A DNA stretch of 64,000 bases from an uncultured Mollicutes bacterium. GTDB lineage: Bacteria > Bacillota_I > Bacilli_A > ML615J-28 > CAG-313. Positions 1 to 64,000 of the stretch are shown piece by piece (within the stretch, counting starts at the first letter, position 1; each line of letters begins with the position of its first letter). A model generated the notes under the pieces. The model saw only the letters and a program-made list of their open reading frames with translations, did no database searches and had not been told where the DNA came from. The position numbers and the translations under genes were made by a program. The stretch covers positions 9,012-73,011 of the forward strand of contig URLJ01000001.1 in the NCBI GenBank assembly GCA_900548675.1, read 5' to 3'.

Positions 1-83
1 AGTAGAAAAGATGAGATGGGAGTTGGTGGCCAACTTCTTGCCCCCTTTTGTCAACGTTTTCAGCAAATTTTTGCTTAAAATAC

Positions 84-116
84 TTGCATTTTCCTAGCTT
101 TTGGGTTTATTATTAT
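84..116 (+). promoter_or_regulatory. Possible sigma70-like promoter (TTGCAT -35, AT-rich -10); first copy of the repeated AAATACTTGCATTTT element
   Basis: aaatacttgcatttt recurs at 77-91 and 203-217; spacing to a -10 is imperfect. Confidence 0.3.
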
Positions 117-207
117 ATTGTAAATAAGAAAAGGAGAGAAAAAGAGTAGGAAATGGGCTTGACAATAGCCAAAATATAATTTTTCTACATAAAATAATCA
201 AAAATAC

Positions 208-237
208 TTGCATTTTTCCTCCAAAGTGTTATATAAT
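208..237 (+). promoter_or_regulatory. sigma70-like promoter upstream of the split tRNA-Met
   Basis: TTGCAT, then 17-18 nt, then TATAAT (tgttatataat); about 40 nt upstream of the tRNA 5' end. Confidence 0.55.
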
Positions 238-284
238 ATATATATAAATGAAAGAAAGAGAAGAAAAAATACAATATCGCGGGA

Positions 285-876
<592 letters not shown>

Positions 877-997
877 AACCTGGAGGTCAGAGGTTCGAGT
901 CCTCTCCCCGCAACCACTAGTAGTCCACAGCTACAATAAATAAATGTGCAGAGCTAGCGGATGGCATATGCAGTTTCATAGAAAATCCGCACTATAT

Positions 998-1073
998 TGG
1001 GTTGTAGCTCAGCTGGTAGAGCGTTCGGCTGTTAACCGAAATGTCCTGGGTTCGAGTCCCAGCTTCCCAGCCA
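998..1073 (+). tRNA. tRNA-Asn(GUU)
   Basis: D-arm tagctcagctggtagagc, anticodon loop ctGTTaa, T-arm ctgggttcgagtcccag, CCA encoded; the acceptor stem has two U-U mismatches, so the 5' end is uncertain. Confidence 0.7.
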
Positions 1074-1076
1074 TAT

Positions 1077-1151
1077 GCTTGCGTGGCGCAATGGTAGCGC
1101 AACTGACTTGTAATCAGTAGGTTGTCAGTTCAACTCTGACCGCAAGCTCCA
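1077..1151 (+). tRNA. tRNA-Thr(UGU)
   Basis: Perfect acceptor gcttgcg/cgcaagc, anticodon loop ctTGTaa, T-arm gtcagttcaactctgac, CCA encoded. Confidence 0.85.
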
Positions 1152-1157
1152 ATAAAT

Positions 1158-1186
1158 TTGACTTTAATTTGAATTTTTGTTATAAT
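1158..1186 (+). promoter_or_regulatory. sigma70 promoter (TTGACT-17-TATAAT)
   Basis: ttgact, then ttaatttgaatttttgt, then tataat. Confidence 0.6.
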
Positions 1187-1283
1187 ATTATTATAAAAGA
1201 TAAGAAAAATAACAAAAAAGTAGGCGAAACCCTCGTAAAAATACTATCTCCCTTCTTTTTTCTAAAAATAATTATCAAAAATG

Positions 1284-1312
1284 TTGACAAAAACTTAAAA
1301 TTATGATATAAT
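1284..1312 (+). promoter_or_regulatory. Consensus sigma70 promoter (TTGACA-17-TATAAT)
   Basis: ttgaca, then aaaacttaaaattatga, then tataat. Confidence 0.7.
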
Positions 1313-1439
1313 TATTATAGAAACAAAGAAAAAATAACTTAATTTCGATATAAACGGTTAAAAAATAACCGAATATATAAAAATAAAATAGGGTCACGAC
1401 CTTAGCGTGGTTAGCCGAAAGGCAGAAAGGTGGTCAATT

Positions 1440-1772
1440 ATGGCTGAAAAAATAACAAAAGCAATGAACGATGGAGCAGCAAGAGCAAATGCAGTAGAAG
1501 TATTAGGATTAGGAAACTATGCAAAAGTTTCAAACACAGAATACGCATTAACAGTTAAAGATTTAGAAGGAAATGACAAAGTAGTAGTAGTTAAATTAAC
1601 TGTTCCAAAAGCTCAATTAGGGATAGACGAAATGGTTTCTAACTATGAAGCTGAAAGAGCTGACGTAGAAGCTAGAAAAGCTGAAAGAGAAGCAGAAAGA
1701 GCAGCTAAAAGAGCTGACAAAGAAGCTAAGAAAGCAGCTAAAGCTACAAAAGTAGAAGACGTAGAATTTTAG
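1440..1772 (+). CDS. Hypothetical protein (Lys/Glu/Ala-rich C-terminus)
   Basis: ORF with RBS aaaggtgg 9 nt upstream of ATG 1440; the track ORF starts at 1407. Confidence 0.6.
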   Translation: MAEKITKAMNDGAARANAVEVLGLGNYAKVSNTEYALTVKDLEGNDKVVVVKLTVPKAQLGIDEMVSNYEAERADVEARKAEREAERAAKRADKEAKKAAKATKVEDVEF

Positions 1773-1817
1773 TCAAAGCTGGGCATAGACCCAGCTATTT
1801 TATTCTAAAAGGGAGGT

Positions 1818-2192
1818 ATGCAAATGACTGAAAGAGAAAAAACCAATCAAATGCGCGAAGCCGAAATAAAAAGAATAAAGAAGTTCTATGAGGGTGAGGG
1901 GTTTATGGTAGAACGCATTTTGTCACAAAACTCACCATCAAGTTTAATTTTATTTACTGAGGATAACGAAAAGAATGAAAGATATATAGAAGTTAAGTTT
2001 ATAGTTAAAAAAGCTGAATACGAACCTGACGAAGATATTGATGCTTTCAAAATGGAAGTACAAACTCGCGCCGTTAAGAAAGTAAAAGCTGAGCTAAACA
2101 AACTTAATAAGAAAGACCGCGCAATAGCTGAACAAAAAGCTGAAGAAAGAGTTAAAGAACTTATAGAACAATACACAAATGGAGAGGAATAA
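1818..2192 (+). CDS. Hypothetical protein
   Basis: ORF with RBS aaagggagg. Confidence 0.6.
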   Translation: MQMTEREKTNQMREAEIKRIKKFYEGEGFMVERILSQNSPSSLILFTEDNEKNERYIEVKFIVKKAEYEPDEDIDAFKMEVQTRAVKKVKAELNKLNKKDRAIAEQKAEERVKELIEQYTNGEE

Positions 2193-2207
2193 CCTCTCCG
2201 TTTTTTA
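2181..2207 (+). terminator. Rho-independent terminator
   Basis: ggagagg-aataa-cctctcc followed by tttttt. Confidence 0.7.
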
Positions 2208-2302
2208 TGGGATGTGAGTTTGTCTTTTTGACAAACCACCATCAAGTCAAAATTCTACCGGGATTATCTCACAAATTTGCACAAAAGTCAAGTGCAAACA
2301 TA

Positions 2303-2334
2303 ACAAAAAAAAGAGAAACACTTTCGTGTTTCTC
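2303..2334 (-). terminator. Rho-independent terminator for the minus-strand block
   Basis: On the minus strand: gagaaacac-gaaa-gtgtttctc followed by an 8-U run. Confidence 0.7.
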
Positions 2335-2511
2335 GTCTCCGACCTAGCCCCAGTTTGCATGCCACTGGTTTAAGGGGTCAATGGCGTCTGCAGCTACCAA
2401 CACCTTTATACTCTCCCAGCTAGGAACTGCCTAATTGTGAACGTACGTGCTTACAGCTCAAAGCCTTATAGCGCGAGACACTTTCGAGCAGCTAGATATA
2501 TTGAACAGCTG

Positions 2512-2691
2512 TTAAGCTGGCTCAAACAATTGAATTGCACCTACCCCTTGGTCATCTTCATATACAGTTGCATAAGGTTTCTTATCAAGTCCCAAATCAG
2601 CTGCGCTGTCGGCGCCGAAACCTTCCAAAATTCTATTTTGAACATTCAAAGCCAAGTCTGCGAAGTATATTTGTTTCACTTTAACTCCCAT
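2512..2691 (-). CDS. Small hypothetical protein (59 aa), not in the ORF track
   Basis: Minus-strand ORF MGVKVKQIYFADLALNVQ... with strong RBS gggagg; it explains the spurious plus-strand ORF 2437-2730. Confidence 0.5.
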   Translation of the reverse strand: MGVKVKQIYFADLALNVQNRILEGFGADSAADLGLDKKPYATVYEDDQGVGAIQLFEPA

Positions 2692-2859
2692 AGCAACCTC
2701 CCTTATTATTATTTTATTATTATAATATAATTATATAATAATTTTAGATAAAAGTCAAGTTTTATATTTATTAAAATTTAAAAGAAAAATAGTTGATTTT
2801 TATAAGTGAGTGGTGCGCAGCACAATTCTCCTTGTCTTTGCAACTACCTCTCAAACCCT

Positions 2860-3430
2860 TACCTAGCAAAATTTTATCCACCACAAAAAATAGTATTATT
2901 CTTATTATAGTTATTCGTATTATAATTATTTATATTGTAGTTATAGGTGTAGTAATAGGGGTTATTATTATATTAGTTACTATTACTACTATTATAATTG
3001 TTCTTATTATAATTATTGTTATAGTATCTTTATTAGTGTTATTATTAATAGTATTGGTATTGGTATTATTAGTAGTATTATTATTACTACTATTATTATA
3101 TTAAAACTACTACTACTATTATTTTTATTATAACTATTATTACTACTATATTTTTTATTACTATAATTATTTTTATAATATTATTACTATTACTATTTTA
3201 TTATAGTTACTACTACTATTATTATTCTTACTATAATAATTACTACTATTATAATTGTTAGTATAAGTATTATTACTACTACTATTTTTTATAATATTAT
3301 TCTTATTATAAAAATTACTACTATTATTATTTTTATTATTACTATTTAATAGTATTACTACTATTATATTTATTTATTATTGTATTATTTATTCGTATTA
3401 TATTTTATTATATAATAAATAATAATATAA
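2860..3430. repeat. About 570-bp low-complexity tract of degenerate (TTA/TAT/TAC/TAG)n trinucleotide repeats
   Basis: Almost only A/T with periodic C/G; the ORFs here are low-complexity artefacts. Confidence 0.8.
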
Positions 3431-3570
3431 AAGAATAACAATAAAAAGAATAATTTAGTTCTCTTTTTGTTTAAAATGTAATAAAGGAAGAGGAAAACTC
3501 AAAAATTTTTCGTCTCCCTCTAAAAAAATTTTTTCAAAAGTTGTCTGTTTGCGCGAAAACCATAGACGAA

Positions 3571-4242
3571 CTAATAACCGCTATGGTCGTTATCCCAATA
3601 TTCGTCACTACTTTCATATTCGTCTTCCCAGCTATCGCCGCACTCTTCTGAATATGAACCATAATCGAATAATCCTGAACCACTTGATAAGCCAAAATCA
3701 AATACTTTCATTTTATTGTCAATAACTCCATAGTTTCCTCCTCTGACATCACATAATGCAATTTGATAACGTTCGTCTAAAATTGGTCTTAATGCTTCCA
3801 ACTCTGTTTCCATATCAGACACTAAGGCTTCATGTGATTCACAATCCATTATGTCGTCTTCTGCCATTTCTTGTTCAATTACAATTACACCATTCTTATC
3901 AAAATAATAATCTTTAATTTCAGCTATACAATTTATTTCTAAACCTTCGCTCATAAGCTCTTGAAATGCGTTCCATACAATAAGCTCTATTGCAAATTGA
4001 CCAAGTGGCCATACAAGTTGTGGTACTTCGTCATAAATTGAATATAAGAAACCACTTATTTCTTCCATTGTATCTGGGAAAGAAGTTGCTATACCACCTA
4101 AATTTTCAACTAAATATCTTCCTCTTGGTACTTTATAAACTATTCCATCTTTTACATATGCTTCTTTGCTTGCGCCTTGACCTAAGTATGTTGCCCCACA
4201 TAAGATTTCATCTACACTTTTATTTATTTGTCTAATTTTCAT
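3571..4242 (-). CDS. Protein-kinase-like protein with an acidic C-terminal tail
   Basis: Gly-rich loop LGQGASKEAY with Lys (VYKV), catalytic-loop-like LCDVRGGN, and DFG motif (VFDFG). Confidence 0.5.
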   Translation of the reverse strand: MKIRQINKSVDEILCGATYLGQGASKEAYVKDGIVYKVPRGRYLVENLGGIATSFPDTMEEISGFLYSIYDEVPQLVWPLGQFAIELIVWNAFQELMSEGLEINCIAEIKDYYFDKNGVIVIEQEMAEDDIMDCESHEALVSDMETELEALRPILDERYQIALCDVRGGNYGVIDNKMKVFDFGLSSGSGLFDYGSYSEECGDSWEDEYESSDEYWDNDHSGY

Positions 4243-4276
4243 TAATAATCACAACCTTTCTTTTTTCTATAATATA

Positions 4277-4305
4277 ATTATAGCACAGTTTGAACTATAA
4301 GTCAA
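4277..4305 (-). promoter_or_regulatory. Conserved early promoter cassette (minus): TTGACT-17-TATAAT-TATATTATA
   Basis: Reverse complement reads ttgacttatagttcaaactgtgctataattatattatag. Confidence 0.7.
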
Positions 4306-4416
4306 CTGAAAACTTGGAAATAATTACTAGTTAGATTTTAAATAGTTGGCGCGAAAAGGTAACACATTTAATACGAGGGAAATAATCCCTTATTTTTTAA
4401 AATAGGAGGCTCTATA

Positions 4417-4509
4417 TGAACAGTGAAAAAGATAATAAACAAAATTCTCAAAAAGACAATCAAAACAATAGACAAAACGAGAAAGAGAATAATAAAAAAA
4501 ATAAGTAGA
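4417..4509 (+). CDS. Small basic low-complexity peptide (30 aa) on the plus strand inside the minus block
   Basis: ataggaggctctat-ATG gives MNSEKDNKQNSQKDNQNNRQNEKENNKKNK; a terminator follows. Confidence 0.35.
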
Positions 4510-4513
4510 GTAA

Positions 4514-4540
4514 AGAGGGCTCTGTAGCCCTCTCTTTTTA
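4514..4540 (+). terminator. Rho-independent terminator
   Basis: agagggc-tctgt-agccctct followed by ttttta. Confidence 0.6.
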
Positions 4541-5128
4541 AATTTCAACATTATAATCAATTTTAACTGTATTTGTTGGGACAACTAAAATTTGTCCTTT
4601 TTCTTTTGCATTTAATTCAATAATTTCGCCATATTCATGTCCCCATAACACATCTATCCAATTTGCTTTTCGTTGGCGTTTATCCATAATCTTTATTAAT
4701 TTTGGACTTTCTTCGTCCGTTTCTTTAATATAAATATTTTCACCTTGTATTGTCTGTAATTGTTTTCCATACTCAGTGTTAGCAAAAAATACATAATACA
4801 TTTCTTTCGTTGTTTCACTTGAGCCCGTTACAAAACCTGACCCCAATAGGAATGCGCCAGTTAAACTTGCATCTTCATATGTTTCAGTTTTAAATTCTAA
4901 ACCTGTAATTTCATATGCTGTTTCTTGAAATTCACTTTTAGTATCTTCACACGCATGATTTGCAATTGGCAATATAAGTAAGAATCCTGCTAACACTACG
5001 CATGCGCCCACAGCTATTTCCTCGTCCAACCAGTGAGCGATTAGTAAAGTAACAATGGTGACTACAATTATCATTATAATAAAATACAACATATTAAACC
5101 TCCTTATAAGTTTTATATAAACATTCAA
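4538..5128 (-). CDS. Hypothetical membrane protein
   Basis: N-terminal hydrophobic segments; the start may be the internal Met near 5092 to avoid overlap. Confidence 0.55.
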   Translation of the reverse strand: MNVYIKLIRRFNMLYFIIMIIVVTIVTLLIAHWLDEEIAVGACVVLAGFLLILPIANHACEDTKSEFQETAYEITGLEFKTETYEDASLTGAFLLGSGFVTGSSETTKEMYYVFFANTEYGKQLQTIQGENIYIKETDEESPKLIKIMDKRQRKANWIDVLWGHEYGEIIELNAKEKGQILVVPTNTVKIDYNVEI

Positions 5129-5783
5129 ATTTATTATTTAGAGGTATATCCAAATGCCAATGGCCAAAATACCATTTATCTATATTAACCATTTCATTTA
5201 TTGATTGAAGTCTACGTTGAGAATTGCTAATTTTAACTCCATTTATGTTTGAGAATACTGAAATTTGTGGAGTTATAGCAGCTGGACAATCATGTGATAG
5301 CATTATATCTATATGATTATTATCTCCTAAATTTCTTATAAAATGCCCTATATCAGTTGTAGTAATTTCTTCCTCTGGCCACCAACTAATTCCTTCTGTT
5401 CTATGCCATAAGTCTACCGAATTAGCTCCACCGCATACACCTATTCTTTTATTATTAATGTTATATACTTCACCTCTTAATAAGTGAATTACACCACTTG
5501 GTAATTTACCTGCGCGACCACCATTCCATTCAATAACCTCTTCTAATTCTCTAATTAAACGGAAATTTTCATGATTACCATCAACAAAAGCAACTGAAAA
5601 AGGTAAGTCTTCAATGATGCTAAAATTAAGTACAGTAGTTTTCTCATTCCAAATACAACCAAAATCACCTAAAACAATAACTAAATCATCTTTGGTAGCA
5701 TCTGGCAAATTGAAATTAAATAATCGTATTATATCACCGTGCAAATCACCTGTTATTATTATTCTATTTACTTTCTGTATCAT
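5094..5783 (-). CDS. Calcineurin-like metallophosphoesterase (Ser/Thr phosphatase family)
   Basis: Motifs GDLHG, GDFG, GNHE, and GHWH. Confidence 0.85.
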   Translation of the reverse strand: MIQKVNRIIITGDLHGDIIRLFNFNLPDATKDDLVIVLGDFGCIWNEKTTVLNFSIIEDLPFSVAFVDGNHENFRLIRELEEVIEWNGGRAGKLPSGVIHLLRGEVYNINNKRIGVCGGANSVDLWHRTEGISWWPEEEITTTDIGHFIRNLGDNNHIDIMLSHDCPAAITPQISVFSNINGVKISNSQRRLQSINEMVNIDKWYFGHWHLDIPLNNKFECLYKTYKEV

Positions 5784-6003
5784 AATTACCTCCTTTATCT
5801 TCTACTGCTTCCATTCTCAACATTAATGTTGTATCTTCTTCGTTTTCTTCTGTATCTAGTAAATGAACTGGAACTATATGTAATAGAACAGTGTCATACG
5901 CTTTTGTTTCACGTTCAGTTGTCATCACAACATCGCAATCTCCCACTTCTGCCAATATATCTGTTAATGCCTTAATCAAGTCGGTCAAACACATATTCTC
6001 CAC
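5764..6003 (-). CDS. Hypothetical acidic protein
   Basis: ORF. Confidence 0.45.
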   Translation of the reverse strand: MENMCLTDLIKALTDILAEVGDCDVVMTTERETKAYDTVLLHIVPVHLLDTEENEEDTTLMLRMEAVEDKGGNYDTESK

Positions 6004-6199
6004 GCTCCTTTAACTCTTGAAAATAATATTCTTCTCGCGCTAATTCATTTAATCTTTTTCTATCTGCCTCTGACTCTTCACGAACTTTCTCATTGAAATA
6101 ATCTCGTTTACCCACTCTTTCAAGTGACCTGTGTATTATTTCTGCTCGTTCTTGGTCTCTCATTTCTTTCCCAAAATCATAATAAATTACTTTACCCAT
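5972..6199 (-). CDS. Hypothetical protein
   Basis: ORF. Confidence 0.5.
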   Translation of the reverse strand: MGKVIYYDFGKEMRDQERAEIIHRSLERVGKRDYFNEKVREESEADRKRLNELAREEYYFQELKERGEYVFDRLD

Positions 6200-6228
6200 A
6201 AAACCACTCCCTTTTTTCTTATAATATA

Positions 6229-6257
6229 ATTATAACATAATTTGAATTTAAAGTCAA
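6229..6257 (-). promoter_or_regulatory. Conserved early promoter cassette (minus)
   Basis: ttgactttaaattcaaattatgt-tataat-tatattataag on the reverse complement. Confidence 0.7.
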
Positions 6258-6590
6258 ATTATAATTAAACTTAATCTCACAATAAAACTTATCTCTCAAA
6301 ATAAAATCGTAGTCAATTCACTAAAAATTTGAAGCAAATTCACTACGATTATTACTTTAATTTTGAAATGGATTTTGTAAAATATCAGGATTATTCCACA
6401 ACCCAGTTTGTAATATAAGGATTAGGATTAGAATTAAACCAGGCTCTATATTCATTACTTACAGCTGTACTTATATATACTGTCTTTTTATTATTTATAT
6501 TTATTGGAATATAATTATTAAAATTTATTTCTACGGGCGCGGACACTGTAGGAGTTGTTAATGTATCAGCGAGAGTGCTCGCGCCTTTAG

Positions 6591-7943
6591 TTAGTCCAAG
6601 TCTTCATCTTCATCTTCATCTGGTTGATGGCATTCTTGCCAACGTGGGCAATGCGCACAGTGGTCTTCATCAGCTTCCATTACTCCATGACTAGCTAAGT
6701 CCCAATCTACGTCTTCACATTCACAAGTATTATCTAATGAACACACTGGATGGTTTTCTATCCAAGTATCGCATTCTGCACAGTCTTCTTCGCAACAGCT
6801 ACAATCGCAATAATCATCAATGTATTCACACCAATATCTATCCTCGTAACAATTATGTTGAAAACCATATCCTAAATACTCTTTTCCTTCATCAGAACCT
6901 TCTATTGTTTCGCCACAACCACAAGCACACTTAAAAGAAGTGTTATATACATTAAAAGTTTCAGGCTCTGCATCAGATTGCATATATAAATTATGATTAT
7001 GATATTCTCCATAGCCATAGTAAATATCTCTATCTATAAAACTGCTATCGCTTTCTTTCCACATATTGCGAACACCCAAGTAATTGCTAATTTTTTCTTC
7101 TACGATTGCTCGCAATTGTTTTTCTAATACACTGTCATAGCATTTGCCTGGGTAGATTGAGTTGAAATGTACTGTTGTAAATTTAGGTGAAATAGCTATC
7201 CATTGACGCATTCTTTTATAACGAACATTTTTTAATTCATAATTATCATATAGATTAAGTTTGCCTTCATTATTCCATACATAAGTAATTAATGATGAAG
7301 TATCAAGTACGGCAGCCATACAACCATCTGCGTGAGAAGCTGAATTATCTGTTTCTAAACGATAACAAGATTCCCATTTATATGGATTTTCACTTGCCAA
7401 CATCATATCAACGGGGTCAATAGAAATAGTATGCATCGCTTCAACAGTATCATTTTCAAAAATGCGCCCTATTTCAGTTACTAATCCATCTGGCGCGTTT
7501 AGCATATGTTTGAAGAAACGAGTAAGTGAACTACCGCCTATCCTATAACCTGAAAATAATGTACTGATTGTATCTCTTATTTGCCAACTCAAATCTGATG
7601 ATTCTATTTTATTGTTTTTTAAATTTCTAAATTCTTCTAACCACAAAGCGTAAGCTGGATAACTTTTTTCTAAATTTCTAACTTCTGAAACAATATCGTC
7701 TCTACATTTTTTATAAGCAAATTTTACATCGCTTTTTAATTTATTATTTAACATTTTAAAAAATCTATATTTATTTTTAGCCCAAGTGTGTAAATAATCT
7801 TTTATTGTCCCATCATCAATTTCATTCATTTTTAAACCACTAAAAATAGAAATACATTTCGTAAAATCTGGAATATTAACCATTTTTAACATTGGTACAT
7901 ATTGTTCTTCTATATCATTAATTAAGTCTTTTGTCATTAACAT
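6591..7943 (-). CDS. Hypothetical protein with Cys-rich, acidic C-terminal region
   Basis: C-terminal CACGCG...CDCSCCEEDCAECD...CAHCP clusters; no recognisable family. Confidence 0.6.
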   Translation of the reverse strand: MLMTKDLINDIEEQYVPMLKMVNIPDFTKCISIFSGLKMNEIDDGTIKDYLHTWAKNKYRFFKMLNNKLKSDVKFAYKKCRDDIVSEVRNLEKSYPAYALWLEEFRNLKNNKIESSDLSWQIRDTISTLFSGYRIGGSSLTRFFKHMLNAPDGLVTEIGRIFENDTVEAMHTISIDPVDMMLASENPYKWESCYRLETDNSASHADGCMAAVLDTSSLITYVWNNEGKLNLYDNYELKNVRYKRMRQWIAISPKFTTVHFNSIYPGKCYDSVLEKQLRAIVEEKISNYLGVRNMWKESDSSFIDRDIYYGYGEYHNHNLYMQSDAEPETFNVYNTSFKCACGCGETIEGSDEGKEYLGYGFQHNCYEDRYWCEYIDDYCDCSCCEEDCAECDTWIENHPVCSLDNTCECEDVDWDLASHGVMEADEDHCAHCPRWQECHQPDEDEDEDLD

Positions 7944-7976
7944 AATAAATCACCCTTTCTTTTTCTTTATAATATA

Positions 7977-8005
7977 ATTATAGCATAATTTTTATATAAA
8001 GTCAA
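7977..8005 (-). promoter_or_regulatory. Conserved early promoter cassette (minus)
   Basis: ttgact-17-tataat-tatattataaag. Confidence 0.7.
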
Positions 8006-8031
8006 AAAAATAAAGAGAGTTGTTACTCTCT

Positions 8032-8475
8032 TTAAATTAATAAGTCATAATTTAATTTTCCTTCTGAATTGATTATATTATAATTTCTTAATATTGTAGT
8101 TACTTCTTCAGGAGATGTTAAATAAGAGCATAATATTTGTATATCTTCTAATATTTCATGGACTTTTTCTTGTCGTCTTTCAATACTTTTTTTTGCTTCA
8201 TTTAACAAATGTTGGGTTGTCTCCGTATAAATATGGTCTAACGTTGTCCAAACAGATAGACTATCAAAATTTTCTTTTGATAAAGTCATATCACCATTTT
8301 TCTCCAATTCGTTATTTACTCCTTTTAATTCATTAATAAATAAATTTTTTGCATTGTTAAGAGCTCGTTGAATTATATCTGATTCTTTAATAGCTTTTAA
8401 TTGTTTGTCAGCTTGTTCTACAATTTTTTCATTCATTTTTTCTTCGTAGTTTTCTAAAAAAATTTTTATATCCAT
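8032..8475 (-). CDS. Hypothetical protein
   Basis: ORF. Confidence 0.55.
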   Translation of the reverse strand: MDIKIFLENYEEKMNEKIVEQADKQLKAIKESDIIQRALNNAKNLFINELKGVNNELEKNGDMTLSKENFDSLSVWTTLDHIYTETTQHLLNEAKKSIERRQEKVHEILEDIQILCSYLTSPEEVTTILRNYNIINSEGKLNYDLLI

Positions 8476-8708
8476 TATTTACCTCTTTGTTTTTTATTTT
8501 TTAAAAAAAGTATTAAAATAAAAAGTATTATAATTACAGATATACCTAAACTTATAAAAGTTGGCATCCATACCATCCACCAAGACCAATTAATTAAATT
8601 GGTTAATTTTAAAACTATAAAAACAACTTGTAAAATTGTAAAAATGCCAGGATTATTTATTTGTATTTTATTTGTATCTAACCATTCTATATTATTATTT
8701 TTCTTCAT
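8475..8708 (-). CDS. Small membrane protein
   Basis: Two hydrophobic segments. Confidence 0.45.
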   Translation of the reverse strand: MKKNNNIEWLDTNKIQINNPGIFTILQVVFIVLKLTNLINWSWWMVWMPTFISLGISVIIILFILILFLKNKKQRGK

Positions 8709-9162
8709 TTTTAAATTCCTCCTTTGAAGGCATTTCTAATGAATACCCATAAGGCATTTCGCCTTTTGCTATTTTTATTAAATGCTCTTTTTCTTCTTCG
8801 TTTTCATAGGCATTATTTTCCAACATCTTTTCTGCTTGTGTTCTAATTACATTAAAAGCTGTTGGTGTTAATATGTTAGCAAAATAATGTTCCATACCTG
8901 GTTTTAACATTGCTGTAAAATCTATCATTCTCATAGGCATTTGAATTCCTGTTATATATCTTATTGCTCTCCATAAACTTATTCCATCAGTTGTATCAAA
9001 AGTTACATTTTTAGCTGCGTGAAAAGCTGCTGCCGCAATTAGACCTACTGTGTCGTCTGGGTCTAAATCTGCATCTCTAATTTCTCTTATTAAACCAGAT
9101 AATTCTTGTGGTCCATATATTTCATCTCTTATTTTTTGTGCCAACTCTAATTCTTTATCCAT
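8695..9162 (-). CDS. Hypothetical protein
   Basis: ORF. Confidence 0.55.
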   Translation of the reverse strand: MDKELELAQKIRDEIYGPQELSGLIREIRDADLDPDDTVGLIAAAAFHAAKNVTFDTTDGISLWRAIRYITGIQMPMRMIDFTAMLKPGMEHYFANILTPTAFNVIRTQAEKMLENNAYENEEEKEHLIKIAKGEMPYGYSLEMPSKEEFKNEEK

Positions 9163-9813
9163 CTAAACCTCCTTTATATAGTATTTTAATACTATTTTAT
9201 TATAATCTTCTATCCAATTCCAAACTTCTCTGCCATCTTCTGTTTTTAAATTGTCATAAAATCTATAACCATAGTAATCTCTACGTACTCTATCTGCTAC
9301 GTAATCAATTCCATACAATTTTAAATCTACAAGAATATAATCTATCATTGCACGAGTAACAAAATCCCAAATTGGATATTCTCCTGCACTTTCTCTGTTA
9401 TGTGCTTTATAATATTTATAAGGTTCGTCCCAGTTCCATTCAGAGCCTGCGCGTTTACCATAAACTTTTCCTGCACCAATCCAGTCAGCTATCATTTCAT
9501 ATACATATTGTCTTGGTATTCTGCAAGGTTTTGGATTTTGTTGGTTATCCCAATCCATCCAATACCATTGATGGTGTTTATTTTTTGCTTTGTGATGAAG
9601 CCATGCGGCTGAATAACCTTTTTCTTTCTTTTCTGCATCTATTGGTGAATAAGTACCTTGAAAATATCTTGCGCTTGGACCAAATTCAGTCCAAGAAAAT
9701 TTACTTAAATCGTGTACAATACCTTGCCAATATAAACCAAATTGAAAACAAACTTTTCCAACTTCTATTTTATGTTTAATTATTGTTTTTAAATGTTCAA
9801 AATATTTATTCAT
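9163..9813 (-). CDS. Hypothetical protein (Trp/Tyr-rich)
   Basis: ORF. Confidence 0.55.
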   Translation of the reverse strand: MNKYFEHLKTIIKHKIEVGKVCFQFGLYWQGIVHDLSKFSWTEFGPSARYFQGTYSPIDAEKKEKGYSAAWLHHKAKNKHHQWYWMDWDNQQNPKPCRIPRQYVYEMIADWIGAGKVYGKRAGSEWNWDEPYKYYKAHNRESAGEYPIWDFVTRAMIDYILVDLKLYGIDYVADRVRRDYYGYRFYDNLKTEDGREVWNWIEDYNKIVLKYYIKEV

Positions 9814-11080
9814 TAATTACCTCCTGTGCTTCTTCCATATCTGGCGCATCTGCGTTTTCTTTTATAATTCCTTCTAACACTTTAAAAGCAAATGATTTCT
9901 TTTTAAAAGCAGTAAAAACACTTTTATCTTCTAATCGAGCTACAACACCTTCGCTTACGTGAGTTTTTCCAATTGGGTCTTCTATATCTAACCATTTGTT
10001 TATTCTTTCATACATATCTTCTTGTGTTGTGAAAATAAATCTATCTAAATCCATTACTGTATTTAATCCCATTATTTCACATCTATGTTTTACAAGTGAC
10101 CAAGGATATTCAATGACTTCTCCATCCGGATTTGTCATTGTCATTCTGTAAACATACATTGCATTTTGTCCTTGCTCACAGCCATATGAGAAAGTAGTTT
10201 TAGCACCATATTTTTTAGTAAATTCTTTATCGTTCATTTTTTTATTATCAGCTATACCCATTATTGTTGTATTTTCGTTAGCCCAACCTACTATCTCGTA
10301 GTAAATTGTTTCACCTTTTAAAAGTCTTCCTTCTAATAAGCGATGATATTTTGCGCGAAAAGCATTGTCTCCATAAAATCCATCTTCGGCAAATTGAGTT
10401 AGCACAACTCTTCTAGTTCCTGTTACATATCTATAACGAGGAAATAATTTAAAAATAAATTGTTCAATTTTATTTTTACCAGCAGATGGCAAGTAAGCTG
10501 TTCTTCCAGAAGTTCCATGCATTTTTAAAGTTAAAGTAACTAAATCGCCAGGTTTAAATCTTTCAATATTGTAGTCAAGTTGTTCAGTATCTCTATGTTC
10601 TTCAAATAGTGGAAATTCATTTACTTTTCTTTTTTCTCTTTTAGTTTGCGCGCGAACCACGGATTTTTTACCTCTTGGTATATATTTTCTACAAATTTCT
10701 TGCCCGTCTAATACTGTAATTTGGTCTCCAAGTGATAAACTATTTACTACTTTTGTTCCAAGATAGTTTAAAGAACTTAATGGCATTACCAATCCATCTG
10801 AACGTTCGCCTCTTAGCTTAATTGCTTTTACATTTCTTTTATCTGGTTCTAAATAACCACCTATATTATTACCATTTTCATCTTTTTTCCTAACTAAATT
10901 ATTGGCTTCACAATATGACTCTGATAACTGTCCATCAGCTGGAAAATACAATACTATATCATCATCTTGTGAGTCTGCGCCAACAATTACTGTTGTATCA
11001 AATACATCTGCTAATACAAGTCTATCTGCATTAGGATGCTTTCTTACATTTTTTAATTTTGTTACATATCCACAATACAT
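9806..11080 (-). CDS. RNA ligase (Rnl2-like nucleotidyltransferase) fused to an N-terminal Trbp111/EMAP-II-like tRNA-binding OB domain
   Basis: N-terminus VRKHPNADRLVLADV...ERSDGLVMPLSSL is the tRNA-binding-domain signature. Motif I KMHGTSG (KxHG as in T4 Rnl2), motif III IYYEIVGW, motif IV EGVVARLED, motif V KKKSFAFKVLEG. Confidence 0.7.
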   Translation of the reverse strand: MYCGYVTKLKNVRKHPNADRLVLADVFDTTVIVGADSQDDDIVLYFPADGQLSESYCEANNLVRKKDENGNNIGGYLEPDKRNVKAIKLRGERSDGLVMPLSSLNYLGTKVVNSLSLGDQITVLDGQEICRKYIPRGKKSVVRAQTKREKRKVNEFPLFEEHRDTEQLDYNIERFKPGDLVTLTLKMHGTSGRTAYLPSAGKNKIEQFIFKLFPRYRYVTGTRRVVLTQFAEDGFYGDNAFRAKYHRLLEGRLLKGETIYYEIVGWANENTTIMGIADNKKMNDKEFTKKYGAKTTFSYGCEQGQNAMYVYRMTMTNPDGEVIEYPWSLVKHRCEIMGLNTVMDLDRFIFTTQEDMYERINKWLDIEDPIGKTHVSEGVVARLEDKSVFTAFKKKSFAFKVLEGIIKENADAPDMEEAQEVINE

Positions 11081-11093
11081 AATTTACTCCTTT

Positions 11094-11627
11094 CTAAAAT
11101 TCATAATTATAATATATTCTTAAATGAGTTTTATTTGTCATTAAATAATAATAATCTGTTTTATATCCATAACGTCTTAACAACTCTACTAAAAATTCTA
11201 AATTTATATAGCGTCCACCAAAATCAACTACTTCTTCATATTGGTCAGTTACAATTAATTTTAAACGATATTCTCTATGCTCTGTCGTTGCGATAAAATG
11301 CTCTTTCATTGCTTTAAAAAAACATTCTAATAATTGCTTATTATCGTTAAACCATTTATGGTATCTTTGCTCCCAAGCTTCGTTTTTTAACTCAGCATTT
11401 AACTGGAAATATTGTTTGATAACCTCTGCACTGACAAAAGTATCATCTTTAATTTGTTGTACTTTTCTAGTTAAATATTGTTCTCTTGTTTCGGCTGGTT
11501 CTTTATTGCATATTGCAGTTTCTGCTTTTATTTCTTTCTCAACTTGTTTTTTCCTTTTCTTTTTTAATCTAGACCAATTCAATTTTATCTCCCCTTTCAC
11601 TATCAAAAATTGTTTTCCACTTTTCAA
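11094..11627 (-). CDS. Hypothetical protein
   Basis: ORF. Confidence 0.5.
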   Translation of the reverse strand: MKSGKQFLIVKGEIKLNWSRLKKKRKKQVEKEIKAETAICNKEPAETREQYLTRKVQQIKDDTFVSAEVIKQYFQLNAELKNEAWEQRYHKWFNDNKQLLECFFKAMKEHFIATTEHREYRLKLIVTDQYEEVVDFGGRYINLEFLVELLRRYGYKTDYYYLMTNKTHLRIYYNYEF

Positions 11628-12624
11628 CTGATTGTTGATTTATTTTTTCAAAATCAAACTTCTTCGCGCGAGAAGCATACAATTTTTTATTATTATAAAT
11701 TCTATATGCACAAGAACGATATTTATTATAGTGTTTCATAGGAATAATAACTCCATTAATATCGTTTTCTACTTGTTCAAATGCAGCTGGAAAATCAGTA
11801 CAAATAATTGGCTTGCTTAAAATTTTTCCTTCGGTAATTGCAAGTCCCCAACTTTCATATTCACTTAATAAAGCCACATAATCCATTTGTTTTACATATG
11901 GAAATGGGTTCATTTGTTTTCCCAAAAACTCAATTTGAGAATATTTATCAAGCATCGCATGAATTTTATTTGTTTCTTCTGGGAAATACCCTTCACCAAT
12001 TATAAACCATTTAAAATCAATTCCCATTTTTATAAACTCATCGCACATTAATTTTACTCTATGCCAACCTTTTTCGTGACTAAGTCTAGCAACCGTACAA
12101 ATGTTTAAATCCTTTGCTAAATTTAATTGTGGTGTATCTAATTCAGCCTTTAATAAAATTTCTTCCGTATTTACGATATTATTAATAACATAACATCTTT
12201 CTAATATTTTATTAGTATAATAAAAACGAGGAATTGTTTTATCTGCAGCGTTACTAACACTAACTATTCTATCCATTTTTCTCATAAATGGTAGGTCATG
12301 AAAACGAGTTCCGTGTGGTGGTACCATAGCATGAGACCATAACACTTTTTGTTTTGCCCTTACAAAACTAATTCTATCTTCATATTCACGCCATAATGAA
12401 CAATATACTAGTGTATCACATTCAAACGGCGCCTGGTCTGTCATAATATTTCTTGCTATTCCGTATTTATTTAATTCTTTTGCTAAATCTAAATTGGCTA
12501 TACTTTTATAGAAAAAATATAAATCATAATCTTTATAAATTCTTTTTGCCAAATTTAAAATTGCCATCTCTACTCCACCAACATATATGTCTGGATAGTA
12601 AAATACAATTTTTTTCTTATTCAC
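11569..12624 (-). CDS. Glycosyltransferase family 1 (GT4-type)
   Basis: VARLSHEKG ... ESWGLAITEG motifs typical of the GT1 fold. Confidence 0.75.
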   Translation of the reverse strand: MNKKKIVFYYPDIYVGGVEMAILNLAKRIYKDYDLYFFYKSIANLDLAKELNKYGIARNIMTDQAPFECDTLVYCSLWREYEDRISFVRAKQKVLWSHAMVPPHGTRFHDLPFMRKMDRIVSVSNAADKTIPRFYYTNKILERCYVINNIVNTEEILLKAELDTPQLNLAKDLNICTVARLSHEKGWHRVKLMCDEFIKMGIDFKWFIIGEGYFPEETNKIHAMLDKYSQIEFLGKQMNPFPYVKQMDYVALLSEYESWGLAITEGKILSKPIICTDFPAAFEQVENDINGVIIPMKHYNKYRSCAYRIYNNKKLYASRAKKFDFEKINQQSVEKWKTIFDSERGDKIELV

Positions 12625-12841
12625 TTTCTTCCTCCATTAATGTATTATATGCTTCAACTAACCCATTTTGTTCATGAGTTGCTCGTTGTATATTTCTTTC
12701 AAAATATTCTTTATTTAAAGCTCCTGCTTCAAACAAATTATATAATTCTTTAAAAAATTTTATTTCTTTTCTTTTTAATTCAATTTTTTGATTTATTTTC
12801 TCCATATTTTCTCCTTTCTTTATAATATAATTATACACCAA
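12617..12841 (-). CDS. Hypothetical protein
   Basis: ORF. Confidence 0.5.
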   Translation of the reverse strand: MVYNYIIKKGENMEKINQKIELKRKEIKFFKELYNLFEAGALNKEYFERNIQRATHEQNGLVEAYNTLMEEESE

Positions 12842-12858
12842 TTTTTAGTTAAAGTCAA
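12830..12858 (-). promoter_or_regulatory. Conserved early promoter cassette (minus)
   Basis: ttgact-17-tataat-tatattataaag. Confidence 0.7.
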
Positions 12859-13002
12859 ATAAACAAAAAGAAACCCTCTGGTACAAACCAGAGGGTAATA
12901 TATGCTGGATTTTCTTTTATGTGAAAATCTAATATCCAGAGTTTTTTAGGCAGTTTGCTCCTATCTGCCACGGATTAGGCATATCTCTAACTCTAAACTT
13001 CG

Positions 13003-13075
13003 CCTAAGCCAGGACTCGAACCTGTATCTCTATATAAATAGCGCTCTAACCAATTAAGCTACATAAGCGAAGTGC
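13003..13075 (-). tRNA. tRNA-like gene, anticodon arm unresolved (possible degenerate tRNA)
   Basis: Minus-strand D-arm tagcttaattggttagagc and T-arm caggttcgagtcctgg; acceptor gcttatg/cttaggc extended by cttc/gaag; no clean anticodon stem found. Confidence 0.35.
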
Positions 13076-13143
13076 GTAAGTTTTGTTATCTTTGCTTACG
13101 CTAAGCGACTTTCACCGCATTTTTGGTTAGTGCAAATACAAAT

Positions 13144-13219
13144 TGGTCTTCGTGGTAAGAGTCGAACTTACAACCTCATGGTCCCAAACCACGCGGCTTA
13201 CCATCAAGCCTTCACGAAG
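13144..13219 (-). tRNA. tRNA-Pro(UGG)
   Basis: Acceptor cttcgtg/cacgaag, anticodon loop ttTGGga, T-arm gtaagttcgactcttac, CCA encoded. Confidence 0.8.
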
Positions 13220-13570
13220 ATAAAGGTTGGCAAACATTTTAATTATATTCAGGAGAGTTTGCCCAAACATAACTCCCTAAGTTTGGTAAGGTTTTTCTTA
13301 GCTGGAATATGAATGATAACCTTTAACATTCTTACCAGCATTGATAGCCCCAAACAGCTATCTTAGCCAAGGAGGTCTTCCCGAAGGATTACTCCCTAAG
13401 CTATGGTATAAGAAATAGCTTTAGCTGTCTCCGTTTGGTTTATCTAACAGCATATAGCCCAGGCTCACGGAATAAAACTATTTCATACTGGCAAAACAAC
13501 AGTAAGACTATGAATGCCTCTTTCACTCCTACTATTCTTACTTTATAGGCGGGCCATAGATTGTTGTTTC

Positions 13571-13646
13571 TGGTGGAACCCCAAGGAATCGAACCTTATC
13601 CTTCGGTTCTTCAGACCGACGCGCACACCAGTTACGCCAGAGTTCC
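13571..13646 (-). tRNA. tRNA-Phe(GAA)
   Basis: Acceptor ggaactc/gggttcc, anticodon loop ctGAAga, T-loop ttcgatt, CCA encoded. Confidence 0.8.
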
Positions 13647-13716
13647 ATAAACGGGGATGTCTGGAGCAGACAAATCATTAATCCCAGCTTTTCTTACAGC
13701 ACTCATAGTGCAGCCC

Positions 13717-14340
13717 CTAATCTAGATGATATCTTTGTTTCCAAGAAAGACTATTTTCTCTTGGAAAATTATAATGTTTCGCCACTAAATTGGTGAATTT
13801 TTCTGTTGGGTTTCGTTTTAAAACTTCTTGGAAAAAATAATAATCTTCTCCATGTTTCATATTTACATCATTTTTTAAACCCTTTATAAATTCAGTACGC
13901 ATTAATTTTACACTACCACAATAATTCACTTTAGTTTCTTGTGCTAAACGCCAGATAGTACCATCATTTATTCTTAAATCAAAATAAATTAAATCTTCCC
14001 CATTTGCATGCGCAATAACTTCTTCTATTGCTGATAAAAAATAATCGTCAGAACCTAATAAAACTATATATTCACCTTTAGCTTTTTCGTAACCAAGATT
14101 AACGGCATTAGAAACTCCTTGATTAATTTCTAAATTGCAATAATTAATTGCACAAATAAGATTATTATCATTAATGTATTCCAAAATTTTATTATGTGTA
14201 TTATCAGTTGAACCATCATTAACGATAATTACTTCTATGTCTTTTCTATTTGGAATGCTATACAATGCACGAAGAATTAAATTTTCTTGATTATATACTG
14301 GAACTATTACGGTTAATTTATAATTCATATGATACCTCAT
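13717..14340 (-). CDS. Glycosyltransferase family 2
   Basis: LTVIVPVYNQENLILRALYSI...IIVNDGSTDNT is the GT2 N-terminal signature. Confidence 0.8.
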   Translation of the reverse strand: MRYHMNYKLTVIVPVYNQENLILRALYSIPNRKDIEVIIVNDGSTDNTHNKILEYINDNNLICAINYCNLEINQGVSNAVNLGYEKAKGEYIVLLGSDDYFLSAIEEVIAHANGEDLIYFDLRINDGTIWRLAQETKVNYCGSVKLMRTEFIKGLKNDVNMKHGEDYYFFQEVLKRNPTEKFTNLVAKHYNFPRENSLSWKQRYHLD

Positions 14341-14600
14341 TTACCTTTATATATTCTATACCATTCATAGTAATCTGGCTCGCCTGGATAATTCCAAGCT
14401 TTATGAGAATGACAATATTCTTTCCAAGTTGAAGAAAAACTATAATCATAAATAAAATCCCAAGGCTCAACTAATTTGCGATAAGCCTTACCATTTGGTA
14501 TATCTTTTGTTTTTCTTACGACTTTATTACAATATCGTTTTCCCCATTTGCTACTATCTCTATCCTTACAAAAAGGATATTTTTTATAACTTCTACTCAT
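14337..14600 (-). CDS. Hypothetical protein
   Basis: ORF. Confidence 0.5.
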   Translation of the reverse strand: MSRSYKKYPFCKDRDSSKWGKRYCNKVVRKTKDIPNGKAYRKLVEPWDFIYDYSFSSTWKEYCHSHKAWNYPGEPDYYEWYRIYKGK

Positions 14601-14671
14601 AATTTACCTCCTATGAGGTTTTACCTCATTAGAAAGTAACTCTGTTCTTATTCATAAGACCAACTCCTTAT

Positions 14672-14923
14672 TTAATTAAATGGTATTAAATCAGAAGATA
14701 AAATAGTGCTATCAACTATTTTTAATGTACTGCACGTTGGGCATTGTACTTTTTTATTTAATCTTTTCGTATGCCACTGATTCATATATAAAGACGAATC
14801 AAAAGTAGTTTCTTCATCAATTTCTTCTATAATATCTTCTTTATCGTATTCAAAAATACAACCACATTTATAACAATTTAATCTATTACTTGGTTTAATA
14901 TATCCTTCTTTTATAACTTTCAT
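14672..14923 (-). CDS. Zinc-ribbon hypothetical protein
   Basis: CYKCGC ... CPTC cysteine pairs. Confidence 0.5.
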   Translation of the reverse strand: MKVIKEGYIKPSNRLNCYKCGCIFEYDKEDIIEEIDEETTFDSSLYMNQWHTKRLNKKVQCPTCSTLKIVDSTILSSDLIPFN

Positions 14924-15282
14924 ACAATTCCTTCTTTCTTATTAATTTGTTTTGGCTGGCGCGTTGCAGCGCCAGATAAGAGTTTATTACCACATACGGT
15001 CTAGTACTAACCTGCTATTGTCCCCGTTACGAGCGTAAGTTTTGGGTTGTTTATGGATTGCGGCAAGCCCTCTCGCCAGAGCCCTCTTATTCACCGCCTT
15101 TGAGTACTTTTACTTGCTATCTTACGACATTAGTATCCCATTACTAGATACCCGACTGATAGATACCATTTGGAGCTGACTTGGGTTTTTATCGGCGTCA
15201 ACAAGTCTGTAACCCCATAATCATAAAAAACAGTTTGGAAATAGCTTCAATCCACTTATTTTCTATTTAGCCGACAGTCTGC
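14924..15282 (-). other. GC-enriched ORF-free block of unknown function (candidate structured RNA)
   Basis: No ORF above 60 aa on either strand; local GC well above the window average; no tRNA resolvable. Confidence 0.3.
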
Positions 15283-15359
15283 TGGTAGCGACAGTTGGAC
15301 TCGAACCAACGACCTACTGGGTATGAACCAGTTGCACTAGCCAACTGTGCTATGTCGCT
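15283..15359 (-). tRNA. tRNA-Met(CAU) elongator-type (or Ile-lysidine type)
   Basis: Acceptor agcgaca/tgtcgct, anticodon loop ttCATac, T-arm gttggttcgagtccaac, CCA encoded. Confidence 0.8.
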
Positions 15360-15468
15360 ATATAGGTGGTGTTCGAGGATTTAAGTACTATTACCTCGTA
15401 TCGGCTCCCTCGCGCCGCACATTTGTTGGTCATTTATTATACGCGACAACTGTGAACTCTCGCGTAGC

Positions 15469-15543
15469 TGGCACCGGCGCTAAGACTCGAACTCAGACAA
15501 ACAGTTTTGGAGACTGTTGTGCTACCGATTACACTACACCGAT
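15469..15543 (-). tRNA. tRNA-Trp(CCA)
   Basis: Anticodon loop ctCCAaa, stem acagt/actgt, T-arm ctgagttcgagtcttag, CCA encoded; the acceptor has two G-U pairs. Confidence 0.7.
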
Positions 15544-15611
15544 ATAGACTACCAGGCTTAACTTATAATGCGCCAAACCTGTTTGCAACTTCCAATGCGC
15601 ATATAATTAAA

Positions 15612-15784
15612 CAGCTTTCTTCCAATTAAAACCGAAGGCGCGTTTGCCAGTATTAATAGAATTAACTATTAACATTTGAACTTTCCAGTCATCCATTTTT
15701 GTATCAATAGATGCAGAAGCCTCCTTAATTGAATTGAATTGTGCTATTTCTTTTTTATCTTTTACTTGTTTAATTTTTTCCATT
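15612..15784 (-). CDS. Small hypothetical protein (about 57 aa), not in the ORF track
   Basis: aaaggtggttatata-ATG gives MEKIKQVKDKKEIAQFNSIKEAS...; lies between tRNAs. Confidence 0.35.
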
Positions 15785-15808
15785 ATATAACCACCTTTCT
15801 AAATTGAT

Positions 15809-15884
15809 TGGAGCACGATGCGAGACTCGAACTCGCCCCATCTGCTTGGAAGGCAGGAATGCTAGCCACTGACACCAATCGTGC
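15809..15884 (-). tRNA. tRNA-Gly(UCC)
   Basis: Acceptor gcacgat/atcgtgc, anticodon loop ctTCCaa, T-arm gcgagttcgagtctcgc, CCA encoded. Confidence 0.75.
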
Positions 15885-15899
15885 AAATAAAGGTTAGTA

Positions 15900-16742
15900 C
15901 TTTTGATAAAGCAGACTGTACCAAACTGCTTTTGTAATAGCTATCGTTGAGAGCCTTTACCTTCCTGCATCTTCACTCAAAGGTGAGCCGCGTACACCAT
16001 CTCTCAATATTAAACAGGGTCTATTGTTCCACTATTACATCAATAATCTTACATATCTCAGTTTAGTTTGTACCTCGTTACTCTTTATGAATAAGTATTT
16101 TCATACTGGAAGATTACAGAATACTTCCAACTAACAGTTCAACTCTGTAAGATAATTCACCTATCTTCATCTGGGAATATTTACTGTTAGAGCCTAAGCC
16201 ACGACATTTTCAACCCAACTCCAACTCGTCTTGCAATTAGCAAGTTTGCCAGAGCGTCCGCTTAGCTTCACTTTCTCACGACTAAACTCATCTTGAAACC
16301 AGACCTCTAATATATTTCCACCGAATTTCACTTGGAGCCACTTCCAACTCCTTTGGTCTGTGCCTTACGCCGTTGATAGCGCATTCAGCCATAATGACTA
16401 TTGTTCTTGTACTTTTTTGAGCTACCCGATTTCCACCACGAGGAGGTAAGTACACTGGAAATCATATTTGGTTTGGTGGGGCGGCACTCCCACATCTCTT
16501 ATAAGCCCTAAATCTTACCTATAATGGATTTTAACCATTCCTCCACAGTTGCCCGGCTGTCACGGACTCGAACCGTTCGATATTAGGGTTGATAGCTGCC
16601 TTTCTATCCTCAAACCTGCAATAGGCCGTTGCTGGTTATAACTTTTTCGTATCGCCGACACTCTCTCGCTACAAGAGCCGCTTGCCTAAATTCACTATTA
16701 GGTCTGTTACAGACTGTTTCGCATTTCACCTATCGCTATGTA
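15900..16742 (-). other. About 840-bp GC-enriched ORF-free block; candidate structured ncRNA or degenerate tRNA region
   Basis: No ORF above 20 aa with an RBS on the minus strand; a T-loop-like ggttcgagtcc (reverse complement at 16565-16575) lacks a matching acceptor. Confidence 0.3.
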
Positions 16743-16955
16743 TTAAACAGAAAAATAACTAACTGAGCAATTAGGATATTCTGTTTTTAATTGATTAGTA
16801 CGTTCTTTTGCTATTGGCGCACTTTCTACATATTCACTATAAATTATTTTATAAGGAACATCAGAATTTATGCGTCCTCCTTCTGCTACTATTATTTTTT
16901 GTCTTATTTTCTTTTCTACTTTCTTTTCTACAACATTAGATTTTTTTACTGCCAT
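16743..16955 (-). CDS. Hypothetical protein
   Basis: ORF. Confidence 0.5.
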   Translation of the reverse strand: MAVKKSNVVEKKVEKKIRQKIIVAEGGRINSDVPYKIIYSEYVESAPIAKERTNQLKTEYPNCSVSYFSV

Positions 16956-16981
16956 ATTAAATACTTCCTTTCTTTTTATAT

Positions 16982-17326
16982 TTATTGTGGTATTTTCAAT
17001 TTTTTAATTACTTCAACTTTTGCTATAAATTTGCCAAGTTTAAAAGTTATTTTACCGTTATTTACTGTTAAAATTGTACCTTCTTTAAAGTTATTTATTA
17101 TATTTTGAATAATTTTATTTTTAAGACTATCGGTTGTAAGTAAATTATTGTCCTCTAACAAAGCTTTTGCTTCAGTAAATTTTATTTCATAAACTTTGTC
17201 ATTCACAGTAATTAAATTATAAATTCCATTACCTGTCATTGAGTATTTTCTTTGATAAGTATTAGGAAAATATTTTTTTAAAAACTCACCAAACTTATAA
17301 TCATATTCCCAAAAATATTCTATCAT
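16982..17326 (-). CDS. Hypothetical protein
   Basis: ORF. Confidence 0.55.
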   Translation of the reverse strand: MIEYFWEYDYKFGEFLKKYFPNTYQRKYSMTGNGIYNLITVNDKVYEIKFTEAKALLEDNNLLTTDSLKNKIIQNIINNFKEGTILTVNNGKITFKLGKFIAKVEVIKKLKIPQ

Positions 17327-17357
17327 TCAAATCACTTTCCTTTCTTTCTATAATATA

Positions 17358-17386
17358 ATTATACATTAATTTTTATAAAAAGTCAA
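17358..17386 (-). promoter_or_regulatory. Conserved early promoter cassette (minus)
   Basis: ttgact-17-tataat-tatattataga. Confidence 0.7.
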
Positions 17387-17389
17387 ATT

Positions 17390-17566
17390 TGCGAAACCTC
17401 ACATCACGCGGAGTGCCTTTCCTCTCAGCCACCGCCCAGTTTCCCAGGCAGGAAGGAGTCGAACCTTCGTCCGCAACTTGATAAAAGAAAGTATATACTT
17501 TTGCAACGTTTTAGAGTGTTGCTCCTCTGCGCTGGTATTATATATATTAAATATTATATAATCAAT
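17390..17566 (-). other. tRNA-like structured element downstream of the HNH gene; not resolvable as an intact tRNA
   Basis: T-arm gaaggttcgactccttc with a 3' acceptor-like ctgcctg but no complementary 5' strand; several hairpins (gcaac/gttgc, aaagtatatacttt). Confidence 0.3.
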
Positions 17567-18097
17567 TTAAATTAAAGCCCATTCTTCGTCTGTATACTGT
17601 TTTATTTCTGATTTTTTAGATGGTAATTTTTCTGAAATGCACCATTTTCTAATAGCATTATCACTAACTTCAAACATTTTTCCAATTAGTACAAAAGAAT
17701 TGTTTCTTATTAAATTTTTTAATTCTTCACGAGAAGGTCGATTTGCAACCTTTCTACGGTATAAACTACTACATTTAAAACATCTAATATTTTCAGAATT
17801 AATGATTGTCCCACAGTCGCAACATTTATTTGGCGGACTTATATAATAATCGTTTTCTTTTTCAAATTTTCCAGTTTGATGAAATCTAGTATGGTCTCCT
17901 TTTGTTTTAAAAACCATTAAATTAGAAGGATTATTATTGCTTCTATTTTCATCTATGTGATGAACTACTTCTTCCGAAGTTAAATTTCTACCAAGCATTT
18001 TTTCAGCAACTAAAATATGGTCATAAACACAACCAGAATTACCTATTGTTCTAGAATGATTAGGACACCAACTAGCATCATAGCCATTTATATTCAT
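17567..18097 (-). CDS. HNH homing endonuclease (HNH_3-type) embedded in the tRNA array
   Basis: EEVVHHIDENRSNNNPSNLMVF motif and C-terminal zinc-ribbon cysteines. Confidence 0.8.
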   Translation of the reverse strand: MNINGYDASWCPNHSRTIGNSGCVYDHILVAEKMLGRNLTSEEVVHHIDENRSNNNPSNLMVFKTKGDHTRFHQTGKFEKENDYYISPPNKCCDCGTIINSENIRCFKCSSLYRRKVANRPSREELKNLIRNNSFVLIGKMFEVSDNAIRKWCISEKLPSKKSEIKQYTDEEWALI

Positions 18098-18113
18098 TTT
18101 AATACCTCTTTTA

Positions 18114-18187
18114 TGGTGAGGATACCAAGAATCGGACTTGAGTCTATTGATTAAAAGTCAATTGCTTTACCACTAAGCTATATCCCC
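18114..18187 (-). tRNA. tRNA-Lys(UUU)
   Basis: Acceptor ggggata/tatcctc, D-arm tagcttagtggtaaagc, anticodon loop ctTTTaa; non-canonical T-loop tccgatt; CCA encoded. Confidence 0.75.
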
Positions 18188-18193
18188 ATTTAT

Positions 18194-18270
18194 TGGTGGA
18201 GAATGACGGACTCGAACCGTCCACCTTCTCGGTGCAAGCGAGATGTTCTAGCCAGATGAACTAATTCCCC
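18194..18270 (-). tRNA. tRNA-Ala(UGC)
   Basis: Acceptor ggggaat/attctcc, anticodon loop ctTGCac, T-arm gacggttcgagtccgtc, CCA encoded. Confidence 0.8.
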
Positions 18271-18394
18271 ATAGGCCCTCGTTTGTTTTGTTATCGCGTC
18301 TCTGCCAGTCAAACGAGCAAATATCTCACGCCTATTAAATTATAGGTAATTCTCAATTTATTATTCTATTTAACGCTCCTGAGAAAAGAGCACT

Positions 18395-18469
18395 TGGCGC
18401 CTCGACCGAGAATTGAACTCGGGTCTCCTGCGTGACAGGCAGGTGTCATGACCACTAAACTACCGAGAC
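18395..18469 (-). tRNA. tRNA-Asp(GUC)
   Basis: Anticodon stem cctgc/gcagg, loop ctGTCac, T-arm ccgagttcaattctcgg, CCA encoded. Confidence 0.75.
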
Positions 18470-18571
18470 ATTAATACAGTTTTGATGTAGACTGTAAACT
18501 ACCTCTATGTCCTTTAGATGTCGCATAGAGTGACCTCGAGATTGGAAAGACCTCTCTCATATAATGTTCCC

Positions 18572-18659
18572 TGGCGCGTACTCAAGGATTCGAACCTTGG
18601 AGCCGTTTCCGACTTCCAGTTTTCAAGACTGGCGCCTTCAGCCACTCGGCCAAGTACGC
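18572..18659 (-). tRNA. tRNA-Ser(UGA) with long variable arm
   Basis: Perfect acceptor gcgtact/agtacgc, anticodon loop ctTGAaa, long variable arm, T-arm caaggttcgaatccttg, CCA encoded. Confidence 0.8.
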
Positions 18660-18665
18660 ATATGT

Positions 18666-18740
18666 TGGTAGCCCGTACCAGAGTCGAACTGGTGACTCCA
18701 CCGTGAAAGGGTGGTGGCTTGACCACTTGCCCAACGGGCC
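18666..18740 (-). tRNA. tRNA-Glu(UUC)
   Basis: Acceptor ggcccgt/acgggct, anticodon stem ccacc/ggtgg, loop ctTTCac, T-arm accagttcgactctggt, CCA encoded. Confidence 0.75.
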
Positions 18741-18876
18741 ATATAAACTCTCACAGCCAGCTCTTTATATTCTATGTAAACATGACGACGAATTCTATTG
18801 AGCATCTTTAAGAGTTACCTCGCCGATTGTACCCACTGTGATAGGGAGGCTATAACTTATCGCTATTAACACTTAG

Positions 18877-18908
18877 CTTGGTGCGAACATACCAAGTACC
18901 TCTTTTTT
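18877..18908 (+). terminator. Plus-strand rho-independent terminator-like hairpin at the edge of the minus-strand tRNA cluster
   Basis: cttggt-gcgaacat-accaag followed by tacctcttttttta. Confidence 0.35.
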
Positions 18909-18920
18909 TAATCTATAATA

Positions 18921-18950
18921 ATTATACTATAATTTTAAATAAAAATCAAA
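18921..18950 (-). promoter_or_regulatory. Conserved early promoter cassette (minus; TTGATT variant)
   Basis: ttgatttttatttaaaattatag-tataat-tattatag. Confidence 0.6.
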
Positions 18951-19326
18951 TTTTTATTCCTTTATTTTCCAAATTTAATAAACATTCTGCTAAATAATCA
19001 TCATTATGCTCTTTATAAATCATTAATCCTCGTTGTGAAATATCTTTACCTAAAACAATAAATCTATTAACTTCTTCTTCGTTATATCGTTTGGATAATT
19101 GAGTACGCATCATTTTGGGATTTGGATTATATCCTCTTTGTCTCATTTCATTAAAAATTAAAATAGAATATGCCACTAAAAAACTTTCTGAATGATTAAA
19201 AACATAATTAACTACTGCGTGTTTTCTACCCCAGCCATTTCCTAATAAAGCTGCGCATTCTCTCCACTGTCCACATAATTGTTGTTGTGGTAATTTATGA
19301 ATTAAATTTTGATGCCATAATCTCAT
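18946..19326 (-). CDS. Hypothetical protein (MRLWHQ N-terminus; conserved Firmicute/phage family, function unknown)
   Basis: ORF. Confidence 0.5.
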   Translation of the reverse strand: MRLWHQNLIHKLPQQQLCGQWRECAALLGNGWGRKHAVVNYVFNHSESFLVAYSILIFNEMRQRGYNPNPKMMRTQLSKRYNEEEVNRFIVLGKDISQRGLMIYKEHNDDYLAECLLNLENKGIKI

Positions 19327-19356
19327 ATCACATCATTCCTTTCTAACTATAATATA

Positions 19357-19385
19357 ATTATACCATAGTTTGGAAAGAAAATCAA
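19357..19385 (-). promoter_or_regulatory. Conserved early promoter cassette (minus)
   Basis: ttgattttctttccaaactatgg-tataat-tatattatag. Confidence 0.6.
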
Positions 19386-19786
19386 ATTTCTTGAATTAAT
19401 TTTGCAACTTTTATTAATTTTTCATAATCTAATTGTTCTAATACTTTATAATCTTCTGCACTAGTTACTAATTTTAATTGGTCTAATAATGCTTTTTTAT
19501 GTGCGTTTCTAATTATTAATTGCAATTGAGCATGCGCTTTTATTGCTTCTTCTTTTTCTTTTTCAATTTGTTTGTTAGTTTTAACAATACATTCAACATT
19601 TTTTAACATAGTTTCATCATATCTAATATCTACGATATCAACTTGACTAACTCTTGCTAGCGCGAAGCCACTATTAGTATTAACAACTACAATATCGCCT
19701 ATTTCTACTCCGTCAAAATTATTATAAGTATATTCATTTCCGCTATAACTATCTTGGTAATTATTTTTAAATTGAACTTTTATCAT
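19382..19786 (-). CDS. Hypothetical protein
   Basis: ORF. Confidence 0.55.
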   Translation of the reverse strand: MIKVQFKNNYQDSYSGNEYTYNNFDGVEIGDIVVVNTNSGFALARVSQVDIVDIRYDETMLKNVECIVKTNKQIEKEKEEAIKAHAQLQLIIRNAHKKALLDQLKLVTSAEDYKVLEQLDYEKLIKVAKLIQEI

Positions 19787-19788
19787 AT

Positions 19789-20115
19789 TTATTCTCCTTT
19801 CTTTAATAATTTTTCAAAAATATGCGCGTTTTCTTCAATTAAATTACAAATATTATCTAACTGCTTTAAATAACCTTTTCCAATATTGCTTCTTAACAAT
19901 TCTGCACAAATTTCGGCGCAAATTTGTTCTTGAGAGTTTTTAAAATCAGCTGAATAAACTCTATGATAACTTACCGCGATTGGTATTTCACTTTCAAATA
20001 CGAATATAAGAATTTCGTTTTCACCAAAGACCAATTTAATATATCTATCATAATCGTCCTCCATTACATTATAATATATGTAATTAATCAAATCTTCTAA
20101 ATGGTCTACTTTCAT
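19789..20115 (-). CDS. Hypothetical protein
   Basis: ORF. Confidence 0.55.
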   Translation of the reverse strand: MKVDHLEDLINYIYYNVMEDDYDRYIKLVFGENEILIFVFESEIPIAVSYHRVYSADFKNSQEQICAEICAELLRSNIGKGYLKQLDNICNLIEENAHIFEKLLKKGE

Positions 20116-20117
20116 TC

Positions 20118-20429
20118 TTATTCCTCCCAGAATTCAATATTATCTATATGTTCTTTACACACCTTTGATATTTTTTGCACAAAATAAATAAAATTTGGAT
20201 TATATTCTACAACAATTAAACAAGGTTTAAAATCATCAAAGGTAGTTTGTAATACTCTACCTCCAAATTTTAAATTCCATTCTGCTAAAAAATCTATAAT
20301 GGTTCCATCACTTATACAAATATAATTTTCACTCCAATAATTATCATATTTTCTTCGTTTATTAAAAGAAACATATTGTTTCTTCATTGCTGGGTTTTTA
20401 ACTTTCTCTTTTATTCTCATATTTATCAA
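20118..20429 (-). CDS. Hypothetical protein
   Basis: ORF. Confidence 0.55.
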   Translation of the reverse strand: MINMRIKEKVKNPAMKKQYVSFNKRRKYDNYWSENYICISDGTIIDFLAEWNLKFGGRVLQTTFDDFKPCLIVVEYNPNFIYFVQKISKVCKEHIDNIEFWEE

Positions 20430-20441
20430 CTCTCTTTCTTA

Positions 20442-20519
20442 TGGTAGACGCAGAGAGACTCGAACTCCCGACCCACGCTTTAGAAGAGCGTTGCTCTAAT
20501 CCATCTGAGCTATGCGTCT
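20442..20519 (-). tRNA. tRNA-Arg(UCU)
   Basis: Perfect acceptor agacgca/tgcgtct, D-arm tagctcagatggattagagc, anticodon loop ctTCTaa, T-arm gggagttcgagtctctc, CCA encoded. Confidence 0.8.
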
Positions 20520-20639
20520 ATAAGTGGCAGCTACTCGGCGAAACTGCCTGCGGAATATTGTTAACACTTTTTATGTTAGAATTGGCTCCTAGAGCATATA
20601 TCCTACATTCCTTTTACCAACTTTGCAACCGAGTTCTTT

Positions 20640-20716
20640 TGGTACTCGATGATGGAATCGAACCATCGACCTCTGCGTTATCAGCACAGCGCTCTAACCG
20701 ACTGAGCTAATCGAGT
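20640..20716 (-). tRNA. tRNA-Ile(GAU)
   Basis: Perfect acceptor actcgat/atcgagt, D-arm tagctcagtcggttagagc, anticodon loop ctGATaa, T-arm gatggttcgattccatc, CCA encoded. Confidence 0.8.
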
Positions 20717-20719
20717 ATA

Positions 20720-20905
20720 TTATTGTTCAAAATCACCTTCGTAAAAAATTAAGCCTATTAACATTCCCAAAATTGAAGAAACTAATAATCCTCCTAAAAA
20801 ACTTGCTTGAAATGCCATCCAAGACATACTGATTGTACCTCCTGCAACACCTATAATTATTAAATAAAACCCAAGTTTTTTAAAAAATACCCTTGTCTTA
20901 CTCAT
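20720..20905 (-). CDS. Small membrane protein
   Basis: Two hydrophobic helices. Confidence 0.5.
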   Translation of the reverse strand: MSKTRVFFKKLGFYLIIIGVAGGTISMSWMAFQASFLGGLLVSSILGMLIGLIFYEGDFEQ

Positions 20906-20925
20906 TTCTTTCCTCCTATAATATA

Positions 20926-20954
20926 ATTATATAACAATTTTTATGTAAAATCAA
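20926..20954 (-). promoter_or_regulatory. Conserved early promoter cassette (minus)
   Basis: ttgattttacataaaaattgtta-tataat-tatattatagg. Confidence 0.6.
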
Positions 20955-21011
20955 CTTTATAAAAGGAATGCGCGAAAAGTAAGAAAATTATGCTTTCCGC
21001 GCCGTAGTCTA

Positions 21012-21218
21012 TTAATTTGTTAAATCTTTTACTGTGTTTTTTGTTGTGTCTATTGGATGTTCTACTGTTTGTTCAATTCCTCGCACGAAGCCTTTGTCAT
21101 CTTTTTTTACTATTTCGTAATTATTAACTAAGGTATAAGTTACACCTACTGTTAACATTATAGCTAGTATAATAAGAAGCCAATGCCACCAGTGCCAATG
21201 AAAATCTCTGTGTTCCAT
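21012..21218 (-). CDS. Small membrane protein (His/Trp-rich N-terminus)
   Basis: ORF with one transmembrane segment. Confidence 0.5.
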   Translation of the reverse strand: MEHRDFHWHWWHWLLIILAIMLTVGVTYTLVNNYEIVKKDDKGFVRGIEQTVEHPIDTTKNTVKDLTN

Positions 21219-21271
21219 AGCAAAACTCCTTTTATATATATTAAATCAAAAGAGGTTGCCCTCAATTGATT

Positions 21272-22789
21272 TTATAATCTAACAACATCATATATTGAAT
21301 CATTTAGTGTTTTTAACATTGTGTTATATGGGTCTTCATCCACCGCCATTAATACGCTTCTAAAAGCTGAAACAGATTGCCCACTTACCATTGCAATATT
21401 TTTTTGTTCGCATACTCCGTGATATACATCTTGTCTACTATCTACGTTCCAATATATTATTTTTGGAATAATATATCCGTGACGTTGAAATCTCATTGCA
21501 ATTTCATCCATTAGTTTGTTTTGTCTTGCAATTTCAGTATTTCCATACATTGATGAATAACGTGTTCCAGTTGCTCCATCAAATTCCATATCTGAAATTA
21601 TTACAATCGCTTTAGGCATATCTTCTTGTGTTAATTTGTTGTTAATAGCAGTTTGTAACACTAAATTAAACGCAGCTTCTATATTAGTATTGTCGACAAT
21701 TGCTGGAATGCTTCTAACTTTTTCAGCTAAATTTAAACCTTTTAACTCTACAAAATTTGGTTTTGATGAGAAAGTCATAAAATTATTATGCCAAGGTCCA
21801 TTATTTCTTTCAGCAAAGTAAATTGCTAATCCTATTGAAGTACAAATTGGTCTTCCACTCATTGAGCCAGAAGTGTCTGCCATTACTAATATATTGTTGT
21901 TTCCTTCAATATAATTTGGTAATGCTTTCCATTGTTCTTCAAGTACTTCATCCCATTTGTTAAAACTAAAATTACTGCTTCTCCAATTTTCTGACAATCC
22001 TGCGGCTTCCATTATATCATAAGGATATAATGTTTTTGCATTAATTTTTTCTTCTCCTGATTTTACTTTTTCAATGTACTCTTTAAATTTGATTAAATTA
22101 TGCTCTCCAAAAGCATTTCTATATTTTTTCATTGCCAATGAAGGTACTTCATTGTACACAATTTTATCCCATTCATTTTTGCTCATATTTCTTTCAACTA
22201 TATTAAGTTGTTTTCTTAATTTTGATAAAATTTGTCTATATTCTTTATATGAATAATGTAATTTTTTTGCAGTTAATTTACCTAATTTAGCGCTTTCGAT
22301 TGACACACCAGATGTTGACTTTAACCATTTTGCTAATAAACTAATTTGTTTACCTGCCTCAAGCGCAGCTAAATCAGCTTCCAATTGATTTTTTATAACA
22401 TCAAATGCTAAATCTTCCAATGGTGTTTTTACAAATTCATATAAATCATCCCATCTACCAAAAATAGGCACTAAATTAATATTTTTTGCCATAACTTCTT
22501 GATGATAGTTTGCTAAATATTTTATTAAAATACGAAATGTTCTTCTTTCTCCAAGTCCACCTCTAATATTTCTTGCATAAAATAACATTTTCATAGCTAA
22601 TAGTTGGTCTTCGGCAAAAGCTTTAATAAATTTCGTTTCAATTTCTTGTGAAGGTCTTGTTCTTAACGCACCAATTACTGCGAATAAATCTAATAAATCT
22701 GAATTTGTTGTTCTATATGCTATCGCTCCATTTTCTGTTAATGTTTCGTTTGTTTCATTTTTAATACTTTTTATAAAATTTTCACTCAT
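21272..22789 (-). CDS. von Willebrand factor A (vWA) domain protein with a long helical N-terminal region; possibly Ro60/TROVE-like
   Basis: MIDAS motif ILVMADTSGSMSG around residue 305, followed by IVIISDMEFDG; the N-terminal 300 aa are unassigned. Confidence 0.6.
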   Translation of the reverse strand: MSENFIKSIKNETNETLTENGAIAYRTTNSDLLDLFAVIGALRTRPSQEIETKFIKAFAEDQLLAMKMLFYARNIRGGLGERRTFRILIKYLANYHQEVMAKNINLVPIFGRWDDLYEFVKTPLEDLAFDVIKNQLEADLAALEAGKQISLLAKWLKSTSGVSIESAKLGKLTAKKLHYSYKEYRQILSKLRKQLNIVERNMSKNEWDKIVYNEVPSLAMKKYRNAFGEHNLIKFKEYIEKVKSGEEKINAKTLYPYDIMEAAGLSENWRSSNFSFNKWDEVLEEQWKALPNYIEGNNNILVMADTSGSMSGRPICTSIGLAIYFAERNNGPWHNNFMTFSSKPNFVELKGLNLAEKVRSIPAIVDNTNIEAAFNLVLQTAINNKLTQEDMPKAIVIISDMEFDGATGTRYSSMYGNTEIARQNKLMDEIAMRFQRHGYIIPKIIYWNVDSRQDVYHGVCEQKNIAMVSGQSVSAFRSVLMAVDEDPYNTMLKTLNDSIYDVVRL

Positions 22790-23379
22790 TTTAAACCTCC
22801 ATTTTCCTAAATAAAGACAAGGCGCTTATAACATTTCCTTTTGAGCAGGAAATTTAGGATTTGAACCTAAATAAACCAATAACGAATTTGCTGGATGCGC
22901 CTTTAAAACTAGGGACTGATATCATTTTTCGGACTACACGTCTGACTTAATATACAATAAATTGCTGGCTGTCCCTACAATATAATATTTTTAATTTAAC
23001 TCGTGTTTGAAAGATGTTCTTGGCATATTACTGGGGTCGCCTCAATCTTTCCTCCCACGACATTGTAAGCTTTTCGCATGGAGCGAAATACTTTCTAATT
23101 TGATGTTTTATCAAATTCCAAAATTACAAAAAATTGTAATACTGCTTTTACGCATTTGCTGTATGACCCCTTAGATTACTAAAAGTATGTGTAATTGTGT
23201 TCGATATTAACTTTGACACTTTGCTGGGCTCGTCTCTGTTAATATCTTGCACCTAATATGTTCTGGAGCTTACTCCTCGTAAGCATTGTTGGACAAACCA
23301 ACCTAATTTGTATCTAAAATACAAACTGTCTTTTTCAAGACGATTGCTGTGTGAGCCCTTATTTATTTTCTATAATATA
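22790..23379 (-). other. About 590-nt non-coding leader with a tRNA-like T-arm and mini-helix immediately upstream of the vWA gene (candidate Y-RNA-like or other ncRNA)
   Basis: Minus RNA uuuagguucaaauccuaaa (T-arm-like; reverse complement at 22852-22870), then uuuccugcucaaaaggaaa hairpin, then the RBS ggagg; no ORF above 30 aa. Confidence 0.3.
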
Positions 23380-23408
23380 ATTATAGCAGAAATTTTATTT
23401 AAAATCAA
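23380..23408 (-). promoter_or_regulatory. Conserved early promoter cassette (minus)
   Basis: ttgattttaaataaaatttctgc-tataat-tatattatag. Confidence 0.6.
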
Positions 23409-23518
23409 CTATTTAATTATAGATTTCCACTGTATAACCATAATGTTCTAATAATTGTTTCATATTAAAAACTCCTACTGGATTTGCGCTATGAATATAG
23501 ATTTTATTGCATTTAATA

Positions 23519-23728
23519 TTATTCTCCACTATTAGTTTTGCAATATCGTAACCAGTTTTTTCTTCGCCGTAAATCGTGGTCTAAATCTACAATATCAAAT
23601 CTATAAACTAATAAATTTTTAAGTGCTTGTTCATAATTACGAGCAATAGTTACTTTATTTATTTCTTCTTTCCAAATTTTTGGAAATCTTACATCATCAA
23701 CATATAGAATATTTTTCATAATTATCAC
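23519..23728 (-). CDS. Receiver (CheY-like) domain-like protein, N-terminal part; appears truncated by a frameshift at an A-run, with continuation in another frame down to about 23413
   Basis: N-terminus MKNILYVDD...FDIVDLDHDL; the adjacent frame encodes ...GYDIAKLIVENNIKCNKIYIHSANPVGVFNMKQLLEHYGYTVEIYN and ends at 23413-23415. Confidence 0.4.
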   Translation of the reverse strand: MIIMKNILYVDDVRFPKIWKEEINKVTIARNYEQALKNLLVYRFDIVDLDHDLRRRKNWLRYCKTNSGE

Positions 23729-23749
23729 TCACTTTCTTAATTTATAATA

Positions 23750-23779
23750 ATTATATTACAATTTTAACTTAAAATCAAA
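23750..23779 (-). promoter_or_regulatory. Conserved early promoter cassette (minus)
   Basis: ttgattttaagttaaaattgtaa-tataat-tattataaatt. Confidence 0.6.
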
Positions 23780-23786
23780 TTTTTAA

Positions 23787-23862
23787 TGGAGTCCTGTATT
23801 GGAATTGAACCAATGATAACGGTTTTGCAGACCGTCGCCTTAACCAACTTGGCTAACAGGAC
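23787..23862 (-). tRNA. tRNA-Cys(GCA)
   Basis: Perfect acceptor gtcctgt/acaggac, anticodon loop ctGCAaa, T-arm attggttcaattccaat, CCA encoded. Confidence 0.8.
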
Positions 23863-23865
23863 AAA

Positions 23866-23940
23866 TGGTGCGTCTACTAGGAGTCGAACCTAGAGCTCAG
23901 GGTTCGTAGCCCTGCATTTTATCCATTAAACTATAAACGC
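23866..23940 (-). tRNA. tRNA-Arg(ACG)
   Basis: Acceptor gcgttta/tagacgc, anticodon stem caggg/ccctg, loop ctACGaa, T-arm ctaggttcgactcctag, CCA encoded. Confidence 0.75.
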
Positions 23941-23943
23941 ATA

Positions 23944-24017
23944 TGGGGTAGACTGACGGTTACGCTCCGTCGTCTGGAGTGCCACAAACTCCCGTTCTAC
24001 TATTGAACTAAGCCTAC
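23944..24017 (-). tRNA. tRNA-His(GUG), with an atypical T-loop
   Basis: Acceptor gtaggct/agtctac, discriminator C, D-arm tagttcaatagtagaac, anticodon loop ttGTGgc; T-stem gacgg/ccgtc with unusual loop agcgtaa; CCA encoded. Confidence 0.55.
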
Positions 24018-24054
24018 ACCCAAACTCACTTTATAAGTGAGCAAAGGTCTAAAC

Positions 24055-24519
24055 TTAATACCATAAACAACTATAATATTCTATAAATAGTTGCATACCT
24101 TCTCTTTTAGCTTCTCTATCAATACCTTCATATCCTTCGCGCGGACCGGTTAAATCTATCTTAAAAGCCAAAATCATTTTATCTAAAATAGATAACCATT
24201 TATCGTGCGCAGCTTTATTAGCTTGTTCTCTTTCGTGGTCATTTTCCCAATTATATTTATTTGGTGTTAAACATCCTGGAGTACATAATGGGGCTATATA
24301 CTCTCTAAAATAACATAATTTAGAGTATATAAATAAACTTAAAGTATTGTCCAAACTAAAAAATTCATAATCACAAAAACCTTCTTTATCTTCTTTATTA
24401 CGACAATCTGCCGCAGCAACGTGGTCTAAATTTTCATCTTTTTCTAATTTTGGACTAAAAACTCCTGGCATATCATACCATTCAAAACCTAATTCTTTCA
24501 AATATTTATTTATTTTCAT
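24055..24519 (-). CDS. Hypothetical protein
   Basis: ORF. Confidence 0.55.
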   Translation of the reverse strand: MKINKYLKELGFEWYDMPGVFSPKLEKDENLDHVAAADCRNKEDKEGFCDYEFFSLDNTLSLFIYSKLCYFREYIAPLCTPGCLTPNKYNWENDHEREQANKAAHDKWLSILDKMILAFKIDLTGPREGYEGIDREAKREGMQLFIEYYSCLWY

Positions 24520-25640
24520 AATAATACTACCACCTTATCTATCGCGCGAGTTATAGCAGTATATAGCCATCTACGATATTCTTCTCCTTGAAGCCAACAA
24601 TCATCATAAACTAATACTTTATTAAATTGGGAACCTTGCGCCTTGTGAACTGTGATTGCATATCCAAAATCCATTTCAATAGACTTTTTAGGTAATACTT
24701 TCCCTCGTTTAGTGTATTCTATAAAAGGTTTTCCCTCTTTTAATAACTTGTGGTCTAATAATAATTCTCCAAAACTATCTTCTCCAATATTGAAAGTCGC
24801 ACGAATAGTATTTGTCATTTTAGTATTAATATTTGAAACCTGCCCTGTTAATCCATTAACCAAACATTCACCATTTAAAGATGCATAATCCCAATAATTT
24901 TTTATACAAATTAACTTATCATTTTCATTTAAGGTATCAGTAAATCCTAATAATTTTCTAATTTGATTATTTAAATTTTTACGAGTGTCATTCTTCGCAC
25001 ATAAAATTTGGTCAGCCCATAACAACATTCCTTCATTTAAATTAGATTTGTTATAAGTTTGAATATTTGTACCTTTTATACCAGTTTTTAAATTTTTGCC
25101 TTCACGCAATTGCATTGAATACTTTATAATATCATTGTCCAAAGCTTGGCGCATAACTTCTGTTAAAAAAATATGTGGTTTATTTAACAATCCATTATCG
25201 CTGTCTTTATCAATTGGCGGCAATTGAAATGGGTCTCCCAACGCTATTACATATCTATTATGTTTCATTAATAAATTCCATAATTTTTTTGGACACATTG
25301 AAATTTCGTCTACAATAATTAATTTTAGTTCTTCATCTAATTCTGGCTTTGGTCTATGCACAAAACCACCGTAACCATTTGGATAAGATTTATATAATAA
25401 CTTATGTAAAGTCATCGCGGCTTTACCTTGATTTTGCAAAACTAATGCAGCCTTACCTGTAAAAGAAGCGTATGCCACTTCGTCTTCTGCAAATCCAAAG
25501 GCGTCAACGATTGCATTAACTAAATAACTTTTCCCTGTTCCTGCATATCCTGCAATTACAGTATAAGGTTTACCTTCTTTATATCTTTGAAGACAAATTT
25601 CTAAACCTTCTTGTTGTTTTTTAGTTAAATTATAACCCAT
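24516..25640 (-). CDS. SF1 DNA helicase (Dda/RecD-like)
   Basis: Walker A GYAGTGKS, Walker B IIVDEISM, motif III GDPFQLPP, motif VI ITVHKAQGSQF. Confidence 0.85.
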   Translation of the reverse strand: MGYNLTKKQQEGLEICLQRYKEGKPYTVIAGYAGTGKSYLVNAIVDAFGFAEDEVAYASFTGKAALVLQNQGKAAMTLHKLLYKSYPNGYGGFVHRPKPELDEELKLIIVDEISMCPKKLWNLLMKHNRYVIALGDPFQLPPIDKDSDNGLLNKPHIFLTEVMRQALDNDIIKYSMQLREGKNLKTGIKGTNIQTYNKSNLNEGMLLWADQILCAKNDTRKNLNNQIRKLLGFTDTLNENDKLICIKNYWDYASLNGECLVNGLTGQVSNINTKMTNTIRATFNIGEDSFGELLLDHKLLKEGKPFIEYTKRGKVLPKKSIEMDFGYAITVHKAQGSQFNKVLVYDDCWLQGEEYRRWLYTAITRAIDKVVVLL

Positions 25641-25935
25641 ATTTTTCTTTCCTCCATAGCTCCCAAAAATCTGATTTAATTATAAAATCATTCATTTCTT
25701 CAAAAATTTTATGCATAAAGAAATCAGATTCTCCTCTTATCCATTCTCTAATTATTCTATTTCTATTAGGTTCTAATTCATCTATTAATTCATAAAGATA
25801 ATAACTTACACCATCTAATTGCGCTTTTTGGTATTGTCGTACCCAAAATCTATTCTCAAATACGTCTTCCTTTAATGACTTATTAAATTCTCTTACTTTT
25901 TTATTTACTTTTTTATCTGTTTTTGTTTTACTCAC
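25630..25935 (-). CDS. Hypothetical protein
   Basis: ORF. Confidence 0.5.
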   Translation of the reverse strand: MSKTKTDKKVNKKVREFNKSLKEDVFENRFWVRQYQKAQLDGVSYYLYELIDELEPNRNRIIREWIRGESDFFMHKIFEEMNDFIIKSDFWELWRKEKYGL

Positions 25936-26157
25936 TAATAATCACCAAACCATTCATTTATACTTTTTTCTGCAAAGCCCATTGCAGCTGCAAATTCTTT
26001 ACACATACAATAATAGCTTTCTAAACTCATTATTTGTCCATCGCTTTCTTCACCATACCAAACTTTTTCCATTTTGCAAGTTTCATTATAAGCATCTTGT
26101 CTAGTATTGTCAATTAATTGAAATCTCATTGTATTTTTATTTTTCTTTCCCATAATA
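25935..26157 (-). CDS. Hypothetical protein (start at the internal Met with RBS aaggag)
   Basis: The track ORF 25935-26255 overlaps 26158-26364; the RBS-supported start MGKKNKNTMRF at 26157 removes the overlap. Confidence 0.45.
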
Positions 26158-26364
26158 TTAATCTCCTTCTTTTTCCCAAATATGTTGCCCACGCACTTTA
26201 CCTCGTGGAACTTCACCTTTTTCAAACCATCCACAATCTTTTCGTCTATCTGCACATAAATAACAGCATCCTATTGCACAAGTGTTGTGAAAACCAACTA
26301 TATCTAAATCATAATAAAATTTACATTCTTCACATTTTGTATATTTTTCTTCTTCTTTTTCCAT
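26158..26364 (-). CDS. Small Cys-rich (zinc-binding) protein
   Basis: CEECKF ... CAIGCCYLCADRRKDCGWF. Confidence 0.5.
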   Translation of the reverse strand: MEKEEEKYTKCEECKFYYDLDIVGFHNTCAIGCCYLCADRRKDCGWFEKGEVPRGKVRGQHIWEKEGD

Positions 26365-26378
26365 ATTAATTACTCCTT

Positions 26379-26469
26379 TGGCGCGACGAGATGGATTCGA
26401 ACCATCGGTGGCCTTTCGACCACGCTTCCTTAGCAGGGAAGTGGTTTAAGCCAGCTCACCCATCGCCGC
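26379..26469 (-). tRNA. tRNA-Ser(GCU) with long variable arm
   Basis: Acceptor gcggcga/tcgtcgc, anticodon loop ctGCTaa, long variable arm, T-arm gatggttcgaatccatc, CCA encoded. Confidence 0.8.
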
Positions 26470-26471
26470 AT

Positions 26472-26705
26472 TTAATATTTTCCTTCTTGTTTCATTTTTA
26501 TTATCATATCTTCCAATTCATCTTGCGAATAATAATAATCTCTTAATTCAATATGATTGTGAGTATGTTCGCATTTAAAACAATAAAAATTTTTATAGTG
26601 TCCAAACTTTTTTTGTTTCGCTGTTTTTCTAAATATTGTATGAATTGTCCCACATCTTGGGCAATAAAGCTTAGTCTCTGTCGTGCTTTGTTTCATAATT
26701 ATCAA
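26472..26705 (-). CDS. Zinc-finger hypothetical protein
   Basis: CPRCG ... CFKCEH. Confidence 0.5.
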   Translation of the reverse strand: MIIMKQSTTETKLYCPRCGTIHTIFRKTAKQKKFGHYKNFYCFKCEHTHNHIELRDYYYSQDELEDMIIKMKQEGKY

Positions 26706-26731
26706 CTTCTTTCTTAATTTATTCTATAATA

Positions 26732-26760
26732 ATTATATTACAATTTTAACTTAAAGTCAA
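26732..26760 (-). promoter_or_regulatory. Conserved early promoter cassette (minus)
   Basis: ttgactttaagttaaaattgtaa-tataat-tattatagaat. Confidence 0.65.
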
Positions 26761-26852
26761 TTTTTTTAAATAAAAACAAGGCGCAATATCTAATACCCAA
26801 AATTAGTCGCTCGTAAAGGTCGAGCCAAGAGAATGCTGTATGCGCCTTTCTA

Positions 26853-27189
26853 TGGTGGAGGTAACGAGAATCGAACTCGTGTCCCATTATATTTAATAAT
26901 AAACTTCTACAAGTTTAGTTTATTTTCAATAAATTTTTAATTTTAAAATAAACAAAGTCAATTAAAAATTAGTTGTTAATAAAAATACTTCTACAACTAT
27001 TAAAATATTTTGTTCCGTTGTTCTTCCATTACGAAAGGAGGTGATACATATATTAAACTGTTCTAGTCAAAGACTAGGCAGCCATTAAAACTTCGTTTGC
27101 TCTTATTCTTTTTGAACTTTTAAAGTGTCCTGTTCACCACTACTTGCTTATTATTATTTCCTACAATAGTCGAAACCAAATATACCCCC
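26853..27189 (-). ncRNA. ssrA: tmRNA (SsrA-like), encoded tag peptide A-N-E-V-L-M-A-A
   Basis: 5' end GGGGGUAUAUUUGGUUUCGACUAUUGUAGG closely parallels E. coli GGGGCUGAUUCUGGAUUCGACGGGAUUUGCG. Resume codon GCA at 27098-27100, reading GCA AAC GAA GUU UUA AUG GCU GCC UAG (E. coli reads GCAAACGAC...) with a hairpin after the stop. 3' end is T-arm acgagttcgattctcgt, then acceptor tacctcc pairing with the 5' ggggguа, then ACCA. Confidence 0.7.
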
Positions 27190-27294
27190 ATATATATCAA
27201 CCTAATGGCACGAATCTGACCGCTTGGTCGGGTGTAGCATATATATCTTATAAAAGATTATACCTCTTATAATCCTCGTGCATTAGGTTATTAA

Positions 27295-27624
27295 CTATTT
27301 ATTTATTTTCTTTGCGGCTTTTTCTGCCTTTAATCTAGCTTTTTCTGCGCGTTCAGCATCTCTTTGCGCATTAGCTTCCAATTTTGTTAAATACTCGTGT
27401 CTAACTTCTTCTACATCAAACCTTTCTGGATTGTGTAAAGTTATATTTAAAGTTGCATAATAAGTTTCACCTTCATATTCTACCTCTATTAAACGACCTT
27501 TAACAACCGGCTCTGTCCCTATATGACTATTGGCAAAACCTTGTAATGAAACTCCGTATAAAAAGGCTCTTAATTCTGCTTCTTTTGCTTTACTTAATTT
27601 CTTTCCCATAATTTCTCCTTTCAT
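27295..27624 (-). CDS. Hypothetical protein
   Basis: ORF. Confidence 0.5.
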   Translation of the reverse strand: MKGEIMGKKLSKAKEAELRAFLYGVSLQGFANSHIGTEPVVKGRLIEVEYEGETYYATLNITLHNPERFDVEEVRHEYLTKLEANAQRDAERAEKARLKAEKAAKKINK

Positions 27625-27649
27625 ACTTATATTATATCAAAATTTTTCC

Positions 27650-28213
27650 TTAATTACAACTTTTTAAATTCCAATCTTCTGCCCAACAAATGTTTTCATG
27701 AACATACTTATCTTTGTAAATTTCTTCAATCTCTGCAAGTGTAACAGGTTCATAATTAACACATTCTACACTTACACAGTACATATTTTTATGTCTTACA
27801 TATTTATTATGAATATGTCCATAAATCATTTTCGCGCCATAATACATACCTGCATAATCGATAATTGGATAATGAGAAAGTATAATTTGCTGTTTATCCT
27901 CATTTACTTGAAGATAATCACATACTTTTTCAAAACACTCATCAAAATCGCGCTGACCAGCATACTTATCGTGATTCCCTTTAATTAAAATTTTCTTTCC
28001 ATTTAATTGTTTCAAAATTTTAATTGCGTCTTGTTTACTCATTTTAAAACAAAAATCACCTAAAATATATACTGTATCTTCGTTTGTTACTTTATTATTC
28101 CATTTTTCAATTAATTGTTTATTCATATCTTCTGTATTTTCAAAAGGTCTATTACAAATTTGAATAATACGTTCATGACCAAAATGCGGGTCTGCTATAA
28201 AAAAGTTAGCCAT
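27650..28213 (-). CDS. Calcineurin-like metallophosphoesterase
   Basis: Motifs ADPHFGH, ILGDF, GNHD, and GHIHN. Confidence 0.85.
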   Translation of the reverse strand: MANFFIADPHFGHERIIQICNRPFENTEDMNKQLIEKWNNKVTNEDTVYILGDFCFKMSKQDAIKILKQLNGKKILIKGNHDKYAGQRDFDECFEKVCDYLQVNEDKQQIILSHYPIIDYAGMYYGAKMIYGHIHNKYVRHKNMYCVSVECVNYEPVTLAEIEEIYKDKYVHENICWAEDWNLKSCN

Positions 28214-28228
28214 AATATTTGCTCCTTT

Positions 28229-28489
28229 CTATTTTAATCCTAATCGAATTAAACTATCGTTTAAAAAATCAAAAATTGCAAATTTAAATTTTGGAGTTTC
28301 TTCTTGTAAATTACCATCTAGTTTAATTCCAATAGCTTCATCGCCATAATTATCTTCTACTCCTACAAATGTTAATGAAGGATACATTACACTCCACCAA
28401 CATTCAACAGTTTTTTGTGAATTATAAAAATGTGCAATTAAAATTACAATTAATAAAATAATTAAACTTATAATTATTTTTTTCATCAC
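28229..28489 (-). CDS. Small secreted/membrane protein
   Basis: N-terminal hydrophobic segment. Confidence 0.45.
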   Translation of the reverse strand: MMKKIIISLIILLIVILIAHFYNSQKTVECWWSVMYPSLTFVGVEDNYGDEAIGIKLDGNLQEETPKFKFAIFDFLNDSLIRLGLK

Positions 28490-28514
28490 AAACCTCCTTT
28501 TAACTCACAAAGGT

Positions 28515-29033
28515 TTACAAATCCAAATCTAATTCATCTAATTCTTCTTCCATTTGTTTTTTCCATTCTCTTTTAACCTGAGTACGATTAAATTTCTGCT
28601 TTCGTTGTTCCTTCTGTCTCTGTAATTCTTCGTATTGCTCCTTTGTTGTATTTTCAGCTTTTATTATAATACAATCATCAGCTGAAGTCAAATTTGGAAA
28701 AGTTACTTGTCCACTATCTTGAACTTCACCCTTCCCATTCATCACAAGAAAATTAATTTTCCAAGCTCTTATTTCATCATTTAAAGCAGCTTGTTCTTTT
28801 GGTGGTAAACTGTGTAACCATTTATGATTACCCCAAGCAAGATTTGCCCCATTTTCAACTGAGGCATCTCCACCGTGTTCTTTTTTTCTTAAATGATGAT
28901 ATGTAATCTGTTTATCTATCGTCTTCGCGCCAGCAATTGAGCGAATTCCCATTCGTTCTATAAAGCAACCTTTTCCATAAATTCGCTCTAAAGCTTGTCT
29001 AGCTTTTTTATTACTTTTGCTCACGGCAACCAC
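28515..29033 (-). CDS. Putative HNH-family nuclease
   Basis: YHHLRKKEHGG...NGANL...NHKWLH arrangement resembles the His-Me finger. Confidence 0.45.
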   Translation of the reverse strand: MVAVSKSNKKARQALERIYGKGCFIERMGIRSIAGAKTIDKQITYHHLRKKEHGGDASVENGANLAWGNHKWLHSLPPKEQAALNDEIRAWKINFLVMNGKGEVQDSGQVTFPNLTSADDCIIIKAENTTKEQYEELQRQKEQRKQKFNRTQVKREWKKQMEEELDELDLDL

Positions 29034-29035
29034 TC

Positions 29036-30328
29036 CTAACTATATAATGGGTGTTTTTTACATAATTGTGCTACTTCTTCCTTTAATAAAATTTTTTGAT
29101 TTTCATCCATATCATTTGTAGTTAATACAATTGAAATAATACGAGCAATTTCTTTCATATCGGCTGTGTTAAAACCTCTTGTTGTTACAGCTGCTGTTCC
29201 TATTCTTATACCACTTGTAACCATTGGTCTTTCTGGGTCATTTGGAACTGCATTTTTGTTTAGTGTAATATTAATTTCTTCTAAACGATTTTGAGCTTCT
29301 ATTCCAGTAATTCCAACGTTTCTTAAATCTATTAATAATAAATGATTATCTGTTCCACCTGTAATTAGATTAAAACCTCTTTCTTTTAATTCATTTGCTA
29401 AAGTATAACAATTGTCCACTATTCTTTTTTGATAATCAATAAATTCAGGTTTTAATGCCTCTGCAAAGCATACTGCTTTTGCAGCAATAATGTGTTCAAG
29501 CGGTCCACCTTGAGTACCTGGAAATACAGCACTATCAATTTTTTTACCATATTCTTCTTTACATAAAATAATTCCACCACGAGGTCCTCTTAATGTTTTA
29601 TGAGTTGTAGAAGTAACTACATCTGCATAAGGAATTGGGCTTTGATGTAATCCTGCTGCAACTAATCCTGCAATATGAGCCATATCTACCATAAAAATTG
29701 GTTTTTCAAAAAATTCGTCATCTTCCACAGCTTTATTAATCATATCTCTCATTTTTGCAAAATCAATTTCTCTTGGATACGCACTAGCACCTGCAATAAT
29801 TAATTTAGGTCTGCTCATACGCATCATATCATCAAAATTTTCATAATCTATATAACCTTTCTCATCTGTTCTATATTCTACAATATTATAAATTTTCCCA
29901 CTTTGATTTACAGGTGAACCGTGTGATAGATGTGCGCCGTTTTGTAAGCTCATTGTAAGTATAGTATCTCCTGGTTTTAGAAAAGCTTGATAAACCGCTA
30001 AGTTAGCTTGTGCACCTGAATGAGGTTGAACATTTGCATATTCAGCTCCAAACAATTTCTTTAATCTATCAATTGCTAACTGTTCTATATTATCTACAAA
30101 TTTACATCCACCATAATATCTTCGACCTGGGTATCCTTCAGCATACTTATTTGTTAAATAACTTCCCATTGCTTCCATAACAGCTGGACTAACAAAATTT
30201 TCTGAGGCTATCAATTCTATATTAGTTTGTTGGCGTTCTTTTTCTGCCATTATATTAGCATAGACTTCAGGGTCTTGCATTAATAAATTATAAAATTCTG
30301 TCATTTTCTTCCTCCAATTTTCTATCAA
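29036..30328 (-). CDS. glyA: Serine hydroxymethyltransferase
   Basis: [37 protein letters not shown] and PLP-lysine region [15 protein letters not shown]. Confidence 0.95.
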
Positions 30329-30435
30329 GTTCTAATAGATGGGCGTAAACCTCTGATACACATTCTTTACAGTCTTCTATCTCACCGCGCTTGGGACAGA
30401 ACATTTTTATACAAATTCTACAACAATGTGTCATA
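30288..30435 (-). CDS. Small zinc-ribbon protein (start at MTHCC with RBS ggagg)
   Basis: ggaggttaat-ATG; CCRIC...CPKRG...CKEC; the track ORF extends to 30494. Confidence 0.45.
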
Positions 30436-30466
30436 TTAACCTCCATCTTAAACATTCTTATAATAA

Positions 30467-30495
30467 GTATAATAAAATTCGCGCGAAAAGTCAAA
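30467..30495 (-). promoter_or_regulatory. Promoter for the minus-strand block (TTGACT-17-TATACT)
   Basis: Reverse complement ttgacttttcgcgcgaattttat-tatact; includes the ttcgcgcgaa palindrome. Confidence 0.55.
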
Positions 30496-30606
30496 CTTTG
30501 TTTTACTATCTAGAAATTTGACTTTTAAAAACAATTATGATATTTATACGTGCGCGCACGCGCATTATTATAAAAGGAAGAAAACTTACTTTGCGCGCGA
30601 GTGACA
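30479..30606. promoter_or_regulatory. Divergent control region with three CGCGCG-core palindromes (candidate operators)
   Basis: ttcgcgcgaa (30479-30488), gtgcgcgcac within acgtgcgcgcacgcgcat (30551-30568), and ttgcgcgcgag (30591-30601), in an otherwise AT-rich intergenic region. Confidence 0.4.
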
Positions 30607-30615
30607 AATAAAGAC

Positions 30616-30644
30616 TTGAAAAAAGAAAAAATCTGTGTTATACT
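30616..30644 (+). promoter_or_regulatory. Promoter for the plus-strand module (TTGAAA-17-TGTGTTATACT, extended -10)
   Basis: ttgaaa, then aaagaaaaaatctgtgt, then tatact. Confidence 0.55.
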
Positions 30645-30672
30645 ATTTATATATAAATGGAGGTTATAAATT

Positions 30673-31293
30673 ATGAAGAATGTAAAAGAAACATTGGATT
30701 ATATTTATTTATGTATTTTTAAATATTATCAAAAAAGTCAGTTAGAAGTTTTAGCAATGGAGTATAATCACACTAAATCAGATAGATTATTATTAGAAAT
30801 AATTAAACAACATAAAGATAGTTTTAAAAATATTGTTTTTTATAGTGCTGTGCCTGAATATGAACAAGAATGTAATAATATTATAGGTAATGATGATATT
30901 ATTAAAGTTACTAATTTTAATTTTGATAAATTTTTTAAAAGGCATTATAATATATCTTCAAAAAATCAACTATATTGCGATAGTTTTTTAAAGCATATTT
31001 ATCTTAATGATTTATATCCCTTATATAATTATACCAATAAAGAAATCGAAGAAATGCTTAAATTTTATAATATTAATATGGACGAATTAAAAGAAGAGCA
31101 ATATGGTTTAACCATTGAAGAATTAGTACATTTAGAAAACTATTTATATTATTACGATAAATTTGAAAAAAGTTTAAACAATAAAGAAGAAAATGCTATA
31201 AAAGTATTTAATTTTATTAAACAGCAAAAAGCATTAAAAACAAAATTTGTCCCATCTTTATTACAAATGCAAGAAACCGAAAATCTTTTATAA
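30673..31293 (+). CDS. Hypothetical protein
   Basis: ORF with RBS aatggagg. Confidence 0.6.
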   Translation: MKNVKETLDYIYLCIFKYYQKSQLEVLAMEYNHTKSDRLLLEIIKQHKDSFKNIVFYSAVPEYEQECNNIIGNDDIIKVTNFNFDKFFKRHYNISSKNQLYCDSFLKHIYLNDLYPLYNYTNKEIEEMLKFYNINMDELKEEQYGLTIEELVHLENYLYYYDKFEKSLNNKEENAIKVFNFIKQQKALKTKFVPSLLQMQETENLL

Positions 31294-31354
31294 AAAACTT
31301 GTAAGTTCCGCCAATAAAAAATACATCTAATAATAGAAAGGACTAAAATATTTA

Positions 31355-32062
31355 TTGGAGGTGATTTACCTAATGGACAGCGTAGCTGCAACAATATCAA
31401 CAATTATTGAATCTGGAATTATGGTTGTCATTTGTGGAGTTGTTATCTATCTTTTAACAAAGTACTTTTCCGCTATGATAGAAACAAAAGGAAAACACCC
31501 ACATACCGAAAAAGTTGCAGAAACAAATGCAGTGGAATTTGGTTCTGTTTCGGCATTAAAAGAATTACATTCTTTTTTCCCTAAAATGGAAGGTATTTTA
31601 GAGTTAAAAATACCAACTTTAACAATAGGTGGACCAGTGCGAACAGACATATTCAAAGATATTTTAAGAATTTTTTATGAGACGGCAATTAGAGTAATAA
31701 AAGATAGTTTAGATAGACCTTTAACAGACAAAAACTTTCTTTCTGAAAATAAAGAAACAATTAATAAACTAATAGAAACAGCAAAAGTAAAAATGATAGA
31801 AGCTGAAATTCCAACAGTTGCAATTTACAAATTTTTAGATTGGAGTACAAAACGCTATGATTATGTAATGTCTACATTAAGCGATATTGATTCTTGTAAT
31901 GCATTTGCTTCAATAGTAGAGAAAGAATATGCTGCTTTAAATTTATATCAAAGTACTTTTTATTTCTTTTTAATTGACGCAGAAAAAACTTTAAAATACT
32001 TAAATGGCGATTTAACTGGTGCAATTTACAAAGGGCGCGAAGTTGAATCATTACACAATTAA
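31355..32062 (+). CDS. Hypothetical protein with N-terminal transmembrane helix
   Basis: ORF. Confidence 0.55.
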   Translation: MEVIYLMDSVAATISTIIESGIMVVICGVVIYLLTKYFSAMIETKGKHPHTEKVAETNAVEFGSVSALKELHSFFPKMEGILELKIPTLTIGGPVRTDIFKDILRIFYETAIRVIKDSLDRPLTDKNFLSENKETINKLIETAKVKMIEAEIPTVAIYKFLDWSTKRYDYVMSTLSDIDSCNAFASIVEKEYAALNLYQSTFYFFLIDAEKTLKYLNGDLTGAIYKGREVESLHN

Positions 32063-32114
32063 TTAAACATTCAAATAAAAGTAGTTCTATTTATACAAAT
32101 AAATGGAGGTATTT

Positions 32115-33074
32115 ATGAAATCAAATGGAGACTATCCCGTCCGTAAGATAATATTAATTATTATTTTTATCTTAATGGTATTGGGGGCATACGTTAGTTT
32201 AATGTTTAATATTTTTAAACCTTATTATGAGGTATATGTAGGAGATAAATTTATAGGTTATTATAGTTCCCGCGCGGAATACGATGCAGAATATATAAAA
32301 GCTATAGATTGCTCAAATGAAGAATATGAAACAACAAAATACTTAGCAGCTGAACCAAGGTTTGAGCGAGTTTTTGTAAAAACTAAACGTATAAAACAAG
32401 TTGACAATCAAATGTTAATAACAGATAATTTACAAACAGATTATACTGTTTATGGCATAATTGTTAATAATGAAGAAAAAATGTATGTAAAGACAAAAGA
32501 AGAAGCAGAAGAAGTAGTTAATAGTTTTAAAGATAGAGTCAAGGACTCAACAGATATACAAATTAATTCATTAGTTACGCAAGATTTAAGTATATTACAA
32601 CTAGACGAAACAAAAGAAAATATATGTAATCAAATTGTTAGAGATAATTTGAAAGTCACTTCAAGAGGCGGAATTGTACGTGAAATAAATACAGGCTTAT
32701 ATGATTTTGCTTGGCCTACAACATCACATTTAATTACAGCTTATTATGCACAATCAGGACAATATTGGTCTAATGGACATCAAGGAATAGATATTGGTAT
32801 TCCTACTGGAACAGAAGTTATGGCATCTGAAAGTGGAAATGTAGTTACAAGTGGTTGGTCAAATAGTTATGGTTGGTATATAGTAATCAATCACGGTAAT
32901 AATATTACTACACTTTACGCGCATAATAGTCAATTATTAGTTAAAGTAGGAGATTACGTAGAACAAGGCACTGTTATAGCTAAATCTGGTTCAACAGGAA
33001 AATCAACCGGACCACATTTACATTTTGAAATAAAAATTAATGGTGTCACACAAAATCCTTTAAGCTTTTTATAA
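32115..33074 (+). CDS. M23 (LytM-type) peptidase with N-terminal transmembrane anchor
   Basis: GHQGIDIG ... HLHFE zinc-metallopeptidase motifs at the C-terminus; start chosen at ATG 32115 after the RBS ggagg. Confidence 0.85.
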   Translation: MKSNGDYPVRKIILIIIFILMVLGAYVSLMFNIFKPYYEVYVGDKFIGYYSSRAEYDAEYIKAIDCSNEEYETTKYLAAEPRFERVFVKTKRIKQVDNQMLITDNLQTDYTVYGIIVNNEEKMYVKTKEEAEEVVNSFKDRVKDSTDIQINSLVTQDLSILQLDETKENICNQIVRDNLKVTSRGGIVREINTGLYDFAWPTTSHLITAYYAQSGQYWSNGHQGIDIGIPTGTEVMASESGNVVTSGWSNSYGWYIVINHGNNITTLYAHNSQLLVKVGDYVEQGTVIAKSGSTGKSTGPHLHFEIKINGVTQNPLSFL

Positions 33075-33084
33075 GGAGTTTTAT

Positions 33085-33237
33085 ATGTTTGTATATGAAT
33101 TTTTTAAGAAAAAAATGTTTATGCACAAACGTAACAAAGAAGTAGAACTAACAGAAGTAGATTTATTAAGAATGTTTAAAGAAGAAGTATCAAATGAAAT
33201 TAGTGTAAAAATAAAAAATAAAGAAGAGAAGCAATAG
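33085..33237 (+). CDS. Small hypothetical protein (50 aa), not in the track
   Basis: aaggag RBS, MFVYEFFKKKMFMHKRNKEVELTEVDLLRMFKEEVSNEISVKIKNKEEKQ; a terminator follows. Confidence 0.4.
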   Translation: MFVYEFFKKKMFMHKRNKEVELTEVDLLRMFKEEVSNEISVKIKNKEEKQ

Positions 33238-33253
33238 CTCCTCTTCTTTTTTT
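33223..33253 (+). terminator. Rho-independent terminator
   Basis: gaagag ... ctcttc followed by ttttttt. Confidence 0.55.
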
Positions 33254-33267
33254 ATAGGAGGAATATT

Positions 33268-33456
33268 ATGAAAGACAAATTAGGAAAGAGTATTGCTATC
33301 CTTATTGCCTTATTAATCGTTTTAGTTATTAACTTAATCGTTAATATTTCCCACTTAGCAAATTATGAGGCGCAAAAAGCATCTGGAAATGCGAGATGGC
33401 AACAAGTTGAAGAGCGACTTGTAGAAATGGAAGACAAAATAGAAAATTTAAAATAG
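33268..33456 (+). CDS. Small membrane protein, possible holin
   Basis: Single transmembrane segment IAILIALLIVLVINLIV plus charged C-terminus; lies next to the M23 peptidase. Confidence 0.3.
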   Translation: MKDKLGKSIAILIALLIVLVINLIVNISHLANYEAQKASGNARWQQVEERLVEMEDKIENLK

Positions 33457-33465
33457 GAGGTTAAA

Positions 33466-33822
33466 ATGAAAAAATTAGATATTGTAATTCCTAAATGTGA
33501 TTATATAAGTTTACCTTTTATTTATAAATTAAATGGAGAAGTCTGTCAACTTAAAGAGACAGACTTAATTTATTTTAGTGTAAAAAGAAATTTATTAGAA
33601 GAAGAATATTTAATACAAAAAAGTTTAAATGATGGTATTGTTTATAATAGCGAAGCAGAAAAATATTTTATAGAGATAAATTATGAAGATACTGTTAATT
33701 TAAATATGAATGATATTTATTTATATGATTTGGTAATTTATTATGACGGTAATAAACCAAGTCAAAAATTATATGGAACTTTTCAAATTGGACCAAAAGT
33801 TACTTTAAACGAGGTGGTTTAA
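33466..33822 (+). CDS. Hypothetical protein
   Basis: ORF. Confidence 0.55.
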   Translation: MKKLDIVIPKCDYISLPFIYKLNGEVCQLKETDLIYFSVKRNLLEEEYLIQKSLNDGIVYNSEAEKYFIEINYEDTVNLNMNDIYLYDLVIYYDGNKPSQKLYGTFQIGPKVTLNEVV

Positions 33823-35016
33823 TTGAAAGATGAAATAATTATTGAAGATTTTGTTGATAACGGTGTAATTGAGTTAGAAGAAAGAATGCATATGCCAGTT
33901 TTAGAAAATTTAACAATAATACCAAGCACAAAAGAACAGCGTTTTAAGTCTAAAAAAGATGGATTTAATGAAGTAGTTGTTGAAGGAGTGGAGGGCGACG
34001 AGCTAACAATTATACCTACAACAGAAGAACAAATTAACGAAGGATTGTTTGATAAAGTTATTGTAAAAAAAGTTACATCAGATATAGATAAAAATATAAG
34101 ACCAGAGATAATTAGAGAAAACGAAGAAATTTTAGGAGTAGTTGGTAGTTATAAAGGAATAGATACTAGTGATGCTACAGTTACAGCAGATGATATTTTA
34201 AAAGGAAAAACTGCCTATGCCAATAATGAACAAATAACAGGAACAATTGAAGAATACGATGGAACATATACTGGGGATGCAAGTTCTATAGGTGAATTAG
34301 AAAAAAGCTTCATCAGTTCTATTGATGATAGTTTAGGAGCAAATACAACTAAACTACCAGATAGTTTAACTTCGATTGGTCAATATGCTTTTTATAATTG
34401 TACAAATTTAGCATTAACAAAATTACCCGAAGGGATAACTTCAATTGGTGAATATGCATTTCAAAGTTGTCCGAATTTAGCTTTAACTAAATTACCAGAT
34501 AGTTTGACTTATATTGGAAGAGATGCTTTTCATAATTGTACTAATTTAGTATTGACAGAATTACCTGATGGATTAACGATAATAGATACTGCTGTTTTTC
34601 AAGGTTGTACAAATTTAGCATTAACAAAATTACCCGAAGGTTTAACAAACTTGCGAACTAATGCCTTTTTAAATTGTACGAATTTAGCAATAACAGAAAT
34701 ACCTGAAAAAATTACAACATTTAGTAGTAGTGTTTTTCAAGGTTGTGCATCTTTATCAGAAATAACTTGTAAAGGAATGATTAGTTCATTTTCCTCAACT
34801 CTTTTTAAAGATTGTACTAATTTAGTGAAATTAGTGTTACCAAATATAACCAAAGTTCCAAGTTTACAAAATACATCTGTTTTTACAGGTACTCCAATAG
34901 CAAATGGTACAGGTTATATATACGTACCAGATAATTTTGTAGAAGATTTTAAAGTAGCAACAAATTGGAGTACATATTCAAATCAAATAAAACCTATAAG
35001 TGAATTGGAGGGATAG
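33823..35016 (+). CDS. BspA-type leucine-rich-repeat protein
   Basis: Tandem ~23-aa repeats NCTNLALTKLPEGITSIGEYAFQ; TTG start after the RBS gaggtgg. Confidence 0.75.
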   Translation: MKDEIIIEDFVDNGVIELEERMHMPVLENLTIIPSTKEQRFKSKKDGFNEVVVEGVEGDELTIIPTTEEQINEGLFDKVIVKKVTSDIDKNIRPEIIRENEEILGVVGSYKGIDTSDATVTADDILKGKTAYANNEQITGTIEEYDGTYTGDASSIGELEKSFISSIDDSLGANTTKLPDSLTSIGQYAFYNCTNLALTKLPEGITSIGEYAFQSCPNLALTKLPDSLTYIGRDAFHNCTNLVLTELPDGLTIIDTAVFQGCTNLALTKLPEGLTNLRTNAFLNCTNLAITEIPEKITTFSSSVFQGCASLSEITCKGMISSFSSTLFKDCTNLVKLVLPNITKVPSLQNTSVFTGTPIANGTGYIYVPDNFVEDFKVATNWSTYSNQIKPISELEG

Positions 35017-35017
35017 T

Positions 35018-36451
35018 ATGGATATATATTTAAACAACAAAGAACCAGTAACACTTCAAACAGCTAATAAGTATTGCAAAGAAGATATTAATGTAAAAAT
35101 AGAAGCAGAAAAATTAAATGTAATACCTTCAGAAGAAACACAAAATTTTGAAGGATTATATGATGAAATAAATATAGATAAAATACCAGAAGAATATATA
35201 ATACCTGAAGGAACAATAGATATAACAGAAAATGGAGAAGTAGATGTAAAAAACTACGATAGTGCAAAAGTTAATATCAAAGCTACTGTTACATCTGTTC
35301 AATCAAAAGGTGTAGATTTTATAGATTATGATGGAAGAATTTTATATTCTTATACAGTAAAAGAAGCACAAGCTTTAACAGAATTACCAGAACTACCAAC
35401 TCGTAAAGGATTAATATGTCAAGGTTGGAATTGGAGTTTAGAAGATATAAAAGAATTAGGCAGAGATGTAATAGTCGGGGCAATGTATATAACTGATGAT
35501 GGTAAAACAAGATTATATATAGAAATTTCAAATGACGGAAGAATGGATGTTCCAATAATGTTTCAACAAACAGTAGCAAATGGTGTAGAAATTGATTGGG
35601 GAGATGGAAGTAGTATTCAAACTGTTGCTAGTACAAGTGTACAAGTGACTCATACATATAGCAATGTCGGTAATTACGTTATTTCATTAAATCCATTAGG
35701 TAATTGTGAATTGAAATTAGGGTTGGCAAATAGTTCTTATACAATTATGGGAACTCAAAGCTATAATAATAGAGCATATCAAAGTATGTTAAAAAGTGTA
35801 GAATTTGGAAAGAATGTTAAGACTATAAATCCTTATGCATTCACGTATTGTTTTTCTTTATCATCATTATCTATTCCGAATACTGTAATTACAATAGGAA
35901 GATATGCATTTGCTAGATGTTATTCGCTTTTTTCATTAGTAGTTCCTAACGGTGTAACAAAAATGGATGAATATACTTTTCAATTATGTAATTCTTTAGA
36001 TTCAATTTCTATTCCTAATAGTGTAACTCAAATATTATCGAATTGTTTTACAAATTGTTATTCATTATATAAAATACATTTACCAAATAAAATAAATACT
36101 ATCGGTACTCAAGCATTCAATTCATGCTTTTCGTTGTCTGGAGTATATTTACCAGATTCGTTAAGTACTATACCATACACATGCTTTCATTCTGATGAGT
36201 CTATGTCAAAAGTAGTTTTTTCAAATAGTATAAATAAAATACAATCTGAATCACTTAGAAATTGTTATTCTATGTCTGTTTATGATTTTTCAAAAGCTAT
36301 AACAATACCTACGTTGGAAAGTTGGACAGCAATAACTACAAGAACCGATACCAAAATTATAGTACCAGATGTATTATATGATTCCTGGATAGCAGCAACA
36401 AATTGGACAAGTTTAGCTGAATTTATAGTTAAAGCAAGTGAGGTGATATAA
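35018..36451 (+). CDS. BspA-type leucine-rich-repeat protein (paralogue)
   Basis: Repeats ...IPNTVITIGRYAFARCYSL..., ...IPNSVTQILSNCFTNCYSL... Confidence 0.75.
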   Translation: MDIYLNNKEPVTLQTANKYCKEDINVKIEAEKLNVIPSEETQNFEGLYDEINIDKIPEEYIIPEGTIDITENGEVDVKNYDSAKVNIKATVTSVQSKGVDFIDYDGRILYSYTVKEAQALTELPELPTRKGLICQGWNWSLEDIKELGRDVIVGAMYITDDGKTRLYIEISNDGRMDVPIMFQQTVANGVEIDWGDGSSIQTVASTSVQVTHTYSNVGNYVISLNPLGNCELKLGLANSSYTIMGTQSYNNRAYQSMLKSVEFGKNVKTINPYAFTYCFSLSSLSIPNTVITIGRYAFARCYSLFSLVVPNGVTKMDEYTFQLCNSLDSISIPNSVTQILSNCFTNCYSLYKIHLPNKINTIGTQAFNSCFSLSGVYLPDSLSTIPYTCFHSDESMSKVVFSNSINKIQSESLRNCYSMSVYDFSKAITIPTLESWTAITTRTDTKIIVPDVLYDSWIAATNWTSLAEFIVKASEVI

Positions 36452-36658
36452 ATGATAATAAAAGAATTTTATATAAAAAGAGAAGATGGAGTTAATCTAT
36501 ATAGAACATATTCTAATAAAAATTTTAAGATAAAACAAGTTGAAACAGGAATAATATATGATGAAGCAGTAGATATAGAAACTGCAAATTATACTTATGA
36601 AGAAACCAATGAAAAAATTGAAAGAGAAGAAGAGGGAAAAGAAGAGCAGATTATTTAA
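36452..36658 (+). CDS. Hypothetical protein
   Basis: ORF. Confidence 0.5.
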   Translation: MIIKEFYIKREDGVNLYRTYSNKNFKIKQVETGIIYDEAVDIETANYTYEETNEKIEREEEGKEEQII

Positions 36659-36661
36659 TTT

Positions 36662-36687
36662 GAGGGCCGAAAGGCCCTCTTTTTTTA
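36662..36687 (+). terminator. Rho-independent terminator
   Basis: gagggcc-gaaa-ggccctc followed by tttttttt. Confidence 0.8.
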
Positions 36688-36688
36688 T

Positions 36689-36717
36689 TTGACTTTTTTC
36701 TAATTTTTTGTTATACT
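36689..36717 (+). promoter_or_regulatory. sigma70 promoter (TTGACT-17-TATACT)
   Basis: ttgact, then tttttctaattttttgt, then tatact. Confidence 0.6.
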
Positions 36718-36742
36718 AAAGAAAAGAATTGGAGGAGATTAA

Positions 36743-37237
36743 ATGAAAATTAAATTATATACAGATGGTGGTTGTAGAGGAAATGGTAATGATGCAAATG
36801 CACCAGCTGGTATTGGATGTGTATTATTAATACCAGATGAACAACCTATTTATTGCAAAGAAAAACTAAAATTTAAACCAAATACTAACAATAAAGCTGA
36901 AATTTATGCAATGATAAGAGGTTTTAGTTTAATTAGACAATATTGTTCAAGTTGGCTTACAGAAAAATTTGCGAAAGATGATTTAATTATTTATAGTGAT
37001 TCAGCTTATACAATTAATGGAATAACAAATTGGATTAATGGTTGGCGCGCAAACGGTTGGATGACAGCATCAAAAACACCAGTTAAAAACAAAGAATTAT
37101 GGCAAACGTTAGATAGCGAAATAGAAGATTTAAAACAATATTTTAATATTCAATTTGAAAAAGTAAAAGGTCATGCAGGAGACCAATGGAATGAAAAATG
37201 TGATGAATTAGCAAATTCTGCAATGGATGGAGTGTAG
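36743..37237 (+). CDS. rnhA: Ribonuclease H (RNase HI family)
   Basis: YTDGGCRGNG ... EIYAM ... IYSDSAY ... GHAGDQWNEKCDELA catalytic motifs. Confidence 0.85.
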   Translation: MKIKLYTDGGCRGNGNDANAPAGIGCVLLIPDEQPIYCKEKLKFKPNTNNKAEIYAMIRGFSLIRQYCSSWLTEKFAKDDLIIYSDSAYTINGITNWINGWRANGWMTASKTPVKNKELWQTLDSEIEDLKQYFNIQFEKVKGHAGDQWNEKCDELANSAMDGV

Positions 37238-37245
37238 GAGGATAA

Positions 37246-37713
37246 ATGGCAATAAAAGAATGTATAATATGTGGAGCAATTATGAAAGACGTGCGTTCTG
37301 ATAGAAAATATTGTTCGCAAAAATGTAAAAATTCGGCAGCGTGGAAGAATAAAAATAAATCAAGAGTAAAAATATGTGAATATTGTGGAAAAGAATTTGA
37401 ACCATTAAAATATGGTACCACTCGCAATTATTGTTTTGAATGTGTACCTGAAACTTTTAAAAGTGGTAGCCAACTAAGAAGAAAATTTAAAGAATGGGCT
37501 TTACAATACAAAGGCGGTCAATGTGAAAATTGTGGATATAATAAATGTTCTAGTGCTTTAGACTTTCATCATAAAGACAAAGCTCAAAAAGATTTTTCTA
37601 TAAGTGATAGAAATCTTACATTGCATTGGAGTGAAATAAAAAAAGAATTAGATAAATGTTCTTTATTGTGCGCAAATTGCCATAGAGAAGAACATGCAAA
37701 GGGGGAATTATAA
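37246..37713 (+). CDS. Zinc-finger / HNH-like nuclease
   Basis: Multiple CxxC pairs and C-terminal DFHHKD...CANCHREEH. Confidence 0.45.
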   Translation: MAIKECIICGAIMKDVRSDRKYCSQKCKNSAAWKNKNKSRVKICEYCGKEFEPLKYGTTRNYCFECVPETFKSGSQLRRKFKEWALQYKGGQCENCGYNKCSSALDFHHKDKAQKDFSISDRNLTLHWSEIKKELDKCSLLCANCHREEHAKGEL

Positions 37714-37716
37714 TTT

Positions 37717-38662
37717 ATGCCAGAATTAATTTTAGTAGTTGGTTTACCTCGGCAGTGGTAAATCAACTTGGGTAAGAAATAATTTTTTATATGATAGATT
37801 ATACAGAGGCGGAATAACTATGTTGTCTTCTGATGACGTTAGAAAACAATTATTTAAAGATGAAAATGACCAAACTCATAACGAAGAAGTTTTTCAATAT
37901 ATTAAAGATACAGCAGTTTCAAAATTAGAATTAGGCCATAAAGTAATTATAGATGCAACTAATTTAACTCGTAAATCAAGAAAAGCAATTACAGATTATG
38001 TTGAACAAAAAATTAGCGGTTTTTATGATTTTGGTTATATTCGTTTTGTTGTAATTGCTACTCCTTATTTTAAATGTTTAGAAAATAATAGAAAAAGAAG
38101 TAGACAAGTACCAGAAGAAGTAATTACAAGAATGTATAAATATTTTGAATTTCCAACTTATATGGAGACTGTTCATAAAATTGATATAGTTTATCCTTTT
38201 AAAATTGATAAAGAGCTATATGGAGCAAATCCAGCTTACAAAATTTTAGAAGATTATCCACATGAAACACCTTATCATAAAATGACAGTTGGACATCATA
38301 TGGAAGAAACATATAATGTAATGAAAGTAATGTCTAATAATAGAGTTATGTTAAGTGCGGCAGAATTACATGATATCGGCAAACCATTTTGTAAACAATA
38401 TATTGAAGAAGAAAATGGTACTAAACGCGCGAGATTTTTAAATCACGCAAATGTAGGAAGTTACGAAGCTATGTTTTATGCAAAACAAAGAAAATTTACA
38501 GCAGAAGAAACATATGAGCTTTGTAATTTAATTCAATTTCATATGCGCCCTTATGATTTAGAAGATAATGATAAAAGTATTTTAAAATTAAAAAACACAA
38601 TAGGAGAAAAATTATATTATAAATTATTAATGTTGAATATTGCAGATAAGGAGGGGCACTAA
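37717..38662 (+). pseudogene. P-loop kinase + HD-domain phosphohydrolase (polynucleotide-kinase/phosphatase-like); reading frame broken inside the Walker A motif
   Basis: ATG 37717 gives MPELILVVGLP then a stop; the next frame continues (TTG 37739) ...GSGKSTWVRNNF...; a single extra C in cctcggcagtgg separates GLP from GSGKST. C-terminal HD motifs HHMEETYNVMKV and AAELHDIGKPF. Confidence 0.55.
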
Positions 38663-38844
38663 TGGAAATTATTAAACACGGAAACACAATGATAAATGCA
38701 AAATGTTTGCGCTGCGGTTGTGAATTTCGTTTTTCTAAAAGTGAAGAAAAACATACTTATATAAGCAATCCTTTTGATTATCAAATGTTTGATTCTTATT
38801 ATTATATTAATTGCCCTGAATGCGGAGCAGAAATTAGACCATAA
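38662..38844 (+). CDS. Zinc-ribbon hypothetical protein
   Basis: CLRCGC ... CPECG. Confidence 0.5.
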   Translation: MEIIKHGNTMINAKCLRCGCEFRFSKSEEKHTYISNPFDYQMFDSYYYINCPECGAEIRP

Positions 38845-38855
38845 AGGAGAAAAAA

Positions 38856-39139
38856 TGAGTAATTTAGTTTATTATAAAGATAATATATTAAGCAAAATAC
38901 AAGAAATTAAAGATTTAGAAGCAATGGAAGATTGGATAAGACAATTTTGTTTAGACGAACAAAATGTAAAATTATCTATTGGTTTTCTTTCTCCGAAATT
39001 AAAAATTTCTAAATATACCTTATTAAATTTAATAGAAGAAAGAAAAGATTATAATCAAACAATGATAGATAAATATTTAAAATTAAGTTTTAAAGAAAAA
39101 CAGGAGGTAAAAGATGGAATTAACGAAAAGTCAAATTAA
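38856..39139 (+). CDS. Hypothetical protein (start MSNLVYYKD after the RBS aaaggag)
   Basis: The track ORF starts at 38774; the RBS supports 38856. Confidence 0.5.
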
Positions 39140-40028
39140 ATTGCGTAAAGCAGTTACTGAAAGTTTCGCCGCAGTTGAGAAATTAGGTTATACAGTTTTG
39201 TTTGTTGGAAATTATGGTTCACATAATTACAATTTAGAAGTAAACAACAGTTTTTATCAGTCTGATATAGATACAAAAGCAATTATTTTACCAACTCTTG
39301 ATGAGTTAATTTCTAATCGAGCACCTGTTTCTACAACAATTGAAACAAAATATGGTCAATGTGATATTAAAGATATTAGAGTGTTTATGCAAACTTTGAT
39401 TAAAGCTAATATTCAATTTTTAGAACTGTTGCGTGCGAATGCAGTAATGGTTAATCAAAAATACTATGATGATTTCAAATGGTTTATTGAACATTTGGAA
39501 GAATTAATTAAAGGTTCTCAACCTCAACTATTAAAATCGGTTTATGGAATGTCAATGGAAAAGAAAAAAGCACTGTGTCATCCATATCCAACAACTAAAT
39601 GGAAAATTGACCAATGGGGTTATGATGGAAAACAATTACATCATATTTTAAGATTAAAAGATTTTATTGCAAATTATTTTTATAACGGGCAAAATTTTCA
39701 AGATGCTATTAGATATAATAAAGATAGCGCTCAATATGCAATATTAATGGATGCTAAATTAAATCGCTATAGCCTAACACAAGCTAAAGAAATGGCAGAT
39801 TTTTATTGTCATACTATCAAAGAGTGGATTGATGAATTATTATTAACCACTATTGAGAATAAAGAAATTAAACAACAATATTTAGATAAAGCAAATGAAG
39901 TAATTAAAAAAGCTGTTATAGACAGTATAAAAAAGGAGGAAGCTAATGAAAATAATAGGGATAGCTGGCCACGCAGAGTGTGGCAAAACTACTTTGTCAA
40001 ATTTTATCAAAGCCGCACTAGAACGTAG
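39114..40028 (+). CDS. Nucleotidyltransferase-fold (Pol-beta superfamily) protein
   Basis: VGNYGSHNYNLEVNNSFYQSDID is a GS...DxD nucleotidyltransferase signature; the C-terminal 27 codons overlap the next gene. Confidence 0.5.
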   Translation: MELTKSQIKLRKAVTESFAAVEKLGYTVLFVGNYGSHNYNLEVNNSFYQSDIDTKAIILPTLDELISNRAPVSTTIETKYGQCDIKDIRVFMQTLIKANIQFLELLRANAVMVNQKYYDDFKWFIEHLEELIKGSQPQLLKSVYGMSMEKKKALCHPYPTTKWKIDQWGYDGKQLHHILRLKDFIANYFYNGQNFQDAIRYNKDSAQYAILMDAKLNRYSLTQAKEMADFYCHTIKEWIDELLLTTIENKEIKQQYLDKANEVIKKAVIDSIKKEEANENNRDSWPRRVWQNYFVKFYQSRTRT

Positions 40029-40497
40029 ACATTATAGAGTTTTAATGATTAATTATGCAGACTTTGTTAAATTTATAGCAACAAAGTATTATAATTGGGA
40101 TGGAATAAAAGACGAAAAAGGACGCGCATTACTTCAACATATTGGAACAGAACAAGGAAGAGAAAATGTAGATGAAAATATATGGGTTGATATGGTTATC
40201 AATGTTATTAAAGTTGCTAAACACGATTATGACATTGCAATTATAGCTGACTGTCGTTTTCCAAATGAATTTGATAGATGGGCGGAAGAAGGATACGATA
40301 TAATGAAAATTAAAATTGAAAGAGATGGACATCAAAATCATTTAACAGAAGAACAAAGACAACACCCAAGTGAAACAGCATTAGATAATTATACAGAAGG
40401 TATAATTACAATAAAAAATTTAGCGAGCTTAGATGACTTAGACCAACTAGCGGAAGATTTTATTAATTGTCATTTTGAAAACGGTTTTAAAAATTGA
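39946..40497 (+). CDS. Deoxynucleoside monophosphate kinase (T4 gp1-like P-loop kinase)
   Basis: P-loop GIAGHAECGKTT, LQHIGTEQGREN, IADCRFPNEFDRWAEEG; layout similar to T4 dNMP kinase. Confidence 0.6.
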   Translation: MKIIGIAGHAECGKTTLSNFIKAALERRHYRVLMINYADFVKFIATKYYNWDGIKDEKGRALLQHIGTEQGRENVDENIWVDMVINVIKVAKHDYDIAIIADCRFPNEFDRWAEEGYDIMKIKIERDGHQNHLTEEQRQHPSETALDNYTEGIITIKNLASLDDLDQLAEDFINCHFENGFKN

Positions 40498-40552
40498 CTT
40501 TCAGAAGAAATTATAGTATAATTATATTATAAACAATGAAAGGAGATTTAAA

Positions 40553-41671
40553 ATGGATATAAATTTATTTGATTTAAAACCAGAAAAAATATATGGATTA
40601 AAAGCAAATGAAGATTTGAAACAAGAAAAAATTAACAGATGTGTTGAATCTGGGAATTATGTTGCAAGTCTTAAAAAAGATGGACAATATCATAGATATG
40701 TAAATTACGAAGGTGAAATTAAAATGCAAACAAGAGGTACAAGCGTAAAAACTGGAACTTATGGAGAAGTACAGGAAAAAGTACCTCACATTATGGAATT
40801 TTTAGATAGAGTAGTCCCAAAAAACTCTTTATTAGTTGGTGAACTTTATAGACCAGGTTGGACAACAAATGAAGTTGGAAGCATTTTAAGATGTTTACCA
40901 GCTAAAGCTATTTCAAGACAAAAAGAAACTCCATTAATTTTTTATATTCACGATGTTTGGTATTGGAACGGAGAAAACTTTATGATAAAAACAAAAGAAG
41001 AGAGAAATAAAAAATTAATCGAAATTAGAGATGAAATAACTCATAATGAAGGCATGATTGATTATATTGAATTTGCAAGTTATGTAGATACTGTTAAAGA
41101 AATAAAAGAATTAATTGATTATGCATTTGACAACGACGAAGAAGGAGTTGTTTTAACTCTTAAAAATTCTATTGTAAATCCTGGCGCGAAAACTGCTTGG
41201 AAAACACTAAAAATTAAAAAAGAATTACAAGATGATGCAGATGTCTTTATGACGGGAAAATATAAAAATCCTGAGAAATTTTATATGGGCAAAGAAATTT
41301 ACAATTGGGAATATTGGATGAATGAAAAAACAGGAGAGTTTTTATTAGGAAAACATTATAAAGATTATTTAGATGGTGCTACAATTGTAGCAGTAACTAA
41401 ACCTTTCTTTTATGGTTGGCCAGGCTCTGTTGAAATTGCAGTTTTAGATGAAAATAATCAAAGAGTTCCAATCGGTTGGATTTCAGGATTAACAGATGAG
41501 CTAAAAGAAGATTTCATTCAAAACAACAATCAATATATTGATAGAGTTTGTAGAGTTCAAGCAATGGAAACAACAGAAGATTTTAAACTTCGTCATGCAA
41601 AGTTTATGGGATTTAGAGACGATATTACAATTGAAGATTGTACTTTTGATAAAATTTTTAAAAGGAGTTAA
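40553..41671 (+). CDS. ATP-dependent ligase (KxDG nucleotidyltransferase; probably DNA ligase)
   Basis: Motif I LKKDGQY, motif IV EGVVLTLK, motif V KTLKIKK. Confidence 0.6.
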   Translation: MDINLFDLKPEKIYGLKANEDLKQEKINRCVESGNYVASLKKDGQYHRYVNYEGEIKMQTRGTSVKTGTYGEVQEKVPHIMEFLDRVVPKNSLLVGELYRPGWTTNEVGSILRCLPAKAISRQKETPLIFYIHDVWYWNGENFMIKTKEERNKKLIEIRDEITHNEGMIDYIEFASYVDTVKEIKELIDYAFDNDEEGVVLTLKNSIVNPGAKTAWKTLKIKKELQDDADVFMTGKYKNPEKFYMGKEIYNWEYWMNEKTGEFLLGKHYKDYLDGATIVAVTKPFFYGWPGSVEIAVLDENNQRVPIGWISGLTDELKEDFIQNNNQYIDRVCRVQAMETTEDFKLRHAKFMGFRDDITIEDCTFDKIFKRS

Positions 41672-41673
41672 TT

Positions 41674-41889
41674 ATGTTTGGTGTCGAAAAAGAAAAGAAA
41701 ATGAAGTATATTGGGTCAAATGAAAAAACAGAATTAAAAAATGGTGAAATTTATCCAGTTGTAATAGAACATCACTTTTTTTCAAAACGATTAACAGCTT
41801 GGATTTTTTTACCTCAAACAGAACAAGTAATAACAAGACTTTACAAAAATAGATATTATTTAAGTTTAAATTGGAGAGGAGAAGAATAA
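41674..41889 (+). CDS. Hypothetical protein
   Basis: ORF. Confidence 0.5.
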   Translation: MFGVEKEKKMKYIGSNEKTELKNGEIYPVVIEHHFFSKRLTAWIFLPQTEQVITRLYKNRYYLSLNWRGEE

Positions 41890-42062
41890 TGGGCGTAAAA
41901 TATAAAATTAGTAAAAAAATGTATGAATGCATTAGAGACCAAGATTTTGGAGATACAAAAAATAAAAAGAGAAATAAACCGTTAAACAAAAAAGAAATTT
42001 TAGCTTATATGAACCAACATTTTGGTTTAAAAGAAGAAATAGTTGATATTAGTATAATATAA
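41889..42062 (+). CDS. Small hypothetical protein (start MGVKYKISKK)
   Basis: RBS ggagaggag. Confidence 0.45.
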   Translation: MGVKYKISKKMYECIRDQDFGDTKNKKRNKPLNKKEILAYMNQHFGLKEEIVDISII

Positions 42063-42099
42063 TGAACTGGCGCGAAGCTGGTTCTTTTTTATTTAAAAC

Positions 42100-42128
42100 T
42101 TGATTTTATGTGAAAATTTTGTTATACT
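42100..42128 (+). promoter_or_regulatory. sigma70 promoter (TTGATT-17-TATACT, TG-extended)
   Basis: ttgatt, then ttatgtgaaaattttgt, then tatact. Confidence 0.55.
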
Positions 42129-42159
42129 TATTATAGTTTAAATAGAATGGAGGAATAAA

Positions 42160-44013
42160 ATGGCTACAAATTATGGTATTAACGATATAGAAACATTGTC
42201 ATTTAGAGATGGAATTAGGAAAAGAATAGCAATGTATTTAGGAAGTGCTGATATGCAAGGTGTTTATAATGCTATTCAAGAAATTATCTCTAACTCAATT
42301 GACGAATTTTATATGGGGTACGGAAAAGAAATAGAAATTTCATTAGATGGGAATACAGTAACTGTAAACGATTATGCCAGAGGCGTTCCTTTTGGGGTAA
42401 AAGATGATGGAAGCAATGTTCTTGTAGACATTTATTCTAAGCCTCATACTGGCGGAAAATTTAATGATAAAGTTTATAATTCTGTTGCAGGTCTTAATGG
42501 AATTGGAGCAAAAGCAACTTGTTTAAGTTCAAAAAAATTTAAAGTCGTTTCTTATAGAGATGGAATATGTGCAACAGCAGTTTTTGAAGAAGGAAATTTA
42601 ATTTCTTATAAAGAAGAGAAAAACGCGCGAAAAACTAACGGAACAACAGTTAAATTCATACCAGATGAGCAAGTTTTTAACTTAGAACCAATTGAAATTG
42701 AGTTTGAAAAATTATGTAATACTTGTAAAAACTTATCTTATTTAACAAAAGGCTTAACTTTTAAATTAGAAAATTGCAAAACTGGTAAAAAAGTAAGTTA
42801 TTGCGCGAAAAACGGATTATTAGATTTAATAGATGACAAGGCAACAGATGTAATTCACGACCATCCTTTTTATTATCAATTAAAAGATGGGCAAAACGAA
42901 GTAGAAATTGCTTTACAATGGACAAAAGGAAAAGAAAAAATTTATGTTTTTACAAATGGTTTGGAAAACATCGAAGGTGGAACAAGTTTAACTGGTTTAA
43001 AAACAGCTATAACTCGTAACTTAAATAAAGAATTTAAAAAGAATTTTAGTGGAGAGATGGCGCGAACAGGATTGGTTGCAGCAATTTCTTGTAAAACACC
43101 AAATCCTTCTTTTGCAAATCAAACAAAAACAAAAATTAACAATCCAGAATTAAGACAATTAGCCGATAGAGCGTTTAGTGATTATTTTAGAATTTATGTA
43201 AAACAATATGCGCAAGACGCAGAAGCAATAAAAGAATTTTTATCTAAAGAAGAGAAAGCTGAAGAAGCCGCAGATAGAGCAAGAGCAGCAGTAATAAATG
43301 CACAAGCAAAAATAGCTAATTCAAGAAGTAAGAAAACTGTAATGCCAGAAAAATTAAAAGATGCTGAATTTTTAGGAGATAATTCTATGTTATTAATTGT
43401 AGAAGGAAATTCAGCTATGGCAGGTTTAGCAACTGGTAGAGATACAGAAAAATATGGTTTATTAGCAATTCGTGGTAAAATTCGTAATTTATTATCTTGT
43501 CCACTTGAAGAAGGATTAGAAAATGAAGAAGTACAATCAATTTTAACAGCTCTTGGCTGTGGAATTTTAGATAAATACGATAGTAAGAAATTAAGATACG
43601 GCAAAGTTGGTATAGCAGTTGACGCTGACGACGATGGTTGTCATATTGCTTGTCTAATTATGAGTCTGTTTAAAGCTTTAATGCCAGAATTTATTGAAGA
43701 AGGTAGATTATGTTGGCTAAAAGCACCATTATATAAAGTACAAAAAGGAAAAACAAATCATTATTTTTATGACGATGAAGAATTAATAGCTAGTGGAATT
43801 AAAGGTGAGCAAACTAGATATAAAGGACTTGGTGAAATGGGAGCAATGGATGTAAAAGAAAGTATGTTTAGTTCTGCAAATCAAAGAGTAGAAGTTTTAA
43901 TTCCAGATGACAATAGTTTCTTCCGTTTAGAAGAGCTAATGGGTCCACGAGTAGAACCTCGTAAAGAGTTTGTGTTCTCTGGTGCTATTGATTTTAGTAA
44001 AATTGTTGATTAA
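42160..44013 (+). CDS. Type IIA DNA topoisomerase ATPase subunit (GyrB/ParE / T4 gp39-like)
   Basis: GHKL ATPase N-terminus and Toprim EGNSAMAG ... DADDDG. Confidence 0.9.
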   Translation: MATNYGINDIETLSFRDGIRKRIAMYLGSADMQGVYNAIQEIISNSIDEFYMGYGKEIEISLDGNTVTVNDYARGVPFGVKDDGSNVLVDIYSKPHTGGKFNDKVYNSVAGLNGIGAKATCLSSKKFKVVSYRDGICATAVFEEGNLISYKEEKNARKTNGTTVKFIPDEQVFNLEPIEIEFEKLCNTCKNLSYLTKGLTFKLENCKTGKKVSYCAKNGLLDLIDDKATDVIHDHPFYYQLKDGQNEVEIALQWTKGKEKIYVFTNGLENIEGGTSLTGLKTAITRNLNKEFKKNFSGEMARTGLVAAISCKTPNPSFANQTKTKINNPELRQLADRAFSDYFRIYVKQYAQDAEAIKEFLSKEEKAEEAADRARAAVINAQAKIANSRSKKTVMPEKLKDAEFLGDNSMLLIVEGNSAMAGLATGRDTEKYGLLAIRGKIRNLLSCPLEEGLENEEVQSILTALGCGILDKYDSKKLRYGKVGIAVDADDDGCHIACLIMSLFKALMPEFIEEGRLCWLKAPLYKVQKGKTNHYFYDDEELIASGIKGEQTRYKGLGEMGAMDVKESMFSSANQRVEVLIPDDNSFFRLEELMGPRVEPRKEFVFSGAIDFSKIVD

Positions 44014-44014
44014 A

Positions 44015-44043
44015 AAGTTGATTTTTAGTTAGATTTTTATTAT
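44015..44043 (+). promoter_or_regulatory. sigma70 promoter (TTGATT-17-TATAAT)
   Basis: ttgatt, then tttagttagatttttat, then tataat. Confidence 0.55.
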
Positions 44044-44076
44044 AATTATTATAGAAAATAAATAAAGGAGAAACAA

Positions 44077-46470
44077 ATGGGCGAATTAAAGAAAGTTAAT
44101 TTAACAAAAACATTAGAAAATAACTTTGCTAGATACGCAGGTATGGTTATACAAGACAGGGCAATTGTTGACGTTCGTGACGGTTTAAAACCGGCAGCAA
44201 GACAATTAGCTTATGCACAATATATAGACAAATTGACTTATGATAAACCTTTTAAGAAAGCTACAAAATCGGTAGCCTCAGGTATGTCTCATTTTTATGT
44301 TCACGGTGATGCAAGTGCTTACTCAACTCTTATAAGAATGGGTAAACCATTTGCAATGCGTTATCCTCTTGAAGCAGTTCAAGGTTCTTATGGTAATCAA
44401 ATGGAAAACGATAACGAAGCAGCGTCAAGATATGTAGAAATGAAATTATCTGAATTAGGTACTCATTTATTTAACTCTATTGAAAAAAATACAATTGATA
44501 AAGAGGACTGGCGCGAAAACTATGACGGAACTGAAAAGTATCCAGCTGTTTTGCCTTCAATTGGATTTTACAATTTAGTTCAAGGTTCAACAGGTATAGG
44601 TGTTGCATTAGCAAGCTCTATTCCACAATTTAATTTGAGAGAAATGAATTCTGCTTTAATTAAATTATTGTGGAATAAAGATATTCCTTTTGAAGAAATT
44701 TATTGCGCACCAGACTTTTGTACAGGTGCTACAATAATCAATGGAGAAGAAATTAAAGAGTCAATCAAAAATGGTGTTGGTTCTTCAATTAAATTAAGAG
44801 CAAAAATTGAAAATGATTATCAAAATAGCCAATTAATTGTAACTGAATTGCCTTATGGAGTTTATACAAATACAATTTGTAAACAATTAACAGAAGCTAT
44901 GGAAGAAAATCCTAGTTGCGGAATTGTAAAATTCCTTGACTTAACGGGAACTACACCTTTAATTAAAATTACACTAGAAAAAGGAGCAAACTTTGCAAAA
45001 GTAAAAGAATTTTTATATAAAAATACTTCACTTCAATCTTATTTTAGTGTAAATATGGTTATGTTAAAAGATGGTAAAGTACCACAAATCTTTGGTTTAA
45101 AAGAGGCAATGGTAGAATATCTTGAACATAGCAAAAAAGTTTTGAGAAATCAAATTCAATTTGATTTAGAAAAAGCAAAAGCAAGATTAGAAATTGTAGA
45201 AGGTTATTTAAAAGCTTTGTCTATTATTGATGAAATCGTTGCTTTAATAAAAGCGCAAACAAGTTCAGCAGCAGCTTGTATAGCTCTTATGAATACCTAT
45301 GGTTTTTCAGAAAGACAAGCAAAAGCTATATTAGATTTAAAACTTAATCGTTTAGTTAATATGGAAATTGCTAAAATTCAAGAAGAAAAACGAACTTTAG
45401 AAAGTAAAATAGAGCATTATAATTTGTTATTAACAAATGAAAAAGAATTCTTAACAGTAATTGAGAATAACTTATTAGAAGTAAGTAAAAAATATGGGGA
45501 CGATAGAAGAACAATTATTGATAATGTTAGTGAAGAAGCTCCTATTGTAGAAGAAAAAGCAATTATAGCTTATATTTCAAAAAGAGGCGCAATAATCGCG
45601 CGAGAAATAGGTGAATTATCAGTACAAAAAAGAAATACTGTTGGCTCAAAAATTAAATTTGCAGATAAAAATGATTATATTTGGAAAACAATTGCAGGAA
45701 AAACTACAGAACAAATTTTAATTTTTACTAATTTAGGTAAAAGTTATAATGTTCAATTGTCTGAATTGCCATTAAATGAAGAAACTTACATTAATCAATT
45801 ATTAACTTTAAAAAATGGTGAATTCGTAACTAATATTCTTTCTTATGATAATGCTAAAAAATATCAATATGTAATTTTTGCAACAAAAAATGGCACAGTT
45901 AAAAAGACAGAAATGAAAGAATATTTAAATGGTGCGCGAAAAACAGGCTTAGTTGCATTAAAAGTGCGCGAAGATGATGTGTTAATTAGTACACAACTAA
46001 TAGAAAACGATACTGATAAAGTATTTTTAGCAACCAAAAAAGGAAATTGTTTATTATTAGAACACAATGATTTTTCTGCAACTGGTAGAAATACTATTGG
46101 AGTAAAAGGAATTAATTTATCAGAAGGCGACGAATTAATAACTATGCAAATTGTATCAAACGATACAAAAGAAATATTATCTATAACAGCAAAAGGATAT
46201 GGAAAACGTACTCCAATTGAAGAATTTAGTATTGCTAATCGCGCAACAAAAGGTAATGTGATTTGTAAATACAAAGAAGACAATGACTTTTTAGCAAGTG
46301 CATTATTAGTTTCACATAAAAATAAAACAATAATTGTTAATTCAAAATTATCATCATTAAAATTAGATATTAGTACAATTCCAGTACAAGGTAGAGCAAC
46401 TATCGGAGTGCAAATGATAAAAATGGGAAGTACAAATTTAATTAAAGATGCAATTTTATTTGAAAGTTAA
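44077..46470 (+). CDS. Type IIA DNA topoisomerase subunit A (GyrA/ParC / T4 gp52-like)
   Basis: RDGLKPAARQ and catalytic-Tyr region; C-terminal beta-pinwheel repeats. Confidence 0.9.
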   Translation: MGELKKVNLTKTLENNFARYAGMVIQDRAIVDVRDGLKPAARQLAYAQYIDKLTYDKPFKKATKSVASGMSHFYVHGDASAYSTLIRMGKPFAMRYPLEAVQGSYGNQMENDNEAASRYVEMKLSELGTHLFNSIEKNTIDKEDWRENYDGTEKYPAVLPSIGFYNLVQGSTGIGVALASSIPQFNLREMNSALIKLLWNKDIPFEEIYCAPDFCTGATIINGEEIKESIKNGVGSSIKLRAKIENDYQNSQLIVTELPYGVYTNTICKQLTEAMEENPSCGIVKFLDLTGTTPLIKITLEKGANFAKVKEFLYKNTSLQSYFSVNMVMLKDGKVPQIFGLKEAMVEYLEHSKKVLRNQIQFDLEKAKARLEIVEGYLKALSIIDEIVALIKAQTSSAAACIALMNTYGFSERQAKAILDLKLNRLVNMEIAKIQEEKRTLESKIEHYNLLLTNEKEFLTVIENNLLEVSKKYGDDRRTIIDNVSEEAPIVEEKAIIAYISKRGAIIAREIGELSVQKRNTVGSKIKFADKNDYIWKTIAGKTTEQILIFTNLGKSYNVQLSELPLNEETYINQLLTLKNGEFVTNILSYDNAKKYQYVIFATKNGTVKKTEMKEYLNGARKTGLVALKVREDDVLISTQLIENDTDKVFLATKKGNCLLLEHNDFSATGRNTIGVKGINLSEGDELITMQIVSNDTKEILSITAKGYGKRTPIEEFSIANRATKGNVICKYKEDNDFLASALLVSHKNKTIIVNSKLSSLKLDISTIPVQGRATIGVQMIKMGSTNLIKDAILFES

Positions 46471-46488
46471 AAAGATACTAAAAAATAT

Positions 46489-46517
46489 TTGATTTTTAGA
46501 AAGATTTTTGGTATAAT
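46489..46517 (+). promoter_or_regulatory. sigma70 promoter (TTGATT-17-TATAAT)
   Basis: ttgatt, then tttagaaagatttttgg, then tataat. Confidence 0.55.
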
Positions 46518-46606
46518 AATATTATAGAAAATGAGATGAGAAAATCCCCTCTCACTTCAATTTCAAATTAAATAAATTAAATTAAATTATATGGAGGAAA
46601 ATTAAA

Positions 46607-46897
46607 ATGACAGAAAATTCAAGAAAAGTATTAGAAACATTAAAAGCTCATTATGCAGAGGGAAAACAATGGGAAACAGCTGAATTAGCAGCTGAAGCAG
46701 GAGTATCTTCTCCTACAGTTACAGGTGCTGTAACAGGTATGTGCAAAAAAGGATTTGCTGAAAGAATACCAGCTATGAAAGAAATCAAAATAGTTAAAGA
46801 TGGTGTTGAAGAAGTTAAAGAAAAAGAAATCAAATACATCAAATTAACAGAAGCTGGATACAACTTTGACCCAGATGCAGCTGTAGAAAGCAAATAA
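46607..46897 (+). CDS. Hypothetical protein
   Basis: RBS atggagg. Confidence 0.55.
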   Translation: MTENSRKVLETLKAHYAEGKQWETAELAAEAGVSSPTVTGAVTGMCKKGFAERIPAMKEIKIVKDGVEEVKEKEIKYIKLTEAGYNFDPDAAVESK

Positions 46898-46921
46898 TTT
46901 AATTATAATATAATTCCAAAT

Positions 46922-46962
46922 AAGGGATTTTGAATAGAATAAAACTCAAAATCCCTTTAAAT
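46922..46962 (+). terminator. Terminator-like hairpin
   Basis: aagggattttga ... tcaaaatccctt followed by ttaaatatt. Confidence 0.4.
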
Positions 46963-47031
46963 ATTATAAATTAATAAGTGTAAATAAGTAAATTAAAGAA
47001 AAGAAATTAAAAGTAAAGTGGAGGAAAATTA

Positions 47032-47910
47032 ATGAAACAAGGTTTAAATCAAGTTAATATTGAAGGAATTGTATCAGAAATTAATTTAAGAGAAATTGAT
47101 AAAACACAAGAACAAGGCAAAAAATATGTTGCAGGAAACATGGTTGTTCAAGTAACAGATAACGACGGTAAAGTTAATTTTATACCAGTAGATTTTATTT
47201 CAGCTAACATCAAAAAAGATGGAACAGAAAATAAAAATTACGCTAGATTAATGCAATTAAAAGATTTTAATAGTATAGCTAGTGCAGGTATAGATGCCGC
47301 TACAAAAGTTCAAATTAGAAATGCAAGTTTAACAGAAAGTTTATTCTTACCAGCTAATGGAACAGAAGTATTGTCTGCAATGAAAATTAATAGCAATTTC
47401 TTTACAAAAGTAAATGATGCAAATTATACACCTCGTTCAACATTCTCATTAAACGCTTTCATTTTATCAATGGAAGATGAAATAAGAAATGATGAACCAA
47501 CTGGTAGATTAATAATTCAAGCTGCCGTTGTAGGTTATGCAGACAAAGTAGAAATTTTTAAACTAATAGCTGAAAAACAATCTTATATTGATTTTATCAG
47601 AGCTAACTGGAAAGTAGGGGATACAGTTAACGTTGGTGGAAATGTTAGATTTACAGAAGAAACTGTACAAGTAGAACAAGAAGTAGGTTTCGGAGAAGCT
47701 GAAGTTAAAAACTTCACAAAAAGAACAAAAGAATTAATAATCACAAGAGGTTCAACAGGACCTGTTAGTGAAGAAGAAGCTTATTCTGAAGAAGATATTA
47801 AAAAAGCATTATTAGCTAGAAAAGCTAGAATGGAAGAAGTTAAGAAAAAAGCACAAAGTAATACTACAAATACTGTAAACGCCGTAAGTTCAGGAAGTTT
47901 TGACTTTTAG
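47032..47910 (+). CDS. Hypothetical protein, possibly ssDNA-binding (SSB-like)
   Basis: C-terminal ...SGSFDF tail resembles SSB acidic tips; sits in the replication module. Confidence 0.3.
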   Translation: MKQGLNQVNIEGIVSEINLREIDKTQEQGKKYVAGNMVVQVTDNDGKVNFIPVDFISANIKKDGTENKNYARLMQLKDFNSIASAGIDAATKVQIRNASLTESLFLPANGTEVLSAMKINSNFFTKVNDANYTPRSTFSLNAFILSMEDEIRNDEPTGRLIIQAAVVGYADKVEIFKLIAEKQSYIDFIRANWKVGDTVNVGGNVRFTEETVQVEQEVGFGEAEVKNFTKRTKELIITRGSTGPVSEEEAYSEEDIKKALLARKARMEEVKKKAQSNTTNTVNAVSSGSFDF

Positions 47911-47935
47911 TCAAGACTTCTAACGGAGGTATGGT

Positions 47936-48916
47936 ATGATAGATTTATTAAATTTAGAACCTGTAAAAGTTAATAAAGATTTAAAAGGAAAATTTATAAT
48001 GATTTATGGGCAACCAAAAGTTGGTAAAACAACTTTAGCTGCACAATTTCCTAAAAACTTATTATTAGCATTTGAACCAGGTTATAATGCGTTAAATAAT
48101 GCTATGGTACAACCAATTACTCGTTGGGCAGAATTTTTAACCGTTATCAATCAGTTGGCGCGCCCAGAAGTAAAAGAAAAGTTCCATACTATTACAATTG
48201 ATACTTGCGATATTGCATGGGATTATTGTGAAAAATATATTTGTGCTTCTAACCCAAAAGAAAACGGAGACACTCCAAAGAATTTAGCAGAAATTCCATG
48301 GGGTAAAGGATACGACTTATGTAAAAAAGCTTATGATGATGCTTTTAGAAAAATAGCAATGCTAGGTTATGGTTTAGTTTTCATATCTCACGAACAAATG
48401 AGAAATGTTAAAACTGAAAAAGGAGAGGAATATCAAAAGATAATGCCTACTTTACCAGATAGACCAAAACTAATTGTTAATAGATTAGTAGATATAATTG
48501 CTTATTTAAGAGAGTCAATTGAAGACAATAAAAGATATATTTATACAAGAGGAAACGAAAGATTTGAGGCTGGTTCACGTTTCCCATATTTACCAGCTAA
48601 GATAGAAATGTCTTACGAAAGCCTAGTAGATGAATTATATAAAGCTATTGAAAAACAAGCTGAAGTAGATAAAACAGAACTAGGAGAAAAGAGTGAAAAT
48701 GGTTTCTTTAAAGCTGATAGAGACTTTGGAGAAACAATTAATGAGGCAAAGGAAGTGTTTAAAAAGCTTTTAGAGAAAGACAAAGAAAAATATGCTGTTG
48801 AAATGAACAACATAATTTTACAAATATTTGGGAAACCAATAAAAATATCTGAAGCTACTCCAGAACAACAAGAACTTGTTGAACAAGTAATTGAAGAATG
48901 GAAAACACTATTATAA
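47936..48916 (+). CDS. RecA-fold ATPase of the phage AAA_24 / Sak4-like family
   Basis: IYGQPKVGKTTLA Walker A with typical AAA_24 layout. Confidence 0.65.
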   Translation: MIDLLNLEPVKVNKDLKGKFIMIYGQPKVGKTTLAAQFPKNLLLAFEPGYNALNNAMVQPITRWAEFLTVINQLARPEVKEKFHTITIDTCDIAWDYCEKYICASNPKENGDTPKNLAEIPWGKGYDLCKKAYDDAFRKIAMLGYGLVFISHEQMRNVKTEKGEEYQKIMPTLPDRPKLIVNRLVDIIAYLRESIEDNKRYIYTRGNERFEAGSRFPYLPAKIEMSYESLVDELYKAIEKQAEVDKTELGEKSENGFFKADRDFGETINEAKEVFKKLLEKDKEKYAVEMNNIILQIFGKPIKISEATPEQQELVEQVIEEWKTLL

Positions 48917-48920
48917 ATTT

Positions 48921-48948
48921 GAGTAGACTTTAAGTCTACTCTTTTTTA
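48921..48948 (+). terminator. Rho-independent terminator
   Basis: gagtagact-ttaa-gtctactc followed by ttttttat. Confidence 0.8.
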
Positions 48949-48977
48949 TTTGACATTTGACAAAAATTGTGATATAA
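48949..48977 (+). promoter_or_regulatory. sigma70 promoter (TTGACA-17-TATAAT)
   Basis: ttgaca, then tttgacaaaaattgtga, then tataat. Confidence 0.6.
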
Positions 48978-49008
48978 TTATATTAGATAATAATAGAATG
49001 GAGGAAAT

Positions 49009-49494
49009 ATGAAAGTTAAATGTGCCTTTTGTAAAAGCGATACAAACAAAGTAGAAAAAGCAGATGCTATAAGAATTGATGAAAAAAACTTTCATCCAGA
49101 ATGCGCGAAAAAGTATTCAGACAGAAAAGAATTATATGACACAATTTGTCGTATTTTTAATTTAAAGAAGCCAGGACCTAAAAATATACGTTTTGCAGAA
49201 AGATTCGTAGAAGAAGGTATGACTTATTCTGGAATTAACGGAACATTAATTTATTTTTATGAAATTAAAAAACATAGTAAAAATAAAGCCAATGAAGGAA
49301 TTGGTATAGTGCCTTGGGTTTATGAAGAAGCTTCAAAATATTTTAAGGAAAGAAAAATGAGTGAGCAAAGAATTTTAGAAGGAATTGAAAAGAATAAAGG
49401 GCAAGAAACAGAAATTAGATATGTAGAAGTAAAAAAACAAACTGGACCAACAATACAGGTTCAAACTTATAATGATGAAGAATTTGAATGGTAA
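49009..49494 (+). CDS. Hypothetical protein with N-terminal zinc finger
   Basis: CAFCKS ... HPEC. Confidence 0.5.
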   Translation: MKVKCAFCKSDTNKVEKADAIRIDEKNFHPECAKKYSDRKELYDTICRIFNLKKPGPKNIRFAERFVEEGMTYSGINGTLIYFYEIKKHSKNKANEGIGIVPWVYEEASKYFKERKMSEQRILEGIEKNKGQETEIRYVEVKKQTGPTIQVQTYNDEEFEW

Positions 49495-49506
49495 GGAAGT
49501 GATACT

Positions 49507-51141
49507 TTGGCAAGCTTAAGCGATAAAAATGCAATGATGCAGATTTTAGGTTGTTTAATGAAAAATCCGATGTTGCTTGTAGAAAGTAAATATATTCTAA
49601 CCAAAAATGATTTTGATTTACCATTAGCTAAAAATATCTTTTTAGCGGTTTCTAACTTATTTGCAAATTATAAAATGGATACAGTTTCTATTGTTGATAT
49701 TGACAATTATTTTCAACAAGTTGAAAGTCGTTATGAAAATTTTAAAAAACAAAATGGTTTACAATATTTAAATGATTGTATAGCAATTAGCAATTTAAAT
49801 AGTTTTGATTATTATTATGACCGTTTGAAAAAATTAAGTGCTCTTCGCGCGCTTAAAGCAGATGGTTTTGATATTAAGAAAATTTATAACGAAAATGAAA
49901 TTGATTTGGTTAAAGAAAAAAAGCAACAAGAAAAATTAGACAATATGAGTTTGCAAGAAATTTTTGATAGTTTCTTAGAAAATTTAAATGATTTACAATA
50001 TGATTATATTTGCAAAGACGATAGTGAAGAAGGTTTAATTTCAGTTGGTACAGACGCATTGTTTGAAGAACTACAAAAAAATCCTGAAATTGGAATTCCA
50101 CTTCAAGGTAAAATTTATAACACAATTGTAAGAGGAGCCAGATTAAAAAAATATTATTTAATTAGTGGAGCATCTGGAACGGGAAAAACTAGACAAATGG
50201 TTGGTCATGCATGTACAATTGCATTTCCAGAAAGATACGATATTAGAAGTAACAAATGGACTGTAACTGGACAAGGAGAAAAGATTTTATTTTTTGCAAC
50301 TGAAATGGAAAAAGAAGAAATACAAACTATGATTATGGCGCATTTGTCAGGAATAAATGAAGATAAAATTTTAAATAATTTTTATGAAAGTCCAGAAGAA
50401 AAACAGCGCGTTTATGAAGCAATTGAAGTAATGAAACATTATGAAGACAATTTTATTTTTGTTAGAGTAGGAGACCCATCAATTGGACAAATAAAAACTT
50501 TAATTAGAAAAGAAGTTTTAAAATATGGTATTCAATATGTATTTTATGATTATATTTTCAGTAGTCCTGGTTTATTAGGAGAATATAAAGATTTAAATTT
50601 AAGAGAAGATGTTATACTTATGATGACAAGTATTGCATTAAAAGATTTAGCAAATGAACTTAATATTTTTATGATGAGTGGTACTCAACTAAATGATAAA
50701 TGGAAAGATTGGAAAGGCATTCGCGACTATAATTTAATTCGTGGTTCTAAAGCCATTTGTGATAAAATAGATGTTGGTGGTATTAGTTTACCAATTAATC
50801 AAGATGAAGAAGAAATTATAAAAACAATTGTAAATAGTAAAGGTTGTGGAATGCCAACTCAAGTGCAAGATATTTATAAAGTTCGTAGAGGAAAATATAA
50901 TCGTATTAGAATTTGGAGTAGAGTAGATTTAGGAACTTGTAGAACAGAAGATTTATTTTTAACAGACCAAAATAACGTAGAAATTCCAATTGTAATCAAT
51001 GAAACGTTATTCAAAGATGAAATGGGAAGTATAATTAATCAGAAAAATTTAGTTTCTGATAGAAAGGAAGAAACTCAAGAAATTAAAGAATTAAAAGAAC
51101 GAACAGTTGAGAAAGAATTAACTTGGGCAGATTTGATTTAA
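49507..51141 (+). CDS. Replicative DNA helicase (DnaB-like)
   Basis: DnaB N-terminal domain (MQILGCLMKNPMLL); Walker A LISGASGTGKT; RecA-like C-terminal domain. Confidence 0.85.
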   Translation: MASLSDKNAMMQILGCLMKNPMLLVESKYILTKNDFDLPLAKNIFLAVSNLFANYKMDTVSIVDIDNYFQQVESRYENFKKQNGLQYLNDCIAISNLNSFDYYYDRLKKLSALRALKADGFDIKKIYNENEIDLVKEKKQQEKLDNMSLQEIFDSFLENLNDLQYDYICKDDSEEGLISVGTDALFEELQKNPEIGIPLQGKIYNTIVRGARLKKYYLISGASGTGKTRQMVGHACTIAFPERYDIRSNKWTVTGQGEKILFFATEMEKEEIQTMIMAHLSGINEDKILNNFYESPEEKQRVYEAIEVMKHYEDNFIFVRVGDPSIGQIKTLIRKEVLKYGIQYVFYDYIFSSPGLLGEYKDLNLREDVILMMTSIALKDLANELNIFMMSGTQLNDKWKDWKGIRDYNLIRGSKAICDKIDVGGISLPINQDEEEIIKTIVNSKGCGMPTQVQDIYKVRRGKYNRIRIWSRVDLGTCRTEDLFLTDQNNVEIPIVINETLFKDEMGSIINQKNLVSDRKEETQEIKELKERTVEKELTWADLI

Positions 51142-51142
51142 T

Positions 51143-52228
51143 ATGAAAATAAATTTACAAGAATTAAGAGAAAATTTAACAGAAGAGCATATAATATTAA
51201 TTCTCAATAAACTTGGCGCGGAAAGGTATGATAACCGAGAAGATGTGATTATCTTTCCTACAATTTGTCATAATGCTAGAGAAACAGAAGCCTCAATGAA
51301 ACTATATTATTATAAAGATAGTCATATGTTTCATTGTTATACAGAGTGTAATGAAAATTTTGATATTTTTGATTTAATAAAGAGAGTGCGCGAAGTTAAT
51401 CATGAGGAATATAATTTTTATAATACTATATACTCAATTGCCGACTTAGTTCAGTACAACATTTTTGATGTCACCTCTAATGAAAACTACATTAGTATTA
51501 TAGACAAATTTAAAAAAGACAGCGATGAAATAAATTTAATTGAGTATGATAAAATTGTTTTAGATGTATTTCGTTGGAAGCCAGTTGCAGAATGGCTAGA
51601 TGAAGGCATTAGCGAAACAGCGATGAAAAAATTTAATATTTTATATTATGATTATCGCCATAGAATTGTCATTCCTCATTATGATATTGATGGAAGATTA
51701 GTTGGTATTAGAGGAAGAGCGCTAGACCCGATTGAGGCAGAATTATATGGAAAATATGCACCTTTAAAAGTAGAAAATGTTTTATATCGTCATCCGTTAT
51801 CGTTTAATTTATATGGAATTTACGAAAATAAAAAAGATATAATACAATATAAAACAGCCATTATTTTTGAAGGAGAAAAATCAGTATTAAAATTTGGTGA
51901 TTTGTATAATTATAATATAGCTGTAGCTAGCTGTGGAAGTAATTTAAATTTAAAACAAGTTGAATTATTAGTAAAAGAATTGGGAGTAGAAAATATTATA
52001 ATTGCATACGACAAAGAATTTGATAGTTTTGCATCAGTTGAAGCAGAAAATTATTATGACAAATTAACAAAATTATGCCAAAAATATATTAATTATTGTA
52101 ATTTTTATTTCTTATTTGACTTTAATAAATTATTGGATTTAAAAGATAGTCCAATAGATAAAGGAAAAGAAGTTTTTGAGAAATTAATGAAAGGTAAGGT
52201 ACAGGTGAGAGCAAATAATGATTTATAA
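51143..52228 (+). CDS. DNA primase (zinc-ribbon + Toprim)
   Basis: CHNARETEASMKLYYYKDSHMFHCYTEC zinc-binding region; Toprim IFEGEKSV ... D. Confidence 0.7.
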   Translation: MKINLQELRENLTEEHIILILNKLGAERYDNREDVIIFPTICHNARETEASMKLYYYKDSHMFHCYTECNENFDIFDLIKRVREVNHEEYNFYNTIYSIADLVQYNIFDVTSNENYISIIDKFKKDSDEINLIEYDKIVLDVFRWKPVAEWLDEGISETAMKKFNILYYDYRHRIVIPHYDIDGRLVGIRGRALDPIEAELYGKYAPLKVENVLYRHPLSFNLYGIYENKKDIIQYKTAIIFEGEKSVLKFGDLYNYNIAVASCGSNLNLKQVELLVKELGVENIIIAYDKEFDSFASVEAENYYDKLTKLCQKYINYCNFYFLFDFNKLLDLKDSPIDKGKEVFEKLMKGKVQVRANNDL

Positions 52229-53933
52229 ACAAAAAAATAATATAGAAGCAACAGAACATTTTTTAGAAGATTTTTTAAAAGAAAGGAATATTAAAGATTT
52301 ACAAACATTTTTACATCCAACTGCAAATGAATTGCATGATTTTATGTTATTAGATAATATAGTAACAGCTGCACATTGTTTATTAAATCACATTGATAAA
52401 GAAAGCAAGATTTTTATTCAATTAGACAGCGATTGTGATGGTTTTACTTCAGCAGCAATTATTTATTTATATATTAAAAAATTAAAATCTTCAGTAGATA
52501 TATGTTGGCGCGTTCACGATGGAAAACAACACGGTTTAATTGTAGATACTATTCCATCAGATGTTCAATTAGTAATCGCGCCAGATTCAAGTTCTAATGA
52601 TTATGAACAACATAAAATATTAAAAGAGCGAGGAATAGATGTCATTGTACTTGACCACCACATGAGTGATGAAGGCTATAGTAAAAACGCAATAGTAGTC
52701 AATAATCAATTATCAGAAAATTATCCAAATAAAAGCCTATGCGGAGCAGGCGTCACTTATAAATTTTGTTGTTGCATAGACCATATTTTAGGAACTAACT
52801 ATGCAAATGAATTTATAGATTTGGCTGCAGTTGGTATGATAGGCGATATGATGGAACTTTGTGATTTAGAAACGAGATATATTGTAAACGAAGGTTTAAC
52901 TCATATCACTAATTTTGGTATTCAATCAATGGTGGAAAGACAAGCATTTTCAATGGGAAATAAAATTACTCCAATTGGTATAGCATTTTATATAGTACCA
53001 TTAATAAATGCATTAATTAGAGTTGGGACAAATGAAGAAAAAAGAACTTTATTCAAAGCATTGGTAAATCCATTGCAATTATTACCAAGTACGAAAAGAG
53101 GTCATAAAGAAGGAGATACTGAAACAGCTTGCGCGCAAGCAGTAAGAGTTTGTACAAATGCTAAAAATAGACAAGATAGAAGTAAATTAAAAGCATATGA
53201 ACAATTAGATATAAAAGTGCAAAAATTAGGATTGGACCAACATAAAATAATTATTGTTGAAGTAGAAGACGGAGAAGAGTTTGATAACACTTTAACAGGA
53301 TTAGTTGCTATGCAACTTGTAACTAAATATAAAAAGCCCGTTTGTGTAGTAAGAGAAAATTCAGACGGATATTTAAGAGGAAGTGCGCGTGGAGTAAGTC
53401 ATGGACCAATTCCAGATTTAAGACAATTTTTTATGGATAGTGAATATTTTGAATATGCAGTAGGGCATCCTAACGCACACGGAGTATCAATTTATAAAGA
53501 TAAATTAAATTATTTCTTAAAATATGCAGATGAACAATTAAAAGATGTAGACTTCAATGAAAACGTTTATGAGGTAGACTTAGTTATAGATGGAGAAAAT
53601 CCAAATCTAAATAATATTATTTTAGATTTAGGTAATTTAAGTGAAATATGGGGACAAGGAATGGAAGAACCGTTAATTGCAATTGAAAATTTACATTTAA
53701 ATAGTAAAAATATTCAATTAATAGGTGGAGACAAAACTACCGTTAAGTTTGTAATTAATGGAGTAACTTACATTAAATTTAAAGACCAAAATCTAATAGA
53801 TAAATTATTAGCAAATAACACAATGAATATTACTATTTTAGGAAGAGCTAATATAAATGAATGGATGGGTAATTGTACACCACAAATTATTATAGAAAAT
53901 TATGAAATAACTGATACAACATATGAATTTTAG
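52218..53933 (+). CDS. DHH-family phosphoesterase (RecJ-like)
   Basis: QLDSDCDGFTSAAI and VLDHHMSD DHH motifs. Confidence 0.75.
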   Translation: MIYKQKNNIEATEHFLEDFLKERNIKDLQTFLHPTANELHDFMLLDNIVTAAHCLLNHIDKESKIFIQLDSDCDGFTSAAIIYLYIKKLKSSVDICWRVHDGKQHGLIVDTIPSDVQLVIAPDSSSNDYEQHKILKERGIDVIVLDHHMSDEGYSKNAIVVNNQLSENYPNKSLCGAGVTYKFCCCIDHILGTNYANEFIDLAAVGMIGDMMELCDLETRYIVNEGLTHITNFGIQSMVERQAFSMGNKITPIGIAFYIVPLINALIRVGTNEEKRTLFKALVNPLQLLPSTKRGHKEGDTETACAQAVRVCTNAKNRQDRSKLKAYEQLDIKVQKLGLDQHKIIIVEVEDGEEFDNTLTGLVAMQLVTKYKKPVCVVRENSDGYLRGSARGVSHGPIPDLRQFFMDSEYFEYAVGHPNAHGVSIYKDKLNYFLKYADEQLKDVDFNENVYEVDLVIDGENPNLNNIILDLGNLSEIWGQGMEEPLIAIENLHLNSKNIQLIGGDKTTVKFVINGVTYIKFKDQNLIDKLLANNTMNITILGRANINEWMGNCTPQIIIENYEITDTTYEF

Positions 53934-53941
53934 GAGGTTTT

Positions 53942-54514
53942 ATGAAAAAAATTATAATAAGAATTTTAATTTTAACATTACTAATATCAGCAAGTATTTC
54001 TGCATTATATATACACAAACAACAATTGCAAACAGTTGAAACAGACACAAGAATTTTTTATGAAAATCAACTAGAAGAAAAGAATAATCAAATCAATACA
54101 CTTGAAACAGAAAAAATTGCATTAAATCAACAAATTACTGATTTGAATAATACAATTACAGAGCTAAAAACTAAAAAAACAATTACTTCACGCTCAACTT
54201 CAGAAACGCGCGAAGTAGCTACAACAGATAAATGGATTTGGGCAAATGTTAGCGCTTATTGCGCGTGTATGCAATGTTGTGGAAAAACAAATGGAATAAC
54301 TGCATCTGGTACACAAGCAACAGCAAACAGAACAATTGCAGCATCTTCAGTATACCCCTTTGGAACAAAAATCGAAATTGAAGGAATGGGGATATATACA
54401 GTTGAAGATAGAGGTGGAGCAATTACTGGCAATAAAATAGATATATACTTTGATAGCCATCAAGAAGCGCTACAATTTGGTAGACGTAATTTACAAATAA
54501 AAGTAGTTGAATAA
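53942..54514 (+). CDS. 3D-domain protein (MltA-like cell-wall-binding/lytic domain) with transmembrane segment and coiled coil
   Basis: NVSAYCACMQCCGKTNGITASG ... EDRGGAITGNKIDIYFDS. Confidence 0.75.
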   Translation: MKKIIIRILILTLLISASISALYIHKQQLQTVETDTRIFYENQLEEKNNQINTLETEKIALNQQITDLNNTITELKTKKTITSRSTSETREVATTDKWIWANVSAYCACMQCCGKTNGITASGTQATANRTIAASSVYPFGTKIEIEGMGIYTVEDRGGAITGNKIDIYFDSHQEALQFGRRNLQIKVVE

Positions 54515-54545
54515 AAATAAAAATTATGGTATAATTATATTATAA
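54515..54545 (+). promoter_or_regulatory. Extended -10 promoter (TGGTATAAT) with the conserved TATATTATAA downstream box
   Basis: aaattatggtataattatattataatt. Confidence 0.45.
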
Positions 54546-54567
54546 TTAAAGAAAAGGAGGATTTTAA

Positions 54568-57500
54568 GTGAGTTATAGTTCATTACATGTGCATAGTGAT
54601 TATAGTAATATTCGTATGTTAGACTCAATTAATCAATTACCTTTGTTATTCGACAGAGCTAAAGAATTAGGATTAACAGGAATGGCAATTACAGACCACG
54701 AAAGTTTGTCTGGACATATAAAAGCAATGCAATTATTGTCTTCTTTGCGTGAAAAAGCCAAGACGGAGGAAGATAAAAAATATTGGAATGATTTTAAATT
54801 AGTTTTAGGAAATGAAATTTATTTAACAAGAAATGATTTAACTAAAGATAATTATATTAAAGGACAAGATAAATATTTCCACTTTATTTTATTGGCAAAA
54901 GATGCAGAAGGACATAAACAATTAAGAGAATTAAGCTCTCGCGCATGGTCTCATTCTTTTAGACAATTTATTGAAAGAGTGCCAACTTATTATAGAGATA
55001 TTGAAGAAATAATTGGTGCAAATCCAGGACATGTAATTGGCAGTACAGCCTGTTTAGGTTCTAAATTTGCAAATTTAATTAGAGAATATTTAGATAATAA
55101 TCATTCAAAAGAAATTGTGAAAAGAATTGATAATTTTGTTCAATGGTGTCAAACTCAATTTGGAAAAGATAATTTTTATATTGAATTACAGTCTTCTGAA
55201 AGTGATGACCAAAATATTTATAACGAATGTGCATTAGCTTATGCAAAAGCTAGAGGATTAAAAGTAATTATTACAACAGACGCGCATTATATTAAAAAAG
55301 AAGATAGACCTTTACATAAAGCATATTTAAATGCAGGTGAAGGTGATAGAGAAACAGACGCGTTTTATTCAGGAACTTATTTGCAAAGTGTAGAAGATAT
55401 TAAAGGTTATATGAAAAATATTAATTCAAATGATATTGACTGGATGTTAGATAATACAAATGAAATTGCAAATAAAATTGAAGAATATAGTTTATACCAT
55501 AAAGAAATAGTGCCAAAAATAAAATTGGAAAAAGAATTTAATTGTAATCCAATTATTTATGAAAGCGCGCGAAAAAGAGACTATATTTCAAAGTTTATAA
55601 ATTCTGAAAGTGAGCAAGATAAATATTATATAAATGGAATTTTAAATGGTTTAGAAAAGAAAATTTCTCAAGATAAATGGGAAATATATATAGACCAAAT
55701 AAATAAAGAAGTTGCAGAAGTTTGGGAAATTACTCAGAAAATAGGTAATGACTTATCTTCATATTTTAACACAATGGCAAAAGTTGTGGATATTATGTGG
55801 AACGAAGGAGATAGTTTAGTTGGAGTTTCAAGAGGTTCAGCAGGTGGATTTGTAAGTAATTATTTATTGGGAATAACTCAAATGGACCCAATTAAATATG
55901 GAATTGAAAATATGTATTGGAGATTTATTCATAGAGATAGACCTGAATTACCTGATGTTGATACAGATTTTCAAGCTTCAAAAAGACCAAAAGTTACAGC
56001 AGCTCTTAAACAATATTTTGAAAGTATTGGTGGAGAAGTTTATAATATAGCAACATTTGGAACAGAAACTGCAAAAGCTGCATTGCAAACTGCAGCAAGA
56101 GGATTAGGCTATGATAGTGATTTAGGTTTGTATGTTTCATCTTTAGTTCCAATTGATAGAGGTAAAGTAAGAACGTTACAACAATGTTATTATGGAGACG
56201 AAGAAAAAGATTTTGCACCAATTCCACAATTTGTAACAACAATGAATCAATATCAAGATATTTGGGAAGTTGCGCAAAAAGTAGAAGGAACAATATGTCG
56301 TAGAGGACTTCATGCATGTGGGATGTTAATTGTTAATGAAGATTTTTGTGAACATAATGCAATTATGAAAGCTCCAAACGGCACTTTATGTAGTCAATTT
56401 GAATTACACGATAGTGAATTTATGGGTGGAGTTAAATTTGATGCGTTAACAACCGATGCGCTAGATAGAATTAGAACTTGTTTAGACTTGCTTTTAAAAT
56501 ATGGTTATATTGAATGGGAAGAAAATTTAAAAGAAACTTACAACAAATATGTTGGTTTAGAAAATTTAGATTATGAAACAGAGAAAATGTGGAATGAAAT
56601 TGGTGAAAATAAAATTAGTAATTTATTTCAATATGATACTCCGGTTGGTTTGGCAACTGCAAAACAAGTTAAACCTAAAAACACAATGGAATTAGCCATT
56701 GCAAATTCATTAATGAGACTTATGGCGGATGAAAGTGGAGTTATGCCTTCAGAAACTTTTACAAGATATAAAAATAATATTGATTTATGGTATGCTGAAA
56801 TGCATAGATATAGTTTATCAGATGAAGAAATCAAGATAATGGAAAAGCATTTATTGGCTAACTCTGGTGTTTGCGAAAGTCAAGAAGGAATAATGATGAT
56901 TTCAATGGATGAACACATAAGTAATTTTAGTGTTAAAGAGGCAAATAAATTAAGAAAAACAATTGCTAAAAAGAAATTAGCTGAAATAGATAGTATGCAT
57001 GAAATGTTTATGCAGAAAGGGCGCGAAGCTGGTGCGTCAGATAATTTATTAAACTATGTATGGAATGTTCAAGTTAAAAGACAGTTAGGATATTCATTCT
57101 CTGTATTACACTCTTTTGGTTATTCATTAATAGCTGTGCAAGAAATGAATTTAGCATATCATTATCCAACAATTTTTTGGAATTGTGCAAATTTAATTGT
57201 AGACAGCGCAGGAATTGATGAAAATGATGAATTTGTTAATTTAATAGATGATTTTGACCCAGCGACTGAAAACACAGAAGAAACTGAAGAAGAAAATGAT
57301 GACGACGAAGAAATGACTAAAGAAGAGAAGGAAGAAATTAAAAAACAAAATAAAACTGTTAACTATGGTAAAATAGCATCGGCCATTGGAAAAATGATGG
57401 CACTTGGGATAAATGTTGAATTACCAGATATAAATAAATCAGAATTTACTTTTACTCCTGATTTAGATACAAATTCTATTATTTTTGGAATAAAAGGAAT

Positions 57501-58563
57501 TAATAGAATTAATAATGATTTAGCAAAAGCTATTATAGATAACAGACCATTTAATAGTTTACAAGATTTTTTAAATAGAGTTAAAACAAATAAGGTATCG
57601 GCAATTAATTTAATTAAGTCTGGCTGTTTTGATAAGTTAGAAAAACGACCAAGAGAAGAAATTATGAAAGATTATATAGACCAAATTAGCGATAAAAAAC
57701 AAAAATTAACTTTACAAAATATGGCTATGTTAATTAGAGAAAATTGCGTTCCCGAAGAATATAAAACAGAAGTTCATATTTATAATTTTAATAAATATTT
57801 AAAGAACTTTAAAAAAGATATTTATTATATGCTAGATGAACGCGCGTTTAACTTTTATGAAAAAATGTTTGATATGGATTTAGTATCTCAAGATGAGCAA
57901 GGTAATTTTAGAATAAGACAAAATGAATGGGATAAGATTTATAAAAAACAAATGATGGGAATAAAAGAAGAATTAAAAGCAAATCCAGCAATTTTAAATA
58001 ATTTAAATCAAAAATTATTTGATGCAATGTGGAATAAATATGCAGAAGGAACTATTAGTAAATGGGAAATGGATAGCGTATGTTTTTATTATCACGCGCA
58101 TGAACTTGCCAATATTGATAGAGATAGATATTTAATTGAAGATTATACTGATTTAGCTGAAGAGCCAGTTATAGAAAAAATATGGACGACAAAAGATGGA
58201 AAAGAAATTCCTATTTTTAAATTAACTAGAATTTGCGGTACTGTTATTGATAAAAATAAAACAAAAAATATCGTAACTTTATTAACAAATGACGGAGTTG
58301 TAAATTTAAAAATATATAGAGCTCAATTTAGTAAATATGATAAACAAATTTCTGTTAAAGATGAAGTAACTGGAAAGAAAACAATTATAGAACGTTCTTG
58401 GTTTAAAAGAGGAAATAAATTAATGGTTGTAGGAATTAGACGTGGAGATAATTTCGTACCAAAAATGTATAAAAATAATCCTTATTTTACTTATCCAATT
58501 GAATTAATTACAAATATTAATGAAGATGGAGAAGTAGAAGTAGCAGGTGACAGAGCAGGATGA
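54568..58563 (+). CDS. DNA polymerase III alpha subunit (PolC/DnaE-type, PHP domain)
   Basis: PHP motif LHVHSDYSNIRMLDS ... GMAITDHESL; 1331 aa; GTG start. Confidence 0.9.
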   Translation: MSYSSLHVHSDYSNIRMLDSINQLPLLFDRAKELGLTGMAITDHESLSGHIKAMQLLSSLREKAKTEEDKKYWNDFKLVLGNEIYLTRNDLTKDNYIKGQDKYFHFILLAKDAEGHKQLRELSSRAWSHSFRQFIERVPTYYRDIEEIIGANPGHVIGSTACLGSKFANLIREYLDNNHSKEIVKRIDNFVQWCQTQFGKDNFYIELQSSESDDQNIYNECALAYAKARGLKVIITTDAHYIKKEDRPLHKAYLNAGEGDRETDAFYSGTYLQSVEDIKGYMKNINSNDIDWMLDNTNEIANKIEEYSLYHKEIVPKIKLEKEFNCNPIIYESARKRDYISKFINSESEQDKYYINGILNGLEKKISQDKWEIYIDQINKEVAEVWEITQKIGNDLSSYFNTMAKVVDIMWNEGDSLVGVSRGSAGGFVSNYLLGITQMDPIKYGIENMYWRFIHRDRPELPDVDTDFQASKRPKVTAALKQYFESIGGEVYNIATFGTETAKAALQTAARGLGYDSDLGLYVSSLVPIDRGKVRTLQQCYYGDEEKDFAPIPQFVTTMNQYQDIWEVAQKVEGTICRRGLHACGMLIVNEDFCEHNAIMKAPNGTLCSQFELHDSEFMGGVKFDALTTDALDRIRTCLDLLLKYGYIEWEENLKETYNKYVGLENLDYETEKMWNEIGENKISNLFQYDTPVGLATAKQVKPKNTMELAIANSLMRLMADESGVMPSETFTRYKNNIDLWYAEMHRYSLSDEEIKIMEKHLLANSGVCESQEGIMMISMDEHISNFSVKEANKLRKTIAKKKLAEIDSMHEMFMQKGREAGASDNLLNYVWNVQVKRQLGYSFSVLHSFGYSLIAVQEMNLAYHYPTIFWNCANLIVDSAGIDENDEFVNLIDDFDPATENTEETEEENDDDEEMTKEEKEEIKKQNKTVNYGKIASAIGKMMALGINVELPDINKSEFTFTPDLDTNSIIFGIKGINRINNDLAKAIIDNRPFNSLQDFLNRVKTNKVSAINLIKSGCFDKLEKRPREEIMKDYIDQISDKKQKLTLQNMAMLIRENCVPEEYKTEVHIYNFNKYLKNFKKDIYYMLDERAFNFYEKMFDMDLVSQDEQGNFRIRQNEWDKIYKKQMMGIKEELKANPAILNNLNQKLFDAMWNKYAEGTISKWEMDSVCFYYHAHELANIDRDRYLIEDYTDLAEEPVIEKIWTTKDGKEIPIFKLTRICGTVIDKNKTKNIVTLLTNDGVVNLKIYRAQFSKYDKQISVKDEVTGKKTIIERSWFKRGNKLMVVGIRRGDNFVPKMYKNNPYFTYPIELITNINEDGEVEVAGDRAG

Positions 58564-59609
58564 GAATAGGAATTATAGATTGTGATTTAGTAGAAAATCC
58601 AGATTTATCGTTGTACAATGTTGAAGCGCTTAAAATTATAAAATATTATGAGAAGAATGGACACGAAGCGTGTGTTCTTCTTCCTGGCGCAAACGTATTT
58701 GAATATGATAAATTAATTATTTGTGGGCAAATGACTAATAAATTTTATTCAATTATGCATACTGACAAACATCCTAATAAAGAATATATTGGTCCAGCTT
58801 TTAATAATTTACAGTATATTCCAATTGGTATTAACGAAGTTGATTTTGAAGAAGTCGATACTAAACCATATGATACATTGATACAAGTGCAGCGTAGTAA
58901 AACTAAAAAAGATATTACTAAATCAGCTGAAAAAGAAAGATGGTTACGTTTGTTTCCTACTCAGCAATCAGTTAGTCTAAAAACAATTTTAACTGGTGAA
59001 ACTTTTAGATTGGTAGATAATTATTTATTTGATAAAGATAATTGGGAAGAGGTTTTAAAAACAATGAGTATTTATCCTCGTTATTTTAAATTTGTTATGC
59101 CTCAAATTATTAAAACTCAACAAGACTTTGATAACTTTATAAAAATAAAATCTTATAATTTTATTAAATTAAATTGCGCGATTACCATAGAAAATATAGA
59201 TAATTTTCGCGCGTTTTGCGAACAAAACAAAGATTTATTAAATATATATAAAGAATGTATTTATTATACTATTGGATATAGTGCATCAAACAATTACACA
59301 GAAGAATTTTATTTACAAGAATTAAATAATGTTTTTAAAAAAATAGAAATATTAAACGATTTAGGAATAGAAGTTGTGCGCAAAGGATTTTACATTAGAA
59401 ACAGTAATTTTATTTTTACACATTCAATATTTTTAGCCTTATCTAGTTTTATACGAACAGAATGGAATAATGAACATAATTTTAAAGAGGCGTTTACAAA
59501 AACAGTTCGTATTAGAGAAGTAGCCTTACAACGTTTTTATCGTTTCTTAAATCGTAATCAACAATATTATTTCTTATTTAATAAAAAATTCAAAAGGAGG
59601 AATCTATAG
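58560..59609 (+). CDS. Hypothetical protein
   Basis: ORF translationally coupled to the polymerase gene. Confidence 0.55.
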   Translation: MRIGIIDCDLVENPDLSLYNVEALKIIKYYEKNGHEACVLLPGANVFEYDKLIICGQMTNKFYSIMHTDKHPNKEYIGPAFNNLQYIPIGINEVDFEEVDTKPYDTLIQVQRSKTKKDITKSAEKERWLRLFPTQQSVSLKTILTGETFRLVDNYLFDKDNWEEVLKTMSIYPRYFKFVMPQIIKTQQDFDNFIKIKSYNFIKLNCAITIENIDNFRAFCEQNKDLLNIYKECIYYTIGYSASNNYTEEFYLQELNNVFKKIEILNDLGIEVVRKGFYIRNSNFIFTHSIFLALSSFIRTEWNNEHNFKEAFTKTVRIREVALQRFYRFLNRNQQYYFLFNKKFKRRNL

Positions 59610-59613
59610 AACT

Positions 59614-59829
59614 ATGTTAGAAAATGATTATGACCTTGTACGACAATCATTAGAGAAAATAGGGCACACACATTCCTTTGAAGACACCGAAGGGTTTTTA
59701 AGTCCTTACAGGCAAAAGATGAAACGAGCACAACAAAAATGTACTCATATGTGGTCTAATGATACTGATGCAGTTTATGAAGGGCCACACGGAATTAGAA
59801 TTTGCGCCATTTGCAAAAAGAGATTTTAA
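59614..59829 (+). CDS. Small zinc-binding hypothetical protein
   Basis: CTHMW ... CAICKK. Confidence 0.45.
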   Translation: MLENDYDLVRQSLEKIGHTHSFEDTEGFLSPYRQKMKRAQQKCTHMWSNDTDAVYEGPHGIRICAICKKRF

Positions 59830-59841
59830 GGAGGTATTATT

Positions 59842-60075
59842 ATGGAAGAAATGAACGACAAAGAAATTTGTAACTTTGTAAAAGCTGCAATTGAAACCTT
59901 AGAAGAAAAAAAGAAAAATGAAGTAATGAAAGCGGTAGGTCAATTTGTTTATAATCCTGCAATTGGAGAAATTAATAAACAAATTGCTAATTTTCAAAAC
60001 AAGTGTAAACATATAAACATAGATGGCAAAGGACAATGTGTTTATTGTAAAAAACAAATTGAATCAATAAGATAG
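59842..60075 (+). CDS. Small zinc-binding hypothetical protein
   Basis: CKH ... CVYCKK. Confidence 0.45.
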   Translation: MEEMNDKEICNFVKAAIETLEEKKKNEVMKAVGQFVYNPAIGEINKQIANFQNKCKHINIDGKGQCVYCKKQIESIR

Positions 60076-60083
60076 GAGGTAAT

Positions 60084-62261
60084 ATGATAGTTGTAAAAAG
60101 ACACGGTGGAGAAGAAAAGTTTAATAAGGATAAAATTATTAAAGCGGTTTTATCAGCTTTTCAAGATGTAGATAAAGAAATTACAGAAGAAGCACAAAAC
60201 ATAGCACAAAAAATTGGTGACGCAGTTGAACAACATAAGAGAAAGAAAATGACAGTTGAAGAAATACAAGATTTTGTAGAGGATAAATTAATGAAGAGTA
60301 GCAGAAAAGATGTTGCTCAAACATATATTAGATATCGTTTTTTACACAAATTAGCTCGTGACGAATATAAAGAATTAATGAATGCCGTGGGTGATAAATT
60401 AACTTGTAAAAATATTGAAAACCAAAATGCAAATGTCGACGAGCATTCGTTTGGTGGAAGAATTGGCGCGGCTTGCGACTATCTTATGAAAGAATATGCA
60501 TTAAATTATTGTATGAGTCCATTATCAAGACAAAATCATTTAAATAACGAAATTTATATTCACGATTTGAATGCATATGCAGTTGGAGAACATAATTGTC
60601 TTTCTATTCCATTAGATAAATTATTAGCTACAGGGTTTAATACTAGACAAATTGATGTTAGACCTGCACAATCTATTAATACAGCATTTCAATTAGTTGC
60701 TGTAATATTTCAAATTCAATCTCTTCAACAATTTGGTGGAGTTAGTGCAACGCATTTAGATTGGACTATGGTTCCATATGTAAGAAAATCTTTTAATAAA
60801 CACTTTAGAGAAGGATTAAAATATGTTGAAGAAAGAGAAGACCAAATTGAAGTGTATAGAAATGTTAAAGCAGAAGAAATCAGTATTGAAGATAATTGGT
60901 ATAAAGATTTTCCAAAAGCATATAAGTATGCAATGGATATGACAATAAAAGAAACACATCAAGCAGTTGAAGGAATGTATCATAATTTAAATACATTACA
61001 AAGCAGAAGTGGAAATCAATTGCCATTTAGTTCTGTAAATTACGGAACTTGTACTTTACCAGAGGGTAGAATGGTTATAAAAGCATTATTAGAGGTATCA
61101 ATTGAAGGATTAGGTAAACTTCATAGAACATCTATTTTCCCTTGCAGTATTTTCCAATTAGGCAAAGGAATTAATCGTCAACCAGGAGACCCTAATTATG
61201 ATTTATTTCAATTAGCATTAAAATCAACTTCATTAAGGTTATATCCTAATTATGCTAATATAGATTGGTCAGGAAATACTGGATATGACATTAGTGACCC
61301 TAAAACTTATTTTAGCACAATGGGATGTAGAACTGCAAATGGAATGGATATTAATGGTATGGAACAAACAAAAGACGGTAGAGGAAACATTTGTCCAGTA
61401 ACAATTATTATGCCTACATTAGCTATGAAAGCTGACAGAGACGTAGAAAAATTTATGAAATTATTAGATAAAAAAATTGGTGAAGCAAAAGATATGTTGC
61501 TTGAAAGATTTGAATATATTTGTTCTCAAGATGCAAATTCAGCTAAGTTTATGTATGAAAATGGTACAATGGAAGGTTATGTACCAGAAGAAGGTATAAG
61601 AAGCGCGCTAAAGCATGGTACAATTGTTATAGGACAATTAGGTTTAGCAGAAACTCTTGAATTATTAATTGGTGAAAATCATACACATGAAAAAGGTATG
61701 GAATTAGCTAAAAGAATTGAACAATTATTTAAAGACAGATGCGCAGAATTTAAGAAAAAATACAAATTAAATTTTGGTGTATATTATACTCCAGCTGAAA
61801 ATTTGTGTTATACAGCGTTACAGAAATTTAGAAAACAATATGGTATAATAGAAAAAGTGTCTGATAGAGAATTCTTTACAAATAGTATGCATGTACCAGT
61901 TTGGGAAAAAGTAAATGCTTTTGAAAAAATTGATATTGAAAGTGAATTAACTGGATATTCTAGTGCAGGATGTATTACTTATATTGAATTAGAATCTTCC
62001 GTTAAAAATAATTTAGAAAGTTTAGAAGCAGTTGTAAATTATGCAATGGATAAAGACATTCCATATTTTGCTTTAAATGTACCAAATGATTGTTGTATGA
62101 CTTGCGGTTATACTGAAGAATTAGATGAAACTTGTCCAATTTGCGGAGGAACTGAAATTCAAAGATTAAGAAGAGTAACTGGCTATTTAACAGGAGATTA
62201 CAAAACTGCTTTTAACGCAGGAAAACAACAAGAAGTGGAAATGAGAGTAAAACATATATAA
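60084..62261 (+). CDS. nrdD: Anaerobic ribonucleoside-triphosphate reductase (class III)
   Basis: ATP-cone N-terminus; glycyl-radical motif RVTGYLTG; C-terminal CxxC...CxxC zinc site. Confidence 0.95.
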   Translation: MIVVKRHGGEEKFNKDKIIKAVLSAFQDVDKEITEEAQNIAQKIGDAVEQHKRKKMTVEEIQDFVEDKLMKSSRKDVAQTYIRYRFLHKLARDEYKELMNAVGDKLTCKNIENQNANVDEHSFGGRIGAACDYLMKEYALNYCMSPLSRQNHLNNEIYIHDLNAYAVGEHNCLSIPLDKLLATGFNTRQIDVRPAQSINTAFQLVAVIFQIQSLQQFGGVSATHLDWTMVPYVRKSFNKHFREGLKYVEEREDQIEVYRNVKAEEISIEDNWYKDFPKAYKYAMDMTIKETHQAVEGMYHNLNTLQSRSGNQLPFSSVNYGTCTLPEGRMVIKALLEVSIEGLGKLHRTSIFPCSIFQLGKGINRQPGDPNYDLFQLALKSTSLRLYPNYANIDWSGNTGYDISDPKTYFSTMGCRTANGMDINGMEQTKDGRGNICPVTIIMPTLAMKADRDVEKFMKLLDKKIGEAKDMLLERFEYICSQDANSAKFMYENGTMEGYVPEEGIRSALKHGTIVIGQLGLAETLELLIGENHTHEKGMELAKRIEQLFKDRCAEFKKKYKLNFGVYYTPAENLCYTALQKFRKQYGIIEKVSDREFFTNSMHVPVWEKVNAFEKIDIESELTGYSSAGCITYIELESSVKNNLESLEAVVNYAMDKDIPYFALNVPNDCCMTCGYTEELDETCPICGGTEIQRLRRVTGYLTGDYKTAFNAGKQQEVEMRVKHI

Positions 62262-62271
62262 AGGAGTATTA

Positions 62272-62790
62272 ATGAATTACGTAAAAATTATTGAAAGAGA
62301 TTTTGGGAATGGTCCTGGAGTTCGCGTGAGTCTTTTTGTTAGTGGTTGTAGCAATCATTGTAAAGGTTGCTTCAACCAAGAGGCCTGGAACCCTAATTAT
62401 GGACAACCTTTTACAGATGAAACAATAAAAGAAATATTAGAATTAGTTGACCATCCATCGTGTTCAGGTTTAAGTATCCTTGGCGGCGACCCTATGGAAA
62501 GTTATAATTTACAAGGTATTGAAAAATTAATTATTGCATTTCGTCGTAGATTTGGATTTGAAAAAACAATTTGGTTGTGGACTGGACGCATTTTAGAAGA
62601 AATGATGAATGACTATTGGAGAATAAATATTCTTCGCGCGATTGATGTGTTAGTTGATGGGCCGTTTAAATTAAAAGAAAAGGATTTAAGATTAACATTT
62701 AGAGGTTCAAAAAATCAACGTATCATTGATATGCAAGCTACACAAACATTTAATCAATTAATATTGGTTGAGAAATATATGGATAGTTGA
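62272..62790 (+). CDS. nrdG: Anaerobic RNR activating protein (radical SAM)
   Basis: CSNHCKGC radical-SAM cluster motif. Confidence 0.9.
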   Translation: MNYVKIIERDFGNGPGVRVSLFVSGCSNHCKGCFNQEAWNPNYGQPFTDETIKEILELVDHPSCSGLSILGGDPMESYNLQGIEKLIIAFRRRFGFEKTIWLWTGRILEEMMNDYWRINILRAIDVLVDGPFKLKEKDLRLTFRGSKNQRIIDMQATQTFNQLILVEKYMDS

Positions 62791-62799
62791 TTTTAAATC

Positions 62800-62830
62800 A
62801 AAATTGTAGTATAATTATATTATAAGAAAA
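62800..62830 (+). promoter_or_regulatory. Extended -10 promoter (TGTAGTATAAT) with TATATTATAAG box
   Basis: aaattgtagtataattatattataag. Confidence 0.45.
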
Positions 62831-62857
62831 ATATAAAGAGGAGTTGAAAGGAGTAAT

Positions 62858-63664
62858 ATGGAGTACAAAACAATTAGAAATTTATGTATTGCCGGAGTAG
62901 CGGGAATAATTCTTTTAATAGTTTTATTTAGTTCTATCGCTACAATACCAACAGGATTTGTTGGAGTAAAAACAAGATTTGGAAAGGTTCAAGAAACAAT
63001 GATTAATGAAGGGTTTAATTTAAAAGCGCCTTTTATTGAAAAAATAGTTAAAATCGATTGTAGAACTCAAAAAATTGATTACACAATGGAAGCTAGTTCA
63101 AGAGATTTACAAAAGGTTAGTAATTTAAAAATTTCAGTTAATTACAATGTTTCAAAAGATAGTGCAAATCAATTGTATAAAAACGTAGGTGTAGATTATA
63201 AAACTATCGTTTTAGAACCAGCAATTTACGAAGCTATTAAATCAACAATAGCAAACTATACAGCAGAAGAATTAATTACAAAAAGAGATGAGGTTTCGGC
63301 ATTGGCGCTTGAAGCATTATACAATAGAGTGCACGACAAAGGAATTTACATAACTGCATTAAGTATAGCAGACTTATCTTTTTCAGCAGAATTCGATGCA
63401 GCTATTGAAGCAAAACAAATCGTTGAACAGCAAACAAAACAAGCTGAATACGAATTAGAAAAAGCTAAAATTGAAAACGAAAAAGCAATTGAAAATGCAA
63501 AGGCTGAAGCAGAAGTAATGAGACAACAAAATGCACAAATTACAGAACAAACTTTAAGATTAAAAGAATTAGAGATTCAACAAGCATTCATTGAAAAATG
63601 GAATGGACAATTAAGTACATATTCAATGGGAAATTCAGTACCATTTATTAATATAGGAGATTAA
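62858..63664 (+). CDS. SPFH/band-7 (prohibitin/HflK-like) membrane protein
   Basis: N-terminal transmembrane segment and SPFH core (GFVGVKTRFGKVQ...), coiled-coil C-terminus. Confidence 0.8.
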   Translation: MEYKTIRNLCIAGVAGIILLIVLFSSIATIPTGFVGVKTRFGKVQETMINEGFNLKAPFIEKIVKIDCRTQKIDYTMEASSRDLQKVSNLKISVNYNVSKDSANQLYKNVGVDYKTIVLEPAIYEAIKSTIANYTAEELITKRDEVSALALEALYNRVHDKGIYITALSIADLSFSAEFDAAIEAKQIVEQQTKQAEYELEKAKIENEKAIENAKAEAEVMRQQNAQITEQTLRLKELEIQQAFIEKWNGQLSTYSMGNSVPFINIGD

Positions 63665-63674
63665 GGAGGATTAT

Positions 63675-63980
63675 ATGTTACAAACTAATTTAGAACCATA
63701 TACAACCACAAGTGCTACTGCATATGAACCATACACTCTTACATTACATCATTCAGGTGTAAATCTTCTTAAAACTAAATCAATGCCAGAAATAACACAA
63801 GTAATTTTTCAAAAAGATTTAACAATAGTTGTGTGGGCAGATAAAGAAAGAACAATAGTAAAATGTTCTGAAGAAGATTTTGATAAAGAAAAAGGTCTAG
63901 CAATGGCAATTGCAAAAAGATTTATGGAAAGAAATAAATTTAAAAAATTATTGGATACTGCTGTTATTCAAGATAAATAG
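63675..63980 (+). CDS. Hypothetical protein
   Basis: ORF with RBS aaggagg. Confidence 0.55.
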   Translation: MLQTNLEPYTTTSATAYEPYTLTLHHSGVNLLKTKSMPEITQVIFQKDLTIVVWADKERTIVKCSEEDFDKEKGLAMAIAKRFMERNKFKKLLDTAVIQDK

Positions 63981-64000
63981 GAGGAACTATGGCAAAACAA

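What the first reader, a model, noticed from the sequence alone, without database searches (positions are those of the whole stretch)
21272..23379. vWA/MIDAS protein with a tRNA-like hairpin pair and a 590-nt non-coding leader upstream (possible Ro60/Y-RNA-like module)
The 505-aa protein has a C-terminal vWA domain (DTSGSM MIDAS motif) after about 300 aa of unassigned helical sequence, the same arrangement as Ro60/Rsr (TROVE + vWA). Immediately 5' of its RBS the transcript contains uuuagguucaaauccuaaa, a canonical tRNA T-arm sequence, followed by a second hairpin, and there are about 590 nt of ORF-free leader back to the promoter at 23380-23408. Bacterial and mycobacteriophage Rsr genes are accompanied by Y RNAs with tRNA-like domains. 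If the N-terminus is TROVE-like, this could be a phage Ro-RNP, again connected to RNA quality control.
Basis: inference. Interest (0 to 1): 0.55.

Follow-up and report, generated by a model that had tools for sequence, protein, structure and literature searches.

The report
Ro-like protein with tRNA-like RNAs
A phage gene for a protein whose predicted fold resembles the RNA-quality-control protein Ro60 is preceded by four structured, partly tRNA-like RNAs that share a previously uncatalogued motif (a stem followed by ACAGCAA), and the same motif sits next to this gene family in hundreds of other phage and prophage loci.

Summary
ORF 21272-22789(-) is a 505-aa DUF2828+DUF7788 protein with a complete MIDAS motif. 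Upstream lies a 590-nt ORF-poor leader, a TG-extended sigma-70-type promoter and a T-arm-like hairpin.

New here: the leader is an array of four units (U1-U4). Each is closed by a covarying stem (P1) whose 5' strand is followed by (A/C)CAGCAA.

The same module lies on the gene's strand, next to DUF2828 genes:
- 72 of 80 viral loci and 40 of 80 genome loci. All 250 covariance-model hits are on the gene's strand.
- Cultured Staphylococcus phage 6ec and Bacillus phage vB_BcoS-136.
- An RNA-only pattern search returned 119 stretches. 60 held a DUF2828 gene, always on the same strand.

The module has several settings: short hairpin RNAs, often with anticodon-loop-like loops; RNAs with a T-arm (U4); and tRNA-like genes where it replaces the anticodon loop.

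The best PDB fold matches of the AF2 model are a phage TROVE protein and human Ro60, over the full length. No Rfam family matches the RNAs.

Best reading: a Ro60/Y-RNA-like RNP with a new RNA family. Binding, processing and function are inferred, not shown.

The parts
23380..23408 (-). Promoter of the RNA-array/DUF2828 transcription unit: -35 TTGATT (23408-23403), 17-nt spacer, TG-extended -10 TATAAT (23385-23380)
   Evidence: Consensus scan gives 10 of 12 matches with TG. Both hexamers are conserved in five relatives with 76-84% protein identity (alignment A4).
23224..23360 (-). Unit U1 (about 137 nt). P1 is GGGCUC/GAGCCC. ACAGCAA lies at 23350-23344. The interior has several hairpins and the 3' end is ...CCCAG.
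   Evidence: Sequence. Fold z = -4.13. P1 and ACAGCAA are conserved in relatives, with the compensatory change GGGCUC/GAGCCC to GAGCCC/GGGCUC in L084; also present in L088. Too long for model R1.
23031..23172 (-). Unit U2 (about 142 nt). P1 is GGGGUC/GACCCC. ACAGCAA lies at 23162-23156. The interior has several hairpins and the 3' end is ...CCCCAG.
   Evidence: Sequence. Fold z = -3.94. GGGGTCA.ACAGCAA and GAGGCGACCCCAG are invariant in five relatives; a U2-like unit is also present in L087 and, with a variant stem, in L088.
22909..22977 (-). Unit U3 (about 69 nt). P1 is UAGGGAC/GUCCCUA. CCAGCAA lies at 22968-22962. The 3' end is ...CCCUAG.
   Evidence: Model R1 hit at 22907-22979(-): 16.2 bits, E 0.27 on the 64-kb window and 0.0034 on the 801-nt region. 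It is the second-best hit in the whole window. Conserved in four of five relatives, absent in L084.
22818..22904 (-). Unit U4 (about 87 nt), YrlA-like. P1 is AAGGCGC/GCGCCUU. CCAGCAA lies at 22894-22888. A conserved UGG follows, then a T-arm-like hairpin at 22871-22853 (loop UUCAAAU), an abutting second hairpin at 22852-22834, and the 3' end ...CCUUG.
   Evidence: Best R1 hit in the window: 22.4 bits, E 0.0081 on 64 kb and 1e-4 on the region. RNAalifold on 7 relatives finds 7 bp of P1 and a 5-bp T-stem in which 3 pairs covary. The second hairpin has a different sequence in every relative but is always a hairpin.
22796..22800 (-). Shine-Dalgarno GGAGG, 6 nt before the ATG and 17 nt after the 3' G of U4
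   Evidence: Sequence. Where the unit nearest the gene was among the aligned hits, its conserved 3' G lies 12-48 nt from the start codon. In a gut-phage clade the SD starts 3 nt after it.
21905..22789 (-). CDS part 1, residues 1-295: alpha-helical DUF2828 domain, TROVE-like by predicted fold
   Evidence: Pfam DUF2828 4.6e-44. The model shows helices over about residues 30-290. Foldseek aligns the full length to 9kop and Ro60.
21272..21904 (-). CDS part 2, residues 296-505 plus stop: DUF7788, a vWA fold with MIDAS D305-x-S307-x-S309 (nt 21877-21863), T368 and D400
   Evidence: Pfam DUF7788 7e-36; VWA_2 0.0022, below its cut-off. Invariant residues. hhalign to the Ro60 vWA region: probability 55%, E 1.2e-4.
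23429..23728 (-). Context only: the upstream neighbour, a cREC_REC gene (predicted cyclic-phosphate-processing Rec domain), split here by a frameshift
   Evidence: Pfam PF20274 2.8e-7 on the 69-aa N-terminal part. The C-terminal part, YIHSANPVGVFNMKQLLEHYGYTVEIYN*, is in another frame (one search compared with the intact 96-101-aa proteins of L081-L084). Syntenic only in the close clade.

Best explanation
The locus encodes a Ro60/Y-RNA-like ribonucleoprotein system built from a different protein family and a new RNA family.

One promoter drives a transcript that carries four structured RNAs (U1-U4) followed by the mRNA of a DUF2828/DUF7788 protein. That protein is a helical domain plus a vWA/MIDAS domain, with a predicted overall fold like Ro60.

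Each RNA has a shared module and a variable body:
- The shared module is a 7-9-bp stem P1 formed by the RNA's two ends. It has an invariant G-C pair and an invariant unpaired G right after the 3' strand. An invariant single-stranded (A/C)CAGCAA follows the 5' strand directly.
- The variable body is a simple hairpin (often like an anticodon loop), a T-arm plus abutting hairpin (U4), or several hairpins (U1, U2).

Inferred steps:
- The protein binds the P1+ACAGCAA module, as Ro60 binds the conserved stem of Y RNAs.
- The units are cut out of the leader.
- The variable tRNA-like bodies tether the protein to, or compete for, enzymes that recognise tRNA shape. This would serve phage tRNA/RNA quality control or repair, or protection against host RNA-targeting defences.
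- Because the last unit abuts the ribosome-binding site, binding probably also feeds back on translation of the protein.

Shown here: the sequence features, the covariation, the gene-RNA linkage and the fold similarity.
For: Protein:
- DUF2828+DUF7788 match above Pfam cut-offs. PHROG 850 'RNA-binding protein' matches at 2.4e-129.
- The AF2 model's two best PDB hits are TROVE/Ro60 over the full length, E 3.4e-8 and 5.7e-7, TM about 0.5. A phage Ro-like protein appears in BFVD.
- hhalign of a diverse DUF2828 profile against Ro60/Rsr: probability 55%, E 1.2e-4, in register from the 'hP(F/Y)' helix through MIDAS to the C-terminus.

RNA module:
- The regex G[AG][CT]N5CAGCAA gives 276 hits on the gene strand, 259 of them within 1.2 kb upstream, against 9 on the opposite strand in 557 kb.
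- P1 covariation: 8 of 9 pairs change on both sides; covariation score 0.739 against 0.25 for shuffles and about 0.1 for slid controls. The same picture holds on 75 distinct model-found units (90.8% paired, 0.591 against 0.22).
- Model R1 gives 180 hits (E<=0.01) in 80 viral loci and 70 in 80 genome loci. All 250 are on the gene strand, nearly all directly upstream or just downstream, and they extend down to 32-40% protein identity.
- The two best R1 hits in the 64-kb window are U4 and U3.

Reverse test: the RNA-only pattern returned 119 IMG/VR stretches. 60 carry a DUF2828 gene in the DNA held, and in 60 of 60 it is on the same strand.

Not merely a 5' leader:
- In Staphylococcus phage 6ec three units lie downstream of the gene.
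- In many loci the module is a capped hairpin that replaces the anticodon loop of tRNA-like genes. These score 38-47 bits with Rfam tRNA.

Close relatives keep P1 and ACAGCAA while the interiors diverge, with compensatory changes.

Context: RNA ligase, phosphoesterases, cREC, 18 tRNAs and a tmRNA lie in the same window, all but two tRNAs on the same strand block.

Precedent: phage phiRo60 has two Yrl RNAs upstream of its gene (PMC12135203). YrlA mimics tRNA (PMC4201824).
Against: - There are no expression, processing or binding data.
- The TROVE-like nature of the N-terminal domain rests on one predicted model, with TM about 0.5 and rmsd 8-10 A. An N-domain-only model was too poor to use (pLDDT 52.7).
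- Pfam TROVE is not matched, and the profile-profile alignment does not reach the N-domain.
- U1 and U2 are assigned by eye and by conservation, not by the model.
- U3's score is weak on the whole window (E 0.27).
- 8 of 80 viral loci and 40 of 80 genome loci have no model hit at E<=0.01.
- 59 of 119 pattern stretches showed no gene in the DNA held. Many have short flanks, and some may be chance matches or lie far from the gene.
- The seed alignment was chosen for complementarity, and model alignments lean towards the structure.
- The partner that reads the module could be another factor.
Confidence: 0.7

Rival explanations
1. Purely cis-acting leader. The repeated P1+ACAGCAA elements are operator sites in the 5' UTR. 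Through them the protein, or another factor, controls translation or stability of its own mRNA, and no free small RNAs are made.
For: The units lie between the promoter and the RBS with no terminator. Where the unit nearest the gene was among the aligned hits, its conserved 3' G is 12-48 nt from the start codon, and in a gut-phage clade it is 3 nt from the SD.
Against: Units lie downstream of the gene in Staphylococcus phage 6ec and in about 20 of the 60 loci of the reverse test. Units are embedded in tRNA-like genes up to several kb away and inside tRNA arrays. The variable interiors are themselves under structural selection: the T-arm and second hairpin covary, and anticodon-like loops occur in 21 of 75 units against 0.55 expected. 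This reading is compatible with autoregulation as an added role.
Confidence: 0.12
2. The module is read by a different factor, for example a processing RNase, the phage RNA ligase or repair enzymes, or a host protein. The DUF2828 protein works in the same pathway without binding the module directly.
For: The conserved unpaired 3' G followed by A/U-rich sequence could be a cleavage signal. This is a lead from memory of RNase Y preferences and was not tested. RNA ligase, cREC, CCA-adding enzyme and DHH neighbours occur in some loci.
Against: None of those neighbours is conserved across the family; cREC occurs only in the close clade. The only constant partner of the module is the DUF2828 gene. 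The protein's closest solved folds are RNA-binding proteins that bind exactly such stems.
Confidence: 0.12
3. The units are decayed or rearranged tRNA genes, or generic intergenic hairpins of a tRNA-rich phage region, with no dedicated function.
For: The window and many related loci are rich in tRNAs. U4 has a T-arm. The embedded forms score as tRNA.
Against: The invariant CAGCA.A core and the invariant G-C pair persist across loci whose proteins share only 32-55% identity. P1 shows compensatory changes. Strand and position are linked to one gene family. The module occurs nowhere else in the 64-kb window.
Confidence: 0.03

Closest known systems
Bacterial Ro60 (Rsr) with Y RNAs, especially YrlA (Rfam RF02553); e.g. 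the Salmonella rsr-yrlBA-rtcBA operon
   Same: A protein made of a helical domain plus a vWA/MIDAS domain. One or more ncRNA genes lie within a few kb on the same strand. The RNA's 5' and 3' ends pair into a stem carrying a conserved protein-binding motif. The rest of the RNA is variable and can mimic tRNA (T-arm and elbow), as in U4. The neighbourhood has RNA-repair genes (PMC4201824).
   Different: The protein family is DUF2828, not Pfam TROVE. The RNA motif is P1+ACAGCAA rather than GNCGAA or GGUCCGA. Rfam shows no YrlA or Y_RNA match. Arrays reach about 9 units. The RNAs are transcribed as the gene's leader. The module also occurs as a capped hairpin at the anticodon position of tRNA-like genes whose acceptor end is open, which is the reverse topology of YrlA.
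phiRo60 with Yrl1/Yrl2 of Thermus phage phiLo (PDB 9kop is probably this protein; PMC12135203)
   Same: Phage-encoded. Two RNAs lie directly upstream of the gene. It is the best structural match of the model.
   Different: phiRo60 is deposited as a TROVE domain-containing protein, and its RNAs carry CGAA motifs. Its binding to RNA and to PNPase is shown experimentally; nothing is shown here.
tRNA genes and viral tRNA-like structures (Rfam RF00005)
   Same: U4 has a canonical T-loop (UUCAAAU) on a covarying stem. Related loci have full acceptor, D, anticodon-stem and T arms that score 38-47 bits.
   Different: No anticodon loop is present: it is replaced by a 38-52-nt insert holding the module. 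ARAGORN does not call these genes. The window's own units do not match RF00005.
Pfam DUF2828 (PF11443) / DUF7788 (PF25043); PHROG 850 'RNA-binding protein'
   Same: The protein is a clear member. The family is very large: 6635 clusters at 50% identity with E<=1e-3. It also occurs in giant eukaryotic viruses.
   Different: The family has no described function or RNA partner in the library searched.

Membership tests
DUF2828/DUF7788 protein family (Pfam PF11443 + PF25043) | Both Pfam domains matched above their gathering scores, in N-to-C order | tested here: met
   151.4 bits (cut-off 29) and 124 bits (cut-off 27.1). PHROG 850 matches at 2.4e-129.
Ro60/Rsr (TROVE) family | Sequence match to the Pfam TROVE domain or to solved Ro60 sequences | tested here: not met
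   No TROVE hit at E<=1. No PDB sequence hit with the single protein or a profile. hhalign reaches only the last helix plus the vWA domain, probability 55%.
Ro60/Rsr (TROVE) family | Overall architecture: alpha-helical repeat ring followed by a vWA domain | tested here: inconclusive
   The best PDB fold hits are 9kop (TROVE) and human Ro60 over 545-566 columns, E 3e-8 and 6e-7, but TM is only about 0.5 and rmsd 8-10 A. Ring closure and a central cavity could not be inspected. The N-domain-only model was poor.
Ro60/Rsr (TROVE) family | MIDAS motif (DxSxS...T...D) in the vWA domain | tested here: met
   D305, S307, S309, T368 and D400 are invariant. They align with Ro60's DVSASM.
Ro60/Rsr (TROVE) family | Binds adjacent Y RNA(s) and misfolded RNA | not testable with these tools
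   Only genomic linkage is available.
Y RNA / YrlA (Rfam RF00019, RF02553) | Covariance-model match | tested here: not met
   No hit at E<=10 on 22700-23520. The only YrlA hit in related loci overlaps two true tRNAs and scores 31 bits against a gathering score of 69.
Y RNA / YrlA (Rfam RF00019, RF02553) | Conserved Ro-binding motif (GGUCCGA or GNCGAAN0-1G) in the terminal stem | tested here: not met
   Absent from the P1 region; the conserved motif is instead (A/C)CAGCAA. The motif definitions come from PMC4201824.
Y RNA / YrlA (Rfam RF00019, RF02553) | 5' and 3' ends pair into a stem; the variable loop region can form a tRNA-like domain; encoded near the protein gene on the same strand | tested here: met
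   P1 covaries. U4 has a T-arm and an abutting hairpin. Strand and position are linked to the gene.
tRNA (Rfam RF00005) | Cloverleaf with an anticodon loop; covariance-model or ARAGORN call | tested here: not met
   No RF00005 or ARAGORN call within 22790-23420. Embedded relatives in other loci match RF00005 but lack an anticodon loop.

The most novel reading that the evidence does not exclude
P1+ACAGCAA is a portable 'handle' by which a Ro-like phage protein carries a set of tRNA mimics. These include anticodon-stem-loop look-alikes (GUU, UUU, GUA, GAA and GCU loops), T-arm/acceptor mimics, and whole tRNA bodies without an anticodon. They would act as decoys or adaptors against host tRNA-targeting defences (anticodon nucleases and similar), or would recruit ligase and end-healing enzymes to damaged phage or host tRNAs. 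This would be a new class of anti-defence or RNA-repair RNP, spread through thousands of phages and possibly giant viruses.
Probability: 0.25. Interest if true: 0.9.

Novelty: new variant of a known kind. Interest (0 to 1): 0.8.

Why it matters
DUF2828/DUF7788 is a very large family: 6635 clusters at 50% identity, found in phages, prophages and giant viruses. I found no described function or RNA partner for it.

Tying it to a conserved RNA module that is not in Rfam gives the family a concrete, testable role as a Ro60-like RNP. It widens the Ro/Y-RNA theme beyond TROVE proteins. It also uncovers a set of phage tRNA mimics, including tRNA-like genes whose anticodon loop is replaced by a putative protein-binding handle. 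These bear directly on how phages manage or protect the tRNA pool.

Cultured systems that carry the module exist (Staphylococcus phages 6ec/SEP9 and Bacillus phage vB_BcoS-136), so the prediction can be tested at once.

Tried and rejected
- **Rfam Y_RNA/YrlA or any other family on the leader.** Nothing relevant at E<=10. On five related loci only tRNA hits appeared.
- **Are the units skipping-rope RNAs like the one at 16468-16618?** No; that consensus is different.
- **First complementarity test** (best 9-mer partner within 250 nt). The shuffled null was too high to be useful.
- **Anchor-based test.** It mis-anchored and gave a weak signal. Both tests were replaced by alignment-based pair counts with slid and shuffled controls.
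- **cREC_REC synteny as a family-wide feature.** It holds only in the close clade.
- **AcrIIIA1, a protein-RNA anti-CRISPR of S. epidermidis phage Twillingate.** It is a 10-kDa protein and unrelated.
- **N-domain-only AF2 model for a domain-level fold search.** pLDDT 52.7, unusable.
- **hhalign of the shallow alignment A1 against human Ro60 alone.** Probability 3%. With broader profiles it rose to 55%.
- **Further module copies elsewhere in the window.** None found.
Full report
**1. Observation**

ORF 21272..22789 on the minus strand starts with ATG and encodes 505 aa. It contains DTSGSM at residues 305-310. D305, S307, S309, T368 and D400 are invariant in two homologue alignments, so the MIDAS motif is complete.

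The sequence UUUAGGUUCAAAUCCUAAA lies at 22871-22853. It is followed with no spacer by a second hairpin at 22852-22834.

A TG-extended promoter, TTGATT-17-TATAAT, lies at 23408-23380. Between it and the start codon the minus strand has no ORF longer than 34 aa. No minus-strand terminator-like site was found in the region scanned. GC content there is slightly higher (0.32-0.36) than in the flanking coding DNA.

**2. The leader is an array of four stem-closed RNAs**

Reading the minus strand shows four units that begin alike: AAGGGCUCAC-ACAGCAA, AAGGGGUCAU-ACAGCAA, UAGGGACAG-CCAGCAA and AAGGCGCAU-CCAGCAA. Each ends with the complement of its own start, followed by (A/U)G: GAGCCCAG, GACCCCAG, GUCCCUAG and GCGCCUUG.

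The units are U1 23360-23224, U2 23172-23031, U3 22977-22909 and U4 22904-22818. Each folds with the terminal stem closing a branched interior and is more stable than shuffles, z = -4.1, -3.9, -2.5 and -3.75.

Rfam has nothing for this region even at E<=10. The skipping-rope RNA elsewhere in the window is a different motif.

**3. The same module accompanies the gene family elsewhere**

The protein family is large. More than 7800 homologues were found in the word-indexed search, and 6635 clusters at 50% identity in the exhaustive one.

*Viral loci.* I fetched 80 viral loci whose homologues share 46-56% identity with the window protein.
- In about 75 of them, the 1 kb upstream holds 1-9 copies of RGRYNNNN(A/U)ACAGCAA.
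- A simple regex gives 276 hits on the gene strand, 259 of them within 1.2 kb upstream, against 9 on the other strand in 557 kb.

*Covariance model.* An alignment of 22 diverse 50-75-nt units (A2) places all ends in register.
- Of the 9 pairs of the closing stem P1, 8 change on both sides and one G-C pair is invariant.
- 94% of cells are paired, against 38-44% when the partner is slid.
- The covariation score is 0.739, against 0.25 for shuffles and about 0.1 for slid controls.
- The seed was picked for complementarity, so I built model R1 and searched without that filter.

*Model searches.*
- 180 hits at E<=0.01 in the 80 viral loci, covering 72 loci. All are on the gene strand, nearly all directly upstream and a few just downstream.
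- On the 75 distinct sequences found this way, P1 is 90.8% paired, with score 0.591 against 0.22.
- In 80 loci from bacterial genomes and MAGs, with protein identity down to 32%, there are 70 hits in 40 loci, again all on the gene strand.
- In the 64-kb window the two best hits on either strand are U4 (22.4 bits, E 0.008) and U3 (16.2 bits, E 0.27). U1 and U2 have interiors too long for the model.

*Consensus module*: 5'-WW[RNGRYRCUU]A-CAGCAA ... [AAGYRUCNU]G-AA-3'. The G-C pair, the CAGC and final A of the motif, and the 3' unpaired G are invariant; the A before CAGC and the fifth motif base are A in 71 of 75 units.

Of these, 60 contain a DUF2828 homologue in the DNA held. In all 60 the motif and the gene are on the same strand, mostly within 1 kb. 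Many of the remaining stretches have short flanks.

*Cultured phages.* Staphylococcus phage 6ec (NC_024355) has three units immediately downstream of its 'RNA-binding protein' gene. Bacillus phage vB_BcoS-136 (NC_071049) has units upstream of the gene, after a promoter of their own, and others inside the tRNA array.

**4. Close relatives**

Four contigs with 76-84% protein identity share the local gene order: cREC_REC, a gap of roughly 560-620 nt, then the DUF2828 gene and a 68-70-aa ORF, with a helicase further upstream in three of the four.

In the alignment of the gap, the following are conserved: the promoter, the P1 stems, the ACAGCAA motifs, the T-loop of U4 and the RBS. The unit interiors diverge and carry indels, and one relative lacks U3.

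Compensatory changes are seen at several places:
- U1: GGGCUC/GAGCCC becomes GAGCCC/GGGCUC.
- U4 P1: GGCGC/GCGCC becomes GGCAC/GUGCC.
- U4 T-stem: UAGG/CCUA, UUGG/CCAA, CAGG/CCUG and CUGG/CCAG.
- The second hairpin of U4 has a different sequence in each relative but is always a hairpin.

**5. What the variable parts look like**

The module occurs in four settings.
- (a) Short units of 35-75 nt. The interior is one hairpin, often with a 7-nt loop of anticodon-loop form (YU-NNN-R-N). This occurs in 21 of 75 distinct units against 0.55 expected from shuffles. The loops are CUGUUAA, CUUUUAA, CUGCUAA, CUGUAAA and CUGAAAA, although many of these units are phylogenetically related.
- (b) Units with a T-arm-like hairpin, as in U4.
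- (c) Long multi-hairpin units, as in U1 and U2.
- (d) A circularly permuted form. Here the 3' strand of P1 comes first and is joined to the 5' strand by 1-3 nt, so P1 is a capped hairpin still followed by ACAGCAA. It sits inside a tRNA-like gene.

For setting (d), 21 of 26 distinct cases have a T-loop downstream and most have a canonical D-arm upstream. Rfam's tRNA model scores them at 38-47 bits. It aligns the acceptor, D, 5-bp anticodon stem and T arms, with the 7-nt anticodon loop replaced by 38-52 nt that carry the module. ARAGORN does not call them.

The module is therefore portable, and it is attached to tRNA-shaped scaffolds in more than one topology. U4 has the YrlA topology, with the ends in the protein-binding stem and the T-arm followed by a closed hairpin. 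Setting (d) is the reverse topology.

**6. The protein**

- Pfam gives DUF2828 (4.6e-44) and DUF7788 (7e-36). VWA_2 falls below its cut-off and TROVE does not match.
- PHROG 850 'RNA-binding protein' matches at 2.4e-129.
- No solved structure matches by sequence or by profile.
- The AF2 model (pLDDT 80.8, pTM 0.79) has helices over about residues 30-290 and an alpha/beta domain over 300-500.
- The top Foldseek hits against the PDB are 9kop, deposited as a TROVE domain-containing protein and probably the Thermus phage Ro60 homolog (E 3.4e-8, TM 0.52/0.56), and human Ro60 (E 5.7e-7, TM 0.51/0.49). Both run over the whole length. All later hits are vWA domains only.
- In BFVD the close matches are DUF2828/DUF7788 proteins of phages and giant viruses. 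A Gordonia phage 'Ro-like RNA binding protein' appears at E 1.6e-5.

For a sequence-level test I recalled the human Ro60 sequence and verified it against 9nen_A. I took the Xenopus and Deinococcus sequences from the printed alignments. I then compared a 3-sequence TROVE alignment with a 28-sequence DUF2828 alignment. The result was probability 55% and E 1.2e-4, aligning residues 249-464 with Ro60 314-528. This runs in register from the 'hP(F/Y)' helix through MIDAS to the C-terminus.

The N-terminal relation to TROVE therefore rests on the predicted fold alone. Canonical TROVE members are themselves very divergent: phiRo60 is found from human Ro60 only at E 0.005.

**7. Context in the window**

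Most of the 18 tRNA genes and the tmRNA lie on the same strand block. The block also holds:
- an RNA ligase (PHROG 968, 1.9e-69, at 9806-11080);
- two metallophosphoesterases;
- a Dda-like helicase;
- directly upstream of the leader, a cREC_REC gene.

cREC_REC is a predicted cyclic-phosphate-processing domain that has been linked to RNA ligases (PMC7824862). The cREC linkage is limited to the close clade. Other loci have different RNA-related neighbours, such as a CCA-adding enzyme and DHH/DHHA1 proteins, or none. The only constant partner of the module is the DUF2828 gene.

**8. Interpretation**

The best-supported reading is a Ro60/Y-RNA-like RNP. P1+ACAGCAA would be the protein's binding site, and the variable tRNA-like bodies would be the working ends.

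Shown here:
- the sequence features;
- the covariation;
- the linkage of the module to the gene in both directions;
- the fold similarity.

Inferred:
- direct binding;
- excision of the units from the leader;
- the biological role, which could be tRNA/RNA quality control or repair, or decoys against host tRNA-targeting defences.

Where the unit nearest the gene was among the aligned hits, its 3' end lies 12-48 nt from the start codon, and in one clade 3 nt from the SD. Autoregulation is therefore a likely additional role.

A purely cis-acting model is weakened by two observations: units lie downstream of the gene, and units sit inside distant tRNA-like genes. A tRNA-remnant model is excluded by the invariant motif, the covariation and the linkage.

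**9. Novelty**

The Ro60/Y RNA principle is known, including in phages (PMC4201824; PMC12135203). I found no description of an RNA partner for DUF2828, nor of this motif. The sources checked were Rfam 15 and the literature library. The library lacks many subscription papers, so a prior report cannot be fully excluded.

I rate the finding as a new variant of a known kind, of high interest.

Noticed in passing
window 16468-16618 (-) and 16407-16463 (-): A skipping-rope RNA (RF02924, 45.7 bits, gathering score 36.7) with a 73-nt insertion in its central hairpin. Immediately 3' of it is a weak HDV-F-prausnitzii ribozyme-like match (24.4 bits against a gathering score of 44, E 0.021 on 501 nt).
   Followed up: partly
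window 26853-27189 (-): A phage-borne tmRNA (99 bits) with tag peptide ANEVLMAA*. It lies in the same strand block as most of the 18 tRNA genes.
   Followed up: no
window 23429-23728 (-): The cREC_REC gene directly upstream of the leader is split by a frameshift. The 69-aa N-terminal part ends ...DLDHDLRRRKNW..., and the conserved C-terminus, YIHSANPVGVFNMKQLLEHYGYTVEIYN*, is in another frame. The gene is intact (96-101 aa) in L081-L084. This is either a pseudogene or an assembly error.
   Followed up: partly
window 9806-11080 (-), 5094-5783 (-), 27650-28213 (-): An RNA ligase (PHROG 968, 1.9e-69) and two calcineurin-like phosphoesterases. With the tRNAs, the tmRNA and cREC they form an RNA-repair-type gene set.
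   Followed up: partly
L001 870-1988: The RNA array is tandemly duplicated with a 727-nt period. Model hits come in pairs at 870/1597, 935/1662, 1134/1861 and 1195/1922.
   Followed up: no
window about 23030-23012 (-); alignment A4 columns about 453-470: The spacer right after U2 (UAAUAUGCCAAGA, with ATGCCAA invariant in five relatives) is as conserved as the module itself. No explanation was found.
   Followed up: no
L023 about 2700-2990 and downstream of its gene; L082/L084 U4; L012 about 2955-2990: Variants of the module. ACAGCUA replaces ACAGCAA in some units. L012 has a 35-nt minimal unit in which P1 closes the loop AACAGCAAAUUAAAA, which could serve as a minimal binding substrate.
   Followed up: partly
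L287 920-2272; L288 411-1445; L003 upstream ORF: In other loci the DUF2828 gene has as neighbours a CCA-adding enzyme plus an RlaP nucleotidyltransferase, or a DHH/DHHA1 (NrnA-like) protein.
   Followed up: no
BFVD hits (Pithovirus, Marseillevirus, Mimiviridae, CroV): DUF2828/DUF7788 proteins with the same predicted fold occur in giant eukaryotic viruses (TM 0.63-0.83). Whether they have an RNA partner was not examined.
   Followed up: no
window 29036-30328 (-): A phage-encoded serine hydroxymethyltransferase (Pfam SHMT, 2.9e-159).
   Followed up: no

Follow-up and report, generated by a model that had tools for sequence, protein, structure and literature searches.

The window, that is the whole 64-kb stretch of DNA that was analyzed, carries 19 tRNA genes in a phage module for replication and RNA repair, and a 337-nt minus-strand RNA gene within this tRNA array raises the question of whether it encodes a working transfer-messenger RNA (tmRNA, ssrA), whether the gene belongs to the phage, and what the phage might gain from it. 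The first-pass annotation had read the locus as a phage tmRNA, and this was borne out at the exact coordinates by both tools it had proposed as a check: ARAGORN calls a tmRNA at 26853..27189 (-) with the tag ANEVLMAA* and the coding part 90-116, and the Rfam model RF00023 matches 27189..26853 (-) with 99.1 bits (gathering threshold 47, E 1.8e-37) over model positions 1-374, untruncated. Given this extreme E-value and the syntenic homologues with compensatory changes in 19/19 related contigs that reach far enough, the tmRNA is not a chance match.

The tmRNA gene and its phage setting

The elements of the gene and of its flanks are listed here, with nt referring to positions within the tmRNA and the evidence in parentheses.

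26853..27189 (-): one-piece tmRNA (ssrA) gene, 337 nt (ARAGORN; Rfam RF00023; 15 distinct family sequences)
27183..27189 (-): 5' strand of the acceptor stem, nt 1-7 GGGGGUA, whose G3 belongs to the alanine identity pair G3.U70 (alignment A2)
27113..27141 (-): pseudoknot PK1, nt 49-77, S1 AGUG/CACU, S2 UGAAC/GUUCA (complementary versions across the core clade)
27104..27105 (-): frame-setting U85 and A86, positions -5 and -4 from the resume codon (invariant in alignment A2)
27074..27100 (-): tag frame, nt 90-116, GCA AAC GAA GUU UUA AUG GCU GCC UAG, (A)ANEVLMAA* (ARAGORN)
27056..27083 (-): helix 5, nt 107-134, around the UAG stop, with the clade-specific hairpin extension CUAGUC-UUU-GACUAG (covariation)
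27012..27055 (-): former PK2 position, nt 135-178, a small hairpin and no pseudoknot (pseudoknot finder)
27033..27045 (-): AUCACCUCCUUUC, nt 145-157, a 13-nt copy of the 16S rRNA 3' tail (anti-Shine-Dalgarno) (sequence match)
26970..27011 (-): PK3, nt 179-220, S1 AAAAUAUUUU/GAAGUAUUUU, S2 UAGUUGU/ACAACUA (shuffles; compensatory versions)
26918..26970 (-): PK4, nt 220-272, S1 AAUUUUUAAUU/AAUUAAAAAUU, S2 GUUUAUUUU/AAAAUAAAC (shuffles; complementary versions)
26864..26880 (-): T-arm, nt 310-326, ACGAG-UUCGAUU-CUCGU (double-sided changes in four of five stem pairs across the family)
26853..26863 (-): 3' strand of the acceptor stem, nt 327-333 UACCUCC, followed by discriminator A334 and the encoded CCA (sequence; covariation)
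27659..27631: sigma-70-like site TTGTAA-17-TATAAT with TG, upstream of the 109-aa gene (promoter search)
27295..27624 (-): gene of 109 aa immediately upstream of the tmRNA, conserved and used as the synteny anchor (36 homologue clusters; conserved gene order)
27198..27290 (-): structured 5' leader with a covarying outer stem, the inner hairpin GACC-AAGC-GGUC and a conserved CGAGGAUUAUAAGAGGUAUAAU (family loci)
26771..26849 (-): structured 3' trailer with the closing stem AAGGCGCA/UGCGCCUU, a CAGCA motif, two hairpins and a U-run (fold; family loci)

The canonical 5' end, the T-arm, the 7-bp acceptor and the terminal ACCA that had been claimed for this RNA can all be read in the sequence: the 5' end is GGGGGUAUAUUUGGUUUCGAC and the acceptor stem is formed by G1-A7 and U327-C333, the G3.U pair included, followed by the discriminator A. 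The claimed internal frame likewise runs from nt 90 to a stop in helix 5. The GC content of the tmRNA is 28%, and no open reading frame of at least 50 aa overlaps the gene on either strand. The plain minimum free energy fold of the whole RNA, which considers nested pairs only, is uninformative (z -1.6).

The surroundings of the gene are those of a phage. PHROG matches in the window include an RNA ligase, a Dda-like helicase, topoisomerase II, DnaB, a primase, RecJ, Sak4, NrdD and a polynucleotide kinase, and the YorL-type polymerase shows 42% identity to that of SPbeta. Virion genes were not found within the 64-kb window. Its gene order is conserved in a related 118-kb IMG/VR viral genome and recurs on contigs of approximately 116-118 kb from different samples. 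Judging by tmRNA and polymerase similarity, the hosts are probably low-GC gut Clostridia. A search for smpB by profile and tblastn, with a seed validated by 12 matches in bacterial loci, returned none in the 64-kb window of the approximately 117-kb genome, and Pfam assigned none of the mid-sized open reading frames of the window to SmpB.

The tmRNA family and its covariation

From the 19 related contigs, together with L001 and L037, 15 distinct tmRNA sequences were obtained; 13 of these form the core clade, with L205 and L037 as outliers. Members score between 88.9 and 136 bits with RF00023. The related contigs were reached via protein-database homologues of the upstream 109-aa gene and contig look-up; back-translated patterns of the same gene retrieved no loci from IMG/VR. 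At the nucleotide level, neither the tmRNA of the window (blastn) nor the surrounding 20 kb (megablast) matches any of 50,697 GenBank phage records. In IMG/VR, the exact 26-nt 3' end of the tmRNA has no match, and the exact 21-nt 5' end occurs only in the contig of L001; in metagenomes this 5' end was found on two contigs with an unrelated 24-aa tag. L001 itself, which encodes a 7-aa tag, is found by Rfam and receives no tmRNA call from ARAGORN. ARAGORN being the tool behind published phage surveys, tmRNAs may be more frequent in phages than these surveys indicate.

Compensatory changes occur among the 15 sequences in the acceptor stem, the T-arm, helix 2, PK1, helix 5, PK3 and PK4. Of the 54 pairs in the RNAalifold prediction, 23 show double-sided changes. 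Because hairpin stems came out of register in MAFFT alignments, pair statistics for the pseudoknots were computed by script; the stem finder took alternative stems in a few sequences, which were corrected by inspection. In the resulting structure-anchored alignment, 44 of the 57 pairs of PK1, helix 5, PK3 and PK4 show double-sided changes, a value reached by 0/500 partner shuffles (which average 25 such pairs) and compared with 4-11 in slid registers; the 100% canonical pairing in this alignment arises partly by construction, as stems were defined for each sequence separately.

Pairing of the 5' and 3' ends, on which the annotation had staked its reading, is kept in the related genomes: acceptor pairs 1-4 are kept throughout alignment A2 (G3.U in 15/15 sequences), and pairs 5-7 covary through GC, UA, AU and CG types. 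The 3' ends of L203 and L204 read ...CUCCAUCA, and L205 does not encode CCA. The annotation had also suspected that the usual pseudoknots are missing, which holds for PK2 only; PK1, PK3 and PK4 are present and covary. PK1, which lies ahead of the tag template, is the only one of the pseudoknots that tmRNAs generally need. Its S2 stem occurs in six distinct complementary versions among the 13 core sequences and its S1 stem in two (AGUG/CACU and AGUGG/CCACU), with a third S1 version, AGUAG/CUACU, in the outlier L205. For PK3 and PK4 the window sequence alone reaches scores attained by 1/300 and 0/300 dinucleotide shuffles, respectively; PK3 S2 exists in four compensatory versions (UAGUUGU, UGGCUAU, UAGCUGU, UAGCAGU), PK4 S1 in eight distinct complementary versions and PK4 S2 in three. 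In helix 5, the stem CUGC/GCAG is exchanged for UAGUU/AACUA in L203 and L204. The resume codon is retained across the family as GCA or GCU, and the U85/A86 dinucleotide upstream of it corresponds to the positions that set the frame in Escherichia coli, where A86 is essential (PMC2481249). All sequence determinants of a working tmRNA are present and under purifying selection. Synteny, the kept G3.U70, U85, A86 and resume codon, the compensatory changes and the in-frame tag indels described below together make it very probable that the gene is a functional, phage-encoded, one-piece tmRNA that is inherited vertically within a lineage of phages of approximately 116-134 kb.

Tag template, lost PK2 and the 16S-tail motif

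The phage lineage can hold a tmRNA under selection and yet reshape those parts that decide the outcome after rescue, namely the tag (7-8 residues, no ALAA) and the pseudoknot ring (PK2 lost). Nine distinct tags of 7-10 codons are found in the family, all in frame from GCA or GCU to a stop in or at helix 5. Their templates vary by in-frame indels and by synonymous AAC/AAU and GCC/GCG exchanges, and the stops are UAG or UAA. The clade-wide pattern is AN..L(I/M)AA, and the family tags end in LMAA, LIAA, VFAA or LLVA. The ALAA ending is a determinant for ClpX and ClpA, and lineages with other endings, e.g., Mycoplasma with AFA, use other proteases, so that ALAA is typical and not defining (PMC3985003). 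With the canonical ALAA degron missing, the proteolytic targeting of tagged proteins is uncertain, and the short L(I/M)AA tag suggests that their fate might be tuned differently from that of proteins tagged by the host.

In an alternative reading, the tmRNA would rescue ribosomes without applying a host-type degron, and selection would have shaped the short tag so that tagged proteins meet a different fate, either by weaker or evaded recognition by ClpXP and adaptors or by redirection to a different protease. Rescue would then recycle ribosomes without tying up proteases, or it would leave phage proteins intact. In its favor, an LAA or ALAA ending is absent from all nine distinct family tags, as compared with ALAA in 24/40 bacterial and 5/8 other viral tags, the tags of all 24 closest Clostridia tmRNAs end in (A/V)(L/Y)AA, the family tags are 7-8 aa long against a median of 10, and the pattern is conserved across the clade. 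However, the tag still closes with AA and has a hydrophobic residue at position -3, so that ClpX may still recognize it; we regard such selection on the tag as possible, if somewhat doubtful.

The pseudoknot finder gives a score of 0 for PK2 in the window tmRNA, against a shuffle mean of 14, and PK2 is kept by the outliers L205 and L037 and by the closest Clostridia tmRNAs. PK2-PK4 are dispensable in vitro and Rickettsia tmRNA is without PK2 (PMC3985003, PMC1168896); because of this precedent (PMC1168896), the loss does not exclude the RNA from the tmRNAs. In the core clade, a 13-14 nt copy of the 16S rRNA tail precedes the small hairpin that replaces PK2. The match extends over 13-14 nt in 8/15 family members, 12 nt in two and 10 nt in one, a match of at least 12 nt arises in 0/200,000 shuffles, and CACCUCCU is present in 0/87 other tmRNAs; the 16S tail of Bacillus subtilis, for comparison, is GAUCACCUCCUUUCU (PMC5732282). 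The motif, for which chance does not account, is conserved as sequence and not merely as pairing, but it is missing from three core members and the two outliers. In L199, CCUCC carries a C-to-U change that strengthens the local hairpin, and this favors a structural over an anti-Shine-Dalgarno role. Two other explanations of the motif were rejected: pairing of the internal CACCUCC with the 5' acceptor strand, as the acceptor stem covaries in the family and the motif does not, and its reverse complement acting as a perfect Shine-Dalgarno sequence for a plus-strand gene, as there is no start codon or open reading frame. It is conceivable but unlikely that PK2 gave way to a single-stranded and functional copy of the 16S 3' tail, AUCACCUCCUUUCU, with a role beyond rescue, combined with a deliberately shortened L(I/M)AA tag of altered proteolytic fate. 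Were this the case, the tmRNA might pair with Shine-Dalgarno sequences, as a sponge or as an aid in docking mRNA or ribosomes, or it might divert, as a decoy, a host factor or toxin by which the anti-Shine-Dalgarno tail is recognized or cleaved.

Function, rival readings and neighboring RNAs

For a functional phage tmRNA, the following course would be expected. Transcription of the RNA would be shared with the upstream 109-aa gene or follow directly on it, and would extend to the U-run behind the structured trailer. RNase P would then generate the 5' end by trimming at G1, and trimming on the 3' side would leave the encoded CCA. Host AlaRS would charge it with alanine via G3.U70 and A73, and host SmpB and EF-Tu would bring the charged RNA to ribosomes that had stalled on mRNAs that are broken or lack a stop codon. 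Translation would resume at GCA (nt 90) in the frame set by U85/A86, A-ANEVLMAA would be appended, and the UAG in helix 5 would end translation and free the ribosome. The tRNA-like domain halves are 77-86% identical to those of the closest Clostridia tmRNAs, compared with 56-68% for the other domains, which, together with the lack of a detectable SmpB in the window, points to dependence on host factors; the tmRNA most likely drives trans-translation with host SmpB, as no smpB was found in the window. The phage would gain additional ribosome-rescue capacity in infection, when nucleases of phage and host and RNA-targeting defenses of the host truncate mRNAs, a role that fits the neighboring tRNA array, RNA ligase, polynucleotide kinase and a Ro60-fold protein. 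The earlier proposal that the tmRNA would sustain translation under host-imposed stress is reasonable. The neighborhood looks like an RNA-maintenance island comprising the 19 tRNA genes, RNA ligase, polynucleotide kinase, Ro60-fold protein and Y-RNA-like candidates, which gives a coherent picture of a phage possibly keeping translation running against RNA-targeting stress.

Two further readings have to be weighed against a working phage tmRNA. The RNA could be a non-tagging inhibitor that draws SmpB, AlaRS or EF-Tu away from host tmRNA and thereby shuts down or reprograms host trans-translation. The similarity to host tmRNAs, greatest in the tRNA-like domain, and the missing phage SmpB in the 64-kb window would suit such a decoy, and a role of this kind has been suggested for the RNA of mycobacteriophage DS6A, which consists of a tRNA-like domain only and could titrate SmpB (PMC4131195). 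A decoy would have no need, however, for the conserved U85/A86, a tag that stays in frame across indels, a stop in helix 5 and three covarying pseudoknots, all of which are seen among the 15 sequences, and we hold it to be quite improbable. The gene could also be non-phage: a bacterial ssrA from a piece of chromosome or from a misassembly, or else an ssrA piece at the attachment site of a temperate phage. It is true that ssrA is a frequent integration site of prophages, that several short IMG/VR contigs bear host-type tmRNAs (e.g., with the Fusobacterium-type tag GNKDYALAA) and that one related contig was deposited in a metagenome-assembled genome labeled Alphaproteobacteria. Against this, the gene is complete and not a 3' attachment-site fragment, it sits inside the phage tRNA array and replication and RNA-repair module, and its gene order is repeated on the contigs of approximately 116-118 kb and in the 118-kb IMG/VR genome. 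The exact 21-nt 5' end is found in 0/185,579 species genomes, bacterial tmRNAs reach at most 56 bits in nhmmer as compared with 105 within the family, and the clade-specific features are absent from 87 other tmRNAs. A non-phage origin is therefore highly improbable.

Among known systems, the closest type is the bacterial one-piece tmRNA (RF00023), in particular that of uncultured gut Clostridia/Eubacteriales, with tags such as ANKQEVALAA, ADNNQEVALAA and AENNNEYALAA. Both share G3.U70, the T-arm, helix 2, PK1, U85/A86 with GCA, the helix 5 stop, PK3 and PK4, and the phage tag resembles a shortened ANKQEVALAA. The Clostridia tmRNAs are, however, 352-358 nt long with a GC content of 34-37%, whereas the phage tmRNA has 337 nt and 28%; their tags comprise 10-11 aa and end in ALAA, as opposed to 8 aa and LMAA, and they contain PK2 where the phage core clade has a hairpin and the 16S-tail-like motif. 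Complete ssrA genes in phages are known from cluster C mycobacteriophages (Bxz1 and relatives) and Bacillus phage G (PMC4131195), and huge phages carry tmRNA (PMC7162821), usually next to many tRNA and translation-related genes as in the present case (PMC4131195, PMC7162821, PMC9004378). With 402 of 18,146 catalogued phage genomes (2.3%) encoding a tmRNA (PMC9004378), the earlier remark that tmRNA genes occur in only a few phages was an understatement. The present family differs from these reports in belonging to another, uncultured lineage of approximately 117 kb rather than at least 200 kb, in its very short, non-canonical tags and, compared with some huge phages that encode SmpB, in that none is seen in the 64-kb window. 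The tmRNA of the Pelagibacter/OM43 phage Melnitz also has an extra structured RNA element attached, in that case a glutamine riboswitch (PMC9004378), but it is two-piece, permuted and of the alphaproteobacterial type, whereas the present RNA is one-piece and of the Firmicute type with a leader and trailer that belong to no Rfam family. Reduced tmRNAs of Rickettsia (without PK2), plastids and some cyanobacteria have likewise lost one of PK2-PK4 and kept the tRNA-like domain, PK1 and the tag template (PMC1168896, PMC3985003); here the loss of PK2 is independent and phage-clade-specific, as L205, L037 and the closest bacterial tmRNAs retain it, and the replacement carries the anti-Shine-Dalgarno tail copy. 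The DS6A RNA is also phage-borne, tmRNA-derived and probably reliant on host SmpB, but contains little beyond the tRNA-like domain (PMC4131195), while a full mRNA-like domain is under selection here. Phage tmRNAs are already known, and the family does not overturn current understanding; it adds a well-supported set of 15 distinct sequences with covariation from phages of probable uncultured gut Clostridia.

A strong sigma-70 promoter was not found directly upstream of the tmRNA; the sole one precedes the 109-aa gene, which belongs to no Pfam family and may be co-transcribed with the tmRNA. The structured 5' leader is present in 7/14 family loci, the rest having only a 16-20 nt leader; it occurs once in the window and is followed by UAUAUAU and then by tmRNA +1. 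No sigma-70 promoter was recognized within it, although TATAAT occurs there. Rfam returned no match for either leader or trailer. The 3' trailer (fold energy -20.5 kcal/mol, z -2.25) is kept beside the tmRNA in 10 family loci with a covarying inner hairpin; it is a probable terminator and possibly a separate small RNA.

As a separate observation, a 505-aa DUF2828 protein in this neighborhood has a Ro60-like fold (9l5y_B, E 1.4e-5, TM 0.52; 2nvo, E 3.4e-5), detected by fold search only, as a PDB sequence search gave no match; the literature on DUF2828 was uninformative. Y RNAs adjoin a Ro60/Rsr orthologue and bind Ro through a stem of their paired ends, and bacterial YrlA adds a tRNA-like module with a T-arm. 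Neither the trailer nor its paralogues match a Y RNA in Rfam. Paralogues of the tmRNA trailer lie upstream of the Ro60-fold gene, and the RNA directly upstream of this gene has a closing stem and a T-arm-like hairpin with compensatory changes. The trailer, directly 3' of the tmRNA, is itself a Y-RNA-like candidate, which shares the closing stem and the CAGCA motif with the RNA upstream of the Ro60-fold gene but has no T-arm.

Identification of the tmRNA and conservation of its structure

The first-pass annotation had proposed a phage-encoded tmRNA (ssrA) with the tag ANEVLMAA, and this observation is confirmed: ARAGORN calls the same 337-nt RNA at 26853-27189 on the minus strand with the tag ANEVLMAA* and a coding part at 90-116, and the Rfam covariance model RF00023 aligns end to end (model 1-374, window 27189..26853) with 99.1 bits against a gathering threshold of 47 (E = 1.8e-37). 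The elements noticed by eye hold as well, including the 7-bp acceptor, formed by GGGGGUA at the 5' end and the UACCUCC that immediately precedes ACCA, its third pair being G3.U, the T-arm (ACGAG-UUCGAUU-CUCGU), the tag frame from nt 90 (GCA AAC GAA GUU UUA AUG GCU GCC UAG) and a hairpin at the tag end which contains the UAG stop. No ORF of at least 50 aa overlaps 26853-27189 on either strand. Judged by its sequence, the RNA appears to carry every defining feature of a tmRNA and lacks only typical, non-defining ones, namely pseudoknot PK2 and an ALAA tag ending.

Relatives were gathered via a conserved 109-aa gene just upstream of the tmRNA (27295-27624), for which 36 homologue clusters were found. 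Contigs were examined for ten clusters, and all ten share the gene order SHMT, metallophosphatase, 109-aa gene, a gap of 400-650 nt free of genes, a 74-aa gene accompanied by tRNA-Ser(GCU), and helicase. A full-length tmRNA lies in this gap at 19 of 19 loci that reach past the 109-aa gene (88.9-136 bits, Rfam). The tmRNA of the viral genome L001 is found at 7438-7777 (96.5 bits, Rfam), and in the more distant viral contig L037 the tmRNA stands beside tRNA-Ser(GCU). The window, L001, L037 and the syntenic-gap tmRNAs give 15 distinct sequences, 13 of which form a core, with L037 and the contig L205 as outliers. The pairing of the two ends is kept in these relatives: all 15 have G3.U, and pairs 5-7 alternate between GC, UA, AU and CG types.

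RNAalifold predicts 54 pairs from the 15 sequences, with double-sided changes in 23 and covariation in the T-stem and helix 2, and recovers one stem each of PK1, PK3 and PK4. Since MAFFT loses the hairpin registers, stems were located per sequence with an anchored pseudoknot finder, a few being corrected by inspection, and these stems anchored an alignment of the 13 core sequences. Of its 57 pairs in PK1, helix 5, PK3 and PK4, 44 have double-sided changes; with shuffled partners the mean is 25 and 44 is never reached (0/500), and slid registers give 4-11. The 100% canonical pairing in this alignment is partly by construction, and the informative part is the recurring architecture with differing sequences, such as the versions UAGUUGU/ACAACUA, UGGCUAU/AUAGCUA, UAGCUGU/ACAGCUA and UAGCAGU/ACUGCUA of PK3 stem S2, or the eight versions of PK4 S1 and six of PK1 S2 at the same place.

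The 3' end differs in some relatives: the CCA end is not encoded in L203/L204 (tmRNA 3334-3661), where it reads ...CUCCAUCA, or in L205 (tmRNA 2904-3281), where it reads ...UUUCCAG, and these three tmRNAs would need CCA addition after trimming.

Tag peptide and the PK2 position

ANEVLMAA is the tag of the window and of the related contigs L195 and L199, and other family members encode ANGLIAA, ANNLIAA, ANELIAA, ANEVVFAA, ANKVLIAA, ADNYLLVA, ANNELIAA and ANKNAELIAA. These tags differ by whole-codon insertions or deletions and by synonymous exchanges (AAC/AAU, GCC/GCG, UAG/UAA); every one starts with GCA or GCU and stops in or at helix 5. U85 and A86 (-5 and -4 relative to the resume codon) do not vary in the family; in Escherichia coli this pair, of which A86 is essential, determines the reading frame (PMC2481249). 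Such a pattern of in-frame tags, invariant U85/A86 and compensatory stems would be absent from a decoy or a decaying passenger; structure and tag pattern together match what purifying selection on a working tmRNA produces, and all sequence determinants of such an RNA are present and conserved.

The tags are short, 7-8 aa in the family (10 in L037), where the median elsewhere is 10. An LAA ending is found in none of the nine family tags, whereas 24/24 of the closest Clostridia tags end in (A/V)(L/Y)AA. Since ALAA is the determinant for ClpX/ClpA (PMC3985003), proteins tagged here may meet a different fate, although the family sequences retain AA at the end and a hydrophobic residue at position -3. 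ARAGORN makes no call on the L001 tmRNA, the one 7-aa-tag locus to which this outcome refers and whose tag, ANGLIAA, was read by eye; further 7-aa tags occur at the loci L188, L189, L190 and L201. ARAGORN-based surveys of phage tmRNAs may thus undercount short-tag genes.

It had also been suspected that the AU-rich 3' part lacks the usual pseudoknots. This holds for PK2 and fails for PK3 and PK4, which in the window alone beat 299/300 and 300/300 dinucleotide shuffles, respectively. At the PK2 site of the core clade (322-341 nt) no pseudoknot is found, the finder score being 0, below the shuffle mean of 14, and only a hairpin of 4-7 bp is present. PK2 is kept in the longer outliers L205 (378 nt) and L037 (368 nt) and in the closest Clostridia tmRNAs. 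Rickettsia has lost PK2 too, and in vitro PK2-PK4 are not required (PMC1168896, PMC3985003). In the core clade PK2 is replaced by AUCACCUCCUUUC(U), a perfect match over 13-14 nt to the 3' tail of mature Firmicute 16S rRNA (anti-Shine-Dalgarno), GAUCACCUCCUUUCU (PMC5732282):

27033-27045, minus strand: 13-nt copy of the 16S tail, AUCACCUCCUUUC, within the tmRNA at the PK2 site

The match spans 13-14 nt in 8 of the 15 members, 12 nt in two and 10 nt in one; a match of at least 12 nt arose in none of 200,000 shuffles, and CACCUCCU occurs in 0/87 other tmRNAs. Within CCUCC, L199 carries U in place of C, a substitution that improves the hairpin next to it and so hints that the motif is structural.

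Phage source, gene flanks and probable dependence on the host

Phage tmRNAs are already established, in cluster C mycobacteriophages and Bacillus phage G (PMC4131195), in huge phages (PMC7162821) and in 402 of 18,146 phage genomes, which yielded 133 unique tmRNAs (PMC9004378); the present one has clade-specific peculiarities. The close relative L001 is a 118-kb IMG/VR genome and related contigs from other samples are mostly ~116-118 kb, one being 134 kb; the source is therefore a large uncultured phage, yet not a "huge" one. No nucleotide-level match was found among GenBank phages, and no virion genes lie within the window. Its GC content is ~29%, and phage-typical PHROG and Pfam matches comprise Dda-like helicase, both type II topoisomerase subunits, DnaB-like helicase, primase, RNA ligase, RecJ-like exonuclease, Sak4-like annealing protein, DNA ligase, RNase H, dNMP kinase, polynucleotide kinase, NrdD, SHMT, HNH endonucleases and an M23-peptidase/endolysin-like protein. 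The best match of the 1331-aa polymerase is YorL of SPbeta-like Bacillus phages (42% identity). Genes lie on the minus strand up to ~30.3 kb and on the plus strand beyond, with a sign change of the GC skew at this point; transcription diverges from an intergenic region of ~350 nt (at ~30,300-30,700), a possible origin or module boundary. L199 (GCA_017409945.1, JAFQRT010000311.1, 116,189 bp), a near-complete relative, sits inside a MAG labelled Alphaproteobacteria and is probably a mis-binned phage contig.

The tmRNA is flanked by structured elements. Of 14 family loci, 7 have a 5' leader of ~90 nt (27198-27290 in the window, minus strand); it is cleanly missing from the remainder, which have a small hairpin only. 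Between phages the outer stem of the leader varies in sequence with its complementarity preserved, the inner hairpin covaries (GACC-AAGC-GGUC versus GCCU-AAGC-AGGC), and CGAGGAUUAUAAGAGGUAUAAU is conserved; the leader has no Rfam match and no second copy in the window. All loci have (U)AUAUAU before G1. A structured 3' trailer (26771-26849, minus strand) ending in a U-run is common to ten family loci; in L204, tRNA genes follow the tmRNA directly in its place.

For comparison, 119 genome loci sharing a 17-nt motif of the tRNA-like domain were used. The nearest tmRNAs among them come from uncultured animal-gut Clostridia/Eubacteriales MAGs (45-56 bits, nhmmer, versus 105 within the family); their lengths are 352-358 nt and their tags include ANKQEVALAA, ADNNQEVALAA, ADNNELALAA and AENNNEYALAA, and the phage tag looks like a shortened version of ANKQEVALAA. 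The halves of the tRNA-like domain are 77-86% identical to these, as near as within the phage family, whereas PK1, tag plus helix 5 and PK2-4 are only 56-68% identical. A 17-nt motif also retrieved unrelated viral or metagenome contigs with complete tmRNAs (L054, L024, L016/L017, L050/L051, L043), among them L054 with 24 tRNAs and the tag AEDYSFAVAA, L024, from a 270-kb contig, with a 27-aa tag ending in LAV, and L016 and L017 with a 24-aa tag and an adjoining tRNA-like gene with a 4-nt anticodon call.

Within the 64-kb window, a profile from 12 bacterial SmpBs gave noise (best E 0.16) and tblastn nothing; in the simplest reading, we infer that the phage tmRNA uses host AlaRS, SmpB, EF-Tu and RNase P. 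Transcription would probably start at a sigma-70-like site ahead of the 109-aa gene (27659..27631) and end at the trailer U-run, and the 337-nt RNA would be freed by RNase P and 3' trimming. Following charging by AlaRS, it would be delivered to stalled ribosomes by host SmpB with EF-Tu, A-ANEVLMAA would be added, and translation would terminate with release of the ribosome.

A putative RNA-maintenance module

The window contains 19 tRNA genes, 18 called by ARAGORN and one by Rfam only, and the following features:

13001-13068, minus strand: tRNA found by Rfam only (42.5 bits), without an ARAGORN call there
37739-38662, plus strand: polynucleotide-kinase-like protein
9806-11080, minus strand: RNA ligase
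27650-28213 and 5094-5783: two metallophosphatases
21272-22789, minus strand: 505-aa DUF2828/DUF7788 protein (PHROG "RNA-binding protein") with a Ro60-like predicted fold
26771-26849, 22812-22905 and about 22915-22990, minus strand: three paralogous small structured RNAs with a closing stem, then (N)CAGCA, and a U-run end
16468-16618, minus strand: "skipping-rope" RNA RF02924 (45.7 bits versus gathering 36.7) with a 73-nt insertion in the middle hairpin
16407-16463, minus strand: sub-threshold match to the F. prausnitzii-type HDV-like ribozyme (24.4 bits versus gathering 44, E 0.014), directly downstream of RF02924

The kinase-like protein, the ligase and the two metallophosphatases would form the gene set of a tRNA/RNA repair pathway. 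The 505-aa protein, whose very large family counts 7,837 proteins at E<=1e-10, has no PDB sequence match, and the top PDB match of its AlphaFold model (pLDDT 81) is Ro60 of Thermus phage phiLo (9l5y_B, E 1.4e-5, TM 0.52), with D. radiodurans Rsr (2nvo, E 3.4e-5) as a match of the same fold; both are full-length. Together with the 19 tRNA genes, these proteins suggest an RNA-maintenance module sustaining translation while infection cuts mRNAs and tRNAs. The first of the paralogous RNAs is the tmRNA 3' trailer, and a tandem pair immediately upstream of the Ro60-fold gene makes up the rest; all three are candidate Y-like RNAs, for which Rfam gave no Y-RNA match. The RNA at 22812-22905, directly upstream of that gene, combines the closing stem and U-run with a T-arm-like hairpin (UUUAGG-UUCAAAU-CCUAAA), and compensatory changes in it are seen in two relatives, L207 and L208.
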